DNA of 64,000 nucleotides, taken from Pseudomonadota bacterium (lineage in GTDB: Bacteria > Bdellovibrionota > Bdellovibrionia > Bdellovibrionales > Bdellovibrionaceae). Location of the stretch: NCBI GenBank assembly GCA_041178425.1, contig JBEGVH010000016.1, forward strand, positions 1 to 64,000. Direction: 5' to 3'. Each line of letters opens with the position of its first letter. Within the stretch, counting starts at the first letter, position 1. The notes below the pieces were generated by a model, which did no database searches, was not told the origin of the DNA, and worked only from the letters and a program-made list of their open reading frames with translations. Below, piece after piece: positions 1 to 64,000 of this stretch. The translations under genes and the position numbers were made by a program.

Positions 1-1
1 C

Positions 2-2020
2 ATTATTCCTGCGCCGAGGCTAACTTCTGCCCTAGACCTACATGCCGTGAACTTCACCAATCCCAACATTCTTCCTGATCTAATGAATAAACTCAAAGAC
101 TTCTACCTCAAAAAGGGGCATGCAAGGGTGGAAGTGAAAGGTGAAGAAAAGATCATCCAACCAAATATGGCATCGACTCTTCTTTTTCAAATAAAAGAGG
201 GACCAAGTGTAAAGATTGAAAAAATAGAAATACAAGGAAACCTAAGCCAATCTCAAGAGTTCTATAGCGAATTTCTGATTGATCACAGTGGTCCGACGAT
301 CGGAAGAAAGCTTTTTCACAGAAATGATTTTGAACAGGGCCTCAAAAATCTCATCATTGAACTTCAGAATTCAGGTTATTTGAAGGCCAAACTTATTTCT
401 TCACGATACCTGTACAATAAAAATAAAGATAAAATTACAATCTCGGTCAACCTGGATGACGGTCCGCTTACCCGTATCAATTCAATTTCTTTTGTAGGGT
501 TAAAACAACTAAACGAACAGAAGCTTCTAGAAAACTTTAATCTCTCTCCAGGTGAAGCGCTTCAAATGGCGAAACTCGAACAGGGAATTCAGCAACTTAA
601 AACTTACTGCCAAGAAAGTGGTTTTCTTGAGTTTCGTATTCTCAATGAAAAAGATAATCTCGTAAAATATAATACCGACAATACGGAGGCGGAGCTCAAC
701 TTGATTGTCGAAGAAGGCCCTCTTGTTAAAGTTGGATCTATTCTCATTGATGGTAATATCCTCACTAAAGAATTCGTGATTCGAAAAGAAGTCGACTTTA
801 AGGAAGGCGATATTCTTACTCCATCGAAAATCGAAGAGTCTACCCGACGACTACAGAAATTGAGTATTTTTAATTCAGTAGAAATTAAAACACTCGAACA
901 AAAAACCCAAATATCAGATCGAACAGTGATTATAAAGGTGTCCGAAAGGCCGCCGGGGCTTTTCAATCTTGGGGTCGGGTTTACCAACGAGCGCACATTT
1001 ACACTTCGAGGATTTACGGGAATTGCCTATCGAAACCTAAAAGGAACGGGCCGCGCGGTTTCCTCTCGCGCAGAAATAAATTATAATGTGGCCGACATCC
1101 AGTTTCCAGAAATGAAACTTATGGCAGGATATCTCGAGCCCTATCTTTTTAACTCCCGAACAAAAGGACGCGCTAATTTTACTCGAGCGATACAGGTGAT
1201 CGATTTTGATAAACGTACGGGTATTGATAGTTATCAACTCGACTTACTATTAGAACAAAACATTACTTCCCATGTTTTGTTTACTTATGATTTATGGAAT
1301 ATCTCACAACTTCGTGACTTTAAAATTGAAAAAGATGTTGCTGTTTCGAGACTCGGAGTAACTCAAACCATTCTCAATCTTGCCTCCACGGGTCCGCTTT
1401 TGGAAATTGACTATCGAGATCACCCTTTCAATCCAACAAAAGGAACATTGACCCGATTTCAGCTTGAATATTCTAATCCCTTTTTAGGTAATACCCGCTC
1501 CATCGAATATTTAAAAACCACTGGCGGCCTCACTCACTATTTGCCAATAAGAGCGCCTAATCCTATCGTTTTTGCCAATTCCCTGCGCGTAGGCGATTTG
1601 ATGAATCTGAGCGGTAAAGATGGGGTGCCTTATGATAAAAAGGGTTTTGTCTTAGGTGGTATTTCAACAATTCGTGGTTTTGAAGCTGGAACTAGCGAGC
1701 GATTTCCAAACGATATTGATTTAGGAATCTCTAATGATGAAGTTTACCTTTTGAAAAACCGAGCACAATACTTTCTCATTAAATCTGAAATGCGCTTCCC
1801 AATCTGGGGATCGGTAGGTGGGGCCCTTTTCTACGATGGCGGCCTAGTAAAAGTTGATTCACTTAAGTTTCAAGATCCCTACAGGGATGCCGCCGGTTTT
1901 GGACTCAGGTACGCAACTCCCGTGGGCCCAGCAAACATTGAATTTGCTTGGAAACTTGACCCCAAGCGTGATAGGGGTGAAAGCCCGTTCCGATTACACA
2001 TCTCTATTGGAACTTTTTAA
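2..2020 (+). CDS. Omp85/BamA-TamA family outer-membrane protein (5'-truncated by the window edge)
   Basis: Frame is open from base 2. POTRA-like repeats (VKVGSILIDGNILTKEFVIRKE), barrel loop motif IRGF, and C-terminal beta-signal (HISIGTF). Confidence 0.9.
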   Translation: MIPAPRLTSALDLHAVNFTNPNILPDLMNKLKDFYLKKGHARVEVKGEEKIIQPNMASTLLFQIKEGPSVKIEKIEIQGNLSQSQEFYSEFLIDHSGPTIGRKLFHRNDFEQGLKNLIIELQNSGYLKAKLISSRYLYNKNKDKITISVNLDDGPLTRINSISFVGLKQLNEQKLLENFNLSPGEALQMAKLEQGIQQLKTYCQESGFLEFRILNEKDNLVKYNTDNTEAELNLIVEEGPLVKVGSILIDGNILTKEFVIRKEVDFKEGDILTPSKIEESTRRLQKLSIFNSVEIKTLEQKTQISDRTVIIKVSERPPGLFNLGVGFTNERTFTLRGFTGIAYRNLKGTGRAVSSRAEINYNVADIQFPEMKLMAGYLEPYLFNSRTKGRANFTRAIQVIDFDKRTGIDSYQLDLLLEQNITSHVLFTYDLWNISQLRDFKIEKDVAVSRLGVTQTILNLASTGPLLEIDYRDHPFNPTKGTLTRFQLEYSNPFLGNTRSIEYLKTTGGLTHYLPIRAPNPIVFANSLRVGDLMNLSGKDGVPYDKKGFVLGGISTIRGFEAGTSERFPNDIDLGISNDEVYLLKNRAQYFLIKSEMRFPIWGSVGGALFYDGGLVKVDSLKFQDPYRDAAGFGLRYATPVGPANIEFAWKLDPKRDRGESPFRLHISIGTF

Positions 2021-2042
2021 AAAGAAGCCTCTAGGGATGGCC

Positions 2043-2249
2043 TTATGCCGCCTTTTTTTCCTCGTTCGTGACCTCTTCCTGGGTTGAAGCCGATTCAGAG
2101 GCTTTCACCTCTTCAGACTTGCCGCCCTGGATGACCTCTAGCTTTAATTGCTTTCTGAGTTCAGCTATGCATTCCTGATCTCGTTCATAAAAGTAGGCTT
2201 CCTCTCGATCGTAACCCACTGCCTGTATATTTCTGCGAATCGTATTCAT
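2043..2249 (-). CDS. Small charged hypothetical protein (68 aa) with an IF1-like REEAYFYERDQE..L motif
   Basis: SD AAGGAG precedes the ATG at 2249. The longer ORF-track start has no SD. Confidence 0.55.
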   Translation of the reverse strand: MNTIRRNIQAVGYDREEAYFYERDQECIAELRKQLKLEVIQGGKSEEVKASESASTQEEVTNEEKKAA

Positions 2250-2694
2250 CAACCCTATCTCCTTTTTACGTTCAGCTTTACGTTCGTCTTTTGCTACCCA
2301 CCCCTTGACTTCGACCTTCAAGACTAAAGTAGGCACTCGACCAGAATAAGCTGAAAACTAAAAGTCCCAAATGCTAAATCTGAAAAAACTGGTGGTAACT
2401 GGTTAATTTGAATCTGGCGAATTTGGATGTACACCTTTGAAACGTGACGCTCGAACCAAGGGACAATCTATCACAGAGAGTCACGCAAAATGTCATTTCG
2501 AGACAACTCGAAGAATTTAACTTTTGAGGGTTTAAGATGATTACGAAGTGTATTTGTCACGTTGCTTCAACGATCTCTTATGATGAATTTTGCTCAAGGC
2601 TCTCCCCTGAAAAAGGTGAATTTTCCAATGGACTTATTGGCAACTTCGTAACAGAGTGTCACCCATACAAAAAGCACCTAACAAAGGAAGATCT

Positions 2695-4203
2695 ATGCAA
2701 AAGCATCTTGTTCGCGTTTATCCTTCTAAAGAAAAAATCGAAAGAAAAGATCAACTCGCTTGGAAAATGGCTGAAGTTGCAACCGACAATACGCCAATTA
2801 AAGACGATGTGGTTGATATGGTGATCAATCGGATTATCGATAATGCCTCCGTTGCAATTGCGGCCGCTAACCGTCGACCCGTAGCAAGTGCAAGAGCTCA
2901 AGCTCTCGCACACCCGAGAGAAGGTGGTGCAACCGTTTTTGGAATGCCTAACAATCAAAAATTTTCAGCTGAGTGGGCAGCGTGGGCCAACGGCACTGCG
3001 GTTCGTGAGCTTGACTACCACGACACCTTTCTCGCTGCTGATTACAGCCACCCTGGCGATAACATCCCAGCTGTTCTTGCTGTTGCACAACAAAAAGGAA
3101 TTAATGGCCAACAACTGCTCAAGGGAATCCTTACGGGTTATGAGTTACACGTAAATCTCGTTAAAGGGATCTGTCTTCATAAACACAAAAAAGATCATAT
3201 TGCTCACTTGTGTCCCGCTCAAGCCGCAGGGATTGGTACACTTCTCGGCCTTTCAACGGAAACTATTTTTCAATCTATCCAACAGGCGGTTCATGTTTCC
3301 TTCACAACTCGCCAATCGCGAAAAGGCGAAATTTCTAGCTGGAAGGCCTATGCGCCTGCCCATGCTGGAAAACTTGCCATCGAGGCTGTTGATCGTTGCA
3401 TGCGCGGCGAAGGTGCCCCATCACCTATTTACGAAGGTGAAGATTCTGTCATTGCCTATATGCTCGATGGCAAAGATGGAAAATATGAAGTTCCACTCCC
3501 CGAAAAAGGTGAAGAGAAAAGGGCTATTCTGGAAACCTACACCAAAGAGCACTCTGCGGAATACCAATCACAAGCTTTGATCGATCTCGCTCGTAAAATG
3601 AAAACGAAAATTTCGAACTTTGATGATATCAAAGAAGTTATTATTCATACTTCCCATCATACGCATTACGTGATTGGAACGGGCTCTGGCGATCCACAAA
3701 AGATGGATCCAAAGGCCTCTCGTGAAACACTTGATCACTCGATCATGTATATCTTTGCTGTCGCACTTCAGGATGGAACTTGGCACCACGTTGATTCTTA
3801 TGCTCCTGAGAGAGCTCAGCGTGCCGATACCGTTCGTTTATGGCATAAAATTAAAACTGTTGAAGATGCGAAATGGACTGAGGCCTATCACGATCAAGAT
3901 CCAAACAAAAAAAGATTTGGTGGCCGCGTAGAAATCGTTTTCAATAATGGCGAAAAACTCATCGACGAACTAGGCGTTGCCGATGCTCACCCTGCGGGAG
4001 CACGTCCGTTCAAACGCGCTGACTATATTCGTAAATTCGAAACCCTCACGAAGGGCATTATTACGCCCGAGGAAAGCCAGCGATTTTTGAATCTCGTTCA
4101 GAGACTTCCTGAATTGTCGGCCGCAGAAGTTCAACAACTGAACGTCCAAATTCCTGTTGATAAACTGACCAACAACAAACGTGATGATAAAGGGATATTT
4201 TAA
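2695..4203 (+). CDS. prpD: 2-methylcitrate dehydratase (MmgE/PrpD family)
   Basis: Motifs [23 protein letters not shown] and ETLDHS. AAGGAAG SD before ATG 2695. In an operon with prpB and prpC. Confidence 0.93.
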
Positions 4204-5102
4204 TGTTGTTCCAAAAGACAACTCCCACCGAAAAAAGAGCGGCTTTTAGAGCCGCTCTTAAAACAGGTAAGCTCCTTCGCTTTCCTGGAGCTTTTTCTCC
4301 TCTAGTTTCACTTCTCATTGAAGAACTGGGATTTGATGGAGTGTATATATCTGGTGCCGTTTTAGCCAATGACCTTGGTTACCCAGATATTGGCTTAACC
4401 ACATTGAGTGAAGTCGCTGGCCGCGGACGACAAATTGCCCGAGTCACAAAACTGCCTTCTATCATCGATATCGACACTGGATTTGGTGAGCCTATGAATG
4501 TGGCACGAACAATCCAAGAACTCACCGAGCTTGGTTTAGCAGGCTGCCATCTCGAAGATCAACAAAACCCAAAGCGTTGTGGTCACCTCGACGGCAAGTC
4601 ACTAGTAGACAGTTCTGAAATGATCAAAAAGATTCGTGCAGCCTCAGATGCGAAAACAGATCAGAATTTTTTACTGATCGCTCGAACAGATGCTCGTGCA
4701 AGTGAGGGACTCGAAAAAGCTATCGACAGAGCAAAAGCCTACGTCGATGCGGGTGCTGAAATGATTTTTCCAGAAGCTCTACAAAATGAAAAAGAATTTG
4801 AGGCTTTCAGAAAAGCAGTGGCTGTCCCCCTTTTAGCGAACATGACGGAGTTTGGTAAATCGAATCTTCTGAATGCGACGCAATTGTCGAATTTAGGCTA
4901 CAATATGGTTATCTACCCAGTGACGAGCCTACGAATCGCCATGGGCGCTGTTGAGAGTGGCTTTAAAGAAATTCTCGAAAAAGGGTCTCAAGAGTCACTT
5001 TTAGATAAAATGCAGCATCGTCAAAGACTTTACGAACTTGTAAAGTATGCCGAATACAATCACTTTGATCAGAGTATTTATAACTTTAAACTGCAAAAAT
5101 AG
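4203..5102 (+). CDS. prpB: 2-methylisocitrate lyase
   Basis: KRCGH active-site motif, DIDTGFG, ARTDA and LANMTEFG. TAATG overlap with prpD. Confidence 0.95.
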   Translation: MLFQKTTPTEKRAAFRAALKTGKLLRFPGAFSPLVSLLIEELGFDGVYISGAVLANDLGYPDIGLTTLSEVAGRGRQIARVTKLPSIIDIDTGFGEPMNVARTIQELTELGLAGCHLEDQQNPKRCGHLDGKSLVDSSEMIKKIRAASDAKTDQNFLLIARTDARASEGLEKAIDRAKAYVDAGAEMIFPEALQNEKEFEAFRKAVAVPLLANMTEFGKSNLLNATQLSNLGYNMVIYPVTSLRIAMGAVESGFKEILEKGSQESLLDKMQHRQRLYELVKYAEYNHFDQSIYNFKLQK

Positions 5103-5110
5103 GAGAGGTC

Positions 5111-6280
5111 ATGAGCAACAACTACATCAATCCTGACTACGTTCCAGAACCAGAAAAAATGAATGTCAAAAAAGGTCTCGAAGGGGCCGTCATCGACACA
5201 TCGAGTGTGTCTAAAGTGAATCCTGACACCAACTCTCTTATCTACAGAGGCTATCCGGTTCAGGATCTTGCTGAAAATTGCCGATTTGAAGAGGTTGCCT
5301 ACCTCATGTACAAGGGAGAGCTACCAAACGAACAACAATTAAAAGAATTTGAAAATCTCGAGAGAGGCTACCGCTCTCTTTCGGAAGACAACCTCAAGGT
5401 CATCAAGCTTCTTCCAAAGGCTTGTCACCCTATGGACTCAATTCGTACCGGCGTCAGTTTTCTAGGTTGCGAAGACACACGAACCTGGGCCAATGATCCT
5501 GCGACTAATTTCGATAAAGCGGTTCGCCTGTTGGCAAAAATTCCACTTATGGTGGCAGCCGACTACCGTTTTAAAAAGGGTCTTGAATATATCGCTCCCC
5601 AAAAAGAACTCAGTCTTTCTGAAAACTTTTTCAATATGTGCTTTGGTAAAATTCCAGACGCTAAAATTGTAAAAGCATTTGATGTTTCTTTGATCCTCTA
5701 TGCTGAACATAGCTTTAATGCCTCAACTTTTACGAGCCGAGTGGTGACTTCAACTGAGTCGGATATCTACAGCGCAACCGTTGCTGGTATCGGAGCACTG
5801 AAGGGTCCGTTGCATGGTGGCGCCAATGAGCAAGTGATGCACATGATGAAAGAAATTAATGATCCTACCATTGCTCGGGATTGGATGCTCAACGCTCTCG
5901 CTCAAAAGAAAAAAGTGATGGGCTTTGGTCATCGCGTTTACAAGTGTGGAGACTCTCGAGTTCCAACTATGAAAAAGTACGCTCAAGTGATGGCCGACGT
6001 TACTGGGCAACAAAAGTGGATGCAGATCTACGAAGCTCTTGAGCAAACCATGATTGAGAAGAAAAAGATCTATCCAAATCTCGATTTCCCAGCAGGTCCA
6101 GCATATTACATGATGGGATTCGAGATTGACTTCTTTACCCCGATCTTTGTCATGGCGAGAACGACCGGTTGGTCTGCGCACATCATGGAACAAGCGGCAA
6201 ATAACCGCATTATCAGGCCTTTAAGCGAGTACATTGGCGCACCACAGAGGACAGTCGTACCTCTTGCCCAAAGAAAGTAA
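5111..6280 (+). CDS. prpC: 2-methylcitrate synthase
   Basis: Citrate-synthase motifs EHSFNAST, GPLHGGA, GFGHRVY and PNLDF. Sits in the prp operon. Confidence 0.92.
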   Translation: MSNNYINPDYVPEPEKMNVKKGLEGAVIDTSSVSKVNPDTNSLIYRGYPVQDLAENCRFEEVAYLMYKGELPNEQQLKEFENLERGYRSLSEDNLKVIKLLPKACHPMDSIRTGVSFLGCEDTRTWANDPATNFDKAVRLLAKIPLMVAADYRFKKGLEYIAPQKELSLSENFFNMCFGKIPDAKIVKAFDVSLILYAEHSFNASTFTSRVVTSTESDIYSATVAGIGALKGPLHGGANEQVMHMMKEINDPTIARDWMLNALAQKKKVMGFGHRVYKCGDSRVPTMKKYAQVMADVTGQQKWMQIYEALEQTMIEKKKIYPNLDFPAGPAYYMMGFEIDFFTPIFVMARTTGWSAHIMEQAANNRIIRPLSEYIGAPQRTVVPLAQRK

Positions 6281-6316
6281 CTTTAAAAATTGAGGGCTCC
6301 CTGCTAAAATCTAAGC

Positions 6317-6940
6317 ATGAACCACAAGCGAAGAAAATTAGCTATTACTGGGGGCCCTTCGGGCGGCAAAACAACTCTTATTGAAAATCTACAAAGAGAT
6401 TTAGGCCCGGCAATTGCTGTAGCGCCTGAGGCTGCTTCTATTCTCTATAGGGGTGGTTTTCCTCGGCGAAAAGGGGTTGAACGCCAAAAGCATATTCAAC
6501 GTGCTATTTATTATACACAATTCGAACTCGAGGCGCTGGTTCAAGATGAATACCCCCAAAAACTAATTATCTGTGATCGTGGAAGTCTCGACAGTCTTGC
6601 CTACTGGCCTGATGACGGCACAAATTTTTTTGAAACTGTTGATTCAACGATAGAATCAGAAATCGCAAGATACGATTGGGTTCTTCACTTAGACACCGCA
6701 CCTGAATCAAACTATGACTCTGAAAATCCCATTCGCACTGAGACCTATGCTGAAGCGCAAAAGTTAAATGATCGAATATTAGAGGCTTGGGCCGCCCATC
6801 CCCAACGATGGATCATCCACCATCAAATGGATTTTTTCACTAAGATGAGTCTCTGCATGAAAATCATTAAGATGCTTCTGCAAAATAAAAGCTACAACGA
6901 AATCGAAAATAGCATCGGCCGTTTTGAAGAAGGCGCCTAA
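6317..6940 (+). CDS. P-loop NTPase, AAA_28 (NadR/Ttd14-like) family
   Basis: Walker A GGPSGGKTT plus PEAA and CDRG motifs. Confidence 0.75.
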   Translation: MNHKRRKLAITGGPSGGKTTLIENLQRDLGPAIAVAPEAASILYRGGFPRRKGVERQKHIQRAIYYTQFELEALVQDEYPQKLIICDRGSLDSLAYWPDDGTNFFETVDSTIESEIARYDWVLHLDTAPESNYDSENPIRTETYAEAQKLNDRILEAWAAHPQRWIIHHQMDFFTKMSLCMKIIKMLLQNKSYNEIENSIGRFEEGA

Positions 6941-6986
6941 ATCACCGAATAAATATAGGACGGCTTTCGCCAATCATAAGGTGAAC

Positions 6987-8933
6987 CTAGGATTTCTTAA
7001 ACAAACTCCCAATCACCTGCCCAAGATCACCGTGCAAAAGATCTTGCTTCTTGGGAGCGGTGTCTACCACTGGCATACCTTTAGCGTTGAGCTCTCTTCG
7101 CGCTTCGATAAGATTTTTGTCGATGGCCAAGGCACTTTCAAAAAACTTTTTCGCGACCGCCGTTTCGCCCTTACCTTTGGCTAATAGCCCCTGAATAAAG
7201 TTTCCCATCGCCGACAACTTTTCCTCGGACGGGACTCTCGCCATCATTTGATCTATCTCACTAAGCTCCTTGAGCTTGTTCTTGGAATTTACTAGGAGTC
7301 CAATTCGAGCCCAAATTGAATAAAGCAGCAAAAAATCTAATTTCGGAAAGAGTTCGTTTGCACGATTGAGGGCCACCATAGCTTGAGGGTATTGCTTCAT
7401 CGATAATAATTTTTTAGCTTCTTCGGCTTTTGCCTGAGCCTCTGTTCTTTGCGAAACTTTACCCGTCTCCAACTCTCGTTCGTACTGAGCTAACGCCTCT
7501 GGATCGAGATACAATTCATACGATGAATTCACTTTTTCACGGACACTCTCATACACAATTTTATAGGCTTCATTTGCCGACGGATGGGGAGTCGCGCCAA
7601 GGTGGCGCTGCATGAACTCTCCATAGGTAGCATGAATTTCTCTGGCATCCATATCTTTACGGCCGCCGATCATCTGAAAGACTTCTAGCAAATTGAGGTC
7701 TCTCATCTGCGACCATATTTTTTGCAGTCGAGCCGTTCGCTCGCCCTCTGACATCAATTGTGCTTTTTCTCCAAAAACAATAAACCTCATACAAAGTAAA
7801 TAATAAATGGCGCGATTAAACTCCGTCATAGCCTGGTAGTATTTATGGTTGATTTGCGATAATGCACCACCCGCCTCGATCACCGAAATCAAATCTTTGA
7901 GGTTCTGTATGGATTGCACCTGATATTCGCGTCGATTTCGATCATGACCAGGCCCCAATCGCACAACATAATCCTGCCAGGTCACAAAATGTTGATTGAG
8001 CCAATCTCCCGAGACCTTGGCATTGATCCACTCATCCAAAAAATGGTAAAAAGATTCTGGTTCAATAGATGCTTCCGCCTCAAGGACTTCGCGCTCTTCA
8101 AAATTCACGACGTAATGACCATCTTGAATTAGGCGCTCCAAGCGCAAAGATAATTGCTGCTCGAGTGCTTCATTGATAGCATGCGGAGAAATGAAGTTGA
8201 GGTTAACAAGACGCTGTCCAATTTTGTGTTCAGGAGGTTGCTGAAGGGCAAACTCGAGATCTTCGGGCAAGACCCATCCTCCTGCAACCAAGATTTTCCC
8301 TATGAAATTCTGGGTGTCGGGACTTTCAACACCTACGATTGAACCGTGGTTAAAAAATACTTTGCTCTTTTCATCTCGCTCGCTCAAAAAGTGTATTACT
8401 CCAGTATACGAACTTGCTGTCGCAGCCGACAGGAGGAGCGGGAGCTCATAGCCGTGAATACGATCGATCTCTTTAAAAATATCGGCTGCTCGCGATGGAT
8501 TTGCACCCACCTTGTCAGGAAGTGAAAAGTGACTTCGCGCGAGACTCTCATCATTAACCGTCGCCGACTCTTTTTCGAGAAACTTAAGAACCTCATTGAT
8601 TTCGAAAGGTTTCTTTAGAAAATCGACAGCTGCGACCTCTTGGCTAATTTCTTTCATCATTTGTTTGTCTGTGAAGATTCCACTCATCATCACAATGGGC
8701 AAAATTTTCGAATCGAAATTTTTTCGAATATTCCTAGCGAGATCAACACCTGGAGTCTGGGGGAGTAGGCAGTCGATAAAAACTAATTTAAACGAATCTT
8801 TATCTAATGCTGCAATAGCATCTTCAGGCCTCTGGCAAACGAGTGAAGCATAACCGGCTTTTTTTACGGCTCCAGCTAAGGCATTTGCAAGAATGGCATC
8901 ATCTTCAACAATTAAAACTTTTTTTGCACCCAT
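6987..8933 (-). CDS. Multidomain response regulator: receiver + DUF4388-like region + degenerate J-like domain + TPRs
   Basis: Receiver motifs VEDD, IDCLLP and KPF. Central IGKILV/IGQRLV repeats, J-like helices, and TPR-like C-terminus. Confidence 0.75.
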   Translation of the reverse strand: MGAKKVLIVEDDAILANALAGAVKKAGYASLVCQRPEDAIAALDKDSFKLVFIDCLLPQTPGVDLARNIRKNFDSKILPIVMMSGIFTDKQMMKEISQEVAAVDFLKKPFEINEVLKFLEKESATVNDESLARSHFSLPDKVGANPSRAADIFKEIDRIHGYELPLLLSAATASSYTGVIHFLSERDEKSKVFFNHGSIVGVESPDTQNFIGKILVAGGWVLPEDLEFALQQPPEHKIGQRLVNLNFISPHAINEALEQQLSLRLERLIQDGHYVVNFEEREVLEAEASIEPESFYHFLDEWINAKVSGDWLNQHFVTWQDYVVRLGPGHDRNRREYQVQSIQNLKDLISVIEAGGALSQINHKYYQAMTEFNRAIYYLLCMRFIVFGEKAQLMSEGERTARLQKIWSQMRDLNLLEVFQMIGGRKDMDAREIHATYGEFMQRHLGATPHPSANEAYKIVYESVREKVNSSYELYLDPEALAQYERELETGKVSQRTEAQAKAEEAKKLLSMKQYPQAMVALNRANELFPKLDFLLLYSIWARIGLLVNSKNKLKELSEIDQMMARVPSEEKLSAMGNFIQGLLAKGKGETAVAKKFFESALAIDKNLIEARRELNAKGMPVVDTAPKKQDLLHGDLGQVIGSLFKKS

Positions 8934-8939
8934 GCCTCT

Positions 8940-8967
8940 CTATCGGCAAAAACCAAACTATTCTTGA
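8940..8967 (-). promoter_or_regulatory. Putative sigma28 (FliA) promoter
   Basis: Minus strand TCAAG-N15-GCCGATAG, ending 6 nt before the ATG at 8933. Confidence 0.5.
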
Positions 8968-9851
8968 ATCAATTTACTCCCTTGCGAGGCTTCCGACAGA
9001 TTGACCAAACACACAAAATCAGCACGAGGCCCCCAACCTTTGTGGGGTAACACGGCCTCTTGAATCTCATCGCCGGATAAACCACCGATATCCACAAAAC
9101 TAACAACCTTTATAGGAATACCAGACTCCCTTAGAGACAATTGGTAAGGTAACCCTCCCCCATATTGAACGTGAAACTCACCAACGATCACGACTTTCGT
9201 ATGAGACGTTGTGTGCAAATTTAAAGTCCACGCCATGGTGTCGTCCCAAACACTCTGGGCCTGAAAGTAGCGTTGAAGAGCCTCTTCTTTAACATGCCCC
9301 CCCATAAGGGTGCGAAACCTTTCAAAATACTCAATCCGACCCAAGGTGAGATTGGGAGGCAAAAGGGAACGTTCCTCTTCATTGAGCCCCTCAAGTCCTC
9401 TTTTTGAAACGGCTCCCGTGAGACTTCTTGGTGCATTAATGGCTAGAGTTCTCTCGCCCCTCTTATAATCTGGAAAAAGTGCCTGGGCGCGGTAAAAACC
9501 AAAATCAGTACCCTTGCCCCAACCGATCAACCCCAAAAAGTCGCTCTCAGAAAGCTCACCACGCCTAAAGCGATCTACTTCGTTTTGGTGAGGGTAAGAA
9601 AAAAACTCAAAGCCGACATCAATCGAATGCCCCTGGGAACGGAGTTCCCGGAGAATGGCCAATTGCCCCTCGGCAACAGCTTGAAATCCATGAAGTTCAC
9701 CTAAAAACAAGGTTGTGCCGGGTTTTATGGTCGAGACTAACTGCTCCAGTGACACTAATTCTCCCGTCTCTCCCCTGCGGCAATTCCCAAAAGCCGGTAA
9801 AAACGAGCCCAATGTCACGGCTAACCCAAAAAAAATGGCATATACCTGCAT
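8958..9851 (-). CDS. ChaN-like (haem-binding/iron-regulated) exported protein
   Basis: Motifs LGELH, GFEFF, AQSVWDDTMA and GEFHV..GGGLP, with an N-terminal signal peptide. Confidence 0.8.
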   Translation of the reverse strand: MQVYAIFFGLAVTLGSFLPAFGNCRRGETGELVSLEQLVSTIKPGTTLFLGELHGFQAVAEGQLAILRELRSQGHSIDVGFEFFSYPHQNEVDRFRRGELSESDFLGLIGWGKGTDFGFYRAQALFPDYKRGERTLAINAPRSLTGAVSKRGLEGLNEEERSLLPPNLTLGRIEYFERFRTLMGGHVKEEALQRYFQAQSVWDDTMAWTLNLHTTSHTKVVIVGEFHVQYGGGLPYQLSLRESGIPIKVVSFVDIGGLSGDEIQEAVLPHKGWGPRADFVCLVNLSEASQGSKLIQE

Positions 9852-10024
9852 ATTTCCCCCATTTGGATATTGATGTTCTCCGCCGACTTTGCTAGTTTCT
9901 GGCGTTCGTTACGCGGAGTAACACTAGAGATTAAAAATCAAAGTGTAAGTCTTAAGTAAAGGTTTTATTTTAAGATCCTTTACGGTATACGGCTCTACCA
10001 ACTTTGATGATTTGAGGAGTTTTT

Positions 10025-10204
10025 ATGGCAAAAAAATCAGGCCGTATCATTGTAACTTTGGAATGTACTGAAGCTCGCGCTGCAGGAGTTTCACCATCTC
10101 GCTACACTACAACTAAGAATAAAGCGAAAACTCCAGGTCGTATGGAGAAAAAGAAATACAATCCGTTCATGAAGAAACACACTCTTCACAGAGAAACTAA
10201 GTAA
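10025..10204 (+). CDS. rpmG: 50S ribosomal protein L33 (absent from the ORF track)
   Basis: Translates to [67 protein letters not shown] upstream. Confidence 0.95.
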
Positions 10205-10208
10205 TTTT

Positions 10209-10745
10209 ATGATCTTAGCGGATTCCCAGATCCTCGAGGCCATGACTAAAGGGCTTATTAAAGTTGAGCCCTTCCGTCCCGAGTGTCTGGGAAGCAATAG
10301 CTACGACGTCCATCTCGGTCCGATTTTAGGAACCTACCGAGATAAAGTGCTTGATGCAAAAAAGCACAACGCGATTACTTTGTTTACTATTCCGCCAGAG
10401 GGTTATGTACTTCAACCCGATGAGCTTTATCTAGGTGTAACACTCGAGTACACCGAAACTCATGCGCACGTACCGTTTCTTGAAGGCAAATCATCCGTAG
10501 GACGCCTAGGGATCGATATTCATGCCACTGCCGGAAAGGGAGACGTTGGTTTTTGCAACTATTGGACTCTTGAAATTTCAGTTAAAAAGCCCGTTCGTGT
10601 TTATACGGGAATGCCAATCGGACAGCTGATTTATTTTGAAGTTCAGGGCACAGTGAAAACATCTTACAATGTCAAAGGTTCGGCTAAGTACAATGCGGTA
10701 GCCCCACAACCTGTTGAATCAATGATGTGGAAAAATCAGTTCTAG
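10209..10745 (+). CDS. dcd: dCTP deaminase
   Basis: Motifs SYDVHLG, EGKSSVGRLG, GDVGF.N.WTLEI and IGQL. Confidence 0.92.
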   Translation: MILADSQILEAMTKGLIKVEPFRPECLGSNSYDVHLGPILGTYRDKVLDAKKHNAITLFTIPPEGYVLQPDELYLGVTLEYTETHAHVPFLEGKSSVGRLGIDIHATAGKGDVGFCNYWTLEISVKKPVRVYTGMPIGQLIYFEVQGTVKTSYNVKGSAKYNAVAPQPVESMMWKNQF

Positions 10746-10801
10746 ACCTTCTTATTTAATAGGTCTCACGAAGCAGTGTCTTCACCTTTACATTTAAAGA
10801 C

Positions 10802-11431
10802 TTAAATCAAAACCAAATGGCGTTCTACATCAAGGACAGGCGATGAAAGAGGAATAATTTCAGCTTTCAGATCCTTAAATTTTTTTATCGCATCAGCTAA
10901 TTCCTCTTCAATTTTTTCACGCCGGCCCTTCAATAGAAAAAATCGACCACCCTTAAGATAATATGAGCGACTCATTTCTAAAATCACATCGGTTGGTTTA
11001 AAGGCTCGGGCGATTACCAAGTCAATTCCATTCAAATCTACAGGAATTTCGCCATGCACACGTAGATTGGGAGCGATCGCCGAGCAACGCTTTAGAAAAG
11101 CCTGTTTTTTTGGACTTTTCTCGTAGAGATGAAACTGAACGTCCGGAAAATTGATGGCATAGAGAACACCGGGAAGCCCTCCTCCCGATCCAAAGTCAGC
11201 CACCGACTTGATGTCTTTCGGCAACGATTTCAACGGCAATAAACAGTCAATAAGATGATTATTGATAAGATCGGTAAAGGGCATCTGACGACTGAAAAGA
11301 TTCAGCTCTTCATTGGCCCGCCAAAGTAGTTCAATATAGGCCTTCAAAGAAGGAATTGCCGATTCTCTAAATCCTAAATTCAAAATCACAGGAATTTTTT
11401 GGTTCAATTCATTCATAGTAACTTCAACCAT
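10802..11431 (-). CDS. rsmG: 16S rRNA m7G527 methyltransferase (GidB)
   Basis: Motifs N..LNL, HLIDCL, DFGSGGGLPG, ARAF, LKG and ERHLV. Confidence 0.88.
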   Translation of the reverse strand: MVEVTMNELNQKIPVILNLGFRESAIPSLKAYIELLWRANEELNLFSRQMPFTDLINNHLIDCLLPLKSLPKDIKSVADFGSGGGLPGVLYAINFPDVQFHLYEKSPKKQAFLKRCSAIAPNLRVHGEIPVDLNGIDLVIARAFKPTDVILEMSRSYYLKGGRFFLLKGRREKIEEELADAIKKFKDLKAEIIPLSSPVLDVERHLVLI

Positions 11432-11433
11432 TC

Positions 11434-12729
11434 TTATTTTAAACTCGCCGGAATATTAATTCTAATGCCTTGGGATGCCAAATACTTTAGGGCCTCTTCC
11501 ATCGATCTCATCGGCTCGAGTCGGTCCAATTTGGGTCCCCAAAACAGAGGTGACGTGGAATCGAAGTCACCAAGGTGATAACGAACAGTATGTAGAGCGC
11601 GATAAATCTCTCGGTCCATTTGGTTTTGGCGAAGGTGAGCCCACAGAGTCTCAAAAATTAATACCTCAGGAGAAGCTGGTCCTTTCACACACCAAAACTC
11701 AAGCTTTAGTGTGGAAGAAATGATCGGCGCCACTGGCCCTCCGGTCGCCTGCTCAGACCCCGGACGAAAATAAAATCGAGTATCAACCCTGCGCTTATCG
11801 GCTACGGCATACGATTGTCCTATGACAAGGTTATCGATACCCCCCGGTTTGTAGGGACCACCTGCTTCAGCCATTAATAATTCACGCGCATAGGGAAGAC
11901 GAAACCCTCTTCTCTTACAATAGCCATTCGCTTCTTCCCAACTGTAACCCGCTGATCGATTGGGGTTAGCCGGCATGGGTAACCAAGACAAACTGCGCTG
12001 CGAAGAATTCCAGTCGGAATAGATGTTTTTTTGAAAAAAATCAAATACCTCTTTAGCAAGCTTATCAATAGCTTCAACCAGAGAACCCGAAACCACAAAT
12101 GATCTCAACTCCCCGCTGAGATAACCCTTCAGATGATACGTCAACTGAAATTGCCCGCGACCAAGGTGAGAAAATGTACCGTAGGACACATAATCAATTC
12201 CAGAAAAAGCCTTAATAGCCTTACTCGGAATGAACGATCTCCCTTCAAGCTGGGATAGATAACTACGCACCTGCCCCTCAACATAACCACTAACAAGAGA
12301 AAATTGCCGATGAGTGTCTCTGATGTCGTAAGTTCTAAAAAGTCTGTCGAGCGCCGATTTAAACTGGGCCTCGATCGACAGGTCGACGCCATAGAGATCC
12401 CTCTCTTTATTCGAATCATGCGCCCTATCAAACATAATTAATAAATGGGCCAGCGCCTCTGCACTGGTATCAACTGGGTAACCATAAGCTCCCAATCGCT
12501 CATAATAAGCAAGCATCTGTGACCAGTAAATAGCCCTCACTTCTTCGCGACTCTTGGCTATGCTATCTTGATACTGGCCCAAATCACCTAGAGCATAAAA
12601 TGGAATAGACGACCAAATATGTTTAACGTTGTGGTGTGATACTTTTTTTGCTTCATCAATTTTAGCAAACCCAATCGAGGTCACAAACAGTACTAATGGT
12701 ATGGCTATTTTTTTAACAAAAAGTTTCAT
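11434..12729 (-). CDS. Exported hypothetical protein with a DUF1566/Lcl-like segment
   Basis: GGAG SD before ATG 12729, signal peptide, and WEEANGYC..RGFRLP..REL motif. Confidence 0.6.
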   Translation of the reverse strand: MKLFVKKIAIPLVLFVTSIGFAKIDEAKKVSHHNVKHIWSSIPFYALGDLGQYQDSIAKSREEVRAIYWSQMLAYYERLGAYGYPVDTSAEALAHLLIMFDRAHDSNKERDLYGVDLSIEAQFKSALDRLFRTYDIRDTHRQFSLVSGYVEGQVRSYLSQLEGRSFIPSKAIKAFSGIDYVSYGTFSHLGRGQFQLTYHLKGYLSGELRSFVVSGSLVEAIDKLAKEVFDFFQKNIYSDWNSSQRSLSWLPMPANPNRSAGYSWEEANGYCKRRGFRLPYARELLMAEAGGPYKPGGIDNLVIGQSYAVADKRRVDTRFYFRPGSEQATGGPVAPIISSTLKLEFWCVKGPASPEVLIFETLWAHLRQNQMDREIYRALHTVRYHLGDFDSTSPLFWGPKLDRLEPMRSMEEALKYLASQGIRINIPASLK

Positions 12730-12745
12730 TGAATATCTCCAAACA

Positions 12746-13048
12746 CTAGATGCAATTGGTCTTAAAAACTTCAAAGCCCCGTGAAGTCTGAACAAATTGA
12801 GTGTTGCAAAGTCGTTTCATCACTGAGCCAGTTTGAAGCGACTTAATTTCGATTTTTGTTTCAACACCAAAATTCATTCCTTTTTCAGCTAAAGAGAGGT
12901 CTTGGGCTACAACAGTAAAGGCAAAATCACCGTTATTGAGGAATAACAACTCAACGATATTATCAGAAGCAGCTTTTAAATAACCGTCTAACCTACTGGC
13001 GTTGGCTGATACCGAAAATAAAAGGACGATAGCTATCAATTGTTTCAC
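12746..13048 (-). CDS. Small exported hypothetical protein
   Basis: Signal peptide ending ANA, two Cys, GAGG SD. Confidence 0.55.
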   Translation of the reverse strand: MKQLIAIVLLFSVSANASRLDGYLKAASDNIVELLFLNNGDFAFTVVAQDLSLAEKGMNFGVETKIEIKSLQTGSVMKRLCNTQFVQTSRGFEVFKTNCI

Positions 13049-13225
13049 TTGAACCTCAGAAAAAGGGAGAATTGTCAGAACCCTTAATAGCAGGTTTCAG
13101 GCTAAATGAACATTGATTTACCAGAGGGTAGGTTCTTAGCCTTACCCAGCATCACCTCATCAACATCTTTTTGAATTAATTTCGAGACGAAGAACAAATA
13201 ACGGCATTAAGAGGAGGAAATAGTA

Positions 13226-13828
13226 TCACTGAGGTGTTTCGCGCCTAGATTGGTGCCACCGATAAATAACCACTTCAATCAACATGTAGCCAATCATCAT
13301 AATAAAAATGCCGATACTTTTTAAGAAGGCCCATACTTCTGTCGACCAATAAAAACTCGCAAATGCTGCTAACGTCGCTTGAAAGATAAAAAAGAATCCC
13401 ATCCGCAGCGTTAGGCCAGAGAAAAAAGCCTCCATGGCTTGGTTTACCTGATGACCTTGCTGCCTCATCATCACGACAAGCATTGGTTTTTTTAAAAAAT
13501 AGGACCCTATTAAAAAAACCGCCATAACGAGCTCTAAAATGGCCGGCTGTAATTTAAACCAAACCCCTGATTGAGTGAAATACGAGACGCCCGAAAGACC
13601 AACAATCATACAGTTTGAAAACAAGGTGATTCCGGATGGCCTACGATGGCGCCACCATTCCCAACTCACCTCTAGTATGGCATAAATAATCGAAAGAATC
13701 AGAGCCCAAGTCAGCCCACCCCACTCCTCTACCACAGTAAATAATATTACTGGGAAAAGTGTAAAGATAAGCTGTTGCTTGGCCGACAAGGGCTGCTGTG
13801 CTATTGAAGCTGAGGGTTGTTGATCCAT
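13226..13828 (-). CDS. Inner-membrane septation protein IspZ/YciB family
   Basis: Multiple TM helices with FKLQPAI and STEVWAFLK family motifs. Confidence 0.75.
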   Translation of the reverse strand: MDQQPSASIAQQPLSAKQQLIFTLFPVILFTVVEEWGGLTWALILSIIYAILEVSWEWWRHRRPSGITLFSNCMIVGLSGVSYFTQSGVWFKLQPAILELVMAVFLIGSYFLKKPMLVVMMRQQGHQVNQAMEAFFSGLTLRMGFFFIFQATLAAFASFYWSTEVWAFLKSIGIFIMMIGYMLIEVVIYRWHQSRRETPQ

Positions 13829-13834
13829 TAAAAT

Positions 13835-14902
13835 TTAGAGATAGCCACGTTTTTCTTGGTCACGCTCAATACTCCTGAAAAGTGCTCCAAAATTTCCTTC
13901 CCCAAACGAATAGTGATTTTTTCGCTGAATGATTTCAATAAATATGGGCCCGATGATGTTCTTGGTAAAAATCTGCAAGAGATACCCATGTTCATCTCCA
14001 TCAACAAGAACATTTCGCCGACGGATTTCATCGTGGTTTTCAGTAACTTGCGGAAACTTTTCGAAGACTTCATTGTAATACTGATCATCAATATCCAACA
14101 TTTTAACCTTTGAACCTTCAAGTTTTTTCAAAGAGGCTAAAATATCCTTTGTCAAGAAAGCCAGATGCTGAATTCCAGGCCCCTTATATTCTTCGAGGTA
14201 TTCGTTGATTTGAGATTTAGCTTCGGTGCCTTCATTAATAGGTATACAAAAGCTACCGCACGGTGACTTCAGTGCGTAACTGGTTAGGCCCGTTTTAGCG
14301 CCTCGAATATCAAAATACCTAACTTCGGTGAAGCCGAAAATTTCCTTATAAAACGCGGACCACTTACTCATTGTTCCTTTATAAACATTATTGGTTAAGT
14401 GATCGACACTGAGAAAGCCTTTTTCCTGAACCCTTTTAGGACTAGAGTGCGCAATAAAGCCAAGACGGTCATAGAGCTCTACCGAATTCCATCGATCAAT
14501 TAAATAAATCAGGCTTTCACCGATACCGTAAATTGCAGGGATTGATTTTCCTTCCGCATCAACGAGATCAGTTTTAGCACAAACATTGGCGCCTCTGGCT
14601 TTCGCTACTTCTAGAGCTTTCTGTGCGTTCTCTACTCGCCAACCCATCGAACAGATAGACGGCCCGTGAAGTTGCGCAAACTTTCCGGCGAAAGAATCAT
14701 TTTGTCTATTGAGTAGAAAATGAATATCATTTTGCTCATAGACATCAACCGCTTTTTGAAAATGAGTTTTAGTTAGTGAAAATCCAAACTCTATGAATAA
14801 TTGATCAAGAGATTCATGTAGCGGAGAAGAAAATTCAACAAATTCGATTCCCTCAAGTCCGATCGGATTTAGTTCATTATCTATATTTATATTATTAGTC
14901 AT
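13835..14902 (-). CDS. hppD: 4-hydroxyphenylpyruvate dioxygenase
   Basis: Motifs DHLTNNV, GPGIQHLAF, LLQIFT, FIEIIQR and FGEGNF.ALF.SIE. Confidence 0.96.
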   Translation of the reverse strand: MTNNINIDNELNPIGLEGIEFVEFSSPLHESLDQLFIEFGFSLTKTHFQKAVDVYEQNDIHFLLNRQNDSFAGKFAQLHGPSICSMGWRVENAQKALEVAKARGANVCAKTDLVDAEGKSIPAIYGIGESLIYLIDRWNSVELYDRLGFIAHSSPKRVQEKGFLSVDHLTNNVYKGTMSKWSAFYKEIFGFTEVRYFDIRGAKTGLTSYALKSPCGSFCIPINEGTEAKSQINEYLEEYKGPGIQHLAFLTKDILASLKKLEGSKVKMLDIDDQYYNEVFEKFPQVTENHDEIRRRNVLVDGDEHGYLLQIFTKNIIGPIFIEIIQRKNHYSFGEGNFGALFRSIERDQEKRGYL

Positions 14903-14913
14903 GAAAACCTCCT

Positions 14914-16026
14914 CTATTTTGTTTTCCAGCTTTGCCAGTACTCTTTACTTTCAGTGGGAGCCATTAATGATGAAACCTTAAGGGGTCTCTTGGTGTCAAT
15001 CATAACAGCTACCTCTTGGGTGTGGGTGGCATTGGTCGATCGCTTGATGGCCCCCTCTTGTGGTCCGTGATGGATTCCTTGAGGATGAAAGGTCAACATT
15101 CCAGGGGCAATTCCTGTTCGACTAAAAAAGTCTCCGTCGTGATAAAATAGAACTTCATCAAAATCGATGTTTGAATGATAAAAAGGAACCTTCATAGCCT
15201 TAGGATCACCATTTTCTAGGGGTCTTGGTAAAAATGAGCAGACCACGAAGTTTTGTGCAACGAAGGTAATATGGGCTGTAGGAGGCAAGTGATATCGGTC
15301 ACAGGAGATAGGCCGAATATCCCGAACATTGATTTTCCAAGCTGTGAGTGTACCCTTCCAACCAACTACATCCAATGGGTCATAGGGGTAAAATATCTTG
15401 GTCAATTCCCCACAGCGCTTTACTTGGATTTCATATTCGGGTTTGCTAGTCGGCGCTCCGGCCTTGGTCGAATAAGGTTCAGGGACCGTGACCACTGCTG
15501 GGTCAAAAAGGGCGTGCTGACCAAGAACCCCTTTCTCAGGAAGAGTTAATTCACTCGCTGACTCTAACAACAAAAACTGACTCGCTGTTGCCATTTCAAG
15601 GGAGTAAAGAGTTCCTCTTGGAATAATCAAATAGTCTCCTTTTTCGTAACAAAGCGGCCCATAGTCTGTTTGAAAAACTCCTGTGCCCTCATGACAGAAC
15701 CAAAGTTCATCGCCATCGGCATTTCTGAAGTAAGCCTCGGGTGCTTTGTCAGCTTTAAAATACATGACTTGGACGTCGTCATTAAAGAGCATCGACTGAC
15801 GCATGAGCAGCCAGTTTTGCGACTCTTTGCCATTGAGCTTCTGAAGATCAAACAATTGCGGCTTTAATGGACCTTCAATTCTGCTCCACCCTACGGGTGC
15901 ATTTTCGCGATATAAATGGGCGTACTTTCCAAAAAAGCCGTCACGCCCAACCTCTTCTTCATAAAGTCCGTCGGGGATATTGACGTGAGCCTGTCGAGTT
16001 ACAACACCTTTTACGTAGGGAATCAT
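14914..16026 (-). CDS. hmgA: Homogentisate 1,2-dioxygenase
   Basis: Motifs NADGDE, HLPPTAH, PFYHSNIDFDEVLFY and HPQGIHHGP. Confidence 0.94.
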   Translation of the reverse strand: MIPYVKGVVTRQAHVNIPDGLYEEEVGRDGFFGKYAHLYRENAPVGWSRIEGPLKPQLFDLQKLNGKESQNWLLMRQSMLFNDDVQVMYFKADKAPEAYFRNADGDELWFCHEGTGVFQTDYGPLCYEKGDYLIIPRGTLYSLEMATASQFLLLESASELTLPEKGVLGQHALFDPAVVTVPEPYSTKAGAPTSKPEYEIQVKRCGELTKIFYPYDPLDVVGWKGTLTAWKINVRDIRPISCDRYHLPPTAHITFVAQNFVVCSFLPRPLENGDPKAMKVPFYHSNIDFDEVLFYHDGDFFSRTGIAPGMLTFHPQGIHHGPQEGAIKRSTNATHTQEVAVMIDTKRPLKVSSLMAPTESKEYWQSWKTK

Positions 16027-16124
16027 AGCACTACCTCCTTAAGATAGCCTATCCTACAAAAAGACGATAAAAATGAAAGTTCATCTTCTTTGCAAAGACT
16101 GTTCAAAATTTTTACTGAGTTAAT

Positions 16125-17018
16125 CTACTGATGAAGCCACATTGAATCGACAATCATTGACTTTGTTATCGCAAATAAAGGGTCATTGGCTAAGCTAGAA
16201 CGAGCTGAGTAAAAAACGGGAAATTGCTTTTCATGGTCACCGGCCTCGCGAAAAAATACCATTTCTTTATTTTTTAGTTCTTCGAATACAAGGTGCTCAG
16301 GCATCCAACCCAAACCTAAGCCTTTCAAGATGGCCTCTTTTTTTGAATAAAAATCATTAACGACATAGTTACCACCCGCCAATTGAACATCAGAACTTAA
16401 AGGCCAATGGGCATCGATGCCTCTCACCACAATCAAGTTATCAAACAACCACTGTTTGACCTGATCTGCCTCTAAACTTTTATTGCGCAAAATGGGATGT
16501 TTTTTTTTAATGACTAAATAAGATCGAAGAGATCCCAATGGTTGAGAAACTAGATCTCTACTTTCAGGGAGAGCAAGGCTTAACATAAAATCAGACTCTT
16601 CACGCCAGAAAGTTTTCTCAACTTGCCTTAAACTATCACTTAAAAAATGAATACTTAGTGGTGTTTTTTTTTGCAGATCACTTGCAATCTCGAGCAGTAC
16701 GTTTGATGGAAAAAATGCATCGTAAACTAGATTCCATCGCCCCAATCCGCCACTTTTTATTTGACGGCTCTTTTGCAACAGCCTCTCTTCAGCCTCCACA
16801 AAGCGACGTGCTTCGACTAAAAAGATTTCGCCTTTGGCTGTAAGACGACTGCGATAACCTTCTCGCTCCAAAACCATGAAGCCTAAGTGACTCTCAAGCT
16901 GCTTAATCTGATAGAGTATCGCCGTATGAGTTTTGTGGAGTTTGCGAGCGGCTGCCGTGATACTTCCCATATCGGCAACCGCAATGATGGCGCGAACTTG
17001 ATCGAGGGAGATTTCCAT
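16125..17018 (-). CDS. LysR-family transcriptional regulator
   Basis: N-terminal HTH GSITAAARKLH...QIKQLE; GLGLGWMP. Confidence 0.88.
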   Translation of the reverse strand: MEISLDQVRAIIAVADMGSITAAARKLHKTHTAILYQIKQLESHLGFMVLEREGYRSRLTAKGEIFLVEARRFVEAEERLLQKSRQIKSGGLGRWNLVYDAFFPSNVLLEIASDLQKKTPLSIHFLSDSLRQVEKTFWREESDFMLSLALPESRDLVSQPLGSLRSYLVIKKKHPILRNKSLEADQVKQWLFDNLIVVRGIDAHWPLSSDVQLAGGNYVVNDFYSKKEAILKGLGLGWMPEHLVFEELKNKEMVFFREAGDHEKQFPVFYSARSSLANDPLFAITKSMIVDSMWLHQ

Positions 17019-17047
17019 ATCGAATTCCCCTACTAGGTTAGAAAATT

Positions 17048-17074
17048 ACTTTGGGCTCCCGAAGAGTCCAAAGT
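17048..17074. terminator. Hairpin/terminator downstream of trxA
   Basis: ACTTTGGGCTC-CCGAA-GAGTCCAAAGT flanked by short A/T runs. Confidence 0.55.
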
Positions 17075-17079
17075 TTTTC

Positions 17080-17406
17080 TTAGATGTGTTTATTAAGTGC
17101 GGTAACAATAGCATCTTTTGCCACGTTGCCAACAATCTGCTCTACAAGTTCCCCGTTCTTGAATACCAGCATAGTTGGTATACCACGAACACCGTATTTG
17201 GCCGCGTGATCTCTATTTTCATCAACATTAACTTTCACAATGGCGGCCTTTCCGACCATTTCGCCAGCCACTTCTTCAAGTTTAGGAGCTAATGCACGAC
17301 AGGGTCCACACCACTCTGCCCAGAAATCAACCAGAACGGGTTGAGACGATTTTAAAACTGTTTCTTCAAACTGTGCATCAGTAATATTTTGAATGTTTGC
17401 AGCCAC
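17080..17406 (-). CDS. trxA: Thioredoxin
   Basis: WCGPC and GIPT motifs. GGAGG SD before GTG 17406. Confidence 0.95.
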   Translation of the reverse strand: MAANIQNITDAQFEETVLKSSQPVLVDFWAEWCGPCRALAPKLEEVAGEMVGKAAIVKVNVDENRDHAAKYGVRGIPTMLVFKNGELVEQIVGNVAKDAIVTALNKHI

Positions 17407-17459
17407 ATTTTCCTCCAAGGTAGACCCTAATAAATAGAGCCTGGGCGAGGCATGGGCAA

Positions 17460-18161
17460 TTATTTTTTACGAAAAAGTTCATTTACAAAGCGACGTTTTT
17501 CTTCATCCAGTTCGTCTAGCTTACCTTGATCCCAATCTTCTTGCATTTTTGCAACTTTCTTGAGCGCCTCTTGTTTGGTAATCGAACTTTTCGCAGGAAT
17601 TTTGATATCTTTAGTAAGCTCTTTGTAGGCCCTAGATCGAGCCTGCGGATCAACCGAAGTTCCAAATTTACCGCCAAAAACAGACACTTTTTCATTCCCC
17701 TCAGAGGGTTTTGCACCAGTGACTAAGATGTTTTTTTCAATTTCTTGTGCAGAGCTAGAAGATGATAGCTTAACAAATTTTTCAACCAAATCGGGAAAAT
17801 TTTCTTTTTTAACCAATTGATTCAGGGTTGAAACTAAACGCATAGGCTCTACGGGACTTTCAATAAAGGCGTCAAACTTGTTCTCAGCCAGCTGTTGAAG
17901 ATTTATCTTTAACCCTTTTCCAAGCAGCAAAATTACGCTCATCGTGCTTCCGGTTTCTCTCACTCTTAAGGAAACATTTTGTGGATTGATTTTTTTTCCC
18001 GTTCCCGCCGTAATAACGACGTCAGGACGAAATGAAATTAATTGATCTCTGACTCCGAGCTCTACGCTTATCGACTCAATAATGCATCCGAGTTTAAGCA
18101 AAATCAGTTTGATCGAGTTGAGCTGATTGACGTCTTCGATTGCAAGTAGAATTCGCAGCAT
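17460..18161 (-). CDS. Hypothetical protein with a degenerate receiver-like domain
   Basis: Begins MLRILLAIED and has a receiver-like pattern (RPDVVI, FIESP) without the canonical phospho-Asp/Lys. Confidence 0.55.
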   Translation of the reverse strand: MLRILLAIEDVNQLNSIKLILLKLGCIIESISVELGVRDQLISFRPDVVITAGTGKKINPQNVSLRVRETGSTMSVILLLGKGLKINLQQLAENKFDAFIESPVEPMRLVSTLNQLVKKENFPDLVEKFVKLSSSSSAQEIEKNILVTGAKPSEGNEKVSVFGGKFGTSVDPQARSRAYKELTKDIKIPAKSSITKQEALKKVAKMQEDWDQGKLDELDEEKRRFVNELFRKK

Positions 18162-18349
18162 GCTTTACTCTCCACCCCTTGAATTATACCAAATCAATGT
18201 GTCTTCGAAATTCGAAATAATGAGGGCTCCAAACTATTTCGCAAAACTCAACTTTTGTCTAACTTGATCGAGACGAAACTAGGAACTATTCCTCGGCGCG
18301 ACAATCAGGAACCTTGAAACTAGACCCAGAAGGTGAAAAGATCAAATCC

Positions 18350-19450
18350 ATGAGTTGGCATTTCTCCTTCACATCCTTTCGCTATCTCCTTTTTGAACTT
18401 CTCCCTAGTTTTATTCTTGGGAATTTGGTTTTCATTTTTGTGATATTGATGTTTCAGGGGCTGAAGTTTGCAGAATTCGCACTTATCCATGGTGTGGGTG
18501 GGCGAACGCTTATTGAAATCCTTTTTTATATGACTATCAGTTTACTGCCCGCCATTTTGCCAATGAGTTTACTTTTTGCAGTCGTGATGACATTCGCCCG
18601 CCTCAGTAGTGACTCCGAAATTGTGGCCCTACGTGCTTCTGGCCTTAGTCTTACACAAATCATGCTTCCGGTCGTCTTGATTGGCGGGCTCACGAGTTAT
18701 GCCTCTGCTCAACTTGCTTTTGATATAGCCCCTTGGGGTAATCGAAAATTTGAGGTTTTGATAAGCCAACTTAGCAATACCAAAGCGGCCATAAATCTTA
18801 AAGAAGGAACCTTTATGGAAGGGTTCTTTGATATGGTGGTTTATGCCTCAAAGGTACATCCTGAGTCTGGTGAACTTGACCATATCTTTATCTACGATGA
18901 GCGCCAAACGCCTCCAATAACTATTATCGCCAAAAAAGGCTTCATGAGCCAAAACTCCCAAATCACTGGTCAGCAGGTAAACCTAGAGCTTCATGAGGGG
19001 GATATTCATAGAAAAACTTTAACCCATACAAAGATTAATTTTGGAAAGTTCTTTATTTCTCTCAACGAAAACTACCAACTGAGAGAGAAAGATAAAACCC
19101 TTCAAAGCATGTCGCTTGATGAGCTAAAAAAAGCAAGAAAATCAGACCAACTCGATACAAAAACTCAACGATCTTATGACGTCGAATACCATCGTAGAAT
19201 TGCTATCTCCGTCGCCTGTTTATTGTTTGCTATGCTCGGAAGTGCTCTAGGTATCAACAATCAGAGACGAAGCGGCAGAGGCTCGGGTCTGGTCTTAGCC
19301 CTATCAGTAATTGTCATTTACTGGGTTCTGTTTGTCAGTGCAGAGGCTACTGCTCGCACAGTGAAGGCACCCGCAGCCCTCCTCATTTGGATACCGAATT
19401 TAATATTCATTTTTCTCACGGCCAGCGCTTTAAAAAAGCAGTCAATTTAA
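18350..19450 (+). CDS. lptF: LPS export permease, LptF/LptG family
   Basis: 3+3 TM layout with RLSSDSEIVALRASGLS, EYHRRIA and WIPNL. Confidence 0.85.
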   Translation: MSWHFSFTSFRYLLFELLPSFILGNLVFIFVILMFQGLKFAEFALIHGVGGRTLIEILFYMTISLLPAILPMSLLFAVVMTFARLSSDSEIVALRASGLSLTQIMLPVVLIGGLTSYASAQLAFDIAPWGNRKFEVLISQLSNTKAAINLKEGTFMEGFFDMVVYASKVHPESGELDHIFIYDERQTPPITIIAKKGFMSQNSQITGQQVNLELHEGDIHRKTLTHTKINFGKFFISLNENYQLREKDKTLQSMSLDELKKARKSDQLDTKTQRSYDVEYHRRIAISVACLLFAMLGSALGINNQRRSGRGSGLVLALSVIVIYWVLFVSAEATARTVKAPAALLIWIPNLIFIFLTASALKKQSI

Positions 19451-20316
19451 TTTGTTTTTCCTTTAGCGCTCATCATGCAAAAAAGATCGATTTGATCAAC
19501 GATGGGAGTAACCCCCGAACGAATCAAACCCAAGTTTCCCGAGAAGGAGGAGTCCATGGGATGCCCAGGAACAACGCCTATGTCTCGTCCTAAATCGATG
19601 GCCCACTGAGCGGTCAACATCGTTCCGCTCCGCTTTTCACCTTGAACCACTAGAACGGCATCTGCCATCGCCGCTAAAAGTCGGTTTCGTTGTATAAAAA
19701 AATGTTTTTGAATTTTAACATCTGGCCAATACTCTGATAAAAAGCATCCGCCCCTTTGTAAAATTTCCTGTTTCCATTCATAAAGCTCCTTTGGATAAAC
19801 CTCCATCAAGCCAGAGGGCAGAATGACATAGGTCGGTCGATGAGCCCTCATCGCACAAAAGTGGGCTGCTTGATCAACCCCTCGCGCTCCACCACTTAAA
19901 ACACAAACAGAAACTTTTTGAAGAAATGAAAAGAGCTCTTCTTGAATCCAGCTTTTAGTCAACGCGCTGATTTTGCGACTTCCAACGACCGCTAATTGTT
20001 TTTCTCGATCCCATTTTGGATCCCCTTCGTACGTTAACCACAAAGGGGGAGAGTCTAAATTGGCAGCGAGCCCCGGAGGATAATCAGTAGCGCCCAGATG
20101 AGTAAACCGAATTCCTCGCTCCGAAAAAAAACTAACCTGATGATTAATGGATGCATGATTATTCTCCCACCAATGAGAGAAATCGGGAGGCCATGATTCT
20201 TGGGTTGTGCCTTCGAGTAAGAGCTTTGCCCCAAGCAGGGCATCTTTTTTCTTATAATAAATCGCTAAACCAAGTGAATTAATGTTTGTAAGTATCATAC
20301 GACAAAGACGTTGCAA
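19447..20316 (-). CDS. dprA: DNA-protecting protein DprA/Smf
   Basis: Motifs AVVGSR, SGGARGVD, FIQRNRLLA, SGTMLTA and VPG. Confidence 0.9.
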   Translation of the reverse strand: MQRLCRMILTNINSLGLAIYYKKKDALLGAKLLLEGTTQESWPPDFSHWWENNHASINHQVSFFSERGIRFTHLGATDYPPGLAANLDSPPLWLTYEGDPKWDREKQLAVVGSRKISALTKSWIQEELFSFLQKVSVCVLSGGARGVDQAAHFCAMRAHRPTYVILPSGLMEVYPKELYEWKQEILQRGGCFLSEYWPDVKIQKHFFIQRNRLLAAMADAVLVVQGEKRSGTMLTAQWAIDLGRDIGVVPGHPMDSSFSGNLGLIRSGVTPIVDQIDLFCMMSAKGKTN

Positions 20317-20389
20317 TTCATGTTCTCACTACAACAGAAATATAATCGTATTTTGATGTCCGAGGCGTCCGAGTTTCGATCGAATGGGT

Positions 20390-21955
20390 TTAGAAATCGT
20401 CCAAGGACTCCTCTGAATCTTTTTTTGATTCTTTCGCTTTATCCGTTTCCGGATTTGATAGGTCATCTTCTAATGACTGATTCGTATCACTCTCAGCCTC
20501 ACCCTGAGACTCTTCAAGCAATTCAGAATTTTCCTTGTCGTTCGATTTCTGACGATTCAACGGAGCTGTATCCTCTATTTCTTCAGAACGCAGAAGATCT
20601 TTAAACTGCTTTTCGTCCCTTTCGAAGGCTCCATCATCATTAAATCCAAAATGAGTGTTCGCATTGAGCTTTTTGTAACTAAATTTTGCATCGGACTCTG
20701 TGAATTCCCCCACGATATCACCAGGACTGATTCCCTCGCTAGCTTCCATCACTATCGCTGTTGCATAATTTGGCTCAACTTTTACAACTTTAATTTCTCC
20801 GATTTTCCAAGTATTCGAAAAAATCGTGCTCTCGGGATGTCTCATGCGATGAAGCGCCATAATGGGAGCACTTTGATTGACCTTAACGCCATCGTCAGCT
20901 CCTCGGTTAAGATAAATCACCGATTGAGGACCAAAAAGAGTACGTGTTGTATCGTTTTCACCACCAATAATCATAGCACTAATTTTTGAGCTCACTCCTG
21001 GTTCAGTGAGGTTCATTTTGGGGCTCTTACCCATGATGACGACAGACCCAACTTCTATTGGATAGAGAGCTAAAATCACCTTGGCCTTAAATAGACCTTC
21101 AACTTTTCCCTCAATTTGAACTTCACCTTGAACCACATAAGAATTAGGAAAGTCATTTAAAGCATCAGGATCTCGTACTCGACCATTCGACTTCATCACC
21201 GTTAAGATATCTCCAGTTTTTAATTCAGACTCTGACTGAATAAAGAGATAGTCGCGCTCACTCGCCGTTTTGGCATTCTTTTCTATTTCGAACACTTTCC
21301 CTTTAATATTTTTCAGTTCTTCTGCAATAAAAAAAGGTAAACTCAAAATTGAACTTATCACGGTTCTTTCCACAGGAATCAGCTCCACTCTTGGCTTGTC
21401 GTTGTCTGAATCCGACTGAAAATACCAGTTTGGAATTGATGGCGGAAACGCTTCCAGAGCCTTGGGGTAAACCTTTGTTGGCGGAGGAATAATGACGTCA
21501 GTCATATCAATTGTAATTGGCTTCACATCTTCGCTCAGCCACCATCTCGTCTGCGAAAGAGGCGTTTGCGGTGTTAAACTTTGATTTGCAGAGGAGTCCT
21601 TTAATTTCAAACCCGGGGCTTCGAGTCCAGAGCCTGGGTAAAAATGGATGACCTGCCCTACCGAAATCTGGTGAGGATTGGTAATGAAGGGATTGAGTGA
21701 CCAAATCTTAGACCAAAAAAAACCGTCAGCAAAAAGCGTTTTGCTGATATCCCACAAGGTATCACCCTTTAAAACGGAGTACTCTTTGCTTTCTCTCAAA
21801 GCTATTGCTTTTTCCCACATCTCTTCGGATGTCGGACGAGAATGGTATTTTTCATAGACCCTATGAAAATATTTTTCTTTTTTCTCTTCAGTATCAGCAG
21901 AGAAAACAGATGAAGAAAAAACCATCATAAAAGAAAGCAGTAAGAAACGTTTCAA
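20390..21955 (-). CDS. LysM peptidoglycan-binding protein (TsaP-like)
   Basis: LysM YSVLKGDTLWDIS..FWSKIWSLNPFITNPHQI and IYLNRGADDGV. Adjacent to dprA. Confidence 0.8.
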   Translation of the reverse strand: MKRFLLLSFMMVFSSSVFSADTEEKKEKYFHRVYEKYHSRPTSEEMWEKAIALRESKEYSVLKGDTLWDISKTLFADGFFWSKIWSLNPFITNPHQISVGQVIHFYPGSGLEAPGLKLKDSSANQSLTPQTPLSQTRWWLSEDVKPITIDMTDVIIPPPTKVYPKALEAFPPSIPNWYFQSDSDNDKPRVELIPVERTVISSILSLPFFIAEELKNIKGKVFEIEKNAKTASERDYLFIQSESELKTGDILTVMKSNGRVRDPDALNDFPNSYVVQGEVQIEGKVEGLFKAKVILALYPIEVGSVVIMGKSPKMNLTEPGVSSKISAMIIGGENDTTRTLFGPQSVIYLNRGADDGVKVNQSAPIMALHRMRHPESTIFSNTWKIGEIKVVKVEPNYATAIVMEASEGISPGDIVGEFTESDAKFSYKKLNANTHFGFNDDGAFERDEKQFKDLLRSEEIEDTAPLNRQKSNDKENSELLEESQGEAESDTNQSLEDDLSNPETDKAKESKKDSEESLDDF

Positions 21956-21976
21956 AGACCCTCCGCTTTTCTATTT

Positions 21977-22642
21977 TTACTGAGTAATAAGTTTGAGCTC
22001 TACCTGAGCTCGCTCAGACTCGGGACTTCCAGGATATTTATTCATCACTTGGGCCAATACTTTTACGGCCTCTTTTTCCAAATTCATTTTTCTAAAAACA
22101 ATTCCTTTGGCAAAGAGAGCAGAGACCGCTTTGTTGCTCTGAGGATACCTATCAATTATTTTTTGGAAAAGATTAAGGCTCGGCCCATAATTTTTTTGAT
22201 TAAAAGCTAACATTCCCTGCAAATAAATCACATTGTCGCAATAAATACTGTTCGGAAATCTCTTTAAAAGAAGGCTGCTATAGGCGTTGAGTGCTGCAGA
22301 GTCAGATTGTTTCGAGCGTTCAACGGCTCTCTGGTAAACCTGCAACTCCGAAAGCCCTTCAACCTTCTCCCCCGCTAATTCAAAAAACAATTTTTCTTTA
22401 TCTGTGAGTTCAATGGGTCCAACAGGTGACGTTGCATCTTCTGGAATTCGAACGCCAAATTCCCCATGCTCCTTTAAAATATTTGAAGGCCCCCCGGGTA
22501 CTTTCAAGTGAGGAAATGTTTTTTTACTTCGAATTTCATTCTTTATCATTGATGTATTGGTATCAGCTCTATTCGAAAAACTCTGACAACCCAAAAGTCC
22601 ACCCAGCGACAATGCAATCAGAGCTATCATTCCTTGACGCAT
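21977..22642 (-). CDS. TPR lipoprotein, CpoB/YbgF-like
   Basis: Lipobox LLGC and TPR caps FPNS, YPQSNK and YPGSPE. Confidence 0.75.
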   Translation of the reverse strand: MRQGMIALIALSLGGLLGCQSFSNRADTNTSMIKNEIRSKKTFPHLKVPGGPSNILKEHGEFGVRIPEDATSPVGPIELTDKEKLFFELAGEKVEGLSELQVYQRAVERSKQSDSAALNAYSSLLLKRFPNSIYCDNVIYLQGMLAFNQKNYGPSLNLFQKIIDRYPQSNKAVSALFAKGIVFRKMNLEKEAVKVLAQVMNKYPGSPESERAQVELKLITQ

Positions 22643-22834
22643 ATTTCCCTCCTGGAAATTATAAAGTGTGCAAATCACTTGATCACTTTTTGATAGTTAC
22701 ACAATGACCTAAACCCGCCAAGTCCAAGACTCTACCCAAGCCAAAGAGCTGACAGACCTTGTTCCAGAACCTATAGGTTTTTCTTAAATTTTCTTAAATT
22801 CTGACTAGCCCAAAATCAGAAGGGTCAATACAAG

Positions 22835-22891
22835 TTATCCACAGTCTATGTGGACTAGACCTTCTGTGAAGAGGCTAAACCCTTATCCACA
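22835..22891. promoter_or_regulatory. Cluster of DnaA boxes
   Basis: Perfect TTATCCACA at 22835-22843 and 22883-22891. Reverse-oriented two-mismatch boxes at 22849-22857 and 22865-22873. Confidence 0.6.
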
Positions 22892-23078
22892 AAGCTTTTC
22901 AGCGATTTGCTTATTTTTAATGCTAAAGAAAAATGGGCATCATTTAAAAAAAGTTAGCAAATTCAAAGGTATTTTACTCTGAAGATAAAATCCGACTATC
23001 AGAGATCCGAATTCTGGACATGGAGTTTAGAAAAACGAGGCATTGATCGGTCATTTGAAATTGCAATACATCTCTCGC

Positions 23079-23948
23079 ATGACTTTATTTAGTGTTTTAT
23101 TTTTACTTTATATCTACTGGCAGCCACTTGATTCAGAGATTTGGATACAAAATCTTGCCGCCCCAGCCCAGGAATTCTGTAAAAATCTGTTAACATTTAA
23201 CTCCATACATCTGAATTTTTATCGTGCACTTTCTTGTGGCACTCCAGTTGCCGACCGACACTATGAAGTCCTTAAAACTGTTTCTCTATGGCATTTGGTT
23301 GTTGTCTCAGCGGGACACTTTAAAATCATTCAGTGGCTCCTACAGCGAATGATACCGAGACCTTCAATGCTTCATCTTCCAATACTCTTTGTTTATTGCT
23401 TAATGACTGGGGCGCAAGCTCCAATCATCAGGGCCTTTTTTGAATTACTCATTGGTGCATTGTCTTCTCGAGCGAAGTTATGGATTCCCTCTGGATACTC
23501 ACTTCTCTACTCTGGCTGCCTCTGTCTGATTTTGTTTCCGGGGTGGTCTCAATCTTGGTCCCTTTTACTCTGTTGGCTATGTGCTGTCATAACCAGGCTT
23601 TTTTATAATCAAGGTAGCCTCATGAGTTCAATAGGAATAGCGATTGGAGTTTTTCCGATCATGTCCTTGTTCTCAACTCCTCACCCCTTAAGCTTTTTAT
23701 TTAATTTGGTTTTAGCACCTGTACTATCGATCTTTTTGTTTCCATTGAGTCTCTTGATGGTCATAGTGCCGCAAGCACATTTTATTGCAGATCCATGTCT
23801 TGATTTCCTTCTGCAGATTCTTAAAAATCTTACTAGCTCCTTTAAGCCTAGCCTTTCTTTTTTTAAGTCCTCCAACCAGTTTATTATGTTCTGCTGGTTC
23901 TATTTATTTTTCTTTCAATTAGTCTTAATTTTTCGCAGGAAGGAATAA
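23079..23948 (+). CDS. ComEC/Rec2 membrane (Competence) domain protein
   Basis: Motifs HLVVVSAGH and TGAQAPIIRA; polytopic. Start codon uncertain. Confidence 0.72.
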   Translation: MTLFSVLFLLYIYWQPLDSEIWIQNLAAPAQEFCKNLLTFNSIHLNFYRALSCGTPVADRHYEVLKTVSLWHLVVVSAGHFKIIQWLLQRMIPRPSMLHLPILFVYCLMTGAQAPIIRAFFELLIGALSSRAKLWIPSGYSLLYSGCLCLILFPGWSQSWSLLLCWLCAVITRLFYNQGSLMSSIGIAIGVFPIMSLFSTPHPLSFLFNLVLAPVLSIFLFPLSLLMVIVPQAHFIADPCLDFLLQILKNLTSSFKPSLSFFKSSNQFIMFCWFYLFFFQLVLIFRRKE

Positions 23949-23949
23949 T

Positions 23950-24687
23950 ATGAATCGATGGGCTTCTTTTATTTTCATTTTTGGCTTCGTTTTTTTATAT
24001 CCTGACTTTGTCAGCCTAGAATACCCGAGTGCCCAAATCATCGTTTGGAACGTAGGTCAGGGCCAGTGGATTACAAGAGTCGAAAAAGACCATTGTCTTC
24101 ACTTTGATTTTGGAGGTGAATTTAATCCAATTGAACTTGTATCAAAAACTTGTAGTGGGAGAATTAATGCTCTAGCTCTTTCTCATCCCGACAAAGATCA
24201 CCACAATTTTCTCAAGTCGATAAGAAATAGACTAAACAATATATGTCTAATTGGGCCAAGCTGGACGTCTTCTGCAATCAAAAGAACTAAAGCTAATGGC
24301 ATTAAAAGATGTTGGTCTGAGCCTCAAAAAACCACCTGGTATTTTAATGCCAAAACTATCAGACCCAAAGATGATAACTTTTCTAGCCAAATTGCTATCC
24401 ATAAACATTGGCTTATAACTGGAGATGCACCCATTTCGCTCGAAAAACTGTGGCTCCAATCCGTGCCAAAACCGAAACTGATTACGCACCTCGTTTTAGG
24501 ACATCACGGGAGTAAAACGAGTACATCAAAAGAACTTCTTAATTCTTTACCGTCATTAAAACAATGCATAGCCTCGAGTAGAGAAAAAAAATACGGACAC
24601 CCTCACCGAGATGTCCGTATTCGCGTCAAGACTGTTTGTGGACTCCTCCGAACAGAAGATTGGGGACATATCCACTTTTATGATTAA
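23950..24687 (+). CDS. ComEC-type metallo-beta-lactamase-fold nuclease domain
   Basis: Motifs NVGQG, SHPDKDH, TGDA, GHHGSKTS and YGHPH. Confidence 0.82.
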   Translation: MNRWASFIFIFGFVFLYPDFVSLEYPSAQIIVWNVGQGQWITRVEKDHCLHFDFGGEFNPIELVSKTCSGRINALALSHPDKDHHNFLKSIRNRLNNICLIGPSWTSSAIKRTKANGIKRCWSEPQKTTWYFNAKTIRPKDDNFSSQIAIHKHWLITGDAPISLEKLWLQSVPKPKLITHLVLGHHGSKTSTSKELLNSLPSLKQCIASSREKKYGHPHRDVRIRVKTVCGLLRTEDWGHIHFYD

Positions 24688-25793
24688 ACTGGGTGATAGG
24701 GTCGATATTCTAAACCTAAATCTTTTGCCACTGGCTCATAACAAACCCTGCCATTGTAGACGTTAAGGCCTTTTAAAAGGGCCTTATCTTTCGCTACGGC
24801 ATCTTCAACTCCGTACGCCGCCAACATTGATCCATACTTTAGTGTCATATTAGTGAGTGCGTAAGTTGAGGTGCGTGACACCACCCCGGGCATGTTAGGA
24901 ACACAATAGTGAATCACTCCGTCAACTTCGTACGTGGGTTGAGTGTGAGAGGTGGGACGACACGTTTCGATGCAGCCACCCTGATCAACAGCGACATCCA
25001 CTACCACCGATCCCTTGCCCATGGAAACAATAAGGTCTTTAGAAACCAACGTGGGCGCTTTGTGGCCTGTTAATAACACAGCTCCAATCAGCAAATCGCT
25101 CTCTCGAACGGCATTTTCGATATTTTGTGGGTTAGAGTATAGGGTGCGACAACGGCCATGAAAAATATCATCAAGGTATTCGAGGCGCGCATGATTGACA
25201 TCAAGAATTGTGACTTCAGCACCCAAACCGACTGCCATTTTTGCAGCATTGGTACCTACCACTCCGCCGCCAATAATGCTCACCTTCGCCGGTCGAACAC
25301 CTGTGACCCCGCCTAACAAAATCCCTTTTCCACCATGGTCTTTTTGTAAATAGAAAGCCCCAATTTGAGTTGCCATTCTTCCCGCGACTTCACTCATGGG
25401 AGTGAGAAGAGGTAAGCTACCATTATCAAGCTCGATAGTTTCGTAAGCAACGGCCTTCACCTTTTTTTCACATAAAACCTTTGTTAGTTTTGGCTCCGCC
25501 GCCAAATGAAGATAGGTATAAAGAATTTGCTGCTCTCGCAAAAGATCATATTCATCTGGGAGTGGCTCCTTCACCTTGATGATCATATCCGCTTTTGCAT
25601 AAACCTCTTTTTTTGTAGCTATGATTTGTGCTCCGGCCTTTTCATATTGAGAGTTAGTTATTCCGCTTCCAACTCCTGCCTCAGCTTCAACAAGAACTGA
25701 ATGCCCTTCTTTGACTAGCTGCTTAACCCCCGCCTCTGTCAAACCAACTCGATTTTCACTAATTTTGATTTCTTTCGGTACTCCAATAATCAT
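24684..25793 (-). CDS. ald: Alanine dehydrogenase
   Basis: Motifs GVPKEIK..ENRV, YLHLAA, PMSEVAGR, DVAVDQGG and HYCVPNMPG. Confidence 0.96.
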   Translation of the reverse strand: MIIGVPKEIKISENRVGLTEAGVKQLVKEGHSVLVEAEAGVGSGITNSQYEKAGAQIIATKKEVYAKADMIIKVKEPLPDEYDLLREQQILYTYLHLAAEPKLTKVLCEKKVKAVAYETIELDNGSLPLLTPMSEVAGRMATQIGAFYLQKDHGGKGILLGGVTGVRPAKVSIIGGGVVGTNAAKMAVGLGAEVTILDVNHARLEYLDDIFHGRCRTLYSNPQNIENAVRESDLLIGAVLLTGHKAPTLVSKDLIVSMGKGSVVVDVAVDQGGCIETCRPTSHTQPTYEVDGVIHYCVPNMPGVVSRTSTYALTNMTLKYGSMLAAYGVEDAVAKDKALLKGLNVYNGRVCYEPVAKDLGLEYRPYHPV

Positions 25794-25831
25794 AGATCAA
25801 CTCCTCATTTCTCGAATTAAATTTGAAATCC

Positions 25832-26737
25832 TTAGCTGATTTGCCAAGGTAGGTGTCCAAAGTCATCGATGGGAATAGCCTCTGCCATTTCGAAAGGGGC
25901 TGTTCGCTCTGGCAACATTAGAATTCTACGCACCAATTGATTGAGAAGATCATGCCCCGCCTTATAGAGAATTAAATGGCCCATTAGTGGTGCCCCTAAA
26001 GTCACTAAATCTCCAAGAGCATCCAGAACCTTATGACGAACAAACTCATCTGCAAAACGAAGTCCACTTTGATTGAGAACCCTTGAATCATCTAAAACTA
26101 TAGCATTATCGTAGCTACCGCCAAGTGCGAGCCCCATTGAGTGCAATTTTTCAACGTCTTTTAAAAAGCCAAAGGTTCTCGCACTCGCAATCTCTCTTGC
26201 AAAGGAAACTTCATTAATATCTAAGTCGATAGTCTGTTTTCCGATTCCAGGATGACTGAAATCAATCGTACAAGTAATTCTCAGTCCATTATATGGAAGC
26301 ACAAAAGCTTGCTTCTCTCCATCAATGACTTGAATCGGCTCTTTAATATAAATATATTTTCTAGACTGATCTTGCTCCACAACGCCGGATGCGAGAATCG
26401 CCTCCAAAAAATTTGCACTACTGCCATCAACAATTGGAATCTCAGGTCCATCAATTTCAATGAATGCATTATCTATTCTCAACGCTGCTAATGTAGATAA
26501 ACAATGCTCGACAGTCGAAACCGAAAACTCATGCGATCCTATTGTCGTTGCATTCGTGGTGGCTTTGACGTTTTCCGCAAAAACTCGGATTGATGCTCGT
26601 TTACCGTTTACCATTCTAACAAGGTGAACGCCAATATCAGCAGGAGCTGGACGAAAGATTAGACGGCAGGGCTTACCCGTATGGAGTCCAATACCATCGA
26701 CAACCGAAGACTTTTTTAAGGTTCTTTGAAAAAACAT
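25832..26737 (-). CDS. lpxC: UDP-3-O-acyl-GlcNAc deacetylase
   Basis: Motifs GIGLHTG, TVEH, ARTFGF, HKVLDALGDL and KAGH. Confidence 0.96.
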   Translation of the reverse strand: MFFQRTLKKSSVVDGIGLHTGKPCRLIFRPAPADIGVHLVRMVNGKRASIRVFAENVKATTNATTIGSHEFSVSTVEHCLSTLAALRIDNAFIEIDGPEIPIVDGSSANFLEAILASGVVEQDQSRKYIYIKEPIQVIDGEKQAFVLPYNGLRITCTIDFSHPGIGKQTIDLDINEVSFAREIASARTFGFLKDVEKLHSMGLALGGSYDNAIVLDDSRVLNQSGLRFADEFVRHKVLDALGDLVTLGAPLMGHLILYKAGHDLLNQLVRRILMLPERTAPFEMAEAIPIDDFGHLPWQIS

Positions 26738-26851
26738 AAAAACCCCTTTGATCCTGTTTCTATTATTTTAAATCTGAACCGACAAGCCTAATAGATAGTT
26801 ATTTAAAAATAACGTTTGTTGCTAGCCTTTCTTTGCAGGGGGTACTGCTAC

Positions 26852-26878
26852 TTTAGAAATCGATGATTTTCCCGATAA
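26852..26878 (+). promoter_or_regulatory. Putative sigma28 promoter
   Basis: TTTAG-N14-CCCGATAA, ending 7 nt before ATG 26886. Confidence 0.45.
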
Positions 26879-26885
26879 GAAAGCA

Positions 26886-27134
26886 ATGGTAAAGTTTTGG
26901 CTCTGCTTACTTTTTATTTCTATTTCTATTGAGGGATGCACCTCAATGACAAGCACGACGACGGTCAAACGTCCCGCTAGAATTCATCCCGCGGCCTACG
27001 CAGATGATTATTTTTTTGATAAGCCAAGACAAGAACGTGCGCCTAACGACTTTGAATTTTATTACAAACACTGCAGTATTGACGATAGAAAACCATTCCC
27101 AGTAGGCGCCATCTGGGCATGCACCACCCCCTAA
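26886..27134 (+). CDS. Small putative lipoprotein
   Basis: Signal peptide with lipobox-like IEGC and two further C-terminal Cys. Confidence 0.6.
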   Translation: MVKFWLCLLFISISIEGCTSMTSTTTVKRPARIHPAAYADDYFFDKPRQERAPNDFEFYYKHCSIDDRKPFPVGAIWACTTP

Positions 27135-27158
27135 CAGAGGGTGGCACTTCGCTCAGAA

Positions 27159-27875
27159 TTAATAGAAAACTTCTCGCCCTTGCATCTGCTGCATTTCGCC
27201 GAGCCCGTTAATATAAAATTGTTGGTTTTTTTCGTGATGATTGATCACTGTATCAACGGTCCATTTCATATTCATTTGCATACCCGCCACAGGATTCTCG
27301 CGAGTTCCCATATTGAATACTGTTGGCACGCTCCCCTCGATATTGACCTTGTAGCCCCAGGCAACAGAAAGACCTGCGACATCAACGGTTGCCTGTGTGA
27401 TGTAGCGCCCAAGCCCCTTGAATTGACCACCAGAGATGTAGGAAACTCGATAAATAAATTCCACGACTTTGCCGCCCAACTGATTTTCGTAAGTCACTTT
27501 CCATGATTGGCTGCGTGGAGCATTCCACTTTTCAAGGGTAGCCCAGCACTGAATGCCCGCAGGAAGAGCGTGAGCCACATCGGTTTTAATATTGTAAACA
27601 GGGCGACCCATTTCAATAATCCCCCATACTTTTTTTCCGACGTTAACAATTTTATCAATTATCACGCCCACTTCATCAATGTCTTCTCCTAGGCCTTTTT
27701 TTGACGAAAAATCTTCAGGCTTACAGTTATCCATCACCGGTTGACCCGTCGATTCAATAGAGCTGCTCACGGGTATAGCCGTAACACGCCCTATTCGATA
27801 ATAAAGATCAGACTGATTCGCAGCTGAAACTAAACACGATGCGAACATCACCATTAATATTGAAATAACTTTCAT
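27159..27875 (-). CDS. Exported hypothetical protein
   Basis: Signal peptide, AGGAGG SD, beta-rich body. Confidence 0.7.
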   Translation of the reverse strand: MKVISILMVMFASCLVSAANQSDLYYRIGRVTAIPVSSSIESTGQPVMDNCKPEDFSSKKGLGEDIDEVGVIIDKIVNVGKKVWGIIEMGRPVYNIKTDVAHALPAGIQCWATLEKWNAPRSQSWKVTYENQLGGKVVEFIYRVSYISGGQFKGLGRYITQATVDVAGLSVAWGYKVNIEGSVPTVFNMGTRENPVAGMQMNMKWTVDTVINHHEKNQQFYINGLGEMQQMQGREVFY

Positions 27876-27990
27876 TGAATTCCCTCCTGTAAACCTCTAA
27901 AGGCGGGAAGATCCTCATCGGGTACTTTTACTTTGTCAAAAAGAATGCACGCTGTTAAAAAGCAGGCCTTGAATCAATAAAGAGGAATTC

Positions 27991-28980
27991 ATGGAAAACT
28001 GGCAAATTCAGCTCAGAGAGGGCTTCCGTAATGTTAGGGCTCTCCTGGATTTTTTAAATCTGTCTGCTGACATTGCTTCAATGATTGAAGATTCGGAGTT
28101 TCCACTTCGAGTGCCTTTTTCTTTTGCACAAAGAATGAAAAAAGGAGATCGGCAAGACCCGCTCCTGTTGCAGATTCTGCCTCTTAAAGAAGAAAATAAT
28201 TTAAATCCGTTATTTCAGTTCGATGCTGTTGGAGACCTTAAGGCTCTAAAAACAAAAGGCCTCATTCAAAAATATCATGGCCGCGTTTTAATCATCATGA
28301 CGGGAGCCTGCGCCGTGCATTGCCGCTATTGTTTTCGTCGGCACTTTCCTTACGATGAGCAAATATTGAGTGAATCGAATAAAAAAAATTTATTGAGTCT
28401 ATTATCTAAGGATCAATCCGTCGAAGAAGTTATTTTTAGTGGAGGAGACCCTCTTCTCCTCACAAATTCTAATCTTGCAGAGTGGGCAAAAGATCTATTA
28501 GCGATCCCTCATATTAAAAGATGGAGAATTCATACTCGACTCCCATCGGTTTTACCGGCGAGAATAGACCCAGGTCTTCTTGATTCGCTCAGAATTTTCA
28601 ATGAACAGGATCGACAAACAGTAATCGTAACCCATATCAATCACCCCAACGAAATCGATACCGAAGTAAAAAATAAGCTTAAGGATCTTTGTCGTGCGGG
28701 AATTACCGTTCTTAATCAATCCGTTCTACTTAAAGGAATCAATGACAGTGCCCACACACTGAAACAACTCAGCGAGAAACTTTTTACCGCTGAGGTTCTT
28801 CCTTATTACCTTCATCTTTTAGACCGCGCCCAAGGCACTCAACACTTTGAGGTGAACGAAGATGCAGTAGCTCCGATTTATCGTGAGCTCTCCTCTCAGT
28901 TACCTGGCTACTTAGTACCAAAGCTAGTTCGTGAAATCGAAGGGCAACCGCACAAAGTCATTTACGGTCATAGTTACTAA
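27991..28980 (+). CDS. epmB: EF-P beta-lysylation radical SAM enzyme (KamA family)
   Basis: Motifs CAVHCRYCFRRHFPY, SGGDPL, NQSVLLKGIND and PYYLHLLD. Confidence 0.88.
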   Translation: MENWQIQLREGFRNVRALLDFLNLSADIASMIEDSEFPLRVPFSFAQRMKKGDRQDPLLLQILPLKEENNLNPLFQFDAVGDLKALKTKGLIQKYHGRVLIIMTGACAVHCRYCFRRHFPYDEQILSESNKKNLLSLLSKDQSVEEVIFSGGDPLLLTNSNLAEWAKDLLAIPHIKRWRIHTRLPSVLPARIDPGLLDSLRIFNEQDRQTVIVTHINHPNEIDTEVKNKLKDLCRAGITVLNQSVLLKGINDSAHTLKQLSEKLFTAEVLPYYLHLLDRAQGTQHFEVNEDAVAPIYRELSSQLPGYLVPKLVREIEGQPHKVIYGHSY

Positions 28981-29002
28981 CTTCAGTTTTATTGAGTTTT
29001 TG

Positions 29003-30232
29003 TTAGCGTCTCTCGATGAGAGCGCCAAAGAAACCATCCCAGTCATTATCTTGTGGTAAAAAAGTGGTCTGTTTTATTAAATGAAAGTCTTTGTTTTCTG
29101 AGAGAAATTTCTCAACTTGCTTTTCATTTTCAGAGGGAAAAATGCTGCAGGTTGAATAGACCATCTTTCCACCCGGCTTTAAAATTCGAGAGTATGATGT
29201 CAATATTTCCGCCTGAAGTTCATTCAGCCGTTTGAGTTCCTCTTCTGACAGCTTCCATTTACTATCAGGATTTCGTCGAAGAACTCCAACACCAGAACAA
29301 GGAACATCCAACAATAAACGATCAGCGGTTTCTGCAAGGCGTTTGATGGTTTTCTGCCCCTCAATAACCTTCACCTCAATAATATCGATACCATTTCTCG
29401 AAGCACGGTTGCGAAGTTCTTTGAGTTTCCACTCATGAATATCGAGGGCGATGATTTTTCCCTTATTTTTCATTAGGGCCGCAAGATGCAGAGATTTTCC
29501 ACCCGCTCCAGCACAGGCATCGACAACTCTCATACCAGGCTCAACTCCCAATAAGGGAGCCACATGCTGAGAAGCCCAATCTTGAACCTCAAACAATCCA
29601 CCGTGAAACGCCTTTGTAACAAAAACGTTTTTTCTTTCCTTGAGAACTAAGGTCTCGGGGACATCATTAGTGACTGGCTCAGCCAGGATCTCTTCTTCAC
29701 CTAACAACTTAATGAGAGCGTCAGGTTTAGTTTTGAGCGTATTCGTTCTTAGATAAACGCGAGCCGGTCGATTGAGCCAAGGGAGAGCCTCCGTCCAAGC
29801 ATCGCCTAACTCAGCGGTTCCACGTCTTTGCAACCAATCGGGAATGGAATACATTACCTCAGGTTCTGGATCTTGATTTAGTTTATTTTTTAAGACCGCC
29901 AAATCTACCTTGGAAGCAAATCCCTCTGGTGCCTCACCCTTTTTCCAAGCCCACCAAAAGGCCCACAGAGTTTTTAAAGAACTCAGTTCAAGTTCTGGCT
30001 CCATGCCTCGAAGCCACCATAAATAGCGCCACCATCTAACAATTTCATAGACGGCCTCGGCAAAAAAACGACGATCACGCGAGCCCCACTTGCGCTGGTT
30101 CTTGAGATAGTACTCAATCACCTTGTCGGCATGTCGGCCACTTTCAAAAATATCTTTTAACGCCTTAGCGATGGCCTCTACCAGGAGACCGTGAATACGA
30201 GTTGGCTCGTTCCTACTAGAATGTTGGTTCAA
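29003..30232 (-). CDS. RsmB/NOP-family RNA m5C methyltransferase
   Basis: Motifs VQD.ASQ, DACAGAGGKS, DVPCSG.G, YSTCS and ENE. Confidence 0.9.
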   Translation of the reverse strand: MNQHSSRNEPTRIHGLLVEAIAKALKDIFESGRHADKVIEYYLKNQRKWGSRDRRFFAEAVYEIVRWWRYLWWLRGMEPELELSSLKTLWAFWWAWKKGEAPEGFASKVDLAVLKNKLNQDPEPEVMYSIPDWLQRRGTAELGDAWTEALPWLNRPARVYLRTNTLKTKPDALIKLLGEEEILAEPVTNDVPETLVLKERKNVFVTKAFHGGLFEVQDWASQHVAPLLGVEPGMRVVDACAGAGGKSLHLAALMKNKGKIIALDIHEWKLKELRNRASRNGIDIIEVKVIEGQKTIKRLAETADRLLLDVPCSGVGVLRRNPDSKWKLSEEELKRLNELQAEILTSYSRILKPGGKMVYSTCSIFPSENEKQVEKFLSENKDFHLIKQTTFLPQDNDWDGFFGALIERR

Positions 30233-30924
30233 AGTTTAAATACCGCCCCAGCCGTCAAAAATTGGCTCGTAAATTGTCCATCCGATAAGACATGTAAATG
30301 ATCTTTAATTCCGCTTTCGATAAAAAAGCCGTTCTTGTCCCATATATCGTTCCAACGGACGCCAAAGATCAATTGATAATCTAATGTTAAACTGGATTCT
30401 TTTTCGAGTTGGTTGAGAAAAATACCAGGGCCAGCCCCCAAACCGAAGTAAATTGGGAAATTTGTTCCAGAATCTGGAAACGTGAGCAGCGGAAGAAAGC
30501 TTATTTTGATGGGCTTTTCTTGGCCAATTTCATACTGAAAATAATCCAATCGCAAATTGAGATCCATGGTTCGGGTCCACTCACCCACTTTATAGGTAAC
30601 TCCGGTGGTTTGAACTCCCGCTCGCTCCGAAGACACCTGATCTCCCCACTGATAGGCTTTAGAGCGCAAATAACCACCCACGTGGAGACTCAGTAACCGA
30701 GAATTGACCCCTGTGTTGGACGATTCCTTCGTGAAATACTTTTGCGCTGCCGAACGACCAACGCTAGTACCAGGATTCAGAGCCTCACTCCCCACATTAT
30801 CCTCGACCAAAATTTTGGCCTCCAACGGCACCACAGTGGAAAAAAGTGCAATCAACACCAACAATGAACGACAAGAGAGCTTAAGGTTTAGAACTTTGAG
30901 TTTCGTCATCATAATTGTAATCAT
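30229..30924 (-). CDS. Putative small outer-membrane beta-barrel protein
   Basis: Signal peptide and amphipathic strands (PIYFGLGAG, YQLIFGVRW); ends AVFKL. Confidence 0.55.
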   Translation of the reverse strand: MITIMMTKLKVLNLKLSCRSLLVLIALFSTVVPLEAKILVEDNVGSEALNPGTSVGRSAAQKYFTKESSNTGVNSRLLSLHVGGYLRSKAYQWGDQVSSERAGVQTTGVTYKVGEWTRTMDLNLRLDYFQYEIGQEKPIKISFLPLLTFPDSGTNFPIYFGLGAGPGIFLNQLEKESSLTLDYQLIFGVRWNDIWDKNGFFIESGIKDHLHVLSDGQFTSQFLTAGAVFKL

Positions 30925-31127
30925 AGGAGCACTCTGGACCTTTTGTCAGTAAGTCTTCCCTAGGGCATCCCTTTCGATTTACGATCGAGACTTTGGTCTA
31001 GTCTTCGGTTTGATATTGAATCTTTAGTTAATTCAGCAAATTAACGCAAAGCAAACCCTCAAAAATGAGGTTCTTATTGACCACTTTTAGGAGGCTCTCT
31101 AGAAGAGTGTTCAAAGGAGTTTTTTGA

Positions 31128-31604
31128 ATGAAGTGCCCCTATTGTGGTAAGGATGAGGATCGAGTTTTAGACACCCGCATCCAAAAAGAAGGCGAAATCA
31201 TTAAGCGACGAAGGGAATGCCTTCATTGCAAGGGGCGTTTCAGTACAATTGAGACGCTCATGGTTCAATTTCCATTTATCATTAAAAAAGATGGCCGCAG
31301 AGAGCCCTTCAGCCGCGAAAAACTTTTACGAGGGATCCAAGCCGCTTGCCAAAAGCGCCCTATCAGCTTAGCTCAGATGGAAACAATTGTGGAAATCGTT
31401 TCTCATTGGGTTCTCGGTCGGATGGAAAAAGAAATTCCATCTCAAGCTTTGGGCCAAAGAGTCATGCAGGAGCTGAGAAAACTCGACAACGTCGCCTATG
31501 TGCGTTTTGCCAGCGTTTATCGGACATTCAAGGATGTTCAAGAGTTCTTTGATACTCTTGAAGACGATTCCAACGAAATTAAGGAAAACATTCATGCGCC
31601 GTAA
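31128..31604 (+). CDS. nrdR: Transcriptional repressor NrdR
   Basis: Zn ribbon CPYC...RRREC..C, ATP cone, and AYVRFASVYR. Confidence 0.97.
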   Translation: MKCPYCGKDEDRVLDTRIQKEGEIIKRRRECLHCKGRFSTIETLMVQFPFIIKKDGRREPFSREKLLRGIQAACQKRPISLAQMETIVEIVSHWVLGRMEKEIPSQALGQRVMQELRKLDNVAYVRFASVYRTFKDVQEFFDTLEDDSNEIKENIHAP

Positions 31605-31995
31605 AGCTCGCGAACTTGCTCTTCAATTACTTTTTCAAGCCGAATTTTCTGAGCCGCTGACTATAGAAGCCATTGTGAGAGCTCACGAATCCGACGGAGA
31701 GTTTTCCCCCGATATTCAAATTTACGCCAAAGAGTTAGTACGGGGAGTGCGATCTTATAAAGCAGAAATAGACAGTCTTATTCAACGACATAGCGCTCAC
31801 TGGAAGCTAGAGAGAATGGCTACCATCGACAGAAATGTTCTAAGAGTGGCTGTTTTTGAAATGAAGTTTGCCGGAGAACCCGTTTCTCCTGCCATCGTTA
31901 TTAATGAAGCTCTTGAAATCGCAAAAATCTATGGCGGAACAGACTCCTCTAGCTTTATCAACGGCCTTTTAGATCAAGTCGCCAAAGGACTCTAA
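31594..31995 (+). CDS. nusB: Transcription antitermination factor NusB
   Basis: Motifs MRRKARELALQ, WKLERM..IDR.VLR, INEA and FINGLLD. Confidence 0.95.
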   Translation: MRRKARELALQLLFQAEFSEPLTIEAIVRAHESDGEFSPDIQIYAKELVRGVRSYKAEIDSLIQRHSAHWKLERMATIDRNVLRVAVFEMKFAGEPVSPAIVINEALEIAKIYGGTDSSSFINGLLDQVAKGL

Positions 31996-32447
31996 TGCTG
32001 ACGAGAATGGACCATTCAAGAGCTTTCGATCGGGGAGATAGCCTATGGATAATCCCTCATGACTCGAGTTCTTACTGGTATCAGCGCTTGAATTGGCTTA
32101 CCAATTTTAAACTCACGGCTAATGAGCTGCACTCGCGGCCTAAATTAGACCCCTGGCTGCTAAAACTCTTAGACACCTGCGACATTAAGGCACCTGAAAT
32201 ACCGATTGCTGATCCACTTCTCGTTCCTGTAGCACAGTGGCTTCCAGCGGATTGGCTTATTATTCTCCCCTATTCTTCTCCAAATGACTCTCAGTTTGTT
32301 CAAAAAATTAAAGAGGTGTGGGAACAATTTCAACGTCCCGCAATGAGAGTCTTTGTTCCCAAAGACATTTCTTCCAAGAACCTTGAATCACTTTGGATTC
32401 GACACAAAATAACTAACCAAGCTACTTTTGTCTTCGAAACAGAATAA
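31995..32447 (+). CDS. Hypothetical protein, possibly a degenerate M17-peptidase N-terminal-like domain
   Basis: TAATG coupling to nusB. The LNWLTNFKL resemblance is weak. Confidence 0.5.
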   Translation: MLTRMDHSRAFDRGDSLWIIPHDSSSYWYQRLNWLTNFKLTANELHSRPKLDPWLLKLLDTCDIKAPEIPIADPLLVPVAQWLPADWLIILPYSSPNDSQFVQKIKEVWEQFQRPAMRVFVPKDISSKNLESLWIRHKITNQATFVFETE

Positions 32448-32500
32448 TGATGCAGGCACTGCTTTCTTGACCATCGCCACCTATGCTCTAGACTTCTTGT

Positions 32501-33055
32501 ATGAGCATTATTTCAACAGATAAAATTAAAAGTAGTCTTAAAAAAATCGAGGCAGAGGTCCAACATTTACTCGAGCTTAAGCCAACGCCGATTGATTTGT
32601 TTGAGGTTTCCACCGACTTCGAGAATGACCGATTTCAAATTCAAGCTAACGATAGAGAAGAGTTCTATATTCTTCTGTTCTCGAGACTGTCCCAGTCCTT
32701 TGAGAAGGGATTTCTTTTAGAAGCTTCCAATAACTATTCAGATAAAGCTTGGACCTGTGCCCTTCATTTTTCTGAGGGAAGTATTTCAGTTGCTGAACAT
32801 CCGATTCCCGTCGAAATCACAATCCCTTCGCCCGGACCAAACAAAGTGATAAAAGCTAGTCCGCTTGAATGGAACTTAAAAACAGTCTCTTGGAAAACCT
32901 TGATTCCCGTTGGCAGAGAATGGTCTGCACTCCTTTTTGAGATCTCGCCGGATATTCGTTTTTTATTTATAACTCGTTTGGCTGAACCATGGCTCCAAAT
33001 TCAAACGGAAAAAGCTCACCAGTTTATTGAAAGGGCGCTATCACTTCAACCATGA
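32501..33055 (+). CDS. Hypothetical protein
   Basis: 184-aa ORF preceded by TTGACC-N16-TAGACT-N6-ATG. Overlaps the start of the next gene. Confidence 0.55.
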   Translation: MSIISTDKIKSSLKKIEAEVQHLLELKPTPIDLFEVSTDFENDRFQIQANDREEFYILLFSRLSQSFEKGFLLEASNNYSDKAWTCALHFSEGSISVAEHPIPVEITIPSPGPNKVIKASPLEWNLKTVSWKTLIPVGREWSALLFEISPDIRFLFITRLAEPWLQIQTEKAHQFIERALSLQP

Positions 33056-33888
33056 ATAAAGGAACTATATACATCATTTCAGATAGCACCGGAGAGACCG
33101 CGGCCACAATGACCAGAGCCGCTCTTGTTCACTTTCCAGAAATCGACATTACCATTGTTCGTTACAAAAATATTCGCAGCGAGCATCAAGTTGAAAGCCT
33201 CGTTGATGAAGCTTTTCAATCTCGGGCCATGCTTATCTATACCGTTGTATCTCCACAATTGCGGAATAAGATTCGCGATCTGGCTGGAGAAAAAGGTCTG
33301 GTCTTTTTTGATCTACTCGGCCCTCTACTCGGCCAACTTGGTTCTTACTTAGGCGCTTCTGACGAACAACATAAAGTCGGCGCGCTCAGAGCCGTAGACG
33401 AACGATATTTCAAAAGAATTGAAGCGATAGAATATACCGTGAAACACGACGATGGAAAATGTCTCACCGATTTAGATAAAGCCGATATTATTCTCGTGGG
33501 TATTAGCAGAACAAGTAAAACGCCACTTTCAATCTTTTTGAGTCATAAAGGCTGGAAAGTAGCAAATATTCCCTTGGTTTTAAATCAAGCGCTTCCCGAA
33601 GAATTATTTAAAGTTGATCAGCGCAAAATTGTAGGTTTATTGATTGATCTCCCAAGTTTACAAAAAATCCGCCGTAATCGACTAGAAAAGTTTGGTACTG
33701 ATCCTGGTGGTGAGTACGCATCGATGTCCTACATCGAAAATGAACTCGCATATGCAGAAGAACTCTTTCGAAAAAATAAACGGTGGCCGATATTTAACGT
33801 TACCGAACGGGCACTAGAAGAAACGGCAAGCGAAATTACTCGAATTGTTGCTACACGTATGGGCTGGCCCGATTCAGCCCTTTTTTAA
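33052..33888 (+). CDS. ppsR: PEP synthase/PPDK regulatory kinase-pyrophosphorylase (DUF299)
   Basis: Motifs SDSTGETA, YFKRIEAIEYTVKHDDG, GISRTSKTPLS and EETA. Confidence 0.92.
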   Translation: MNKGTIYIISDSTGETAATMTRAALVHFPEIDITIVRYKNIRSEHQVESLVDEAFQSRAMLIYTVVSPQLRNKIRDLAGEKGLVFFDLLGPLLGQLGSYLGASDEQHKVGALRAVDERYFKRIEAIEYTVKHDDGKCLTDLDKADIILVGISRTSKTPLSIFLSHKGWKVANIPLVLNQALPEELFKVDQRKIVGLLIDLPSLQKIRRNRLEKFGTDPGGEYASMSYIENELAYAEELFRKNKRWPIFNVTERALEETASEITRIVATRMGWPDSALF

Positions 33889-33908
33889 AATTGACTAAAG
33901 TGAAACGA

Positions 33909-34814
33909 CTAAATGCGATCTTGAGCCAATAGAGCGTTGTAGAAATAGTCAAACAAGGCTTGTTTCTCTTCATTTGGCTGAGCATAAAAAAGTAAGTCAA
34001 CTTGGTAACTAAAATCCTCAACATGGATCCTTTGAAGTCGCCCCAACTTTACTTGTTTTCTAATACTATGTGAGGGCAAAAATCCCCAGCCCAAACCAGT
34101 TTCCACAACTCTCTTTAAGGTGCCGACATTAGAGGACTCAAAAACGACTTTTAGATCAACTCCAGCGGCTTTGATTTTTTTATTCAAATTCTCATGAAAG
34201 GCTTGATATTCACCTTGAAAAAGTATGTGTGGGTGTTTGCCCAATTCACTTAGTCTTATTTCTCGAGGCACTCCCTGTTCCTTTCCAGAGGCCACCAACC
34301 AGAAATCTTCTTTTTGTAAAAATCGGCCCTGGATATCTTCTAATGAAATAGAAAACTCTTTTTCAAGATGGGGGGCAATGAGCACATCGATTTGATTTTT
34401 TTTGTAGAGCTTAATCAAATCATCAACTCGACCGTACTCCAATCTCATTTGAATGTCTGGATTATGCTTTAGAAGCTTGCCAAGTACACCTGTCATCAAA
34501 TGTAGACCTATCGAATTGAGACACCCAACCCTTAAATGTCCTGACAGCTTTGCGTTCATCATGGTCACAGAGGCTTCGGTCTGCTGTACCATTTGGAGAA
34601 TTTTTTTTGCCTGCTCAAACAAGAGCTCACCTTGACTTGTGGGCTTAATATGCCGAACTCCCCTGACTAGAAGTTCTACGCCTAGACCCTCCTCAAGGCT
34701 TCGGATTTGCTGACTTACGGCGGGCTGAGTGAGGTAGAGCTTGTCGGCGGCGGCTGTCATGCTACCTTCACTGACGACGGTCACAAAACTTTGTAGTTGG
34801 TAGAGGTTGATCAC
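33909..34814 (-). CDS. LysR-family transcriptional regulator
   Basis: HTH GSMTAAADKLYLTQPAVSQQIRSLE. GGAGGA SD before GTG 34814. Confidence 0.92.
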   Translation of the reverse strand: MINLYQLQSFVTVVSEGSMTAAADKLYLTQPAVSQQIRSLEEGLGVELLVRGVRHIKPTSQGELLFEQAKKILQMVQQTEASVTMMNAKLSGHLRVGCLNSIGLHLMTGVLGKLLKHNPDIQMRLEYGRVDDLIKLYKKNQIDVLIAPHLEKEFSISLEDIQGRFLQKEDFWLVASGKEQGVPREIRLSELGKHPHILFQGEYQAFHENLNKKIKAAGVDLKVVFESSNVGTLKRVVETGLGWGFLPSHSIRKQVKLGRLQRIHVEDFSYQVDLLFYAQPNEEKQALFDYFYNALLAQDRI

Positions 34815-34879
34815 GATTAATCCTCCTGTATAATCTAAAATAAAAGCAGAGATTTCGACTTTTAACAAAAGAGAATTTC

Positions 34880-35614
34880 ATGAATTTTAGAAATTTAATG
34901 GCCTTTTTGTTTATTATTCTTACTAGCGTTTTCTCTGAAGCGAAAATGTTTAGAAACGCTTATCTTGCCTTCGAACTACCTGAGGGCTGGAACTGCGCCC
35001 TAGAAGCGACGGAGTGGATTTGTCGTAGCCAGGATACGGCGTCTGCGAAGCAAGCGATTATCATATTTACCGCTAAAGAAGTGGGCCCTACCGATAGCTT
35101 TTCCATCTACGAGCAAACAATTAACACCCCAAGAACTGTCAGTGACAAAACAGGAAAGGCTGTAACGTCGATGGTTGTGATGAAGGGAAAGCAAACTAAA
35201 ATCAACGATCAGCTTTGGATTGAGGGATTACAAAAAGGAAGTGAGATTCCCAATTATTTCACTCGCTATGTTGCCACAATTAAAGAAAAAATAGCTATCC
35301 TTGTTACTTTTAGTGCCCATGCCGATCACTATGCCAAATACTCAACCGATTTCTTTAAAGCCATACAGAGTCTTCGAGTAATTGCTTCGAAAAACCTCTT
35401 AGCTCAGCCCAGCGGAACTTCGGGTGGGGCCAATACCGCAGGCGTCTGGGGAGCCGCAAGTTCAGCGCCAGGTGGGTTAAGCATGACTGGCGAAGCGCCC
35501 TTTGGACGCCGCAAACAATCTAAATCAAACAATCTAACCTATATTCTGATCACCGTCGGAGCATTATTAGTAGCCGCCGGCGCCTTTTTCTTCTTAAGAA
35601 CACGCAAACACTAA
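34880..35614 (+). CDS. Exported protein with a C-terminal TM anchor
   Basis: Signal peptide, Gly/Ser linker, and C-terminal TM followed by RTRKH. Confidence 0.7.
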   Translation: MNFRNLMAFLFIILTSVFSEAKMFRNAYLAFELPEGWNCALEATEWICRSQDTASAKQAIIIFTAKEVGPTDSFSIYEQTINTPRTVSDKTGKAVTSMVVMKGKQTKINDQLWIEGLQKGSEIPNYFTRYVATIKEKIAILVTFSAHADHYAKYSTDFFKAIQSLRVIASKNLLAQPSGTSGGANTAGVWGAASSAPGGLSMTGEAPFGRRKQSKSNNLTYILITVGALLVAAGAFFFLRTRKH

Positions 35615-35647
35615 AAATAAAAAACCCACTAATTACTTAGTGGGTTT
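35613..35647 (-). terminator. Intrinsic terminator between convergent genes (after fliW)
   Basis: AAACCCACTAA-TTAC-TTAGTGGGTTT with an A-tract on the left, read as a U-tract on the minus strand. Confidence 0.75.
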
Positions 35648-35675
35648 ATACAATAATCATACTTTATAAAGCCCT

Positions 35676-36206
35676 TTAAGTAGCAGCCTCAGGTCCTATG
35701 GGCCTAACAACAACGCCAAGATCAGAGACATTTGTTTGACTCTTGATCGAAACAGAAGGGTTCTGCACCACTCGCTGCTGCAATTTTGCAAAAATAGCCT
35801 CACGAATTTGCAACTGATTATCCTGAAGCACGCACTGACGAGCTAAACGCAGCTTCACATTCACCAAAATAGGAGCCTTCAAATTTGCCGTCATGAGGGT
35901 TGGATCCTCTGGAATTGTGATAATGGCGAAGGCTCGCGGGCGCTGTCCACCCTCAAGACGAAGCGACTCATTGTCTGTTTTTGTGAGCATTGGTTTATAT
36001 TCAGGAGCAAAAATTTCTGGTTCTAAAACTGGAAATGCAATATCGGGCACTTCGCAACTTTGTAGCCATGCAAAGATTTCGTCGTTAGGGTCATCAAGCA
36101 AAACAAAACGACGTAAATCATTAAAGCCAAGGATTCCCTCTGGAAAATTAATGACATCCTCTTGCGCGATCTGAACTTTTCCAAATCGTGTCGTAGTGAT
36201 AATCAC
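35676..36206 (-). CDS. fliW: Flagellar assembly factor / CsrA antagonist FliW
   Basis: Motifs TTRFG, FPEGILGF, WLQS and TANLKAPI. AGGAGG SD before GTG 36206. Confidence 0.93.
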   Translation of the reverse strand: MIITTTRFGKVQIAQEDVINFPEGILGFNDLRRFVLLDDPNDEIFAWLQSCEVPDIAFPVLEPEIFAPEYKPMLTKTDNESLRLEGGQRPRAFAIITIPEDPTLMTANLKAPILVNVKLRLARQCVLQDNQLQIREAIFAKLQQRVVQNPSVSIKSQTNVSDLGVVVRPIGPEAAT

Positions 36207-36515
36207 AGTCCCTCCTGTTAAAAACCGTTTTTTGGCGATCATCCTTGGTTTTAAATCCAAAAAACGTCTTACCGATACTAGTTCAAATCGGCCATTCGTT
36301 TGCCCGATTGCCTCTGCAGAAATCTTAAAGACAAACTCTAATGCTCGCTTTGCAGATTCCACATTGAGACTCTTTAAATAGTACCCTGATTAAAATGTGA
36401 CTTTATTTTTGAAGGGAAACAAGATAAATCTAGACCTGCCTGATTCGACGCACAAAGCCAACCTCATCACTACAGTGGAGATTGGTTTGGATTACTTTAC
36501 CTTATGAAGTGCTAA

Positions 36516-36758
36516 TTAACCTGAATGCTCTTCTTTTTTTAACATTCTTGAAATCGAGCGAGTGACATCAGAAGTAGAACTAGCCGCTTGCTGGTTTTGC
36601 TCCTGAATTGCCATATAAACTTCTTCTCTGTGAATTTTAGTGTCCTTGGGAGCCTCGATACCAAGCCTTACTTGCTTTCCCTTGATTTGGACAACTCTAA
36701 TCTTGATGTGATCATCTATTGCAATGCTCTCACCAAGTTTGCGCGTCAACACTAACAT
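36516..36758 (-). CDS. csrA: Carbon storage regulator CsrA, FliW-type (N55, C-terminal extension)
   Basis: MLVLTRK...VRLGIEAP...HREEVY, with Asn at position 55. Confidence 0.97.
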   Translation of the reverse strand: MLVLTRKLGESIAIDDHIKIRVVQIKGKQVRLGIEAPKDTKIHREEVYMAIQEQNQQAASSTSDVTRSISRMLKKEEHSG

Positions 36759-36861
36759 GTTTACTCCTTCAACATCCAGGTCAAAGTCCTCGGATCAGTT
36801 TGATCACACTCTCAGAGCGATTTTTATAAATAATCGCTACTGATTGAGGATGACATCCTAC

Positions 36862-36888
36862 TTATCGGCAACTCTAAGTGGAACTGTA
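36862..36888 (-). promoter_or_regulatory. sigma28 promoter for csrA(-fliW)
   Basis: Minus strand TACA-N15-GCCGATAA: perfect -10 element and canonical spacing. Confidence 0.75.
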
Positions 36889-36898
36889 GGTATTATTT

Positions 36899-37993
36899 CT
36901 ATTTTAGAAAGTCAAGGAGACTTGGTTGGATCAATCGGCCGGAAGTTTCTAAGCTAGCCTTAAGAGCCGATTCGGCTCTATGAATATCATTTACCAATTG
37001 GAAAACGTCTGCATCTTCTGTGAGCGAGGCCCTTGTCCGGGACTCAACCACTTCTTTTTGAAGGGATTCTTGGGTGCTGTTTAGAGTAGCAACTCGCGCA
37101 CCGACCTGAGCTCGACCTGAAATAACTTGATTGAAGGCTAAATCGATTTCTTCGAGACTGTCTTGAATACCCTTTTTGTTGTCAGTTTGCAGAGAAATGA
37201 CCAAATGGTTAAGAACCTCAAAGATATTGGCACCAGCTGTTTTTTTATATTCGGCGCCCTCTTGACCGTCATCGGGCCCCCCAACGGTCGCAATCCCTCT
37301 GGTGATCTTATCTGATCGGTGTACTTCTGCCAAAGGCACCTGCTGATTAATGCGCTCTTCTTCGATTAGTTGAGCCTCTTTGAACTTCTTAAGAGCGTCA
37401 GCCCCCCTCGGAACATCGGTCGCATCAACAGTGCCTTCGCTTGCACTTTCACCCAGGAAAATACGGTCACCTGGAATATTCATCGTTGAGTAGGCATCCT
37501 TATTGACCTGAATTTTTATTTCACCATTATCTCCATGATAGGTACCATCTTTTGAAAACGGTGCCTGATTGGTTCTGAACCCGCCAAAAATATACCGATC
37601 ACCAGCCTTACCGTTTGCTAACTGCAAGGTCTGCTTTAACAATTGCTCAACTTCTCGAGCTGCCACTTGTCGAGTTCCTATGTTGGCGGAAGCCTCACTC
37701 GCTTGATTTAGGGCTACTTCTTTGGCCCGACTTAGAATATCAGTCACTTCACTTAAAGATTGATCGGTAAAACTTAAAAAATCTCTCGCTATATCAATCG
37801 ATTTTAAAAATTGGCGTTGGTTTCTTTCATCGGATTTTGCACCGAGTACGCGAGTAGCTCCAAGAGGATCATCGGACGGCTTATTAATTCTACGCTGGGT
37901 GGAACTTTGCTCCTGCAAGTTATGCATTTCTAACCTGTTTCGTCCCAGGCTACTTTGAACTTGTTGAAGGGCCATTTTATCCGCGATTCTCAT
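36899..37993 (-). CDS. flgL: Hook-associated protein 3
   Basis: Motifs RINKPSDDP, YIFGG and QPSLLDFLK. Confidence 0.93.
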   Translation of the reverse strand: MRIADKMALQQVQSSLGRNRLEMHNLQEQSSTQRRINKPSDDPLGATRVLGAKSDERNQRQFLKSIDIARDFLSFTDQSLSEVTDILSRAKEVALNQASEASANIGTRQVAAREVEQLLKQTLQLANGKAGDRYIFGGFRTNQAPFSKDGTYHGDNGEIKIQVNKDAYSTMNIPGDRIFLGESASEGTVDATDVPRGADALKKFKEAQLIEEERINQQVPLAEVHRSDKITRGIATVGGPDDGQEGAEYKKTAGANIFEVLNHLVISLQTDNKKGIQDSLEEIDLAFNQVISGRAQVGARVATLNSTQESLQKEVVESRTRASLTEDADVFQLVNDIHRAESALKASLETSGRLIQPSLLDFLK

Positions 37994-38019
37994 AAACTAA
38001 AGGAGTTCCTTTCTCATCA

Positions 38020-39429
38020 TCACATTGGCTTCAAGCCAAGAATAGTATTAAACATTTCATCGGCAGTTCTCACAATTCGAGCTGAAGCATCAAAGCTGCG
38101 CTGAAACTCGATCATTTTAGTCGCCTCTTCATCGAGACTGACCCCGCTGATACTCTCTCGAAGATTTGATAGTTGAGTTAAAATGTTTTTTTGTGATTCA
38201 CTTTCGTTCTTAGCTCTAGCCGCCAAAACCCCCACTTGGGAAATAGAGGCCCTGTAGTAGTCGTCAAGAGTTGCCGTCCCATCATTTAAAATGGGCAAGG
38301 ATTGCAACTTTGTGATGACGTTGGCAACCGTATTATCAGCAACACCCTTTTCTTTAATGCCCGTAACCACTCTATTGACATCTTTTTTGAGCGCGGCGTT
38401 TACACTCATCGTTGCCGCAGCTCCCTTTACGTCTTTTGGATCTTCGAAAAATCCGAGGCCAGGACGCCCGACGAGATCAACCCCTTGAGAATGCACTCGG
38501 TTAACTTCACTTGTTAAGGTATGAGCCAATGTATCGACTCGCTCTTTGAATTCTTCGATAGTCTTATCTCTAACCTCAATCAATGCACCAAGCTTACCAC
38601 CCGTAATGGTTTTTGTGAGAGGCACAGCTTCTCCGGCTGTTGTTTTAAATACTACATCTAAAATATCTCCATTGGCTGACGGATGAGTATCCAGCTCTAA
38701 AGCTGTAAAACCAGAAACAAGAATCGCATTTCTACCCGCAACGATCGTTACCTGTCCGTTATCACTTTCGGAGCAAGTAATATCGATTTTCTCATTTAAT
38801 TTTTTTAAAAGAAGATCTCGACGATCTCGCTCATCGTTATCAGGTATTCCCTGCATTTCGACAGCCGCAATCTTTTCGTTCAAATTGGCAATTTCTTTGA
38901 CCATCTGATTGATTTCAACCACATGGGTTTTAATTTGCATATTCAAGTCTTGCTGGGCACCCACAAGATTACTATTTACTCGCTGAAAATCCGATGCAAG
39001 AATTTGCCCTGCATCTCTGACGAAAGTTCTTGTGGCGATACTTTCAGGCGTATTTGCGAGCTCTCTAAAGGCATTAAAGAATTCACTCATATTTTGGCTG
39101 AGCCCCTTGTTCACTTGCTCATTGTAAATTTGCTCAACACTTGCAAGTGCCTCGGCTCGGGCATCCATAAAACCGCTGTTAGAGGTTTCCTTCTGAATTT
39201 GTTTTTCTAGATAGGGGTTATTGATTCTCGTGACCTGTGAGGCACGAGAGCCTGTTCCAATTTGTAAACGGCCGACAGAAAATGGGACGTTCGCTTGCAA
39301 CTCAACTCTTTGACGTGAGTAGCCCTCTGTGGATTTATTCGCGATGTTATGACCAACGGTTTGAAGGGCAGTCTGATTATTCATCATTGCCCTCTTACCT
39401 GTATCTATAAGGAGAGAAATCTTGGACAT
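38020..39429 (-). CDS. flgK: Hook-associated protein 1
   Basis: Motifs GHNIAN..TEGYSRQR and SGVSLDEE. Confidence 0.95.
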   Translation of the reverse strand: MSKISLLIDTGKRAMMNNQTALQTVGHNIANKSTEGYSRQRVELQANVPFSVGRLQIGTGSRASQVTRINNPYLEKQIQKETSNSGFMDARAEALASVEQIYNEQVNKGLSQNMSEFFNAFRELANTPESIATRTFVRDAGQILASDFQRVNSNLVGAQQDLNMQIKTHVVEINQMVKEIANLNEKIAAVEMQGIPDNDERDRRDLLLKKLNEKIDITCSESDNGQVTIVAGRNAILVSGFTALELDTHPSANGDILDVVFKTTAGEAVPLTKTITGGKLGALIEVRDKTIEEFKERVDTLAHTLTSEVNRVHSQGVDLVGRPGLGFFEDPKDVKGAAATMSVNAALKKDVNRVVTGIKEKGVADNTVANVITKLQSLPILNDGTATLDDYYRASISQVGVLAARAKNESESQKNILTQLSNLRESISGVSLDEEATKMIEFQRSFDASARIVRTADEMFNTILGLKPM

Positions 39430-39474
39430 CCTGTCCCCCTTTCTCTAACTCTCGCGAATAAAGGAATCCTTCCT

Positions 39475-39999
39475 TTAAGCTTCGCGACTGATTAGATGAC
39501 CCGAAACCTCTGAACTTTTATCTTTATAACCCTCTCGTCGATAAGTAACACCACCAGTGAGAGTCTCTTTTACGTTGTCAATCGCACCTCTGATTGAACC
39601 AAGAGCAGATTGAATGTATTGTTCGTTTTCTCGATTGAGCTCGGGAATTTTCTTCATCAGAATTTCTAGGGCAGCATGAATACTTCGAAGTTTATCGCCG
39701 CGAGCACTGCCAATCTTTCTAGCTATTTCAAGTAAGCGAGGTTGTTCGGGGTCAAGACCCAATTGCCCAGCCAAATCAGAGGCATATTTAACTCGCAGTG
39801 AATCAAGGCTCTTAAGACGTGAAAGAATGAGCTCTTTCTGCTTGTTGGACTCATCCATTTTTTCAACATCAGCCTTAATGAGAATTTCTTTTTCTTTTCT
39901 TAGAAGATCTAGCATCTGTCGATAGAGTTTGGTTATTTCTTCGAGATTATTTTCTAATTTTATGTACAAGCGATCTAGTGTACCTTCTTGAGCAATCAT
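39475..39999 (-). CDS. flgN: Flagellar export chaperone
   Basis: Coiled-coil protein between flgM and flgK, with N..N and TY motifs. Confidence 0.8.
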   Translation of the reverse strand: MIAQEGTLDRLYIKLENNLEEITKLYRQMLDLLRKEKEILIKADVEKMDESNKQKELILSRLKSLDSLRVKYASDLAGQLGLDPEQPRLLEIARKIGSARGDKLRSIHAALEILMKKIPELNRENEQYIQSALGSIRGAIDNVKETLTGGVTYRREGYKDKSSEVSGHLISREA

Positions 40000-40036
40000 C
40001 CTTGATTCTCTCCTCGTTTTTTATTTTAAATAAAAT

Positions 40037-40348
40037 TTATTCGCCAAGCATTAAATGTTCATCAACCATTCGATCCGCGATAGCCTCGGAATCTATTTTA
40101 TATTTCCCTTCGTCGATCAGTTTTTGAAACTTAGCGACTTTATCCATATCTACATCAGGTGCGGCCATTGCTAGCTCTTTAATTTTCTTCATGTCTTGAG
40201 CACGCTGAGAGATATCTACTTTTGCAGCAGATGCTAGTTCATCGGGCCGCGATCCAACACCAGGAGTCTTTTTTCCTTTAATATCAATCTTGTCTATTTT
40301 CGCATTATCGAGTCCCGTAACATTGACCGGTGAGTTTTGAACCTTCAT
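40037..40348 (-). CDS. flgM: Anti-sigma28 factor
   Basis: Motifs VDIS and DKVAKFQKLIDEGKYKIDSEAIADRM. Confidence 0.9.
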   Translation of the reverse strand: MKVQNSPVNVTGLDNAKIDKIDIKGKKTPGVGSRPDELASAAKVDISQRAQDMKKIKELAMAAPDVDMDKVAKFQKLIDEGKYKIDSEAIADRMVDEHLMLGE

Positions 40349-40525
40349 GGCACCCTCCTGTGATGTGAGGCCATTCGACCTCTTTTTTCAGTGTATCAAA
40401 GTTAGACACTTTTGGCTTCTTTCGTACGACTTTTTTTTATTAGCTAGCCTAAAATCGAGTTTAATGGGTTTCTAAAACGCAGCGCTTAAAAAGTCCGGCA
40501 ATAGAAGCACGCCACTTCTGTCGGT

Positions 40526-40541
40526 TGCTAGATTTATGCCA
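40526..40541 (-). promoter_or_regulatory. Possible sigma54 promoter upstream of flgM
   Basis: TGGCAT-AAATC-TAGCA on the minus strand, with one mismatch in the -12 element. Confidence 0.45.
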
Positions 40542-40555
40542 AAGGAATTTTGAAC

Positions 40556-41074
40556 TTAAAAGTTGAATCCAAACTGGAGCAGACCAGGCCCTGCAAACAA
40601 GTAAGAGAGATAAAAATCGAATGTATCTCCCATAATGAAGAAGCCCAAACCGGAGTAACTACTGCCAAGAGCGCCCGACAACTTAAGATGGGGACCAGAT
40701 TGCACTGCAAGTCCCGCAAAAGATCCCACTTGTATATAAGGACGAATATTAGCTTGCCCCAAAATATATTTCACGTTGATTGCACCTGCCATATCTAAAT
40801 TAGCATGACTGCTGCTCGCGTTGCTAAAATAGCATCTTATCGAGCCATTACTGCCGGGTGTGCAATCTTCAGACTCTGTTGAATTTAAATAGCCCATCCC
40901 AAACTCAAAGGCCCACCGATACCACAATCGAGTAAAATTTAAACCGATGGCTGCATTGGGTGGATTATGGTAACCCATGCCCCAATACCAACCTGGCGGA
41001 CCAGCCAACGCTGTATTTGAAATCAGATAACTCATCAAAACAGAAATAGCTAAAACTCTTCTTACTGGCCACAT
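40556..41074 (-). CDS. Putative small outer-membrane beta-barrel protein
   Basis: Signal peptide ending ALA, amphipathic strands (RPYIQVG), and C-terminal QFGFNF beta-signal. Confidence 0.6.
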   Translation of the reverse strand: MWPVRRVLAISVLMSYLISNTALAGPPGWYWGMGYHNPPNAAIGLNFTRLWYRWAFEFGMGYLNSTESEDCTPGSNGSIRCYFSNASSSHANLDMAGAINVKYILGQANIRPYIQVGSFAGLAVQSGPHLKLSGALGSSYSGLGFFIMGDTFDFYLSYLFAGPGLLQFGFNF

Positions 41075-41076
41075 AA

Positions 41077-41724
41077 CTATTCTTTCTCTTCCATTTTCCA
41101 TAAAAACTGTTTGGCATCGGGAGCAAGAACTCCAAGATTTTCTCCTGCTGAAATCTTGTCTCCTATTTGTCGGTCAGAGAACTGAAAGTTTCCAATAAGC
41201 AAAGACTTTACACCTTGATGATCTAACTTTGCGACTTCAAGACCATTTTCGAGTTTGAAGCTCCCAAGCCACTGAGCATCCCACGGACTCTGAATCGGAG
41301 TTGGCTTTCCCTCATTCGACTGAATCTTATCAAATTGAATAGCCTTGTTACGCTCCTGAACCTGCCCCATCCAGAGGTCTTTTTGACTCAGTGGTAAAGG
41401 CCCCATTGGCTTTTCTTTTGGAACTCTGATGCCAAGACGATCTCCGTATCGATCAACTAACTGATCGTAGATCATTTTACCGAGCCCGATCCCCCCCTTG
41501 TCGCCCCACTGTTCGACATACTGCTGATCGAGCTGCTCGCGATAGTATTTTTCAGCAAAACCAGATGGCATGAACTCGCTCTCATTCACCGTGGCTCGCA
41601 TTTGTTTTACCATTTCGCGAAGAAATTGCTTTTCATAGAGAGAAGCAACATCCTTCAGCTGCTTTTCTGCAGCTGAAGGTTCCATGATTCGACTGGGCGG
41701 ATTGGATTTAATGTTGATTCCCAT
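41077..41724 (-). CDS. flgJ: FlgJ-type rod-binding protein lacking the glucosaminidase domain
   Basis: Rod-binding motif LKDVASLYEKQFLREMVKQMRAT...GIGLGKMIYDQL. Follows flgI. Confidence 0.8.
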   Translation of the reverse strand: MGINIKSNPPSRIMEPSAAEKQLKDVASLYEKQFLREMVKQMRATVNESEFMPSGFAEKYYREQLDQQYVEQWGDKGGIGLGKMIYDQLVDRYGDRLGIRVPKEKPMGPLPLSQKDLWMGQVQERNKAIQFDKIQSNEGKPTPIQSPWDAQWLGSFKLENGLEVAKLDHQGVKSLLIGNFQFSDRQIGDKISAGENLGVLAPDAKQFLWKMEEKE

Positions 41725-41734
41725 ATTTTAAAGA

Positions 41735-41940
41735 AGAAAAAAGTGGGGAGGTTAAGTTTGAATCGCGTGCATCCTGCACTGACTCTTTAAGCTTCGGCCT
41801 ATTATCACCATTCCTTGGTGTGCTGACCTTGTGCCCTTGTTTCCTGCAAAGAAACGTTTTTTTTACTCTTGACCATCCATGGTTCGAGATTCTTACTCAC
41901 CCTCCCCGAACCTTAAACACATCCATGTGTCTAAGGCTTA
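41735..41940 (-). ncRNA. Candidate CsrB/RsmZ-like CsrA-binding RNA (sRNA or structured flgJ leader)
   Basis: Five hairpins with AUGGAU, AGGAA or AGGAU loops, a closing helix GGGGAGG/CCUCCCC, and a terminal U-tract. No ORF of 60 aa or more. Ends are approximate. Confidence 0.72.
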
Positions 41941-41996
41941 AAAACAAACTTATAAATTTAGTGTAATAAAAAATGTAAAAATCTTATACATATTTC

Positions 41997-43028
41997 TCAT
42001 AAAATCTGTAATTCCCCGTGCAAAGCTCCAGCTGCCTTTATGGACTGAAGTATAGTTATCAGGTCTTTTGGAGAGATTCCGAGCTTATTTAAGCCCTGGA
42101 CTAGCTCCCCAACACTAATCGATCCACCAATAATCGCCATTTTTTCTTCTGCCGCCGACTTGTCTTTTTTGCCATCCGCGCTAGGTACTTTAATCGAAAT
42201 TGATCCGTGACTTAAGACAACTCTTGAAATTTTCACTTTGTCACCAATGACAACAGTACCAGTCTTTTCATTGATAACAACTTTGGCTTGAGAATCAGGA
42301 TTTACCTCAATCGATTCTATATTAGCTAGAAAATCAACGCCTCTCCCCTCGAAAGAAGGCGGAACTATAATATCGATCGTGGCTGGATCTTTTGCTGAGG
42401 CATACAGACCTCCCAATTCTTTGTTGATCGTCAGTACAGCCCTTGTCGCGGTTGTGAAATCAGGATTATTAAGCGTCAAACGAAACATTTTTTTTGAATT
42501 AAAATCACTTGAAATATCTTTTTCAATCATTGCCCCATTGGGAACCCGGCCCACGGTTGTATGAGCTTCTTTTTCGGCCCCAATAAAAACAGGCCCTTGT
42601 GCCACACCATAAACTTCTTCATTGGCGGCTCGCATCGGTGTCATAAGAAGAGTTCCCCCTTGTAAACTGGAGGCACTTCCGATTGAATTCACCATCACAT
42701 CAATAGTATTTCCTGCTTTTCCAAAAGCCGGCAAGGTCGCCGTAACCACAACAGCAGCGACGTTTTTACTTTCAAGATCTTGATTCTCAAGTTTCAATCC
42801 TAATTTATCAAGCATTCTAACAAAGCTTTTTTTTGTGAACTCATCCTTGGCATCTCCAGTACCCTTAAGACCTATCACTAGGCCATAACCAATGAGCTGG
42901 TTTTCTCTAACACCTCGAATATTCGCGATATCTTTGAGACGTGAAGCCAAACACCATTCTGAACTCAGCAAAATTAATAGAGAGGCTAAAATAAATCTTA
43001 TCTTTACTGATCTTTGGTCTAGTCTCAT
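41997..43028 (-). CDS. flgI: Flagellar P-ring protein
   Basis: Motifs RENQLIGYGLVIGLKGTGD, NVAAVVVTA, NEKTGTVV and KAAGALHGEL. Confidence 0.96.
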   Translation of the reverse strand: MRLDQRSVKIRFILASLLILLSSEWCLASRLKDIANIRGVRENQLIGYGLVIGLKGTGDAKDEFTKKSFVRMLDKLGLKLENQDLESKNVAAVVVTATLPAFGKAGNTIDVMVNSIGSASSLQGGTLLMTPMRAANEEVYGVAQGPVFIGAEKEAHTTVGRVPNGAMIEKDISSDFNSKKMFRLTLNNPDFTTATRAVLTINKELGGLYASAKDPATIDIIVPPSFEGRGVDFLANIESIEVNPDSQAKVVINEKTGTVVIGDKVKISRVVLSHGSISIKVPSADGKKDKSAAEEKMAIIGGSISVGELVQGLNKLGISPKDLITILQSIKAAGALHGELQIL

Positions 43029-43843
43029 TGAAGACTCCTTCTGAGGCTCACGACGTCAATTTGCGGATCTAGTAGTTTGTTAGAGCTAATTCCTTCGTCA
43101 GAGAAATCTTCTGGGCGAACCAAGCCAGTCACGATCACGCGAAATTCTTTTTTACCAATCATGAAGGATTGCTGTCCTTTTACCCGATAATTTCCATCAC
43201 CCATTCTTTCGGAGACGCGAGTAGGAACTGTTTCGAGATTGATCGGAATATCGGCTTCCTCGGACGGATCGGCTTGTTTACTAACGACTCCCGAACCCGT
43301 TGAGGGAGCATTGGCTGGCGGAATTGCTTTTTCACCATTACCTTGATTAGGCTGAGGACTGGTAGCCTCAGAAGCGGGATCTCGAGGAGAATTTGCTGCC
43401 AAAGGTGCACCGCTAGCACTCCCCGGCTGGGGCGCAACTATATCTAGTCTTGCCAGTAACTTCTTGATCACCTGGATCTTAGAATCAATTTGTGTTTTAG
43501 CATTGCCTTCCATTTTAACAGTCAAGAGGTCACCCTCTCGATGCAATTTATTTTGCGTAAACAAATAAGATGAAGGCCCCTCTGTATTCCATAAAGACCC
43601 AGCCCGACTTCCAACGTCACTCTCCTCTTCAAGAGACTTTCTTGTCATCCGACGGTATCGCCTTTCATTAAAAGCCCCAATATTTGGATTTTCCGAAAAT
43701 CGAACGGGATCTTTTTTTATCGCTTCAACAGGTTGCCGACTTGCATTGTCTGGTGGATTTGGACTGGTATCGAACATTGGCCCCAAGGTTTCACAACCCA
43801 TCAACAAAAACGATATACCTATAAGAGCGTAAAGGTAATTCAT
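43025..43843 (-). CDS. flgH: Flagellar L-ring lipoprotein
   Basis: Lipobox LMGC, GSLW, GDLLTV and TGLVRPED. Confidence 0.82.
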   Translation of the reverse strand: MNYLYALIGISFLLMGCETLGPMFDTSPNPPDNASRQPVEAIKKDPVRFSENPNIGAFNERRYRRMTRKSLEEESDVGSRAGSLWNTEGPSSYLFTQNKLHREGDLLTVKMEGNAKTQIDSKIQVIKKLLARLDIVAPQPGSASGAPLAANSPRDPASEATSPQPNQGNGEKAIPPANAPSTGSGVVSKQADPSEEADIPINLETVPTRVSERMGDGNYRVKGQQSFMIGKKEFRVIVTGLVRPEDFSDEGISSNKLLDPQIDVVSLRRSLQ

Positions 43844-44781
43844 CACTGTACCTCCACCAATCCTTTACCAGAAATGACTCCAGAAAAGGTTTTTTGAGTC
43901 TCCATATTTTTTATTTTTATATTATCACCGATAGATCCATTTTGCTCGGCCACCCCACTAGCCGACAGCAAAAAACTATCACTTTTATAGTGCACCTGAA
44001 CAACCTGCCCCTTTTCGACCAGGCTTTCCTTTTTTAGCTGTCGATATTGGATAGGCTCACCTGCTCCCAGGGGGAAAGATAATGTTCGACCTATGATTTC
44101 TTCCATTTTCGGAACGAACCCTTGATTCAAGGTAACATCCTTTTTGGCCAAAACGAGGTCTTTCGAATCAATCCTTTGATTAGCCGTTAATGGTCGACTT
44201 AAAACCGGCAACTCTTGGAAGATTCGAAACTCGCCGTTAACACTAAAGTTTTTATCATCAGCGGTTATGAGCATTCTAAATTGATTGATTCCATCAACTC
44301 GAAAGGAACCCCATTTAACAGAGTTATTTTTCTCACATTCTAGTCTTGGAACTTGCACCCTTACAATTTCATGAATTTTATCTTCAAACTGACTCAGAAA
44401 TTGCTGCTCGAGCCATGGAAAAACTGTTTCAGGGGTTAGAAATTTCTCCCGTGTAAAGGTAATCCGAGAGGGAATCCTAAGCTCAACGTTCGAAAGACAG
44501 AGTGACCGCGATTTTTTTAGCAGGTCTACTATGCGTTCTTGGGTTAGCTCAATGATTTGAGCTGATTTAATAATCTCACTGTCGGAAAAATCAAGAGGAC
44601 TCACTGAATCTAAACAATCAGCTTCTTTCGGAGATAGGCCCGACATAACAGACTGCCAGGAGATAGAATGGCCACAGAGACGAACAGCTTTGCTTGAAAA
44701 GAAAACAGCACGCTCATCATCGGCATGAACAGCCTCAGTAAAAATCATCATACTTAAGATGAGAACCAAAAATCTATTCAT
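43843..44781 (-). CDS. flgA: P-ring assembly chaperone
   Basis: C-terminal SAF-like region LVEKGQVV...G.IGDNIKIKN, and gene position. Confidence 0.85.
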   Translation of the reverse strand: MNRFLVLILSMMIFTEAVHADDERAVFFSSKAVRLCGHSISWQSVMSGLSPKEADCLDSVSPLDFSDSEIIKSAQIIELTQERIVDLLKKSRSLCLSNVELRIPSRITFTREKFLTPETVFPWLEQQFLSQFEDKIHEIVRVQVPRLECEKNNSVKWGSFRVDGINQFRMLITADDKNFSVNGEFRIFQELPVLSRPLTANQRIDSKDLVLAKKDVTLNQGFVPKMEEIIGRTLSFPLGAGEPIQYRQLKKESLVEKGQVVQVHYKSDSFLLSASGVAEQNGSIGDNIKIKNMETQKTFSGVISGKGLVEVQ

Positions 44782-44786
44782 TCTTA

Positions 44787-45572
44787 TTACCTCAGATTAT
44801 TAATCGATTGAAGCATTTGATCAGCCGATTGAATGACCTTAGAATTGGTTTCATAAGCTCTTTGAGCGGTAATCATGTTAACCATTTCGTCAACAATATT
44901 CACGTTACTTCCCTCTAACTGACCCTGAGCTAAAAAGCCCGATCCATTAAGGCCAGGACGCGTCGTTGTGGGTGCACCACTTGCTCCTGTCTGTAAAAAT
45001 AAATTTTTACCTGCGGCACTTAAACCCGAAGGGTTCACAAATGTGACTATATCTATTTGTCCTATTTGCGCTGGTGGGCTATTTACATCCTGCAGAACGA
45101 GAACCTCACCTGCCGAAGAAATCTCAACACCTCGAGCCGTTGTTGGAATAGTAATTTCTGGCTGAAGGGCGTTTCCGTTTTTATCCACAATCTTTCCGTT
45201 TGCATCTTTTTTGAATGAGCCGTCACGTGTGTAGGCAATTTGTCCATCGGGAGTCATGACCTGAAAAAAACCAGAGCCTTCGATCTGTAAATCGAGAGTC
45301 CCTTTGGTGATAATTGCTGTACCCTCATCAAAGGTTTTCTGAATGGCGGCAGTTCTCACACCTAGGCCCGTCTGAACCCCTGTGGGTGAGACGGCATTCA
45401 TGCCAGTCGCCGCGCCTGGTTCTTTGAGAGTGTGATACATAAGGTCTTCGAACTCCGCGCGCGATTTTTTAAATCCTGATGTATTTACGTTTGCAAGATT
45501 GTTGGCAATAACGTCGAGATTCGTTTGTTGCGCCTGCATTCCAGTCGCAGCTGTCGTTAAACTTTTAATCAT
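44787..45572 (-). CDS. flgG: Distal rod protein
   Basis: Motifs ANNLANVNTSGFK..RAEFEDL and SNVNIVDEMVNMITAQRAYE. Confidence 0.96.
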   Translation of the reverse strand: MIKSLTTAATGMQAQQTNLDVIANNLANVNTSGFKKSRAEFEDLMYHTLKEPGAATGMNAVSPTGVQTGLGVRTAAIQKTFDEGTAIITKGTLDLQIEGSGFFQVMTPDGQIAYTRDGSFKKDANGKIVDKNGNALQPEITIPTTARGVEISSAGEVLVLQDVNSPPAQIGQIDIVTFVNPSGLSAAGKNLFLQTGASGAPTTTRPGLNGSGFLAQGQLEGSNVNIVDEMVNMITAQRAYETNSKVIQSADQMLQSINNLR

Positions 45573-45609
45573 AATTTCAAATCCCCCTATTTATGAACAA
45601 CAAAAGCAC

Positions 45610-46425
45610 CTAGTTAGATCGTGGCACCACGTTAACTAACTTATCAGCCATTGAATCGTAAGCTTGGATTGCTTTTTGCGAGCTCTCAAATAAGCGCGTA
45701 GCACTTATCATATCTGTCATCTCCTGAATGATATTGACATTACTGGTCTCGACAAAGCCCTGCCGAAGTTGCGGATTAACCACGTTGGTTAATTGTGGGT
45801 TCATGTTTTCTTTTAAACCAAAAACAGAATTTCCTTCTTTTTGAAGAGAATCTGGATCTAACAGGTCAATCACTGAAATTTGCGCAGCAACCTCACCATC
45901 AAATAAGATCTCTCCATTTTCGTTAACATTTAACTTCGCACCCACTGGAATTTTGATGACCCTTTGATCGGGAGTAACACCAGGCTCAGCTCTTTTTAGA
46001 ACAGGCCAACCTTCTTTGTTTACTAACTGCCCTTGTCCATCAATTGAAAATGAACCATTTCGGGTAAACTTCACTCCTCGCGGAGAAGCAATTTCAAAAA
46101 AACCTTTTCCATCAAGTGCTAAGTCGAGAGCGTTGCCGGTTGCTTTTAATCCACCTTGCGAAAAATCAGAATAGGTTCCTGCTGAATCGACAAAGCTTTT
46201 GTCGCCACCTTGCATGTCGTAAAAACTTTCAATCGACGCAGGAACTTTAGGTGTTTGTATTACAGACGGTGGTTTTTCATTTGCGGTTAAGTACTCTTTA
46301 AATATTTGGGTGTCTTTCTTAAAACCAGGAGTATTTACGTTAGCCAGATTGTTGGCCACAGTTTCTAGTCTAAGGTTCTGTGCCATGGCACCACTCACAG
46401 CAGTATACAATCCTTTAATACTCAT
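45610..46425 (-). CDS. flgF: Proximal rod protein
   Basis: Motifs ANNLANVNTPGFK, FTRNGSF and ETSNVN. Upstream of flgG. Confidence 0.88.
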   Translation of the reverse strand: MSIKGLYTAVSGAMAQNLRLETVANNLANVNTPGFKKDTQIFKEYLTANEKPPSVIQTPKVPASIESFYDMQGGDKSFVDSAGTYSDFSQGGLKATGNALDLALDGKGFFEIASPRGVKFTRNGSFSIDGQGQLVNKEGWPVLKRAEPGVTPDQRVIKIPVGAKLNVNENGEILFDGEVAAQISVIDLLDPDSLQKEGNSVFGLKENMNPQLTNVVNPQLRQGFVETSNVNIIQEMTDMISATRLFESSQKAIQAYDSMADKLVNVVPRSN

Positions 46426-46450
46426 ATTTCCCTCTTACCGAAAAGAGAGA

Positions 46451-46466
46451 AGCAACTTCAATGCCA
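46451..46466 (-). promoter_or_regulatory. sigma54 (-24/-12) promoter of the flgF operon
   Basis: TGGCAT-TGAAG-TTGCT on the minus strand, 25 nt upstream of the flgF ATG. Confidence 0.75.
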
Positions 46467-46666
46467 TCTTTAATGCTAGACTTTAGGCTCGGGCGTGAAT
46501 TCTGAACGTGGATGTTTTTGGACGATGGTAATAAAAAGACTTTCAATGGCGTCAATATCTGCACATGGATCCGTCAAAATAATTGAATCGCTTGTCTTTG
46601 GTCTGCCTGCTAAAAACCAACAATAAATCGCTCGACGAGTTTTCATTTTGTGAAGATACTGATTCT

Positions 46667-47596
46667 ATGAAAAAAGCCCTCATTTGGACGATCAATATAA
46701 TGATGAGTACCGCACACTGTCTGCCGAATACGGCAATAAAAAAGCCTGAGGCTTCTTTGAGTACCAAGACGATGATCTCAGATGCCTCAGCACCGTTGAT
46801 ATTTGATATTCCGGTTACCTACAACAGCCAAGTCAGTCGTTGGATTAAGACCTACCAAACGGGTGGCCAGAATATGTTTAAGCGATGGCTCGAACGGTCT
46901 TACAAATACTTTCCGATGATAAAAAAAGAACTCGAGAGAAATAACTTACCAAAAGATTTAGCTTATATGGTTATGATTGAGAGCGGATTTGCGCCTCTTG
47001 CGACGAGCCATGCTGAAGCTGTCGGCCCCTGGCAGTTTATAGAGTCTACTGCTAATCGATATGGCCTACAAACTAACTGGTGGCTAGATGAGAGAAGAGA
47101 CTTTCGTAAAAGCACTTTAGCTGCTATCAGCTACATGCGTGATCTCTATGCTGAATTTGGCTCATGGTATCTGGTGGCTGCAAGCTACAACATGGGCGAG
47201 AATGGCTTACGGAGAACTATTCAAAAACACCAAACCAAAGATTACTGGAAGCTCATTCAACTCAAAGCTCTTCCCACGGAAACGGCTGAGTACGTCCCCA
47301 AACTACTAGCGTCGATGTTAGTGGCCAAAGCTCCCAGTCTCTACGGTTTTCGCTCTCTTCGAGCCATGGAACCCATTGATTACCAAATCGTAAACGCCCC
47401 AGGCGGTTCCCAATTAGATGAGCTCGCCGATTATTTGGGGGTCACACGCCAATATCTCAGAGAGATTAATCCGGAGCTCAAGGTTGGATTTATTCCTAAA
47501 GAGATTGCAAACCATCCTATTCACGTACCTAAAGGCTCTTTGAAGCTTGCGAAACAATTTATTTCCAAGAGTGAAAAATCTGTGGCAGTAGAATAA
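46667..47596 (+). CDS. MltD-like lytic transglycosylase
   Basis: Motifs MIESGF, AVGPWQF, DERRD, ASYNMGE and ETAEYVPK, plus a LysM-like C-terminus. Start uncertain. Confidence 0.88.
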   Translation: MKKALIWTINIMMSTAHCLPNTAIKKPEASLSTKTMISDASAPLIFDIPVTYNSQVSRWIKTYQTGGQNMFKRWLERSYKYFPMIKKELERNNLPKDLAYMVMIESGFAPLATSHAEAVGPWQFIESTANRYGLQTNWWLDERRDFRKSTLAAISYMRDLYAEFGSWYLVAASYNMGENGLRRTIQKHQTKDYWKLIQLKALPTETAEYVPKLLASMLVAKAPSLYGFRSLRAMEPIDYQIVNAPGGSQLDELADYLGVTRQYLREINPELKVGFIPKEIANHPIHVPKGSLKLAKQFISKSEKSVAVE

Positions 47597-47598
47597 AC

Positions 47599-48786
47599 AT
47601 GAAAACATTGGTTAAAAAATACGGTGGAGCCACTCTTGCTGATCCAGATAAGATTAAGGCCGTTGCTCAAAGTTTAAATGAGTGCCATCGGCGTGGAGAA
47701 AGGCTCCTCGTTGTTGTCAGCGCCATGGGGCAGACGACAAATAATTTAATTGAGCTTGCTCAAAATGTGAGTGTTCGCCCTAAAAAAAGAGAACTTGATA
47801 TGCTTCTCTCAACCGGCGAACGAATTAGTATGTCACTCCTTAGTATGGCGCTGAATGACCTGCAATGTCCTGCTATTAGTTTTACGGGATCGCAAGCAGG
47901 GGTACTAACTGACGAATCTCACTTAAACGCTTTCATCACTGATGTGAATCCTATTCGAGTTAAAGAAGCGCTTTCAAAAAATCAAATTGTCATTATTGCC
48001 GGATTTCAAGGTGTTTCTCCGAAGACCAAAGAAATCACTACACTTGGACGTGGTGGCTCCGATACGACGGCCGTTGCCATGGCCGCTGCCATTGGTGCGG
48101 ATCACTGCGAAATACTTAAAGACGTGTCTGGCGTTTTTTCTGCCGACCCTAAGATTTGTAAAAAAGCAAAACACATCTGTAGGCTCACATACCAACAAAT
48201 GTTAGAAATGAGCTTTTGGGGGGCCAAGGTCCTACACTACCGATCCGTTGAACTGGCTCATCAGAGAAATGTCCCTATTTATATCGGACCAGCCCATGAC
48301 ACCACTCAAGGAACATGGATCAAAGAAAAGGACGGCAACATGTTTGAGTCAATGAATGTCATTTCTATTAATTCTCATAATGAAATTTTAAAATTAAAAA
48401 TTAAAGAAAAAAGTTTGCCAGAAGGGCTGTCTCATTTACAGTCTCTATTTAGCCAAAAAGAAATTGCTTTCCCACAATTGTTAACTACAGAATCAACACC
48501 AGAAAATGAGAACTTCGTTTATCTTGCCGGTCCAAGCGAAGTCTTGTCGGCGATTAAACGAGAAGCAACAAGTCTCATAGTAAATAATAAATCATTTTCA
48601 ACGGTGACTGCTACTTGCACGGGGGTTTCAACTCCCGAAATAGCAATTAAAATTTCGAGTCAGTTAGCCAAAATCGGAATTCCTATCGAGCGGATTTGGA
48701 TGTCTGGACTTAGCTGCACTGTGCTTGTTAGCCAAGAAATGCGAGAAAAAGCAATAGCGGCCATTCACGAACTCATACCTTCGTAA
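47599..48786 (+). CDS. lysC: Aspartate kinase
   Basis: Motifs KYGG, VVSAMG, TTLGRGGSDTTA and GAKVLH. Confidence 0.92.
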   Translation: MKTLVKKYGGATLADPDKIKAVAQSLNECHRRGERLLVVVSAMGQTTNNLIELAQNVSVRPKKRELDMLLSTGERISMSLLSMALNDLQCPAISFTGSQAGVLTDESHLNAFITDVNPIRVKEALSKNQIVIIAGFQGVSPKTKEITTLGRGGSDTTAVAMAAAIGADHCEILKDVSGVFSADPKICKKAKHICRLTYQQMLEMSFWGAKVLHYRSVELAHQRNVPIYIGPAHDTTQGTWIKEKDGNMFESMNVISINSHNEILKLKIKEKSLPEGLSHLQSLFSQKEIAFPQLLTTESTPENENFVYLAGPSEVLSAIKREATSLIVNNKSFSTVTATCTGVSTPEIAIKISSQLAKIGIPIERIWMSGLSCTVLVSQEMREKAIAAIHELIPS

Positions 48787-48789
48787 GAA

Positions 48790-49584
48790 TCAACCACCCG
48801 CCTTTTGGAGCCTCCACTCAGCCAACGAAGACTGAAGGTTACTTTTTACCTTAGTGTCGAGCATTGGATCTTGGGCCGCTCGCTCGTAGAAATCAAAAGA
48901 TCCTTCATTGATGAATGGCTGAATTTTCTCAGAGAGTCCCTGACGTACTAAGAGAGATCCCGAAAATAGAGCTGCTCGCACTTTTTCGTGCACTCGATCT
49001 GCACCATCGCCACCAAGATGCCGACTCAACTCTTGAATCGCTAAATCAAGTAGATTGGAATCATGAAAATCTAAAACTCCTTCAGAAACGGCTTCAATAT
49101 TTTCTGCGGCCGCATCTTGAGTGAGCAGTAATTTTAGAGCGCTTTCTTTAATGTAACCCTCTTTTTCCATGAGAATTTCTCGAGCGAGTTCGGCAATTTT
49201 AGGTGACTGCATTTTCTTGTTAGCTATGAAGATATACCGTTGATCAACTTTATATGCTAACTCGCGAGCCACGGTCATCTGACGACTTCTTGGGTCTGGC
49301 TCCTGATCAGCTCGACATTGATCATCAATAAGACATTCGCGATAGGAGCTCAAATCGCTTTTTAGTTGAATAATCACTTGCTCCTGAATTGCTATAGACT
49401 CATTCTTTATTTCTAAACGCTTTTCTTCTGCGACTTTACCTGTTGACGCTAAAGACGTCGCGTTCGAAGGGCCCAACACTGGCGATTCCTGGATATCAGA
49501 TTTTTGGAGATCTCCTGCCCAAAAGATGCTTCCTAAAATAAAGACCGCAAAGAATAGGCCGGAGGGAACTTTATCGTATTTCAT
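48790..49584 (-). CDS. Membrane-anchored helical-repeat hypothetical protein
   Basis: N-terminal TM, all-alpha body. AAGGA SD, 2 nt after the upstream gene's stop. Confidence 0.6.
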   Translation of the reverse strand: MKYDKVPSGLFFAVFILGSIFWAGDLQKSDIQESPVLGPSNATSLASTGKVAEEKRLEIKNESIAIQEQVIIQLKSDLSSYRECLIDDQCRADQEPDPRSRQMTVARELAYKVDQRYIFIANKKMQSPKIAELAREILMEKEGYIKESALKLLLTQDAAAENIEAVSEGVLDFHDSNLLDLAIQELSRHLGGDGADRVHEKVRAALFSGSLLVRQGLSEKIQPFINEGSFDFYERAAQDPMLDTKVKSNLQSSLAEWRLQKAGG

Positions 49585-49586
49585 TT

Positions 49587-51182
49587 TTATTCCTTCGAAT
49601 CCACAACACGAGTCCACTGAGAGAATGTTTTTTCGGGAAAACCGCGCCCAGAATAAATATAACCACTGCCTCCCGCATACTCTATTTTATAATACAGTTC
49701 ATTAACATCCCCTCTTCCGATCACCTCAGATACAAGCAACTCTGAGTTCTGGGGAATCTGTGTGAGGACCACACCACCAATCGTTGTGCGCAAGTTAACA
49801 CCACTAGAATTTTGAACTCGCACTTTTTCTCCAGGTTTTGCAATCAATGCGCCCTTGAGAGGTTCATTTGTTTTTTTGAACCACTGGCGATGATCAGATA
49901 ATTGACCACCGTAAACGTAACCCCATTGCCCATTCCAATAGATTTGATAATATCTCTTTGCGAGATTTTGCTGACGAACCTCAAAGTCAAAGACCTGCAC
50001 GAGAGCACCCTCAGGTAAAACATGAGTCATCTGACCGGCAGGTGTTGCTCTCACATAAATAGCTTTGGTTGCTTTCAGAATAGTTCCGAGAGGGTGTACC
50101 CCTAAGTTTGTTTTGTTAACACAAAGAGAATGGCGATCAACTGGCTCTCGAGGAATTGATTTTTCCACCTGAGAATTCATACGACTAAACGACTCATCAG
50201 TGGCACCAACAAAACGTTGAAGACAAGACAAATCCTTAGAATTCGTAATACAAATAAACCCGCCGTCACCAAGCCCACAATATTCTCCTCGTGAGTTTTG
50301 ATATATTTTTCCTGGCTGGGGACCTTCAGGTGGTTTTGCAAAGTCTCTCATCGGACAGTTTTCATTGCCATCAACGAGACATGGCACGTTCACCACTGTT
50401 TTTTTAGAGGGGTCCTTGATGTATTGTGACCACTGCTGCCCATCAAATTTTTGAATAAAGCCTTTGTCGTTGCGAGCCCATTTGTCGTCGGGGTTTGTCC
50501 AACGGCAAATGCGAGAGGCACCCCCATTATAGGCACTATAGGCCGAGCGGGCTCTCGCTCTCCAGTCGTTTGGATCGGTCATACAGGGTGCCTGGGTTGC
50601 GGCCTCCCAATTGTCATAATATTCTTCTAGAGAGTACACGATATTGTTAACGACATTCCAAGCCGTTCCCTTAGTCACAGCGACGAAGTGCCATCGGTCA
50701 TCGACTTGCATGAGGCCATGGCCATGACCATAATCACCCCTCATCATTTTGAGAGTACCATCCTCATGAAGTCGATAATGGGACCAAAAGCTTTCTTGGT
50801 GAGCCATCGCATGAGAGGCGTGGATAAAGGCCTGCATTTCATCCTGACTCACCTGAGGCTTTCTCTTTCTTATGTAGAGCTCGGCCGACTCTCTGATGAC
50901 TGCCGCAAGCTCATCCATATAGCGAACGCGCTCCTTTTCGGCATTCTTTTTGATATCGAATATAAGAGGCAAATAGGTTTTCCAAACATAGGTATCTTCG
51001 CCAAAGGTGCTCGCATCACAGGCGTACGGAGCCACTCCAAATGACCAAACACCCGCAACTTTATTTTCACATTGCCAATGATCGGGGGTGTTGTTGGGCG
51101 CTGCCAGACTTAAGTTTGGCAGACACCAGAGAACTAAAGACAATAAAAATAATTTTGTATTAAAAATTTTGCAGATTCTCAT
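49587..51182 (-). CDS. Exported SLT/lysozyme-like domain protein with C-terminal SH3b-like domains
   Basis: SLT motifs HQES, GLMQV and AYNGG; SH3b-like IYVRATP and VNLRTT...GYIYS. Confidence 0.7.
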   Translation of the reverse strand: MRICKIFNTKLFLLSLVLWCLPNLSLAAPNNTPDHWQCENKVAGVWSFGVAPYACDASTFGEDTYVWKTYLPLIFDIKKNAEKERVRYMDELAAVIRESAELYIRKRKPQVSQDEMQAFIHASHAMAHQESFWSHYRLHEDGTLKMMRGDYGHGHGLMQVDDRWHFVAVTKGTAWNVVNNIVYSLEEYYDNWEAATQAPCMTDPNDWRARARSAYSAYNGGASRICRWTNPDDKWARNDKGFIQKFDGQQWSQYIKDPSKKTVVNVPCLVDGNENCPMRDFAKPPEGPQPGKIYQNSRGEYCGLGDGGFICITNSKDLSCLQRFVGATDESFSRMNSQVEKSIPREPVDRHSLCVNKTNLGVHPLGTILKATKAIYVRATPAGQMTHVLPEGALVQVFDFEVRQQNLAKRYYQIYWNGQWGYVYGGQLSDHRQWFKKTNEPLKGALIAKPGEKVRVQNSSGVNLRTTIGGVVLTQIPQNSELLVSEVIGRGDVNELYYKIEYAGGSGYIYSGRGFPEKTFSQWTRVVDSKE

Positions 51183-51189
51183 AGACTAA

Positions 51190-51217
51190 GTATCCGCAAA
51201 ATGAGTCGGAAACTTTA
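51190..51217 (-). promoter_or_regulatory. Putative sigma28 promoter
   Basis: TAAAGTTT-N12-GCGGATAC on the minus strand, ending 7 nt before ATG 51182. Confidence 0.45.
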
Positions 51218-51327
51218 GCTTAGGGTGATTTTTAGTTTAAAAGTTAGACAAATCTAGACTATCGATGAGTCTAAAAATACGACGATAGTCGAGGAAGGTA
51301 CGACGACCTCCCGCGACTTTTATTTAA

Positions 51328-52491
51328 CTAGACGTAGGCACCAGTACGAATTTTTTCGAGAATGATCTTCTCAGTCTTCAATGGATCGCGAGGATCCACG
51401 GAGAAAAATGACTGTTGTTCGCAACGTAATTTTTCTTTTACCAACCATCGCAAAATATCAGCCAATTTTTTATTCTTTTTATCCTGAAAAAACGGATCAT
51501 TTTCTAATGCATCTTTAGCTTTTTTAAGTGCGCGCGCCTCTGCGGGATCAGACTCTTTTACTTTATAACAATGAAGATCATACTTTTTAACGTCTTCAGG
51601 AAGAACTCCAAGAAACTTTACATCTGGCGCAGAGAAATCGCTGTTTCGAATTAAACTTGCAGCTGAGCCCGCCTTGAGAGTTCTATAAATATTTTGAAGC
51701 GTATAGGCATCCAAGTCGCCAAAAAAGTACATTGGAACTTCCAGTTGATCCTGTATCAATTTGCACCAACCACGAACCCCGTTACTTGGAACACCTTGCG
51801 CACCCATTAATATACAATTGTTTCTCTTGGTAAATCCCATGGTCGCCAATGTGCCCGCCGTACCTTCTGATTCCACAACGAGGCAAAAATCGATTTTCTT
51901 TTTAGACTTCAGTTTTAGTGACTGAGGACGATTTTTAGGCTGAAAAGGCGATGTCCCAAGCGAACCAAGCTCAACAATAGCTTTCTCACCGTCGGGAAGA
52001 GTTTCCGTAACGATAAGTTGCTGCGAGTAGGTTTGCCCACCCCGATCGTTTGCATAACAGTTGAGTTCTTCTCGGTAAACTTTGAGCATATCCCCAATGA
52101 AATCAACGATAGAGTCACTTTCATCCTGATCCTCAAAATCTAAAGGCTTAAGTTGTCCCGTGCCTTTGATAAGACCTTTAGCAATATAATATAATTCCCT
52201 CTTGGTATTCACCGCTCCGATATCAAGGTTCCGCAGTAGAATCTCGAGCATAAAAACGACTCGAGCGAGTTTCTGAACACTTGAAACATTGAGCTCCGTT
52301 CGAACCGTTTTGTCTCCGGGAGTGAGAAAACCCACTTTTGCATCATAGTAGGAATTATCAAGTGAGCACTTTACAGCTTCAAGAACGGGGCGCTTAGATG
52401 CCTCCAAATCTTTTAACATCTGCTCAGCTAAACGAGTGGCCTCTTTTGGAATATCAATTTTTAGATCACGAATTTTGATTAATTTAGACAT
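51328..52491 (-). CDS. top6A: DNA topoisomerase VI subunit A (Spo11-like)
   Basis: Catalytic Tyr in TKRELYY, Toprim motifs VVESEG and GDLD, and GVP. Confidence 0.92.
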   Translation of the reverse strand: MSKLIKIRDLKIDIPKEATRLAEQMLKDLEASKRPVLEAVKCSLDNSYYDAKVGFLTPGDKTVRTELNVSSVQKLARVVFMLEILLRNLDIGAVNTKRELYYIAKGLIKGTGQLKPLDFEDQDESDSIVDFIGDMLKVYREELNCYANDRGGQTYSQQLIVTETLPDGEKAIVELGSLGTSPFQPKNRPQSLKLKSKKKIDFCLVVESEGTAGTLATMGFTKRNNCILMGAQGVPSNGVRGWCKLIQDQLEVPMYFFGDLDAYTLQNIYRTLKAGSAASLIRNSDFSAPDVKFLGVLPEDVKKYDLHCYKVKESDPAEARALKKAKDALENDPFFQDKKNKKLADILRWLVKEKLRCEQQSFFSVDPRDPLKTEKIILEKIRTGAYV

Positions 52492-52524
52492 GAATCAAGT
52501 CCCTCATTACCTTGTGCAGTTTGT

Positions 52525-54198
52525 CTATACATCTTCACTGTCGTCGCTTTTCGATTTTAACTCATCAACTGCGGCATGAAGGTGTGCATCTTTTTTCTTT
52601 TGGGCAGCAAGGCGACCTTCGGCCTCTTGCAACTCTTTCATGGCATCACTGGAATCTCTCCCAAGAAGTTTACGCAAGCCTTCTGCCGCCTTGAACTTTC
52701 GCTCCTTGGATGCACCCACTATTCGAACCAATCCCTCAACAAGAATGGGGCCAAACTGTTCAATGTGAGCTAGTTTTCTTTCGAGATCAGCTTCTTTTTC
52801 CTCCTTACGAATATGCCGCGAAAGCTTTTGCCCCGCCTGCATCAAAGCTCGTCGGATTTCTTCGACTAATTCATCAGAACTATCGATTGTTTCTTTTGAA
52901 GCGTTTTTAAACTTAATAAATGGAGAAACAACACTCACCGCAAAAACGTAGGGCCCCAGTGGGAGACTATCTTTGGGTTGATTGAGTCCGTAGTTTTTCC
53001 AGTTAACAGTCTCTATGGCCCGCGTGATCGCACAGGCGGCCTTGTCGAATTGCAAGGGAACTCTATTTGCAAAACGTAAAACTTGAACGGGATTGTCGGC
53101 TTCGCCTCGATCTAAAAATCGAGCAAGTGCCACTTCAACAGACACAGGTTTAAAATCGCAAATAGTCGGTTTACGTGTCATAACGGAGAAAAAGTCTACA
53201 CTTCCCAAACGCATGATCGACTTTGAAAGAGATTCCTCACCGACCGTAAGGACCGATTTGGTACTTGGTGCCATCAAATCTGTTTTTTGCATCGCTGAGA
53301 AAATGGTTTTAAAATCATCTTCTTTAAATGACGTTAACGACTTATCTAACAAGGCTTTGGGCATGCCATTTTTGACGATATCCTTAATCGTTTGATCAGC
53401 TATCCGCGAAAACCCTGTCTTCAAAAGTTTTTCTAGGGAAATTTTACCGTATAAGTGAGCATGGGCGATAAATTCCCCCAGCTTCATGGTGTGGGGGTGA
53501 GGCAGTGTTGGCGACGGAACCTCAGGAATGACCGAACTCACCCTTTGAATCATTACGGGTGCACTATCGAGGAGCTTGTATCTCATTTCGAGATGAGGAT
53601 TTACGAGCACAGTACCCTCAAGATAGGTTAGAAGCCCACCATCACCATTCAGTTGTATTCGACCGTCAATAATAAATTCAACGTGAACGCCGCTCTCTTT
53701 GTCCCAATCAATTGTTTCTTTATTTTTCAAAACACCTGTATTCGATCGAATATCAACTTCAACTATACCCGCCACGGCCTTTCGCATTTTCTTGGTTTTA
53801 GAAATAACGCGAACCCCTTTAGCATTGGTAAGCTGGGCCCAGGTGGTTGCTGCCGAAATACCAATCCCTTGCTGCCCTCTGGTGCATTGGCCGCGTCCAA
53901 ACTTTGAGGAAGCCAAATATTCACCAAAGACTCGAGCTAGGTCTTCGGGCTCGATCCCTGGCCCATTATCTTCAACAATAATTTTAATAAGATCAGAATT
54001 CTTTGTGGACCCCGCCCCCACCTTTTCGATGACAATCTCTAAAGTTGGAAGAATTCCTGCGCCCTCGCAAGCATCCAATGAGTTGTCGACGGCTTCTTTG
54101 AGTGTGGTGAGAACGGCCTTAATAGGAGACGAAAACCCTACCTGTTGCAGGTTCTTAGCAAAATACTCTGCGGTGCTACTTTTTGTGATTTTATTCAC
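52525..54198 (-). CDS. top6B: DNA topoisomerase VI subunit B
   Basis: GHKL motifs EAVDNSLDA, EDNGPGI, SSKF and RGQQGIGIS; also RFANRVPL and WKNYGL. Confidence 0.95.
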   Translation of the reverse strand: MNKITKSSTAEYFAKNLQQVGFSSPIKAVLTTLKEAVDNSLDACEGAGILPTLEIVIEKVGAGSTKNSDLIKIIVEDNGPGIEPEDLARVFGEYLASSKFGRGQCTRGQQGIGISAATTWAQLTNAKGVRVISKTKKMRKAVAGIVEVDIRSNTGVLKNKETIDWDKESGVHVEFIIDGRIQLNGDGGLLTYLEGTVLVNPHLEMRYKLLDSAPVMIQRVSSVIPEVPSPTLPHPHTMKLGEFIAHAHLYGKISLEKLLKTGFSRIADQTIKDIVKNGMPKALLDKSLTSFKEDDFKTIFSAMQKTDLMAPSTKSVLTVGEESLSKSIMRLGSVDFFSVMTRKPTICDFKPVSVEVALARFLDRGEADNPVQVLRFANRVPLQFDKAACAITRAIETVNWKNYGLNQPKDSLPLGPYVFAVSVVSPFIKFKNASKETIDSSDELVEEIRRALMQAGQKLSRHIRKEEKEADLERKLAHIEQFGPILVEGLVRIVGASKERKFKAAEGLRKLLGRDSSDAMKELQEAEGRLAAQKKKDAHLHAAVDELKSKSDDSEDV

Positions 54199-54306
54199 TG
54201 ATCTACGTCCTTTTGTTACTAAAAAAACACAGTGCGATTCATTAAATGAGTCTTTTCCGTAGTTTTTTTCTAAACTTACTCTCTAATTCTTGTTACGGAT
54301 AATGGA

Positions 54307-54792
54307 ATGGTGACAAGGAACTTTTTGGTTTTATTGATTGTATTGCTAGGCGTCGGCTGCACCCCACAGTGCGAAAGAAATCAATTTGAACCATCAAAAC
54401 CCTATTCAAAAGCCATTTCTGAGTTCAAATCCGAAGATATTGGTGAGGGCTCGGGGCCCGAACTCCAAGAGGGCGATTTAGTCGAAGTTAAATTTCGTGG
54501 GTGGATTTACGACTCCAATAAGAGCGATGGCAAGGGTGCCCTCGTTTTCGACAGTTATACCGATAAGACTCCGCTAAAAATCAACTTTGGCCAAGACGAA
54601 ATCCTCTTAGGATGGCAAGAAGGCCTCCTCGGAATGAAAATTGGGGGTAAACGGCGTTTATTTATTCCCTCCCCCATGGCGTACGGTGACGCAGGAGCTG
54701 GTACCATCGTCCCTCCAAAAACTGATCTTATCTATGAAATTGAAGTACTTTCTATTCAATCGGGATCGACAGACGGTGACTCAAAAGAATGA
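54307..54792 (+). CDS. FKBP-type peptidyl-prolyl isomerase (lipoprotein)
   Basis: Motifs FDS and GWQEGLLGMKIGGKRRLFIPSPMAYG; lipobox GVGC. Confidence 0.9.
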   Translation: MVTRNFLVLLIVLLGVGCTPQCERNQFEPSKPYSKAISEFKSEDIGEGSGPELQEGDLVEVKFRGWIYDSNKSDGKGALVFDSYTDKTPLKINFGQDEILLGWQEGLLGMKIGGKRRLFIPSPMAYGDAGAGTIVPPKTDLIYEIEVLSIQSGSTDGDSKE

Positions 54793-55112
54793 TCCTGTTG
54801 AGGATCAACCCTTTCGGCTCCTTCGCGACGGTTTTTTAATTCCTCAAAGGCCCTATCTACTGAAGTCTTATAGCCTTTTTCGGTGTTACAGGGTTTACAG
54901 GAAGGAACGACATTGTTTTTAACTGATTGCCCCCCACGAGCGATGGGTAATAGATGATCCATTGTGAGCTCACTGGGGTGAAATCTTTGTCCGCAGTGCG
55001 AGCATATCCCCTTACCCAATTGGTTTTTCCACCATTGAGAGGCTCGTAAATCTCGTGCTTTTAGCTTTTCCCGGCGCTGGTGCTCCGGAGAGGCGGCGAT
55101 AAAAAATTCCAT
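54756..55112 (-). CDS. HNH endonuclease family protein
   Basis: Motifs CSHC, TMDHLLPIARGG and NVVPSCKPCN. Confidence 0.85.
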   Translation of the reverse strand: MEFFIAASPEHQRREKLKARDLRASQWWKNQLGKGICSHCGQRFHPSELTMDHLLPIARGGQSVKNNVVPSCKPCNTEKGYKTSVDRAFEELKNRREGAERVDPQQDHSFESPSVDPD

Positions 55113-55255
55113 CGCATCGGTGATAAACGAAACCCAAAAGAAAATCAATGAATGCTATCTAAAAATTAAGCATTTCTGAGACTGATGACAAACTTTGGCC
55201 ATTGCTCTGTGAATAAAATCCCTTTATATAAAGAGCTCTTGATAAGGAATACCAG

Positions 55256-55489
55256 ATGACCCAAGAGCAAATGCTTAATCGCCTAATAACCGCTTTTCCA
55301 AACTCGGATATCGAGGTTTTTGACCTGACTGGCACTGAAGATCATTGGGAAGTTCACGTAACTTCTCAAAAATTTTCCGGACTTCCCCGTATTCAACAAC
55401 ATAAACTCGTCATGCAAGCTTTTGACGAGGAGTTGAAAACTGGGGAGGTTCACGCCCTAACAATGAAAACAAAGGAGAAAAAAATATGA
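55256..55489 (+). CDS. BolA/IbaG family protein
   Basis: Motifs DH, FSGLPRIQQHKLV and VHAL. Coupled to the Grx4 gene. Confidence 0.9.
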   Translation: MTQEQMLNRLITAFPNSDIEVFDLTGTEDHWEVHVTSQKFSGLPRIQQHKLVMQAFDEELKTGEVHALTMKTKEKKI

Positions 55490-55794
55490 CCACGCACGAA
55501 AGAATTGATAAAATTGTTACCGAAAACAAAGTCGTTCTCTTTATGAAGGGCTCCCCGTCGTTTCCACAATGTGGTTTTTCAGCCCGCGCTACAGCCATTC
55601 TCCAAGAAATTGGAACTTCCTTTTACTCAGTAGACGTTCTCGAAGACCACGAAATACGCCAGGGTATTAAAGAGTATGGAAACTGGCCAACCATCCCGCA
55701 ACTTTATGTCAATAAACAATTGATTGGTGGCAGCGACATCATGATGGAAATGTACCAAGAAGGCGAACTTCAAGAACTTCTAGCTTCAAAGTAA
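55486..55794 (+). CDS. grxD: Monothiol glutaredoxin Grx4
   Basis: Motifs CGFS, WPTIPQLY and GGSD. Confidence 0.95.
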   Translation: MTTHERIDKIVTENKVVLFMKGSPSFPQCGFSARATAILQEIGTSFYSVDVLEDHEIRQGIKEYGNWPTIPQLYVNKQLIGGSDIMMEMYQEGELQELLASK

Positions 55795-55878
55795 CCTCTG
55801 AGATTTGGTTCTTTTTGGGGGAAGACCCCTTTGGGTTAGCTTTCCTCGATACCTCCGCTGTATTATTTTTAGTTAAGA

Positions 55879-55910
55879 AGGCCCTGAGACATTAGTTGTA
55901 CTCAGGGCCT
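55879..55910. repeat. Perfect 10-bp inverted repeat
   Basis: AGGCCCTGAG-N12-CTCAGGGCCT in the intergenic region. Confidence 0.6.
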
Positions 55911-56014
55911 CAGTTGTCTCGAAATTTGTTAGGTAACTACAACTAAATATCACTTATTTTGACGTAAAAGCTGCAATGACTAGCCTCGAACATGTTTCGA
56001 TTTGGAGGTCGTGT

Positions 56015-57460
56015 ATGAAAAAGCTATTTACGAAAAAATCATTGCCTGTTCTAACAAAAATCCCGCAAGCGAGCATGTACCCTCCGTTGGGATGGGGTGA
56101 ATTTCTTGCTGCCCTCGTTATCTTTCTTGCCATCGTTTCCCTACCCTTTCGAAGTCAGGCTCAATCGAACCCATTCCTTTGCCAACCTGATTTACTTGCT
56201 AAAATAAATACCAAGTGGGCTCAATACCCCTTCTTAGGAGCTGCCAAAGGAACCCCCGCCTTTATTCTGATGAAAAAAACCTGCGTCGCCACTTACGAGA
56301 ATGGAGTTGTCTTGGCCACCTATGAACATGGCGCCTTCGAACTCCATGGTTCGATTTGGTCGAAATGGAAGTTACTTGGGGGACTTAACGGTTTCCTCGG
56401 AACACCTCTTACTGATGAATCGGCAACTCCCGACGGTGCTGGGCGATATAATCACTTCGAAAATGGTTCTATTTATTACTTTCCCTGTTTGGGCCCCTTT
56501 GAAGTTCATGGACTCATCCGCAATCGCTGGGCCCAAATGGGTTGGGAGCGAAGTGCCCTTGGATATCCGAAATCTGACGAACTCACCCTCGCAGACGGAC
56601 AAGGTAAATTCACCCTCTTCCAACATGGAGCTATCTATTGGCATCCCTCCGACAATAAAACTTACGTTTTAACTGGAGATATCTTTAACCAGTGGAAAGA
56701 CCAAGGCGCCGATAAGGGCATTTTAAAACGACCGATTGGCGACGTCACATGTACTCCCTTCACCTGCATTCAAAAATTTGTAGGTGGAACCTTGAGCTCA
56801 ATAAAAATAAATCGCCCCGTGGATCTTCGAAGTGAAATAAATCGGCGCGGGATTACGATTGCCAATCAATCGCCGCGCCCCACCTGCTCCGTGCACGCAA
56901 TGACTTTTTTGCTGGAGTGGGGCTACACAGAGCTCTGTGGTTCGAGAATGAAGGATCTATCGGAAGAATACCTCAATCATATGACCAATCTGGCCTCGGG
57001 GCGCACGAATGATGGCGATTTCTTTTCCTTTATCGCCGCTGGTTTTGACAAATATGGAATCGTTTCTGAGGCGGATATGCCCTATAAAACAAGCTATAAC
57101 TTTGCCAACGTGAGTGCATCGAGCGAACTCATCTCTAGAGGGCAAGTCTTCACACGCAAGGGGGTTAAGCTCAATGGCCACTTCATTAAACCCAACGATG
57201 GAAGTGTGGGAATGACGGATTCCCAATATAAAGAAGTCTTTCAATGGCTTCTCAAGGGAATTCCTGTAGCCATTGGCCGATCCCATTCGACGGTGATCGT
57301 TGGGTATAAGTATGACGCCACTCGTGGAGGAGGAGGCCAATTCATAATTCGAAATAGCTACGGTCCAAACACAGATGACCACGGCTATTTTTATGAAGAT
57401 TTCGATTCAGTAAAAAAATCCGTCAACGACGTTTATGTTTACGACTGGCCAAAACAATAA
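56015..57460 (+). CDS. LGFP-repeat protein fused to a papain-like (C1) cysteine peptidase
   Basis: Repeats LGTPLTDE and LGYPKSDE; catalytic motifs NQ...TCS, HSTVIVGY and IRNSYG. GGAGG SD. Confidence 0.8.
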   Translation: MKKLFTKKSLPVLTKIPQASMYPPLGWGEFLAALVIFLAIVSLPFRSQAQSNPFLCQPDLLAKINTKWAQYPFLGAAKGTPAFILMKKTCVATYENGVVLATYEHGAFELHGSIWSKWKLLGGLNGFLGTPLTDESATPDGAGRYNHFENGSIYYFPCLGPFEVHGLIRNRWAQMGWERSALGYPKSDELTLADGQGKFTLFQHGAIYWHPSDNKTYVLTGDIFNQWKDQGADKGILKRPIGDVTCTPFTCIQKFVGGTLSSIKINRPVDLRSEINRRGITIANQSPRPTCSVHAMTFLLEWGYTELCGSRMKDLSEEYLNHMTNLASGRTNDGDFFSFIAAGFDKYGIVSEADMPYKTSYNFANVSASSELISRGQVFTRKGVKLNGHFIKPNDGSVGMTDSQYKEVFQWLLKGIPVAIGRSHSTVIVGYKYDATRGGGGQFIIRNSYGPNTDDHGYFYEDFDSVKKSVNDVYVYDWPKQ

Positions 57461-57489
57461 CTTCCTTCCTTTGCTCAACTCATACTTAA

Positions 57490-57520
57490 ATCACCGGGGT
57501 GCCCGTCGCTCCCCGGTGAT
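57490..57520 (+). terminator. GC-rich hairpin after the peptidase gene
   Basis: ATCACCGGGG...CCCCGGTGAT, with no clear U-tract. Confidence 0.5.
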
Positions 57521-57576
57521 GATTATTGACAGCCTGAGTCCAACTCTCCTAAAACAATAATCACTTAGGGGAGTTT

Positions 57577-58152
57577 ATGAAACCTGCTGCTTTTCTCGAT
57601 CGTGACGGTGTTATCTGTGAATACGTTGATCACCTTCATCGCGTCGAAGATTTTAAATTACGCGAAAAATCCGCCGAGGCTATTCGCTCCCTTAACGAAG
57701 CTGGCTACTGGGTGTTTGTTATGACGAATCAACCCATGATTGGAAAAGGTCTTCTGACTCACGAGGGTCTCTCCATCATCCATGCACGTATGCACTCAGA
57801 ATTAAAACTTCACGGCGCGCACCTAGATTCTGTTGAGTTCTGCCCCCACTCTCCGGTAGGAACAATTGCTCCTTGGAATGTCGAGTGTGAGTGCCGCAAA
57901 CCAAAAGTTGGTATGATTCAAAAGCTTTGTCGCGAATTTTCCATCGATCTCCATAATTCTTTTGTTGTGGGAGATACTTGGCGTGATATTCAATGCGCTC
58001 AAACCATGGGTTTATTCAATTATGGTGTTTGCGGAGGAGCGGGGTTCCCTTACACTGAATCAAGCAAATATGCCTCGGTGAAACCAGATTTTATGGTCGA
58101 GTCTCTTTGGGATGCCGTTCAGCATCAGTTCGGAGTCAGGAATGATAAATAA
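57577..58152 (+). CDS. gmhB: HAD-IIIA phosphatase, GmhB-like
   Basis: Motifs FLDRDGVI, TNQ, CPH...CECRKP and VGD...D. Confidence 0.82.
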   Translation: MKPAAFLDRDGVICEYVDHLHRVEDFKLREKSAEAIRSLNEAGYWVFVMTNQPMIGKGLLTHEGLSIIHARMHSELKLHGAHLDSVEFCPHSPVGTIAPWNVECECRKPKVGMIQKLCREFSIDLHNSFVVGDTWRDIQCAQTMGLFNYGVCGGAGFPYTESSKYASVKPDFMVESLWDAVQHQFGVRNDK

Positions 58153-58948
58153 AGTTAAAATTTATATCGTTGTAATCACAGCACTCGCTTCACTCCATTG
58201 TCAGAGATCGCACACTCTCTTCGCCTACCATTCCCTCGAAACCGTCAACCTTTCACCAATCGAAACCCTCCCTGCTATTATTGGCGGCGAAGAGGTTAAT
58301 ATTAGCGACCCGTTCATTTTATCAATCGTAGGTGTCGTTAATATGGAGAAAGGCTCCCTCTGCACAGGAACACTGATTGATCGAACTCATGTTCTCACCG
58401 CTGCTCATTGCCTTCCTAAAAATGTTCATAGCTTGAGGTTATTCACGGGACTCAATCGTAAAGATAAGACCTCGGTGCTTGATGCGGTTTCATTTGCCTC
58501 AACTCCGCAATGGCAAGAGCATGATTCTGACGAATTTGATCGCGGAGACATCGCCGTTATTAAAATTACTGGCGATTTGCCCCGCGAATATAAACCAATT
58601 CAATTTGTGAGCGCTGAGACTCTCCAGGCGGGCGAGGAAGTTCTCATTGCCGGCTATGGGCGAAATGATGGTTTTAAAAAATCTGGCGCTGGAACCTTAA
58701 GAAAAACATTTATTACTATTGAGAATCCCCAACACGGAAAAACCGAAGTTCTCTTTAATCAAAGCAATGGCAAAGGCGCCTGCCATGGTGATTCCGGCGG
58801 CCCGGCCTTTATTACCACTCCAAAGGGTTATTACCAATGGGGCGTGACCAGCCGCGAATATAAAGATCCCGAAAAAGACTGCAGTCACTACTCGATCTAC
58901 TCAAAGATCGAGCCTCACATGGATTGGATTCGTCAAAATTTGAATTAA
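58142..58948 (+). CDS. Secreted trypsin-like (S1) serine protease
   Basis: Motifs IIGG, TAAHC, DIAV and GDSGGP. Confidence 0.92.
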   Translation: MINKVKIYIVVITALASLHCQRSHTLFAYHSLETVNLSPIETLPAIIGGEEVNISDPFILSIVGVVNMEKGSLCTGTLIDRTHVLTAAHCLPKNVHSLRLFTGLNRKDKTSVLDAVSFASTPQWQEHDSDEFDRGDIAVIKITGDLPREYKPIQFVSAETLQAGEEVLIAGYGRNDGFKKSGAGTLRKTFITIENPQHGKTEVLFNQSNGKGACHGDSGGPAFITTPKGYYQWGVTSREYKDPEKDCSHYSIYSKIEPHMDWIRQNLN

Positions 58949-58982
58949 AAAGATCCCGGCCTATAACTTGGACGTGCCTCAT

Positions 58983-59471
58983 CTATTCGCTTTGGCAACT
59001 CATGCTCAAGGTGCCCCCCATGTGGAAGCCCGCTTGAAAAATATAACGGGCTTCAAATTCATCACCCTTTGAAGCGTCGAGCACAAGATCTCCCCACATT
59101 CCATGCTCGAGCCCATCGGTCGAAGTTGCATCGAGGTTTTTGAAGCGAACCCAACCTTTGTATTTTCGGGGTCGATACGTGGTATCGGAACTCATCGATG
59201 CAATTGTAAACTGACCGCGATATCCGTTGTCGGGTGTGATCTTGTCGCCATCAAGAAAAGGCGTCTTTACATTAAAATAACCATTGAGATTGGTAATTAA
59301 GTATTTTGGTTTTTGTGCACGCTCGAGCGTAAATCGCAACTCGCTTTCTTGGGGAAGGAGTCCGGCTCCCGCTTGAACGGCTGATATCCCTTTGCAAACA
59401 ACGGCCTCGCTGGCTGAAACTCTCATAGCGATCAAAAATACGGTTAATGTAAATAATGACAATAGATTCAT
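58983..59471 (-). CDS. Exported hypothetical protein
   Basis: Signal peptide, terminal Cys pair, AAGGAG SD. Confidence 0.65.
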   Translation of the reverse strand: MNLLSLFTLTVFLIAMRVSASEAVVCKGISAVQAGAGLLPQESELRFTLERAQKPKYLITNLNGYFNVKTPFLDGDKITPDNGYRGQFTIASMSSDTTYRPRKYKGWVRFKNLDATSTDGLEHGMWGDLVLDASKGDEFEARYIFQAGFHMGGTLSMSCQSE

Positions 59472-59515
59472 TTTGAACTCCTTAAGCTCTATGGATGAGC
59501 CAAGGAATCACTGGT

Positions 59516-59531
59516 AGCAATAGTTCGGCCA
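59516..59531 (-). promoter_or_regulatory. sigma54 promoter for 58983..59471
   Basis: TGGCCG-AACTA-TTGCT on the minus strand. Confidence 0.6.
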
Positions 59532-59676
59532 GTTTCAGTTAAAACGAAATCGATAAGAGGCCCGCTTTTCGGATATTCCGACCGCCTTTTCGGAAACTAA
59601 GAGCTGTGGAAAAAACCAAGATTATTCAATTTTTTTAATTTTGGCCATTTTGCCATTTAGATGAAACGTATCTTAC

Positions 59677-59738
59677 AAAAATTCACGGGGCCACCGTGAT
59701 ATTTCATCGAAAATTCACGGAAGTGATGTGATAATTCA
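59677..59738. promoter_or_regulatory. Tandem dyad operator/enhancer sites
   Basis: TCACGG-N5-CCGTGA and TCACGG-N5-ATGTGA, 32 bp apart, with matching flanks. Confidence 0.5.
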
Positions 59739-59946
59739 AATATGTACAACCGATTATTTTCGCCTTTCGACACAGAAGACGAATGTGAAATAATACCCGT
59801 TATGAAATTTGTTGAGTCACTCTGGAGCCTTGAGATTTAAGTTATTGGACTTATCCCCTATAAAAAATAAATTTTAATTGGATAGAGGGTGTGCATCGAT
59901 GATGATACATAGTATGAAGAACTAGGTCGTTTCTTAAGGGAGCCCT

Positions 59947-62751
59947 ATGTTTAATTTTAATATTTTCGGTACAGCTCGAATAAAAGGTGAAAAGAAAGTA
60001 TCCTCAATTTTAGGTGAAAATACTGAAGAACAAAATTGGCACAAAAAAACGTCAGAAGAGGCTTTACAAATATTGAGGTCTTCTCTCAACGGACTTTCAA
60101 CTGACGAAGTTCAGCAACGCCTTCTCACTTTTGGTCGCAATCAATTACCAGAAACGAAGAAACGCTCCCATTTAAATATTTTTTTTAGTCAATTCTTAAG
60201 CCCCCTTATTTATCTTTTGCTCTTCGCCTCTATTATTGCCTTTTTTATTGGTGAAGCGAAGGATTCTCTCGTCATATTAATCGTCGTTTTTCTCAATGCT
60301 GTAATTGGAACGCTCCAAGAGGGACGCGCCGAACAATCTCTCGATGCACTCCGAAAGCTTTCGCAATTGCAATCTAGAGTTGTAAGAAACGACAGAGAGC
60401 AACTTGTAGAGGCCAGCGAAGTGGTTCCTGGAGACATCCTCTCTTTAGCTGCTGGCGATGCCATTCCCGCCGACTCTAGAATAATCGATTCAAGCCAATT
60501 GACGACCGCTGAGGCAGCTCTGACCGGTGAATCACTCCCTGTGGAGAAGAACTCTCAATTGCTAACAGCAGACACTTTGTTAGCAGACAGAATCAACATG
60601 ATATATGCCGGAACTTACGTTCACTCAGGACGTTGCCGAGCCATCGTAACTGCAACAGGCCTCAATAACGAAATTGGCAAAATTGCTCAATTGGCATCAA
60701 CTACTGTGCAGCCAAAAACAAAACTTGAGCTGCGTATTCATCACTTTGGTCGTCTTCTCATCATTGCATCAATCCTCATTTCGGCCGTTGTAGTAATCAT
60801 CGGTATCTTTCGAAATATTCCACTCGCCGAAATTTTTATGGTGGCCATTAGTCAAATGGTGTCTCTAGTTCCTGAGGGGCTTCCAGTTGCAATGACCATT
60901 GCCCTTGCGGTCGGAGTTCAACGAATGGCCAAAAGAGGAACAATCGTCAGAAGACTCTCCGCCGTCGAAACATTAGGATCAACAACGATTATTTGCACAG
61001 ATAAAACAGGAACACTCACCCGTAATGAAATGACAGTCACAAATATCTATCTTCCCTATCAACAAAGGTCACTCACCGTCTCGGGAATCGGCTATTCACC
61101 CAATGGTAATTTTATCGAAAAAAATAATATCCCTGATACTCAAAAAGATGACCAATTAATTCGTCTATTACGAGCCTGTGTACTTTGTAACGACGCCCAA
61201 CTGCAGCCTCCACAGCAAGAAAATGAAAACTGGAAAGTTCTTGGTGATCCCACCGAAGGGGCCCTGCTTACTCTGGCATTAAAAGGCGGTATAGACGCTC
61301 TAGGTACACGAAATGAATTTCCTAGGGCTGCTGAGATTCCCTTTGATTCCGAGAACAAAATGATGGCAACCCAAAATCGTTTTGATGAAGAATACTATGT
61401 TTTTTTAAAGGGCGCTCCAGAGAGTCTATTAGATCTCTGTTTTGCAATTGACCAAAATGGTGAAACTAAAATTCTATCATCCGAAATACGCTCCGAAATT
61501 CAGTCAGCTGCACATACGATGGCCGATTCAGCATTAAGAGTACTGGCCTTCGCTTATATTAAAAATTCTACCATCGATCTCTCCGCAGGATTTAAAAGTC
61601 TAAAAAATAAAGGTGTATTTTTAGGTCTGGTTGGTCAGATTGACCCACCACGTAGTGAAATTGCTCAAGCAATCACTGACAGTGGTCGAGCCGGAATAAG
61701 AACTGTCATGGTCACAGGCGATCACAAAGCGACAGGAAAAGCCATCGCTACCAATCTAGGAATTAGTCGTGATGGCGATATCGTTATCGACGGCAAAGAG
61801 TTAGAGACGTTGTCTGATGGAGAGCTTGATGCGATAATCAATAAGGTTTCTGTTTTTGCTCGCGTGCATCCCGCGCAGAAACTTCGAATCGTAGAAACGT
61901 TTCAGAGAATGGGCCATGTTGTTGCCATGACGGGCGACGGAGTGAATGATGCTCCAGCTCTGGTAAAAGCAGACGTTGGAGTTGCAATGGGAATCACTGG
62001 CACAGAGGTGGCAAAGGAGGCTTCAAAGATAGTTATCACCGATGATAACTTTGCCACTATCGTTGCTGCTGTTGCTGAAGGGCGCCTTGTTTACCAAAAT
62101 ATCAAAAAATTAATCCTTTTTCTTTTTGTCACTTCGATTGATGAGGTTTTAATTTTGCTTTTAGCATTGCTCTTCGGCTATCCAATTCCACTTGCTGCTG
62201 TTCAGATTCTTTGGATTAACCTCGTTACCGAAGGAACTCTCACAATCAATCTAATCATGGAGCCTTTCGAGGGCGATGAAATGCAAAGATTGCCAACTCC
62301 TACCCAAGAGCTCTTATTGGATCGATCCCTTCTATCGCGGATCCCACTTATGGTGGCGGCCTCAGTGACATCAACATTTGGCTGGTTTATCTTTAGAGCC
62401 TCTCAAGGAGTTGCACCTGACCTCGTGAAAACAGAGACTTTCACAGTTCTTGCCGTCTGCCAATGGTTCAATGTGCTCAACTGCCGCTCGTCCATTCAAA
62501 CGGCATTTTCGTTGGATCTTATCAAAAACCCATGGTTGATTGGTGGCCTTGTGTTAGGCAACATCCTTCATCTTGCCGTCATTTATTGGAAACCACTCAG
62601 TCAATTTTTTCATACGGTCCCCATCGCGCCGACTCAATTTATTTCCATTGGAGCGGTTGCAAGCCTCGTTCTCTGGGTAGAAGAACTCAGGAAGTACTAC
62701 TCGAGACGGAAGCAATCCTCCAACTGTGTCGCCTCCCTGGGAGCTATGTAA
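59947..62751 (+). CDS. Cation-transporting P-type ATPase (type IIA, Ca2+-like)
   Basis: Motifs TGES, PEGLP, DKTGTLT, KGAPE and TGDGVNDAPAL. Confidence 0.93.
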   Translation: MFNFNIFGTARIKGEKKVSSILGENTEEQNWHKKTSEEALQILRSSLNGLSTDEVQQRLLTFGRNQLPETKKRSHLNIFFSQFLSPLIYLLLFASIIAFFIGEAKDSLVILIVVFLNAVIGTLQEGRAEQSLDALRKLSQLQSRVVRNDREQLVEASEVVPGDILSLAAGDAIPADSRIIDSSQLTTAEAALTGESLPVEKNSQLLTADTLLADRINMIYAGTYVHSGRCRAIVTATGLNNEIGKIAQLASTTVQPKTKLELRIHHFGRLLIIASILISAVVVIIGIFRNIPLAEIFMVAISQMVSLVPEGLPVAMTIALAVGVQRMAKRGTIVRRLSAVETLGSTTIICTDKTGTLTRNEMTVTNIYLPYQQRSLTVSGIGYSPNGNFIEKNNIPDTQKDDQLIRLLRACVLCNDAQLQPPQQENENWKVLGDPTEGALLTLALKGGIDALGTRNEFPRAAEIPFDSENKMMATQNRFDEEYYVFLKGAPESLLDLCFAIDQNGETKILSSEIRSEIQSAAHTMADSALRVLAFAYIKNSTIDLSAGFKSLKNKGVFLGLVGQIDPPRSEIAQAITDSGRAGIRTVMVTGDHKATGKAIATNLGISRDGDIVIDGKELETLSDGELDAIINKVSVFARVHPAQKLRIVETFQRMGHVVAMTGDGVNDAPALVKADVGVAMGITGTEVAKEASKIVITDDNFATIVAAVAEGRLVYQNIKKLILFLFVTSIDEVLILLLALLFGYPIPLAAVQILWINLVTEGTLTINLIMEPFEGDEMQRLPTPTQELLLDRSLLSRIPLMVAASVTSTFGWFIFRASQGVAPDLVKTETFTVLAVCQWFNVLNCRSSIQTAFSLDLIKNPWLIGGLVLGNILHLAVIYWKPLSQFFHTVPIAPTQFISIGAVASLVLWVEELRKYYSRRKQSSNCVASLGAM

Positions 62752-63749
62752 TGCTTTTAATCTTTACACACTTTGTAGTTGCCGCCCTAATTATTATTTT
62801 CGCCGGTTCAAAACTAACAAAATATGCAGATAAAATTTCCGAACTGACTGGCTGGGGACGACTTTTTGTTGGTAGCCTCCTCGTAGCGGGTGCTACTTCT
62901 TTGCCAGAACTGACCGTCGACGTTCGTGCTATTAAGGAAAACCTTCCTGACCTCGCCGTTGGAGACTTACTAGGAAGCAGTCTTTTTAACTTATTAATAT
63001 TAGCCTTATTGGATTTTTCCTACCCGTCAGTCTTTCGGGGTACAACTTTCTCACCAAAGTTTCTCCATCATTCTCTCTCTGCTGTATTAACCATTGTCTT
63101 AACCTCACTGGTTGGAGTTGGAATCGCCTCTCGCCTTGAGTACTCTTTCCTCGGTGTTGGCCTCTTTTCTTGGGCCGTTTTATTTATTTATCTATTTGGC
63201 TTGAGATTAATCTTTATTGACGGCAACAGTGGACTCCTTGAAAAAGAGGCACCGACACCACCAATATCAAATAAGTACAGTTTACTTACTGCTTTCCTTG
63301 GGTACGCAGCCTCAGCATTAGTTATTCTAATTGCTGCCCCCTATCTTGTTGAGGCGGGAGATAAAATTGCAATATCCACTGGCTTCGGACACACCTTCAT
63401 TGGTACCGTACTCATTGCCTTCACGACATCATTACCAGAACTCATTGCAACACTATCGGCGTTCCAAATGGGAAAACCCGATTTAGCTCTAGGAAATATT
63501 TTTGGAAGCAATGCCTTTAATATGGTTCTTTTTGTTCCATTAGATTTTTTATTCTCTAATTCACTTCTTTCTGCGGTCAGTAGGAGTCATGTCGTAACGG
63601 CTTTTGGTGTGGTGACGGCAACCGGCATCGCCGTCATGGGTCAACTCTATCGAAAAAAAGAGCGTTCGCGACTTACCGAACCAACCTCAGAAACCGTTTT
63701 AGTTGTAATTTTATTATTCTTGTTACTGCTTTATTCTATGAATGCTTAA
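62751..63749 (+). CDS. Na+/Ca2+ antiporter (CaCA/YrbG family)
   Basis: Two alpha-repeats, ATSLPEL...GDLLGSS and TTSLPEL...GNIFGSN. TAATG coupling to the ATPase gene. Confidence 0.88.
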   Translation: MLLIFTHFVVAALIIIFAGSKLTKYADKISELTGWGRLFVGSLLVAGATSLPELTVDVRAIKENLPDLAVGDLLGSSLFNLLILALLDFSYPSVFRGTTFSPKFLHHSLSAVLTIVLTSLVGVGIASRLEYSFLGVGLFSWAVLFIYLFGLRLIFIDGNSGLLEKEAPTPPISNKYSLLTAFLGYAASALVILIAAPYLVEAGDKIAISTGFGHTFIGTVLIAFTTSLPELIATLSAFQMGKPDLALGNIFGSNAFNMVLFVPLDFLFSNSLLSAVSRSHVVTAFGVVTATGIAVMGQLYRKKERSRLTEPTSETVLVVILLFLLLLYSMNA

Positions 63750-63786
63750 TCTTGAGTTTTTTAAAAGAATGGAGAACTGATTTACT

Positions 63787-63869
63787 TGGTGCGCGGGGAG
63801 GGACTTGAACCCTCACGCTCTCGCATACGCCCCTCAAACGTACGTGTCTACCAATTCCACCACCCGCGC
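63787..63869 (-). tRNA. tRNA-Leu(GAG)
   Basis: Reverse complement GCGCGGGTGGTGGAATTGGTAGACACG-TACGT-TTGAGGG-GCGTA...GGTTCAAGTCCCTCCCCGCGCACCA. Anticodon GAG, extended variable arm, encoded CCA. Confidence 0.96.
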
Positions 63870-64000
63870 ATATAAAAAAATGGTGTTGAATTCACTTTTT
63901 AACCGCGCCGATGGTGACTTGTCAACTTTACACTTTGATTAAAGAAAAGAGTGGCGAGCTTAGATTCTAAGCAATCTTCTGCCCGTTGGCTTTTTGCCAA

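What the first reader, a model, noticed from the sequence alone, without database searches (positions are those of the whole stretch)
41735..41940. Candidate CsrB/RsmZ-like 'sponge' RNA inside the flagellar cluster that also encodes CsrA and FliW
Seen (minus strand, 5'->3'): H1 CCUUAGACAC-AUGGAU-GUGUUUAAGG (41911-41936). Then a long-range helix GGGGAGG..UGAGU..GAAUC / GAUUC..ACUUA..CCUCCCC, with outer arms at 41901-41907 and 41745-41751. It encloses H2 ACC-AUGGAU-GGU (41866-41888), H3 CUUUG-CAGGAAA-CAAGG (41835-41851), H4 CACCA-AGGAA-UGGUG (41806-41820) and H5 GUGC-AGGAU-GCAC (41767-41779). A U-tract follows, just before the SD-less flgJ ATG. Established: ANGGA in hairpin loops is the CsrA/RsmA binding element, and arrays of these hairpins define CsrB/RsmY/RsmZ, which are described from Gammaproteobacteria. 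Lineages with csrA-fliW are thought to use the FliW protein instead. Inference: this organism may control CsrA with both FliW and an RNA decoy made with the rod/ring operon, or the element is a CsrA-responsive attenuator/leader for flgJ.
Basis: partly seen in the sequence, partly recalled or inferred. Interest (0 to 1): 0.92.

Follow-up and report, generated by a model that had tools for sequence, protein, structure and literature searches.

The report
Candidate CsrA decoy RNA after flgI
A conserved small RNA between two flagellar genes of Bdellovibrio-like predatory bacteria displays the hairpin motifs bound by the regulator protein CsrA, so it may soak up CsrA in a lineage thought to use only the protein FliW for that job.

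Summary
The flgI-flgJ spacer (minus strand, about 41733-41954) encodes a structured RNA of about 205-220 nt. A covariance model finds it once per genome in 116 of 151 genomes of the window's order, and in 0 of 127 genomes of 20 other families of the phylum. Stems covary and loops are fixed. GGA is kept at five sites, in 56 to 66 of 66 sequences each. A conserved -10 box precedes the RNA, and a long closing helix plus a U-tract ends it. The counterpart in B. bacteriovorus is the published attack-phase sRNA APsRNA1, which has a mapped start site, about 50,000 RPKM and no assigned function. csrA (the FliW-binding type) and fliW lie 5 kb downstream on the same strand. In a sister order the same spacer holds a promoter and two GGA hairpins, the second over the flgJ start. 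This suggests a CsrA-controlled operon leader that became a terminated decoy RNA. CsrA binding is untested, the RNA matches no Rfam family, and I found no paper linking it to CsrA. Two earlier notes of this scan reached the same reading on other genomes.

The parts
41733..41937 (-). Body of the RNA as matched by covariance model R1 (H1 through the U-tract). The true 5' end is probably about 17 nt further upstream, near 41954.
   Evidence: R1 hit G000:C16:41733-41937, 186.3 bits, E 9.8e-52, the only hit in the genome at E<=1. Fold z = -3.72.
41974..41990 (-). Palindrome TGTATAAGATTTTTACA, starting 6 nt after the flgI stop codon. It aligns with TGTTTC-N5-GAAACA in other genera and overlaps the -35 region.
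   Evidence: Alignment of 26 spacers. The role is inferred. No regulon was found.
41960..41965 (-). -10 box TACACT. The predicted start is about 41954 by analogy.
   Evidence: A TAnAnT hexamer sits in the same alignment block in 25 of 26 loci. In locus L040 the published APsRNA1 start falls 6 nt after TACAAT. The simple sigma-70 scan found no full -35/-10 pair here.
41911..41936 (-). H1: 10-11 bp stem, hexaloop AUGGAU (GGA at 41922-41924). CAUGGAUG fits CANGGANG.
   Evidence: 10 of 11 pairs show changes on both sides. GGA kept in 61 of 66 sequences. Unpaired probability 0.98.
41872..41883 (-). H2: ACC-AUGGAU-GGU (GGA at 41876-41878). CAUGGAUG fits CANGGANG.
   Evidence: GGA kept in 66 of 66 sequences. 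Unpaired probability 0.88. The stem hardly varies: changes on both sides in 0 of 3 pairs on A1 and 1 of 3 on A2.
41839..41855 (-). H3: GUUUC-UUUGCAG-GAAAC. The GGA (41842-41844) lies at the loop/stem edge. This is the most conserved block (GCAGG).
   Evidence: GGA kept in 63 of 66 sequences. Unpaired probability 0.18. Stem 92% paired with few changes.
41806..41820 (-). H4: CACCA-AGGAA-UGGUG (GGA at 41812-41814).
   Evidence: 5 of 5 pairs covary. GGA kept in 56 of 66 sequences. Unpaired probability 0.97.
41767..41779 (-). H5: GUGC-AGGAU-GCAC (GGA at 41772-41774). Contains CAGGAUG.
   Evidence: 3 of 4 pairs (A1) and 4 of 4 pairs (A2) covary. GGA kept in 64 of 66 sequences. Unpaired probability 0.97.
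41895..41907 (-). 5' strand of the closing helix P1 (GGGGAGG..UGAGU).
   Evidence: MFE. On A2, changes on both sides in 5 of 6 outer pairs (93% of cells paired) and 4 of 4 inner pairs (90%).
41731..41757 (-). 3' strand of P1 (ACUUA.CCUCCCC, 41745-41757) followed by the U-tract (41731-41742). Together with the 5' strand this forms an intrinsic-terminator-like end.
   Evidence: A U-rich tail follows CUCCCC in the 66 aligned sequences. The published APsRNA1 end lies at the same place in L040. The simple terminator scan misses it because its loop limit is 8 nt.
41997..43028 (-). flgI (P-ring), upstream neighbour.
   Evidence: PF02119, E 5.7e-112.
41077..41724 (-). flgJ-like rod-binding protein gene. 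Its ATG lies 8 nt after the end of the R1 match (41733, itself 12 nt past CCUCCCC), i.e. 20 nt after CCUCCCC, and no Shine-Dalgarno precedes it.
   Evidence: PF10135, E 4.5e-15. Sequence read. Distances.
36516..36758 (-). csrA, same strand, 5 kb downstream of the RNA. It is the FliW-binding type, with N55 and a C-terminal extension.
   Evidence: PF02599, E 9.5e-26. The best solved relatives are the CsrA chains 1t3o and 5dmb.
35676..36362 (-). fliW, next to csrA.
   Evidence: PF02623, E 1.9e-35.

Best explanation
The flgI-flgJ spacer encodes a small RNA that binds the translational regulator CsrA and holds it away from its mRNA targets.

The RNA is transcribed from its own sigma-70-like promoter just after flgI. 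That start is shown in a relative and inferred here. The RNA folds into a 5' hairpin (H1) followed by a long closing helix. The closing helix encloses four more hairpins and, with a U-tract, terminates the transcript. The fold is supported by covariation.

Four loops (H1, H2, H4, H5) present GGA in the sequence context of high-affinity CsrA sites. A fifth GGA (H3) is half paired. A CsrA dimer binds two GGA sites, so one RNA could hold about two dimers (inferred). The RNA is abundant in the swimming attack phase of B. bacteriovorus and 16-fold lower in the growth phase (published). It would therefore lower free CsrA when flagella are made and release CsrA when the cell settles in its prey (inferred). 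FliW, encoded next to csrA, would remain the second, protein antagonist.

In this genome and most relatives there is no room for another promoter between the terminator and flgJ. The same promoter therefore probably also feeds flgJ-flgM-flgN-flgK-flgL-csrA-fliW by read-through. On this reading the RNA is a leader turned decoy (inferred).
For: The RNA is real and under selection. The spacer is alignable by DNA in 26 of 41 relatives and lies between flgI and flgJ in 26 of 26 fetched loci. On the MAFFT alignment A1, 91.7% of cells are paired against 41-47% with slid partners, 21 pairs change on both sides against 8-14, and 0 of 500 shuffles reach the observed values. On the 66-sequence alignment A2, 36 of 39 pairs change on both sides (that alignment is fitted to the model).

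The loops are the selected part. Mean identity is 0.845 for loop columns, 0.73 for stems and 0.55 for other unpaired columns. Columns at 90% identity or more number 17 of 28 in loops and 4 of 99 in other unpaired stretches. GGA is kept at H1 in 61 of 66 sequences, H2 66 of 66, H3 63 of 66, H4 56 of 66 and H5 64 of 66, and all five are present in 53 of 66. Unpaired probability of the GGAs is 0.98, 0.88, 0.97 and 0.97 for H1, H2, H4 and H5, against a background of 0.39.

The loops fit published CsrA sites. The SELEX consensus is RUACARGGAUGU in six-nucleotide loops closed by AC/GU (review passages), and CANGGANG hexaloops are described as high-affinity sites. H1 and H2 read CAUGGAUG.

The partner is present. 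The window holds csrA and fliW, and the CsrA has N55 and a C-terminal extension. Among the 116 genomes with the RNA, 112 have a CsrA match and at least 109 have a FliW match. B. bacteriovorus CsrA represses a GGA-dependent reporter (passages).

A discrete transcript is published. APsRNA1 is 207 nt, with a start site mapped by 5'-end sequencing, 50,451 RPKM in attack phase against 3,181 in growth phase, and no FliA promoter. Its published coordinates (499,375-499,581, +) coincide within 5-9 nt with the R1 hit in the closed genome G089 (499,380-499,590, +).

There is an independent hint that CsrA acts at this spot. In a sister order the same spacer carries two GGA hairpins with unrelated stems.
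Against: No binding, titration or phenotype data exist for this RNA and CsrA. The link rests on motif, structure and context.

There are only four exposed GGAs, few next to the 22 GGA sequences of CsrB. The raw GGA count is not above chance.

28 genomes of the order have CsrA but no R1 hit at E<=0.001, so the RNA is either diverged there or dispensable.

The transcript evidence comes from a relative, not from this organism. The RNA-seq material I could lay consisted of contigs only, which cannot show ends or levels.

The position directly in front of flgJ, and the sister-order leader, fit a purely cis-acting role as well.
Confidence: 0.55

Rival explanations
1. Cis-acting leader or attenuator only. 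The RNA is the 5' leader of the flgJ...csrA-fliW transcript. CsrA binding to its loops sets how often transcription stops at the closing helix, or how flgJ is translated. This would give CsrA feedback on its own operon. The abundant terminated product would be a by-product with no effect in trans.
For: The distance from the end of the R1 match (12 nt past CUCCCC) to the flgJ start codon is short (median 34 nt, range 2-339, in 26 loci with start codons picked by script). In most loci, including the window (8 nt), there is no room for a separate promoter. No exact FliA-type promoter pattern lies on the minus strand between the RNA and csrA. In the sister order the same spacer is a plain leader, with a promoter and two GGA hairpins, the second over the flgJ ribosome site. 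csrA lies about 5 kb downstream on the same strand in both orders.
Against: Karunker et al. discarded long 5'UTRs whose expression was connected to the downstream gene, yet kept APsRNA1 as an sRNA (methods passage; Table 2). Expression of 50,451 RPKM is far more than a by-product needs. I saw no conserved alternative (antiterminator) pairing: the GAGUCA/UGACUC option is limited to some families (by eye). The spacing to flgJ varies up to 339 nt. A terminated RNA that still carries four CsrA sites would titrate CsrA anyway, so the two readings are not exclusive.
Confidence: 0.2
2. Base-pairing sRNA, or ligand of another protein. The RNA acts on attack-phase mRNAs by antisense pairing, as its discoverers suggested, or binds an RNA-binding protein other than CsrA. 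The GGA loops would serve that partner, or loop-loop contacts.
For: Karunker et al. proposed base pairing for the APsRNAs in general (discussion passage). H3 and its loop UCGCAG are nearly invariant without an obvious CsrA-type presentation.
Against: Outside the hairpin loops, only 4 of 99 unpaired columns reach 90% identity, so there is no conserved single-stranded seed. The conserved letters are A.GGA.G, CCA.GGA.GG, GCAGG and AGGA.G, which is the CsrA motif repeated. CsrA is the protein described in the papers I read as recognising GGA in hairpin loops, and it is encoded in the same gene cluster.
Confidence: 0.12

Closest known systems
APsRNA1 of Bdellovibrio bacteriovorus HD100 (Karunker et al. 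2013, PLoS One 8:e61850, PMC3627812; Table 2 and passages read)
   Same: Same family and same locus. Model R1, built from the window's relatives, hits a closed genome of the same family (G089) at 499,380-499,590 (+). The published APsRNA1 coordinates are 499,375-499,581 (+), 207 nt. The window RNA aligns with loci of that genus at about 75% identity.
   Different: The paper reports only expression, a start site and a predicted fold. It states that no homologues were found outside B. bacteriovorus and suggests base pairing. It makes no link to CsrA, GGA loops, flgI-flgJ or FliW. The window's version has a longer stretch between the -10 box and H1, and flgJ follows its terminator directly.
RsmY/RsmZ/RsmX and CsrB/CsrC, the CsrA-sequestering sRNAs of Gammaproteobacteria
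   Same: A non-coding RNA with several GGA motifs in short hairpin loops, its own promoter and an intrinsic terminator, in a genome with CsrA. The motif context (CANGGANG, CAGGAUG) is the same.
   Different: There is no sequence or structure homology: no Rfam hit at E<=10. It has fewer exposed sites (four). A long closing helix that doubles as the terminator encloses the hairpins. It sits inside a flagellar gene cluster upstream of csrA-fliW. It occurs in a phylum outside Gammaproteobacteria and together with FliW, whereas Csr sRNAs and FliW are described as anti-correlated. Control by a GacA/UvrY-type system was not examined.
flaA mRNA leader of Campylobacter jejuni (Dugar et al. 2016, PMC4894983; passages read)
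   Same: An RNA antagonist of CsrA in a bacterium that has FliW. It has two GGA hexaloops of the CANGGANG type and belongs to the flagellar regulon.
   Different: flaA is a coding mRNA that is itself repressed by CsrA. The RNA here is a terminated non-coding transcript with four or five sites. The sister-order flgJ leader is the closer analogue of flaA.
hag leader of Bacillus subtilis with the Hag-FliW-CsrA partner switch
   Same: A FliW-type CsrA (N55, C-terminal extension). csrA and fliW sit in a cluster with flgM, flgN, flgK and flgL.
   Different: In B. subtilis no RNA antagonist is described, and CsrA is controlled by FliW alone. Here an additional GGA-hairpin RNA is conserved in the cluster.

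Membership tests
Rfam Csr/Rsm sRNA families (CsrB, CsrC, RsmY, RsmZ/PrrB, RsmX and others in release 15) | Match to a family covariance model at or above its gathering score | tested here: not met
   cmscan of 41000-42700 at E<=10 returned only a chance miRNA match. The whole window at gathering scores returned only a tRNA.
CsrA-sequestering sRNA (functional class) | Several GGA motifs presented in loops of short hairpins | tested here: met
   Five sites, four of them exposed. Shuffle test 0 of 2000. Conservation 56-66 of 66 per site. Unpaired probability 0.88-0.98.
CsrA-sequestering sRNA (functional class) | Discrete, abundant, non-coding transcript with its own start and terminator | tested here: inconclusive
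   Published for the counterpart in B. bacteriovorus. For the window there is only the conserved -10 box, closing helix and U-tract. The RNA-seq contigs gave no ends.
CsrA-sequestering sRNA (functional class) | CsrA encoded in the same genome | tested here: met
   PF02599, E 9.5e-26, at 36516-36758. 112 of the 116 genomes with the RNA have CsrA.
CsrA-sequestering sRNA (functional class) | GGA-dependent, high-affinity binding of several CsrA dimers, and relief of CsrA repression in vivo | not testable with these tools
   Needs EMSA or ITC, CsrA pull-down sequencing, and genetics.
CsrA-sequestering sRNA (functional class) | Transcription driven by a GacA/UvrY-type response regulator through an upstream palindrome (feature recalled from memory) | not tested
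   A palindrome overlaps the -35 region (41974-41990). Its position and half-sites differ from what I recall of the GacA box. No regulator was sought.
APsRNA1 family (Karunker et al. 2013) | Same locus, strand and size as the published sRNA, and sequence/structure homology to it | tested here: met
   R1 hits the window (186 bits) and G089 at 499,380-499,590 (+). Published coordinates are 499,375-499,581 (+), 207 nt.
CsrA-repressed mRNA leader (hag, flaA, glgC type) | A GGA site overlapping the Shine-Dalgarno sequence or start codon of the downstream gene | tested here: not met
   In the window, the terminator and the stretch CUUCUUUAAAAU precede the flgJ ATG, with no GGA or Shine-Dalgarno. The feature is met in the sister order, in 9 of 15 loci with two hairpins of 4 bp or more and 11 of 15 if 3-bp stems are allowed.

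The most novel reading that the evidence does not exclude
An entire order of predatory bacteria controls CsrA with two antagonists at once: the protein FliW and an RNA decoy. The decoy evolved from the CsrA-controlled leader of the flgJ...csrA-fliW operon by gaining extra GGA hairpins and a terminator. One promoter then makes either the decoy (by termination) or csrA-fliW mRNA (by read-through), and CsrA itself may bias that choice. This self-balancing unit would set free CsrA at the switch between the swimming attack phase and growth inside prey.
Probability: 0.3. Interest if true: 0.85.

Novelty: new variant of a known kind. Interest (0 to 1): 0.72.

Why it matters
RNA decoys of CsrA are described as a feature of Gammaproteobacteria. 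FliW is described as their anti-correlated substitute elsewhere (passages). [quoted passage not shown]

A conserved, abundant RNA with four or five GGA hairpins, encoded in the same cluster as csrA and fliW across a whole order, makes that question directly testable in a culturable organism. [quoted passage not shown] And it offers a worked example of how a CsrA-controlled mRNA leader can turn into a decoy RNA.

Tried and rejected
- **Rfam:** no family fits.
- **Raw GGA count as a statistic:** not significant, since 690 of 2000 shuffles reach 6. I replaced it with GGA in hairpin loops.
- **Crude genome-wide scan for GGA-hairpin clusters:** the locus is not unique by count alone. 7 loci have 5 or more sites, and one antisense to an ORF in the window (32589-32862) has 6. 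The other six all lie inside open frames of 187-1492 codons.
- **Paralogues:** none in the window's genome at E<=1.
- **Regulon of the promoter palindrome:** TGTTTC-N4-6-GAAACA occurs 1-4 times per strand in 5 genomes, against 1-6 for the reversed control, so it is not enriched.
- **FliA-type promoter patterns:** TAAG-N15-17-CCGAT and TAAA-N14-17-GCCGATA are absent from the minus strand between the RNA and csrA. These were exact patterns only, so this is a weak negative.
- **Simple promoter/terminator scan:** no sigma-70 pair, and the long-loop terminator falls outside its definition.
- **Flagellin leaders of the window's genome** (7 genes): my automatic start calls were unreliable. One leader shows two CAAGGAGGAU repeats. 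I draw no conclusion.
- **RNA-seq:** 14 RNA runs of one organism, from 6 studies, hold the counterpart locus, but only as contigs. The four I laid (from four studies) give no ends, strand or level. In one run, short pieces inside the RNA have depths of 2200-7113 against about 459 for the flanking contigs. This is only a hint.
- **Antiterminator:** the pairing GAGUCA/UGACUC around H5 exists in some families but not others (by eye).
- **The 11-bp hairpin inside flgJ (41652-41679):** not conserved even in the same genus.
Full report
**What is there**

On the minus strand the window carries a flagellar cluster. In order it holds flgF/flgG-type rod genes, flgA, flgH, flgI (41997-43028), a 272-nt spacer, a flgJ-like rod-binding gene (41077-41724), an ORF of 181 codons with no Pfam match, flgM, flgN, flgK, a flgL-like gene, csrA (36516-36758) and fliW (35676-36362).

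- H1 at 41911-41936, loop AUGGAU.
- GGGGAGG at 41901-41907, pairing with CCUCCCC at 41745-41751.
- H2 core ACC-AUGGAU-GGU at 41872-41883.
- H4 at 41806-41820, loop AGGAA.
- H5 at 41767-41779, loop AGGAU.
- A U-run at 41737-41742.
- The flgJ ATG at 41722-41724, with no Shine-Dalgarno before it.

Folding 41725-41996 gives -73.2 kcal/mol, z = -3.72, with 0 of 200 shuffles folding as well. The fold reproduces H1, H2, H4, H5 and the closing helix.

**More than chance?**

The number of GGA triplets alone (6) is ordinary, since 690 of 2000 dinucleotide shuffles reach it. Five GGAs inside loops closed by 4 bp or more is not: the shuffle mean is 0.57 and 0 of 2000 shuffles reach five. In the whole genome (3.06 Mb, both strands) only 7 loci reach 5 such crude sites within 220 nt. 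The other six lie wholly inside open frames of 187-1492 codons, and this one is intergenic.

**Conservation and structure**

The spacer itself matches by DNA in 26 of 41 related genomes, including 21 of 24 in the same family. In all 26 fetched loci the match lies between flgI and flgJ. Spacer identity is 69-79% across genera, while FlgJ proteins are only 35-47% identical.

On a MAFFT alignment of 26 sequences (A1) I tested a structure of 39 pairs (H1, closing helix, H2-H5):
- 91.7% of cells are paired, against 41-47% when the partners are slid.
- 21 pairs change on both sides, against 8-14 in the slid controls.
- 0 of 500 shuffles reach any observed measure.
- Pairs with changes on both sides: H1 10 of 11, H4 5 of 5, H5 3 of 4.

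I built a covariance model (R1). It finds one copy in the window's genome and no paralogue at E<=1. It finds the RNA in 116 of 151 genomes sampled from the order, with at least one hit in each of the 13 families. It finds the RNA in 0 of 127 genomes of 20 other families of the phylum.

On a model-guided alignment of 66 sequences (A2), 36 of 39 pairs change on both sides and 92% of cells are paired. That alignment is fitted to the model, so it leans towards the structure.

**The GGA sites**

In A2 the GGA is kept as follows:

| Site | Sequences with GGA | Commonest loop |
|---|---|---|
| H1 | 61 of 66 | AUGGAU |
| H2 | 66 of 66 | AUGGAW / AAGGAW |
| H3 | 63 of 66 | GCAGGAA, at the loop/stem edge |
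| H4 | 56 of 66 | AGGAU |
| H5 | 64 of 66 | AGGAU |

53 of 66 sequences keep all five.

Partition-function folding of each sequence puts the GGA unpaired with mean probability 0.98 (H1), 0.88 (H2), 0.97 (H4) and 0.97 (H5). The value is 0.18 for H3, 0.26 for GGAs elsewhere in the RNA, and 0.39 for all bases. So four sites are displayed and one is half buried.

Loop columns are more conserved (0.845) than stems (0.73) or other unpaired columns (0.55). Columns at 90% identity or more spell A.GGA.G, CCA.GGA.GG, GCAGG and AGGA.G, plus the G and C runs of the closing helix and the U-tract. Fixed loops on covarying stems, with no conserved single-stranded linker, are what a loop-reading protein would select. 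They are not what an antisense seed would leave.

The loops fit the published CsrA site. The SELEX consensus is RUACARGGAUGU, mostly in six-nucleotide loops closed by AC/GU (review passages). High-affinity sites are CANGGANG hexaloops. H1 and H2 of the window read CAUGGAUG, and H5 contains CAGGAUG.

**Is it a transcript?**

Right after the flgI stop codon the 26 spacers share a palindrome: TGTTTC-N5-GAAACA in most genera, and TGTATAAGATTTTTACA at 41974-41990 in the window. Eight bases further on, 25 of 26 share a TAnAnT hexamer, which is TACACT at 41960-41965 in the window.

Karunker et al. 2013 (PMC3627812; Table 2, methods and discussion passages read) list APsRNA1 in B. bacteriovorus HD100:
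- Coordinates 499,375-499,581 (+), 207 nt.
- Start mapped by 5'-end sequencing with and without pyrophosphatase.
- 50,451 RPKM in attack phase and 3,181 in growth phase.
- No FliA promoter.
- Function unknown, and no homologues found outside the species.

R1 hits the closed genome G089, of the same family, at 499,380-499,590 (+). The numbers coincide within 5-9 nt, so I treat the two as one locus without knowing what G089 is. In that locus the published start falls 6 nt after TACAAT, the hexamer that aligns with the conserved box. The published end falls in the U-tract after the closing helix.

By analogy the window's RNA would start near 41954 and end near 41736, giving about 219 nt. This is inferred.

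14 RNA libraries of one organism, from 6 studies, contain the counterpart locus, but only as assembled contigs. The four I laid show no ends or levels.

**Partner and context**

The window's CsrA (80 aa) is closest to the solved CsrA chains 1t3o and 5dmb (that 5dmb is the Geobacillus CsrA-FliW complex is my recall). It has the C-terminal extension and N55 that a 2026 paper names as the FliW-contact features. B. bacteriovorus CsrA represses the GGA-dependent hag reporter in B. subtilis (passages).

In the same 151 genomes of the order, CsrA is found in 140 and FliW in 130. Of the 116 genomes with the RNA, 112 have a CsrA match; the other four are assemblies of 360-810 contigs. At least 109 have a FliW match. 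Four closed or nearly closed genomes without CsrA (G042, G052, G061, G067) also lack the RNA. They may simply lack flagella, which I did not check. 28 genomes have CsrA but no R1 hit. Weak hits in one genus still show GGA hairpins (L084-L086), so divergence explains part of this gap.

csrA lies 4-6 kb downstream of the RNA on the same strand in most genomes (coordinates).

**A lead from the sister order**

In another order of the phylum I fetched 15 loci around flgI from family f21. There the flgI-flgJ spacer is only about 90-120 nt and is not matched by R1 (0 of 23 genomes of that family). Most of these spacers hold a TGnTAnAAT-type promoter box followed by two hairpins that display GGA. The second hairpin sits over the ribosome site and start codon of the flgJ-like gene, for example GGUGAUAAAGGAAUUAUCACC ... 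GGUCAGGAAGACUAUG. The stems are unrelated between genera and the loops stay AGGAU/AGGAA.

- Two hairpins with stems of 4 bp or more: 9 of 15 loci.
- Two hairpins if 3-bp stems are allowed: 11 of 15.
- One hairpin: 3 of 15 (in one of them, L109, with only a 3-bp stem).
- Unclear: 1 of 15.

flgM and flgN follow, and csrA lies about 4-6.5 kb downstream on the same strand in 5 of 5 closed or near-closed genomes.

This is the classic layout of a CsrA-repressed leader. The simplest reading is that the promoter in this spacer drives flgJ...csrA-fliW and that CsrA has long acted on its leader. In the window's order the leader would then have gained more GGA hairpins and a terminating closing helix, and it accumulates as a small RNA. 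This evolutionary step is inferred.

**Mechanism**

My best reading (0.55) is a CsrA decoy. The abundant terminated RNA presents four high-grade sites plus one gated site. It binds about two CsrA dimers and lowers free CsrA during the flagellated attack phase. FliW remains a second, allosteric antagonist tied to flagellin export.

The end of the R1 match lies 8 nt from the flgJ start in the window (20 nt from CCUCCCC). The median is 34 nt and the range 2-339 nt in 26 loci, with start codons picked by script. No exact FliA pattern lies between the RNA and csrA. Read-through from the same promoter therefore probably feeds the operon that holds csrA and fliW.

That leaves a purely cis-acting attenuator as the main rival (0.2). 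Against it stand the very high level of the RNA, its classification as an sRNA unconnected to the downstream gene, the variable spacing, and the lack of a conserved alternative pairing. The two readings are not exclusive.

A base-pairing role or another protein partner (0.12) fits poorly with the pattern of conservation.

**Comparison with what is known**

By homology the RNA is a member of the APsRNA1 family and of no Rfam family. By predicted mode of action it resembles RsmY/RsmZ/CsrB. It differs from them in four ways: ancestry, architecture (a closing helix that is also the terminator), location (inside the flagellar cluster, upstream of csrA-fliW), and co-occurrence with FliW.

The papers I read describe Csr sRNAs as gammaproteobacterial and anti-correlated with fliW. 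I read passages only of PMC7652899, PMC4894983 and PMC13407953.

Literature searches:
- 'Bdellovibrio' + 'CsrA': 13 papers, none on an RNA antagonist.
- 'APsRNA1': only the 2013 paper.
- CsrA + FliW + sponge + sRNA: 12 papers.
- CsrA + FliW + sRNA + GGA since 2021: 18 papers, 16 listed.

None links this RNA to CsrA. The library lacks most subscription journals, so this is not proof of absence from print.

Two earlier notes of this scan (e1-2212026 and e1-2108097) reached the same conclusion on other genomes. I retrieved them after forming my reading, and they are not independent evidence.

**Limits**

- No experiment links the RNA to CsrA.
- The transcript data come from a relative.
- The inner junction of the fold (the helices around H2, H4 and H5) was not resolved.
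- Start codons of flgJ in other loci were picked by script.
- The supplements of the 2013 paper were not seen.

Noticed in passing
L106-L120 (sister order, family f21), the 90-120 nt after flgI: The flgI-flgJ spacer holds a TGnTAnAAT promoter box and two GGA hairpins, the second over the flgJ ribosome site and start. The stems differ between genera and the loops are fixed. This looks like a CsrA-repressed leader of an operon that ends in csrA.
   Followed up: partly
window 41974-41990 (minus strand); same block in L006-L026: A palindrome lies right after the flgI stop and overlaps the -35 region of the RNA's promoter (TGTTTC-N5-GAAACA in most genera). It could be an operator. H3 of the RNA has the same GUUUC...GAAAC arms with a different spacing. 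A genome search found no enrichment of the palindrome.
   Followed up: partly
window 41652-41679 (minus strand), inside flgJ codons 16-24: A perfect 11-bp hairpin, CCUUCAGCUGC-AGAAAA-GCAGCUGAAGG, was flagged as terminator-like. It is not conserved in the same genus or in other genera.
   Followed up: yes
L040 1707-1745 (G089): A second hairpin with flanking A- and U-runs (AAAAAAGGUAC-AUCC-GUACCUUUUU) follows the RNA's terminator, before a GGAG ribosome site and the flgJ ATG. So there are two terminators in a row in that genome.
   Followed up: no
L022, spacer downstream of the RNA's terminator: An extra GCGC-AUGGAU-GCGC hairpin, a sixth GGA loop, lies between the terminator and flgJ in this genome.
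   Followed up: no
window 40556-41101 (minus strand): An ORF of 181 codons between flgJ and flgM has no Pfam match and overlaps the end of flgJ by 25 nt.
   Followed up: no
window 32589-32862 (minus strand): This is the densest crude GGA-hairpin cluster of the genome (6 sites in 220 nt). It lies antisense to an ORF of 184 codons on the plus strand and is most likely chance.
   Followed up: partly
G000 contigs C11, C30, C31, C42: There are seven flagellin genes in the genome. One leader (C11, gene at 47179-47589) carries two CAAGGAGGAU repeats, one of them at the ribosome site, reminiscent of a two-site CsrA leader.
   Followed up: partly
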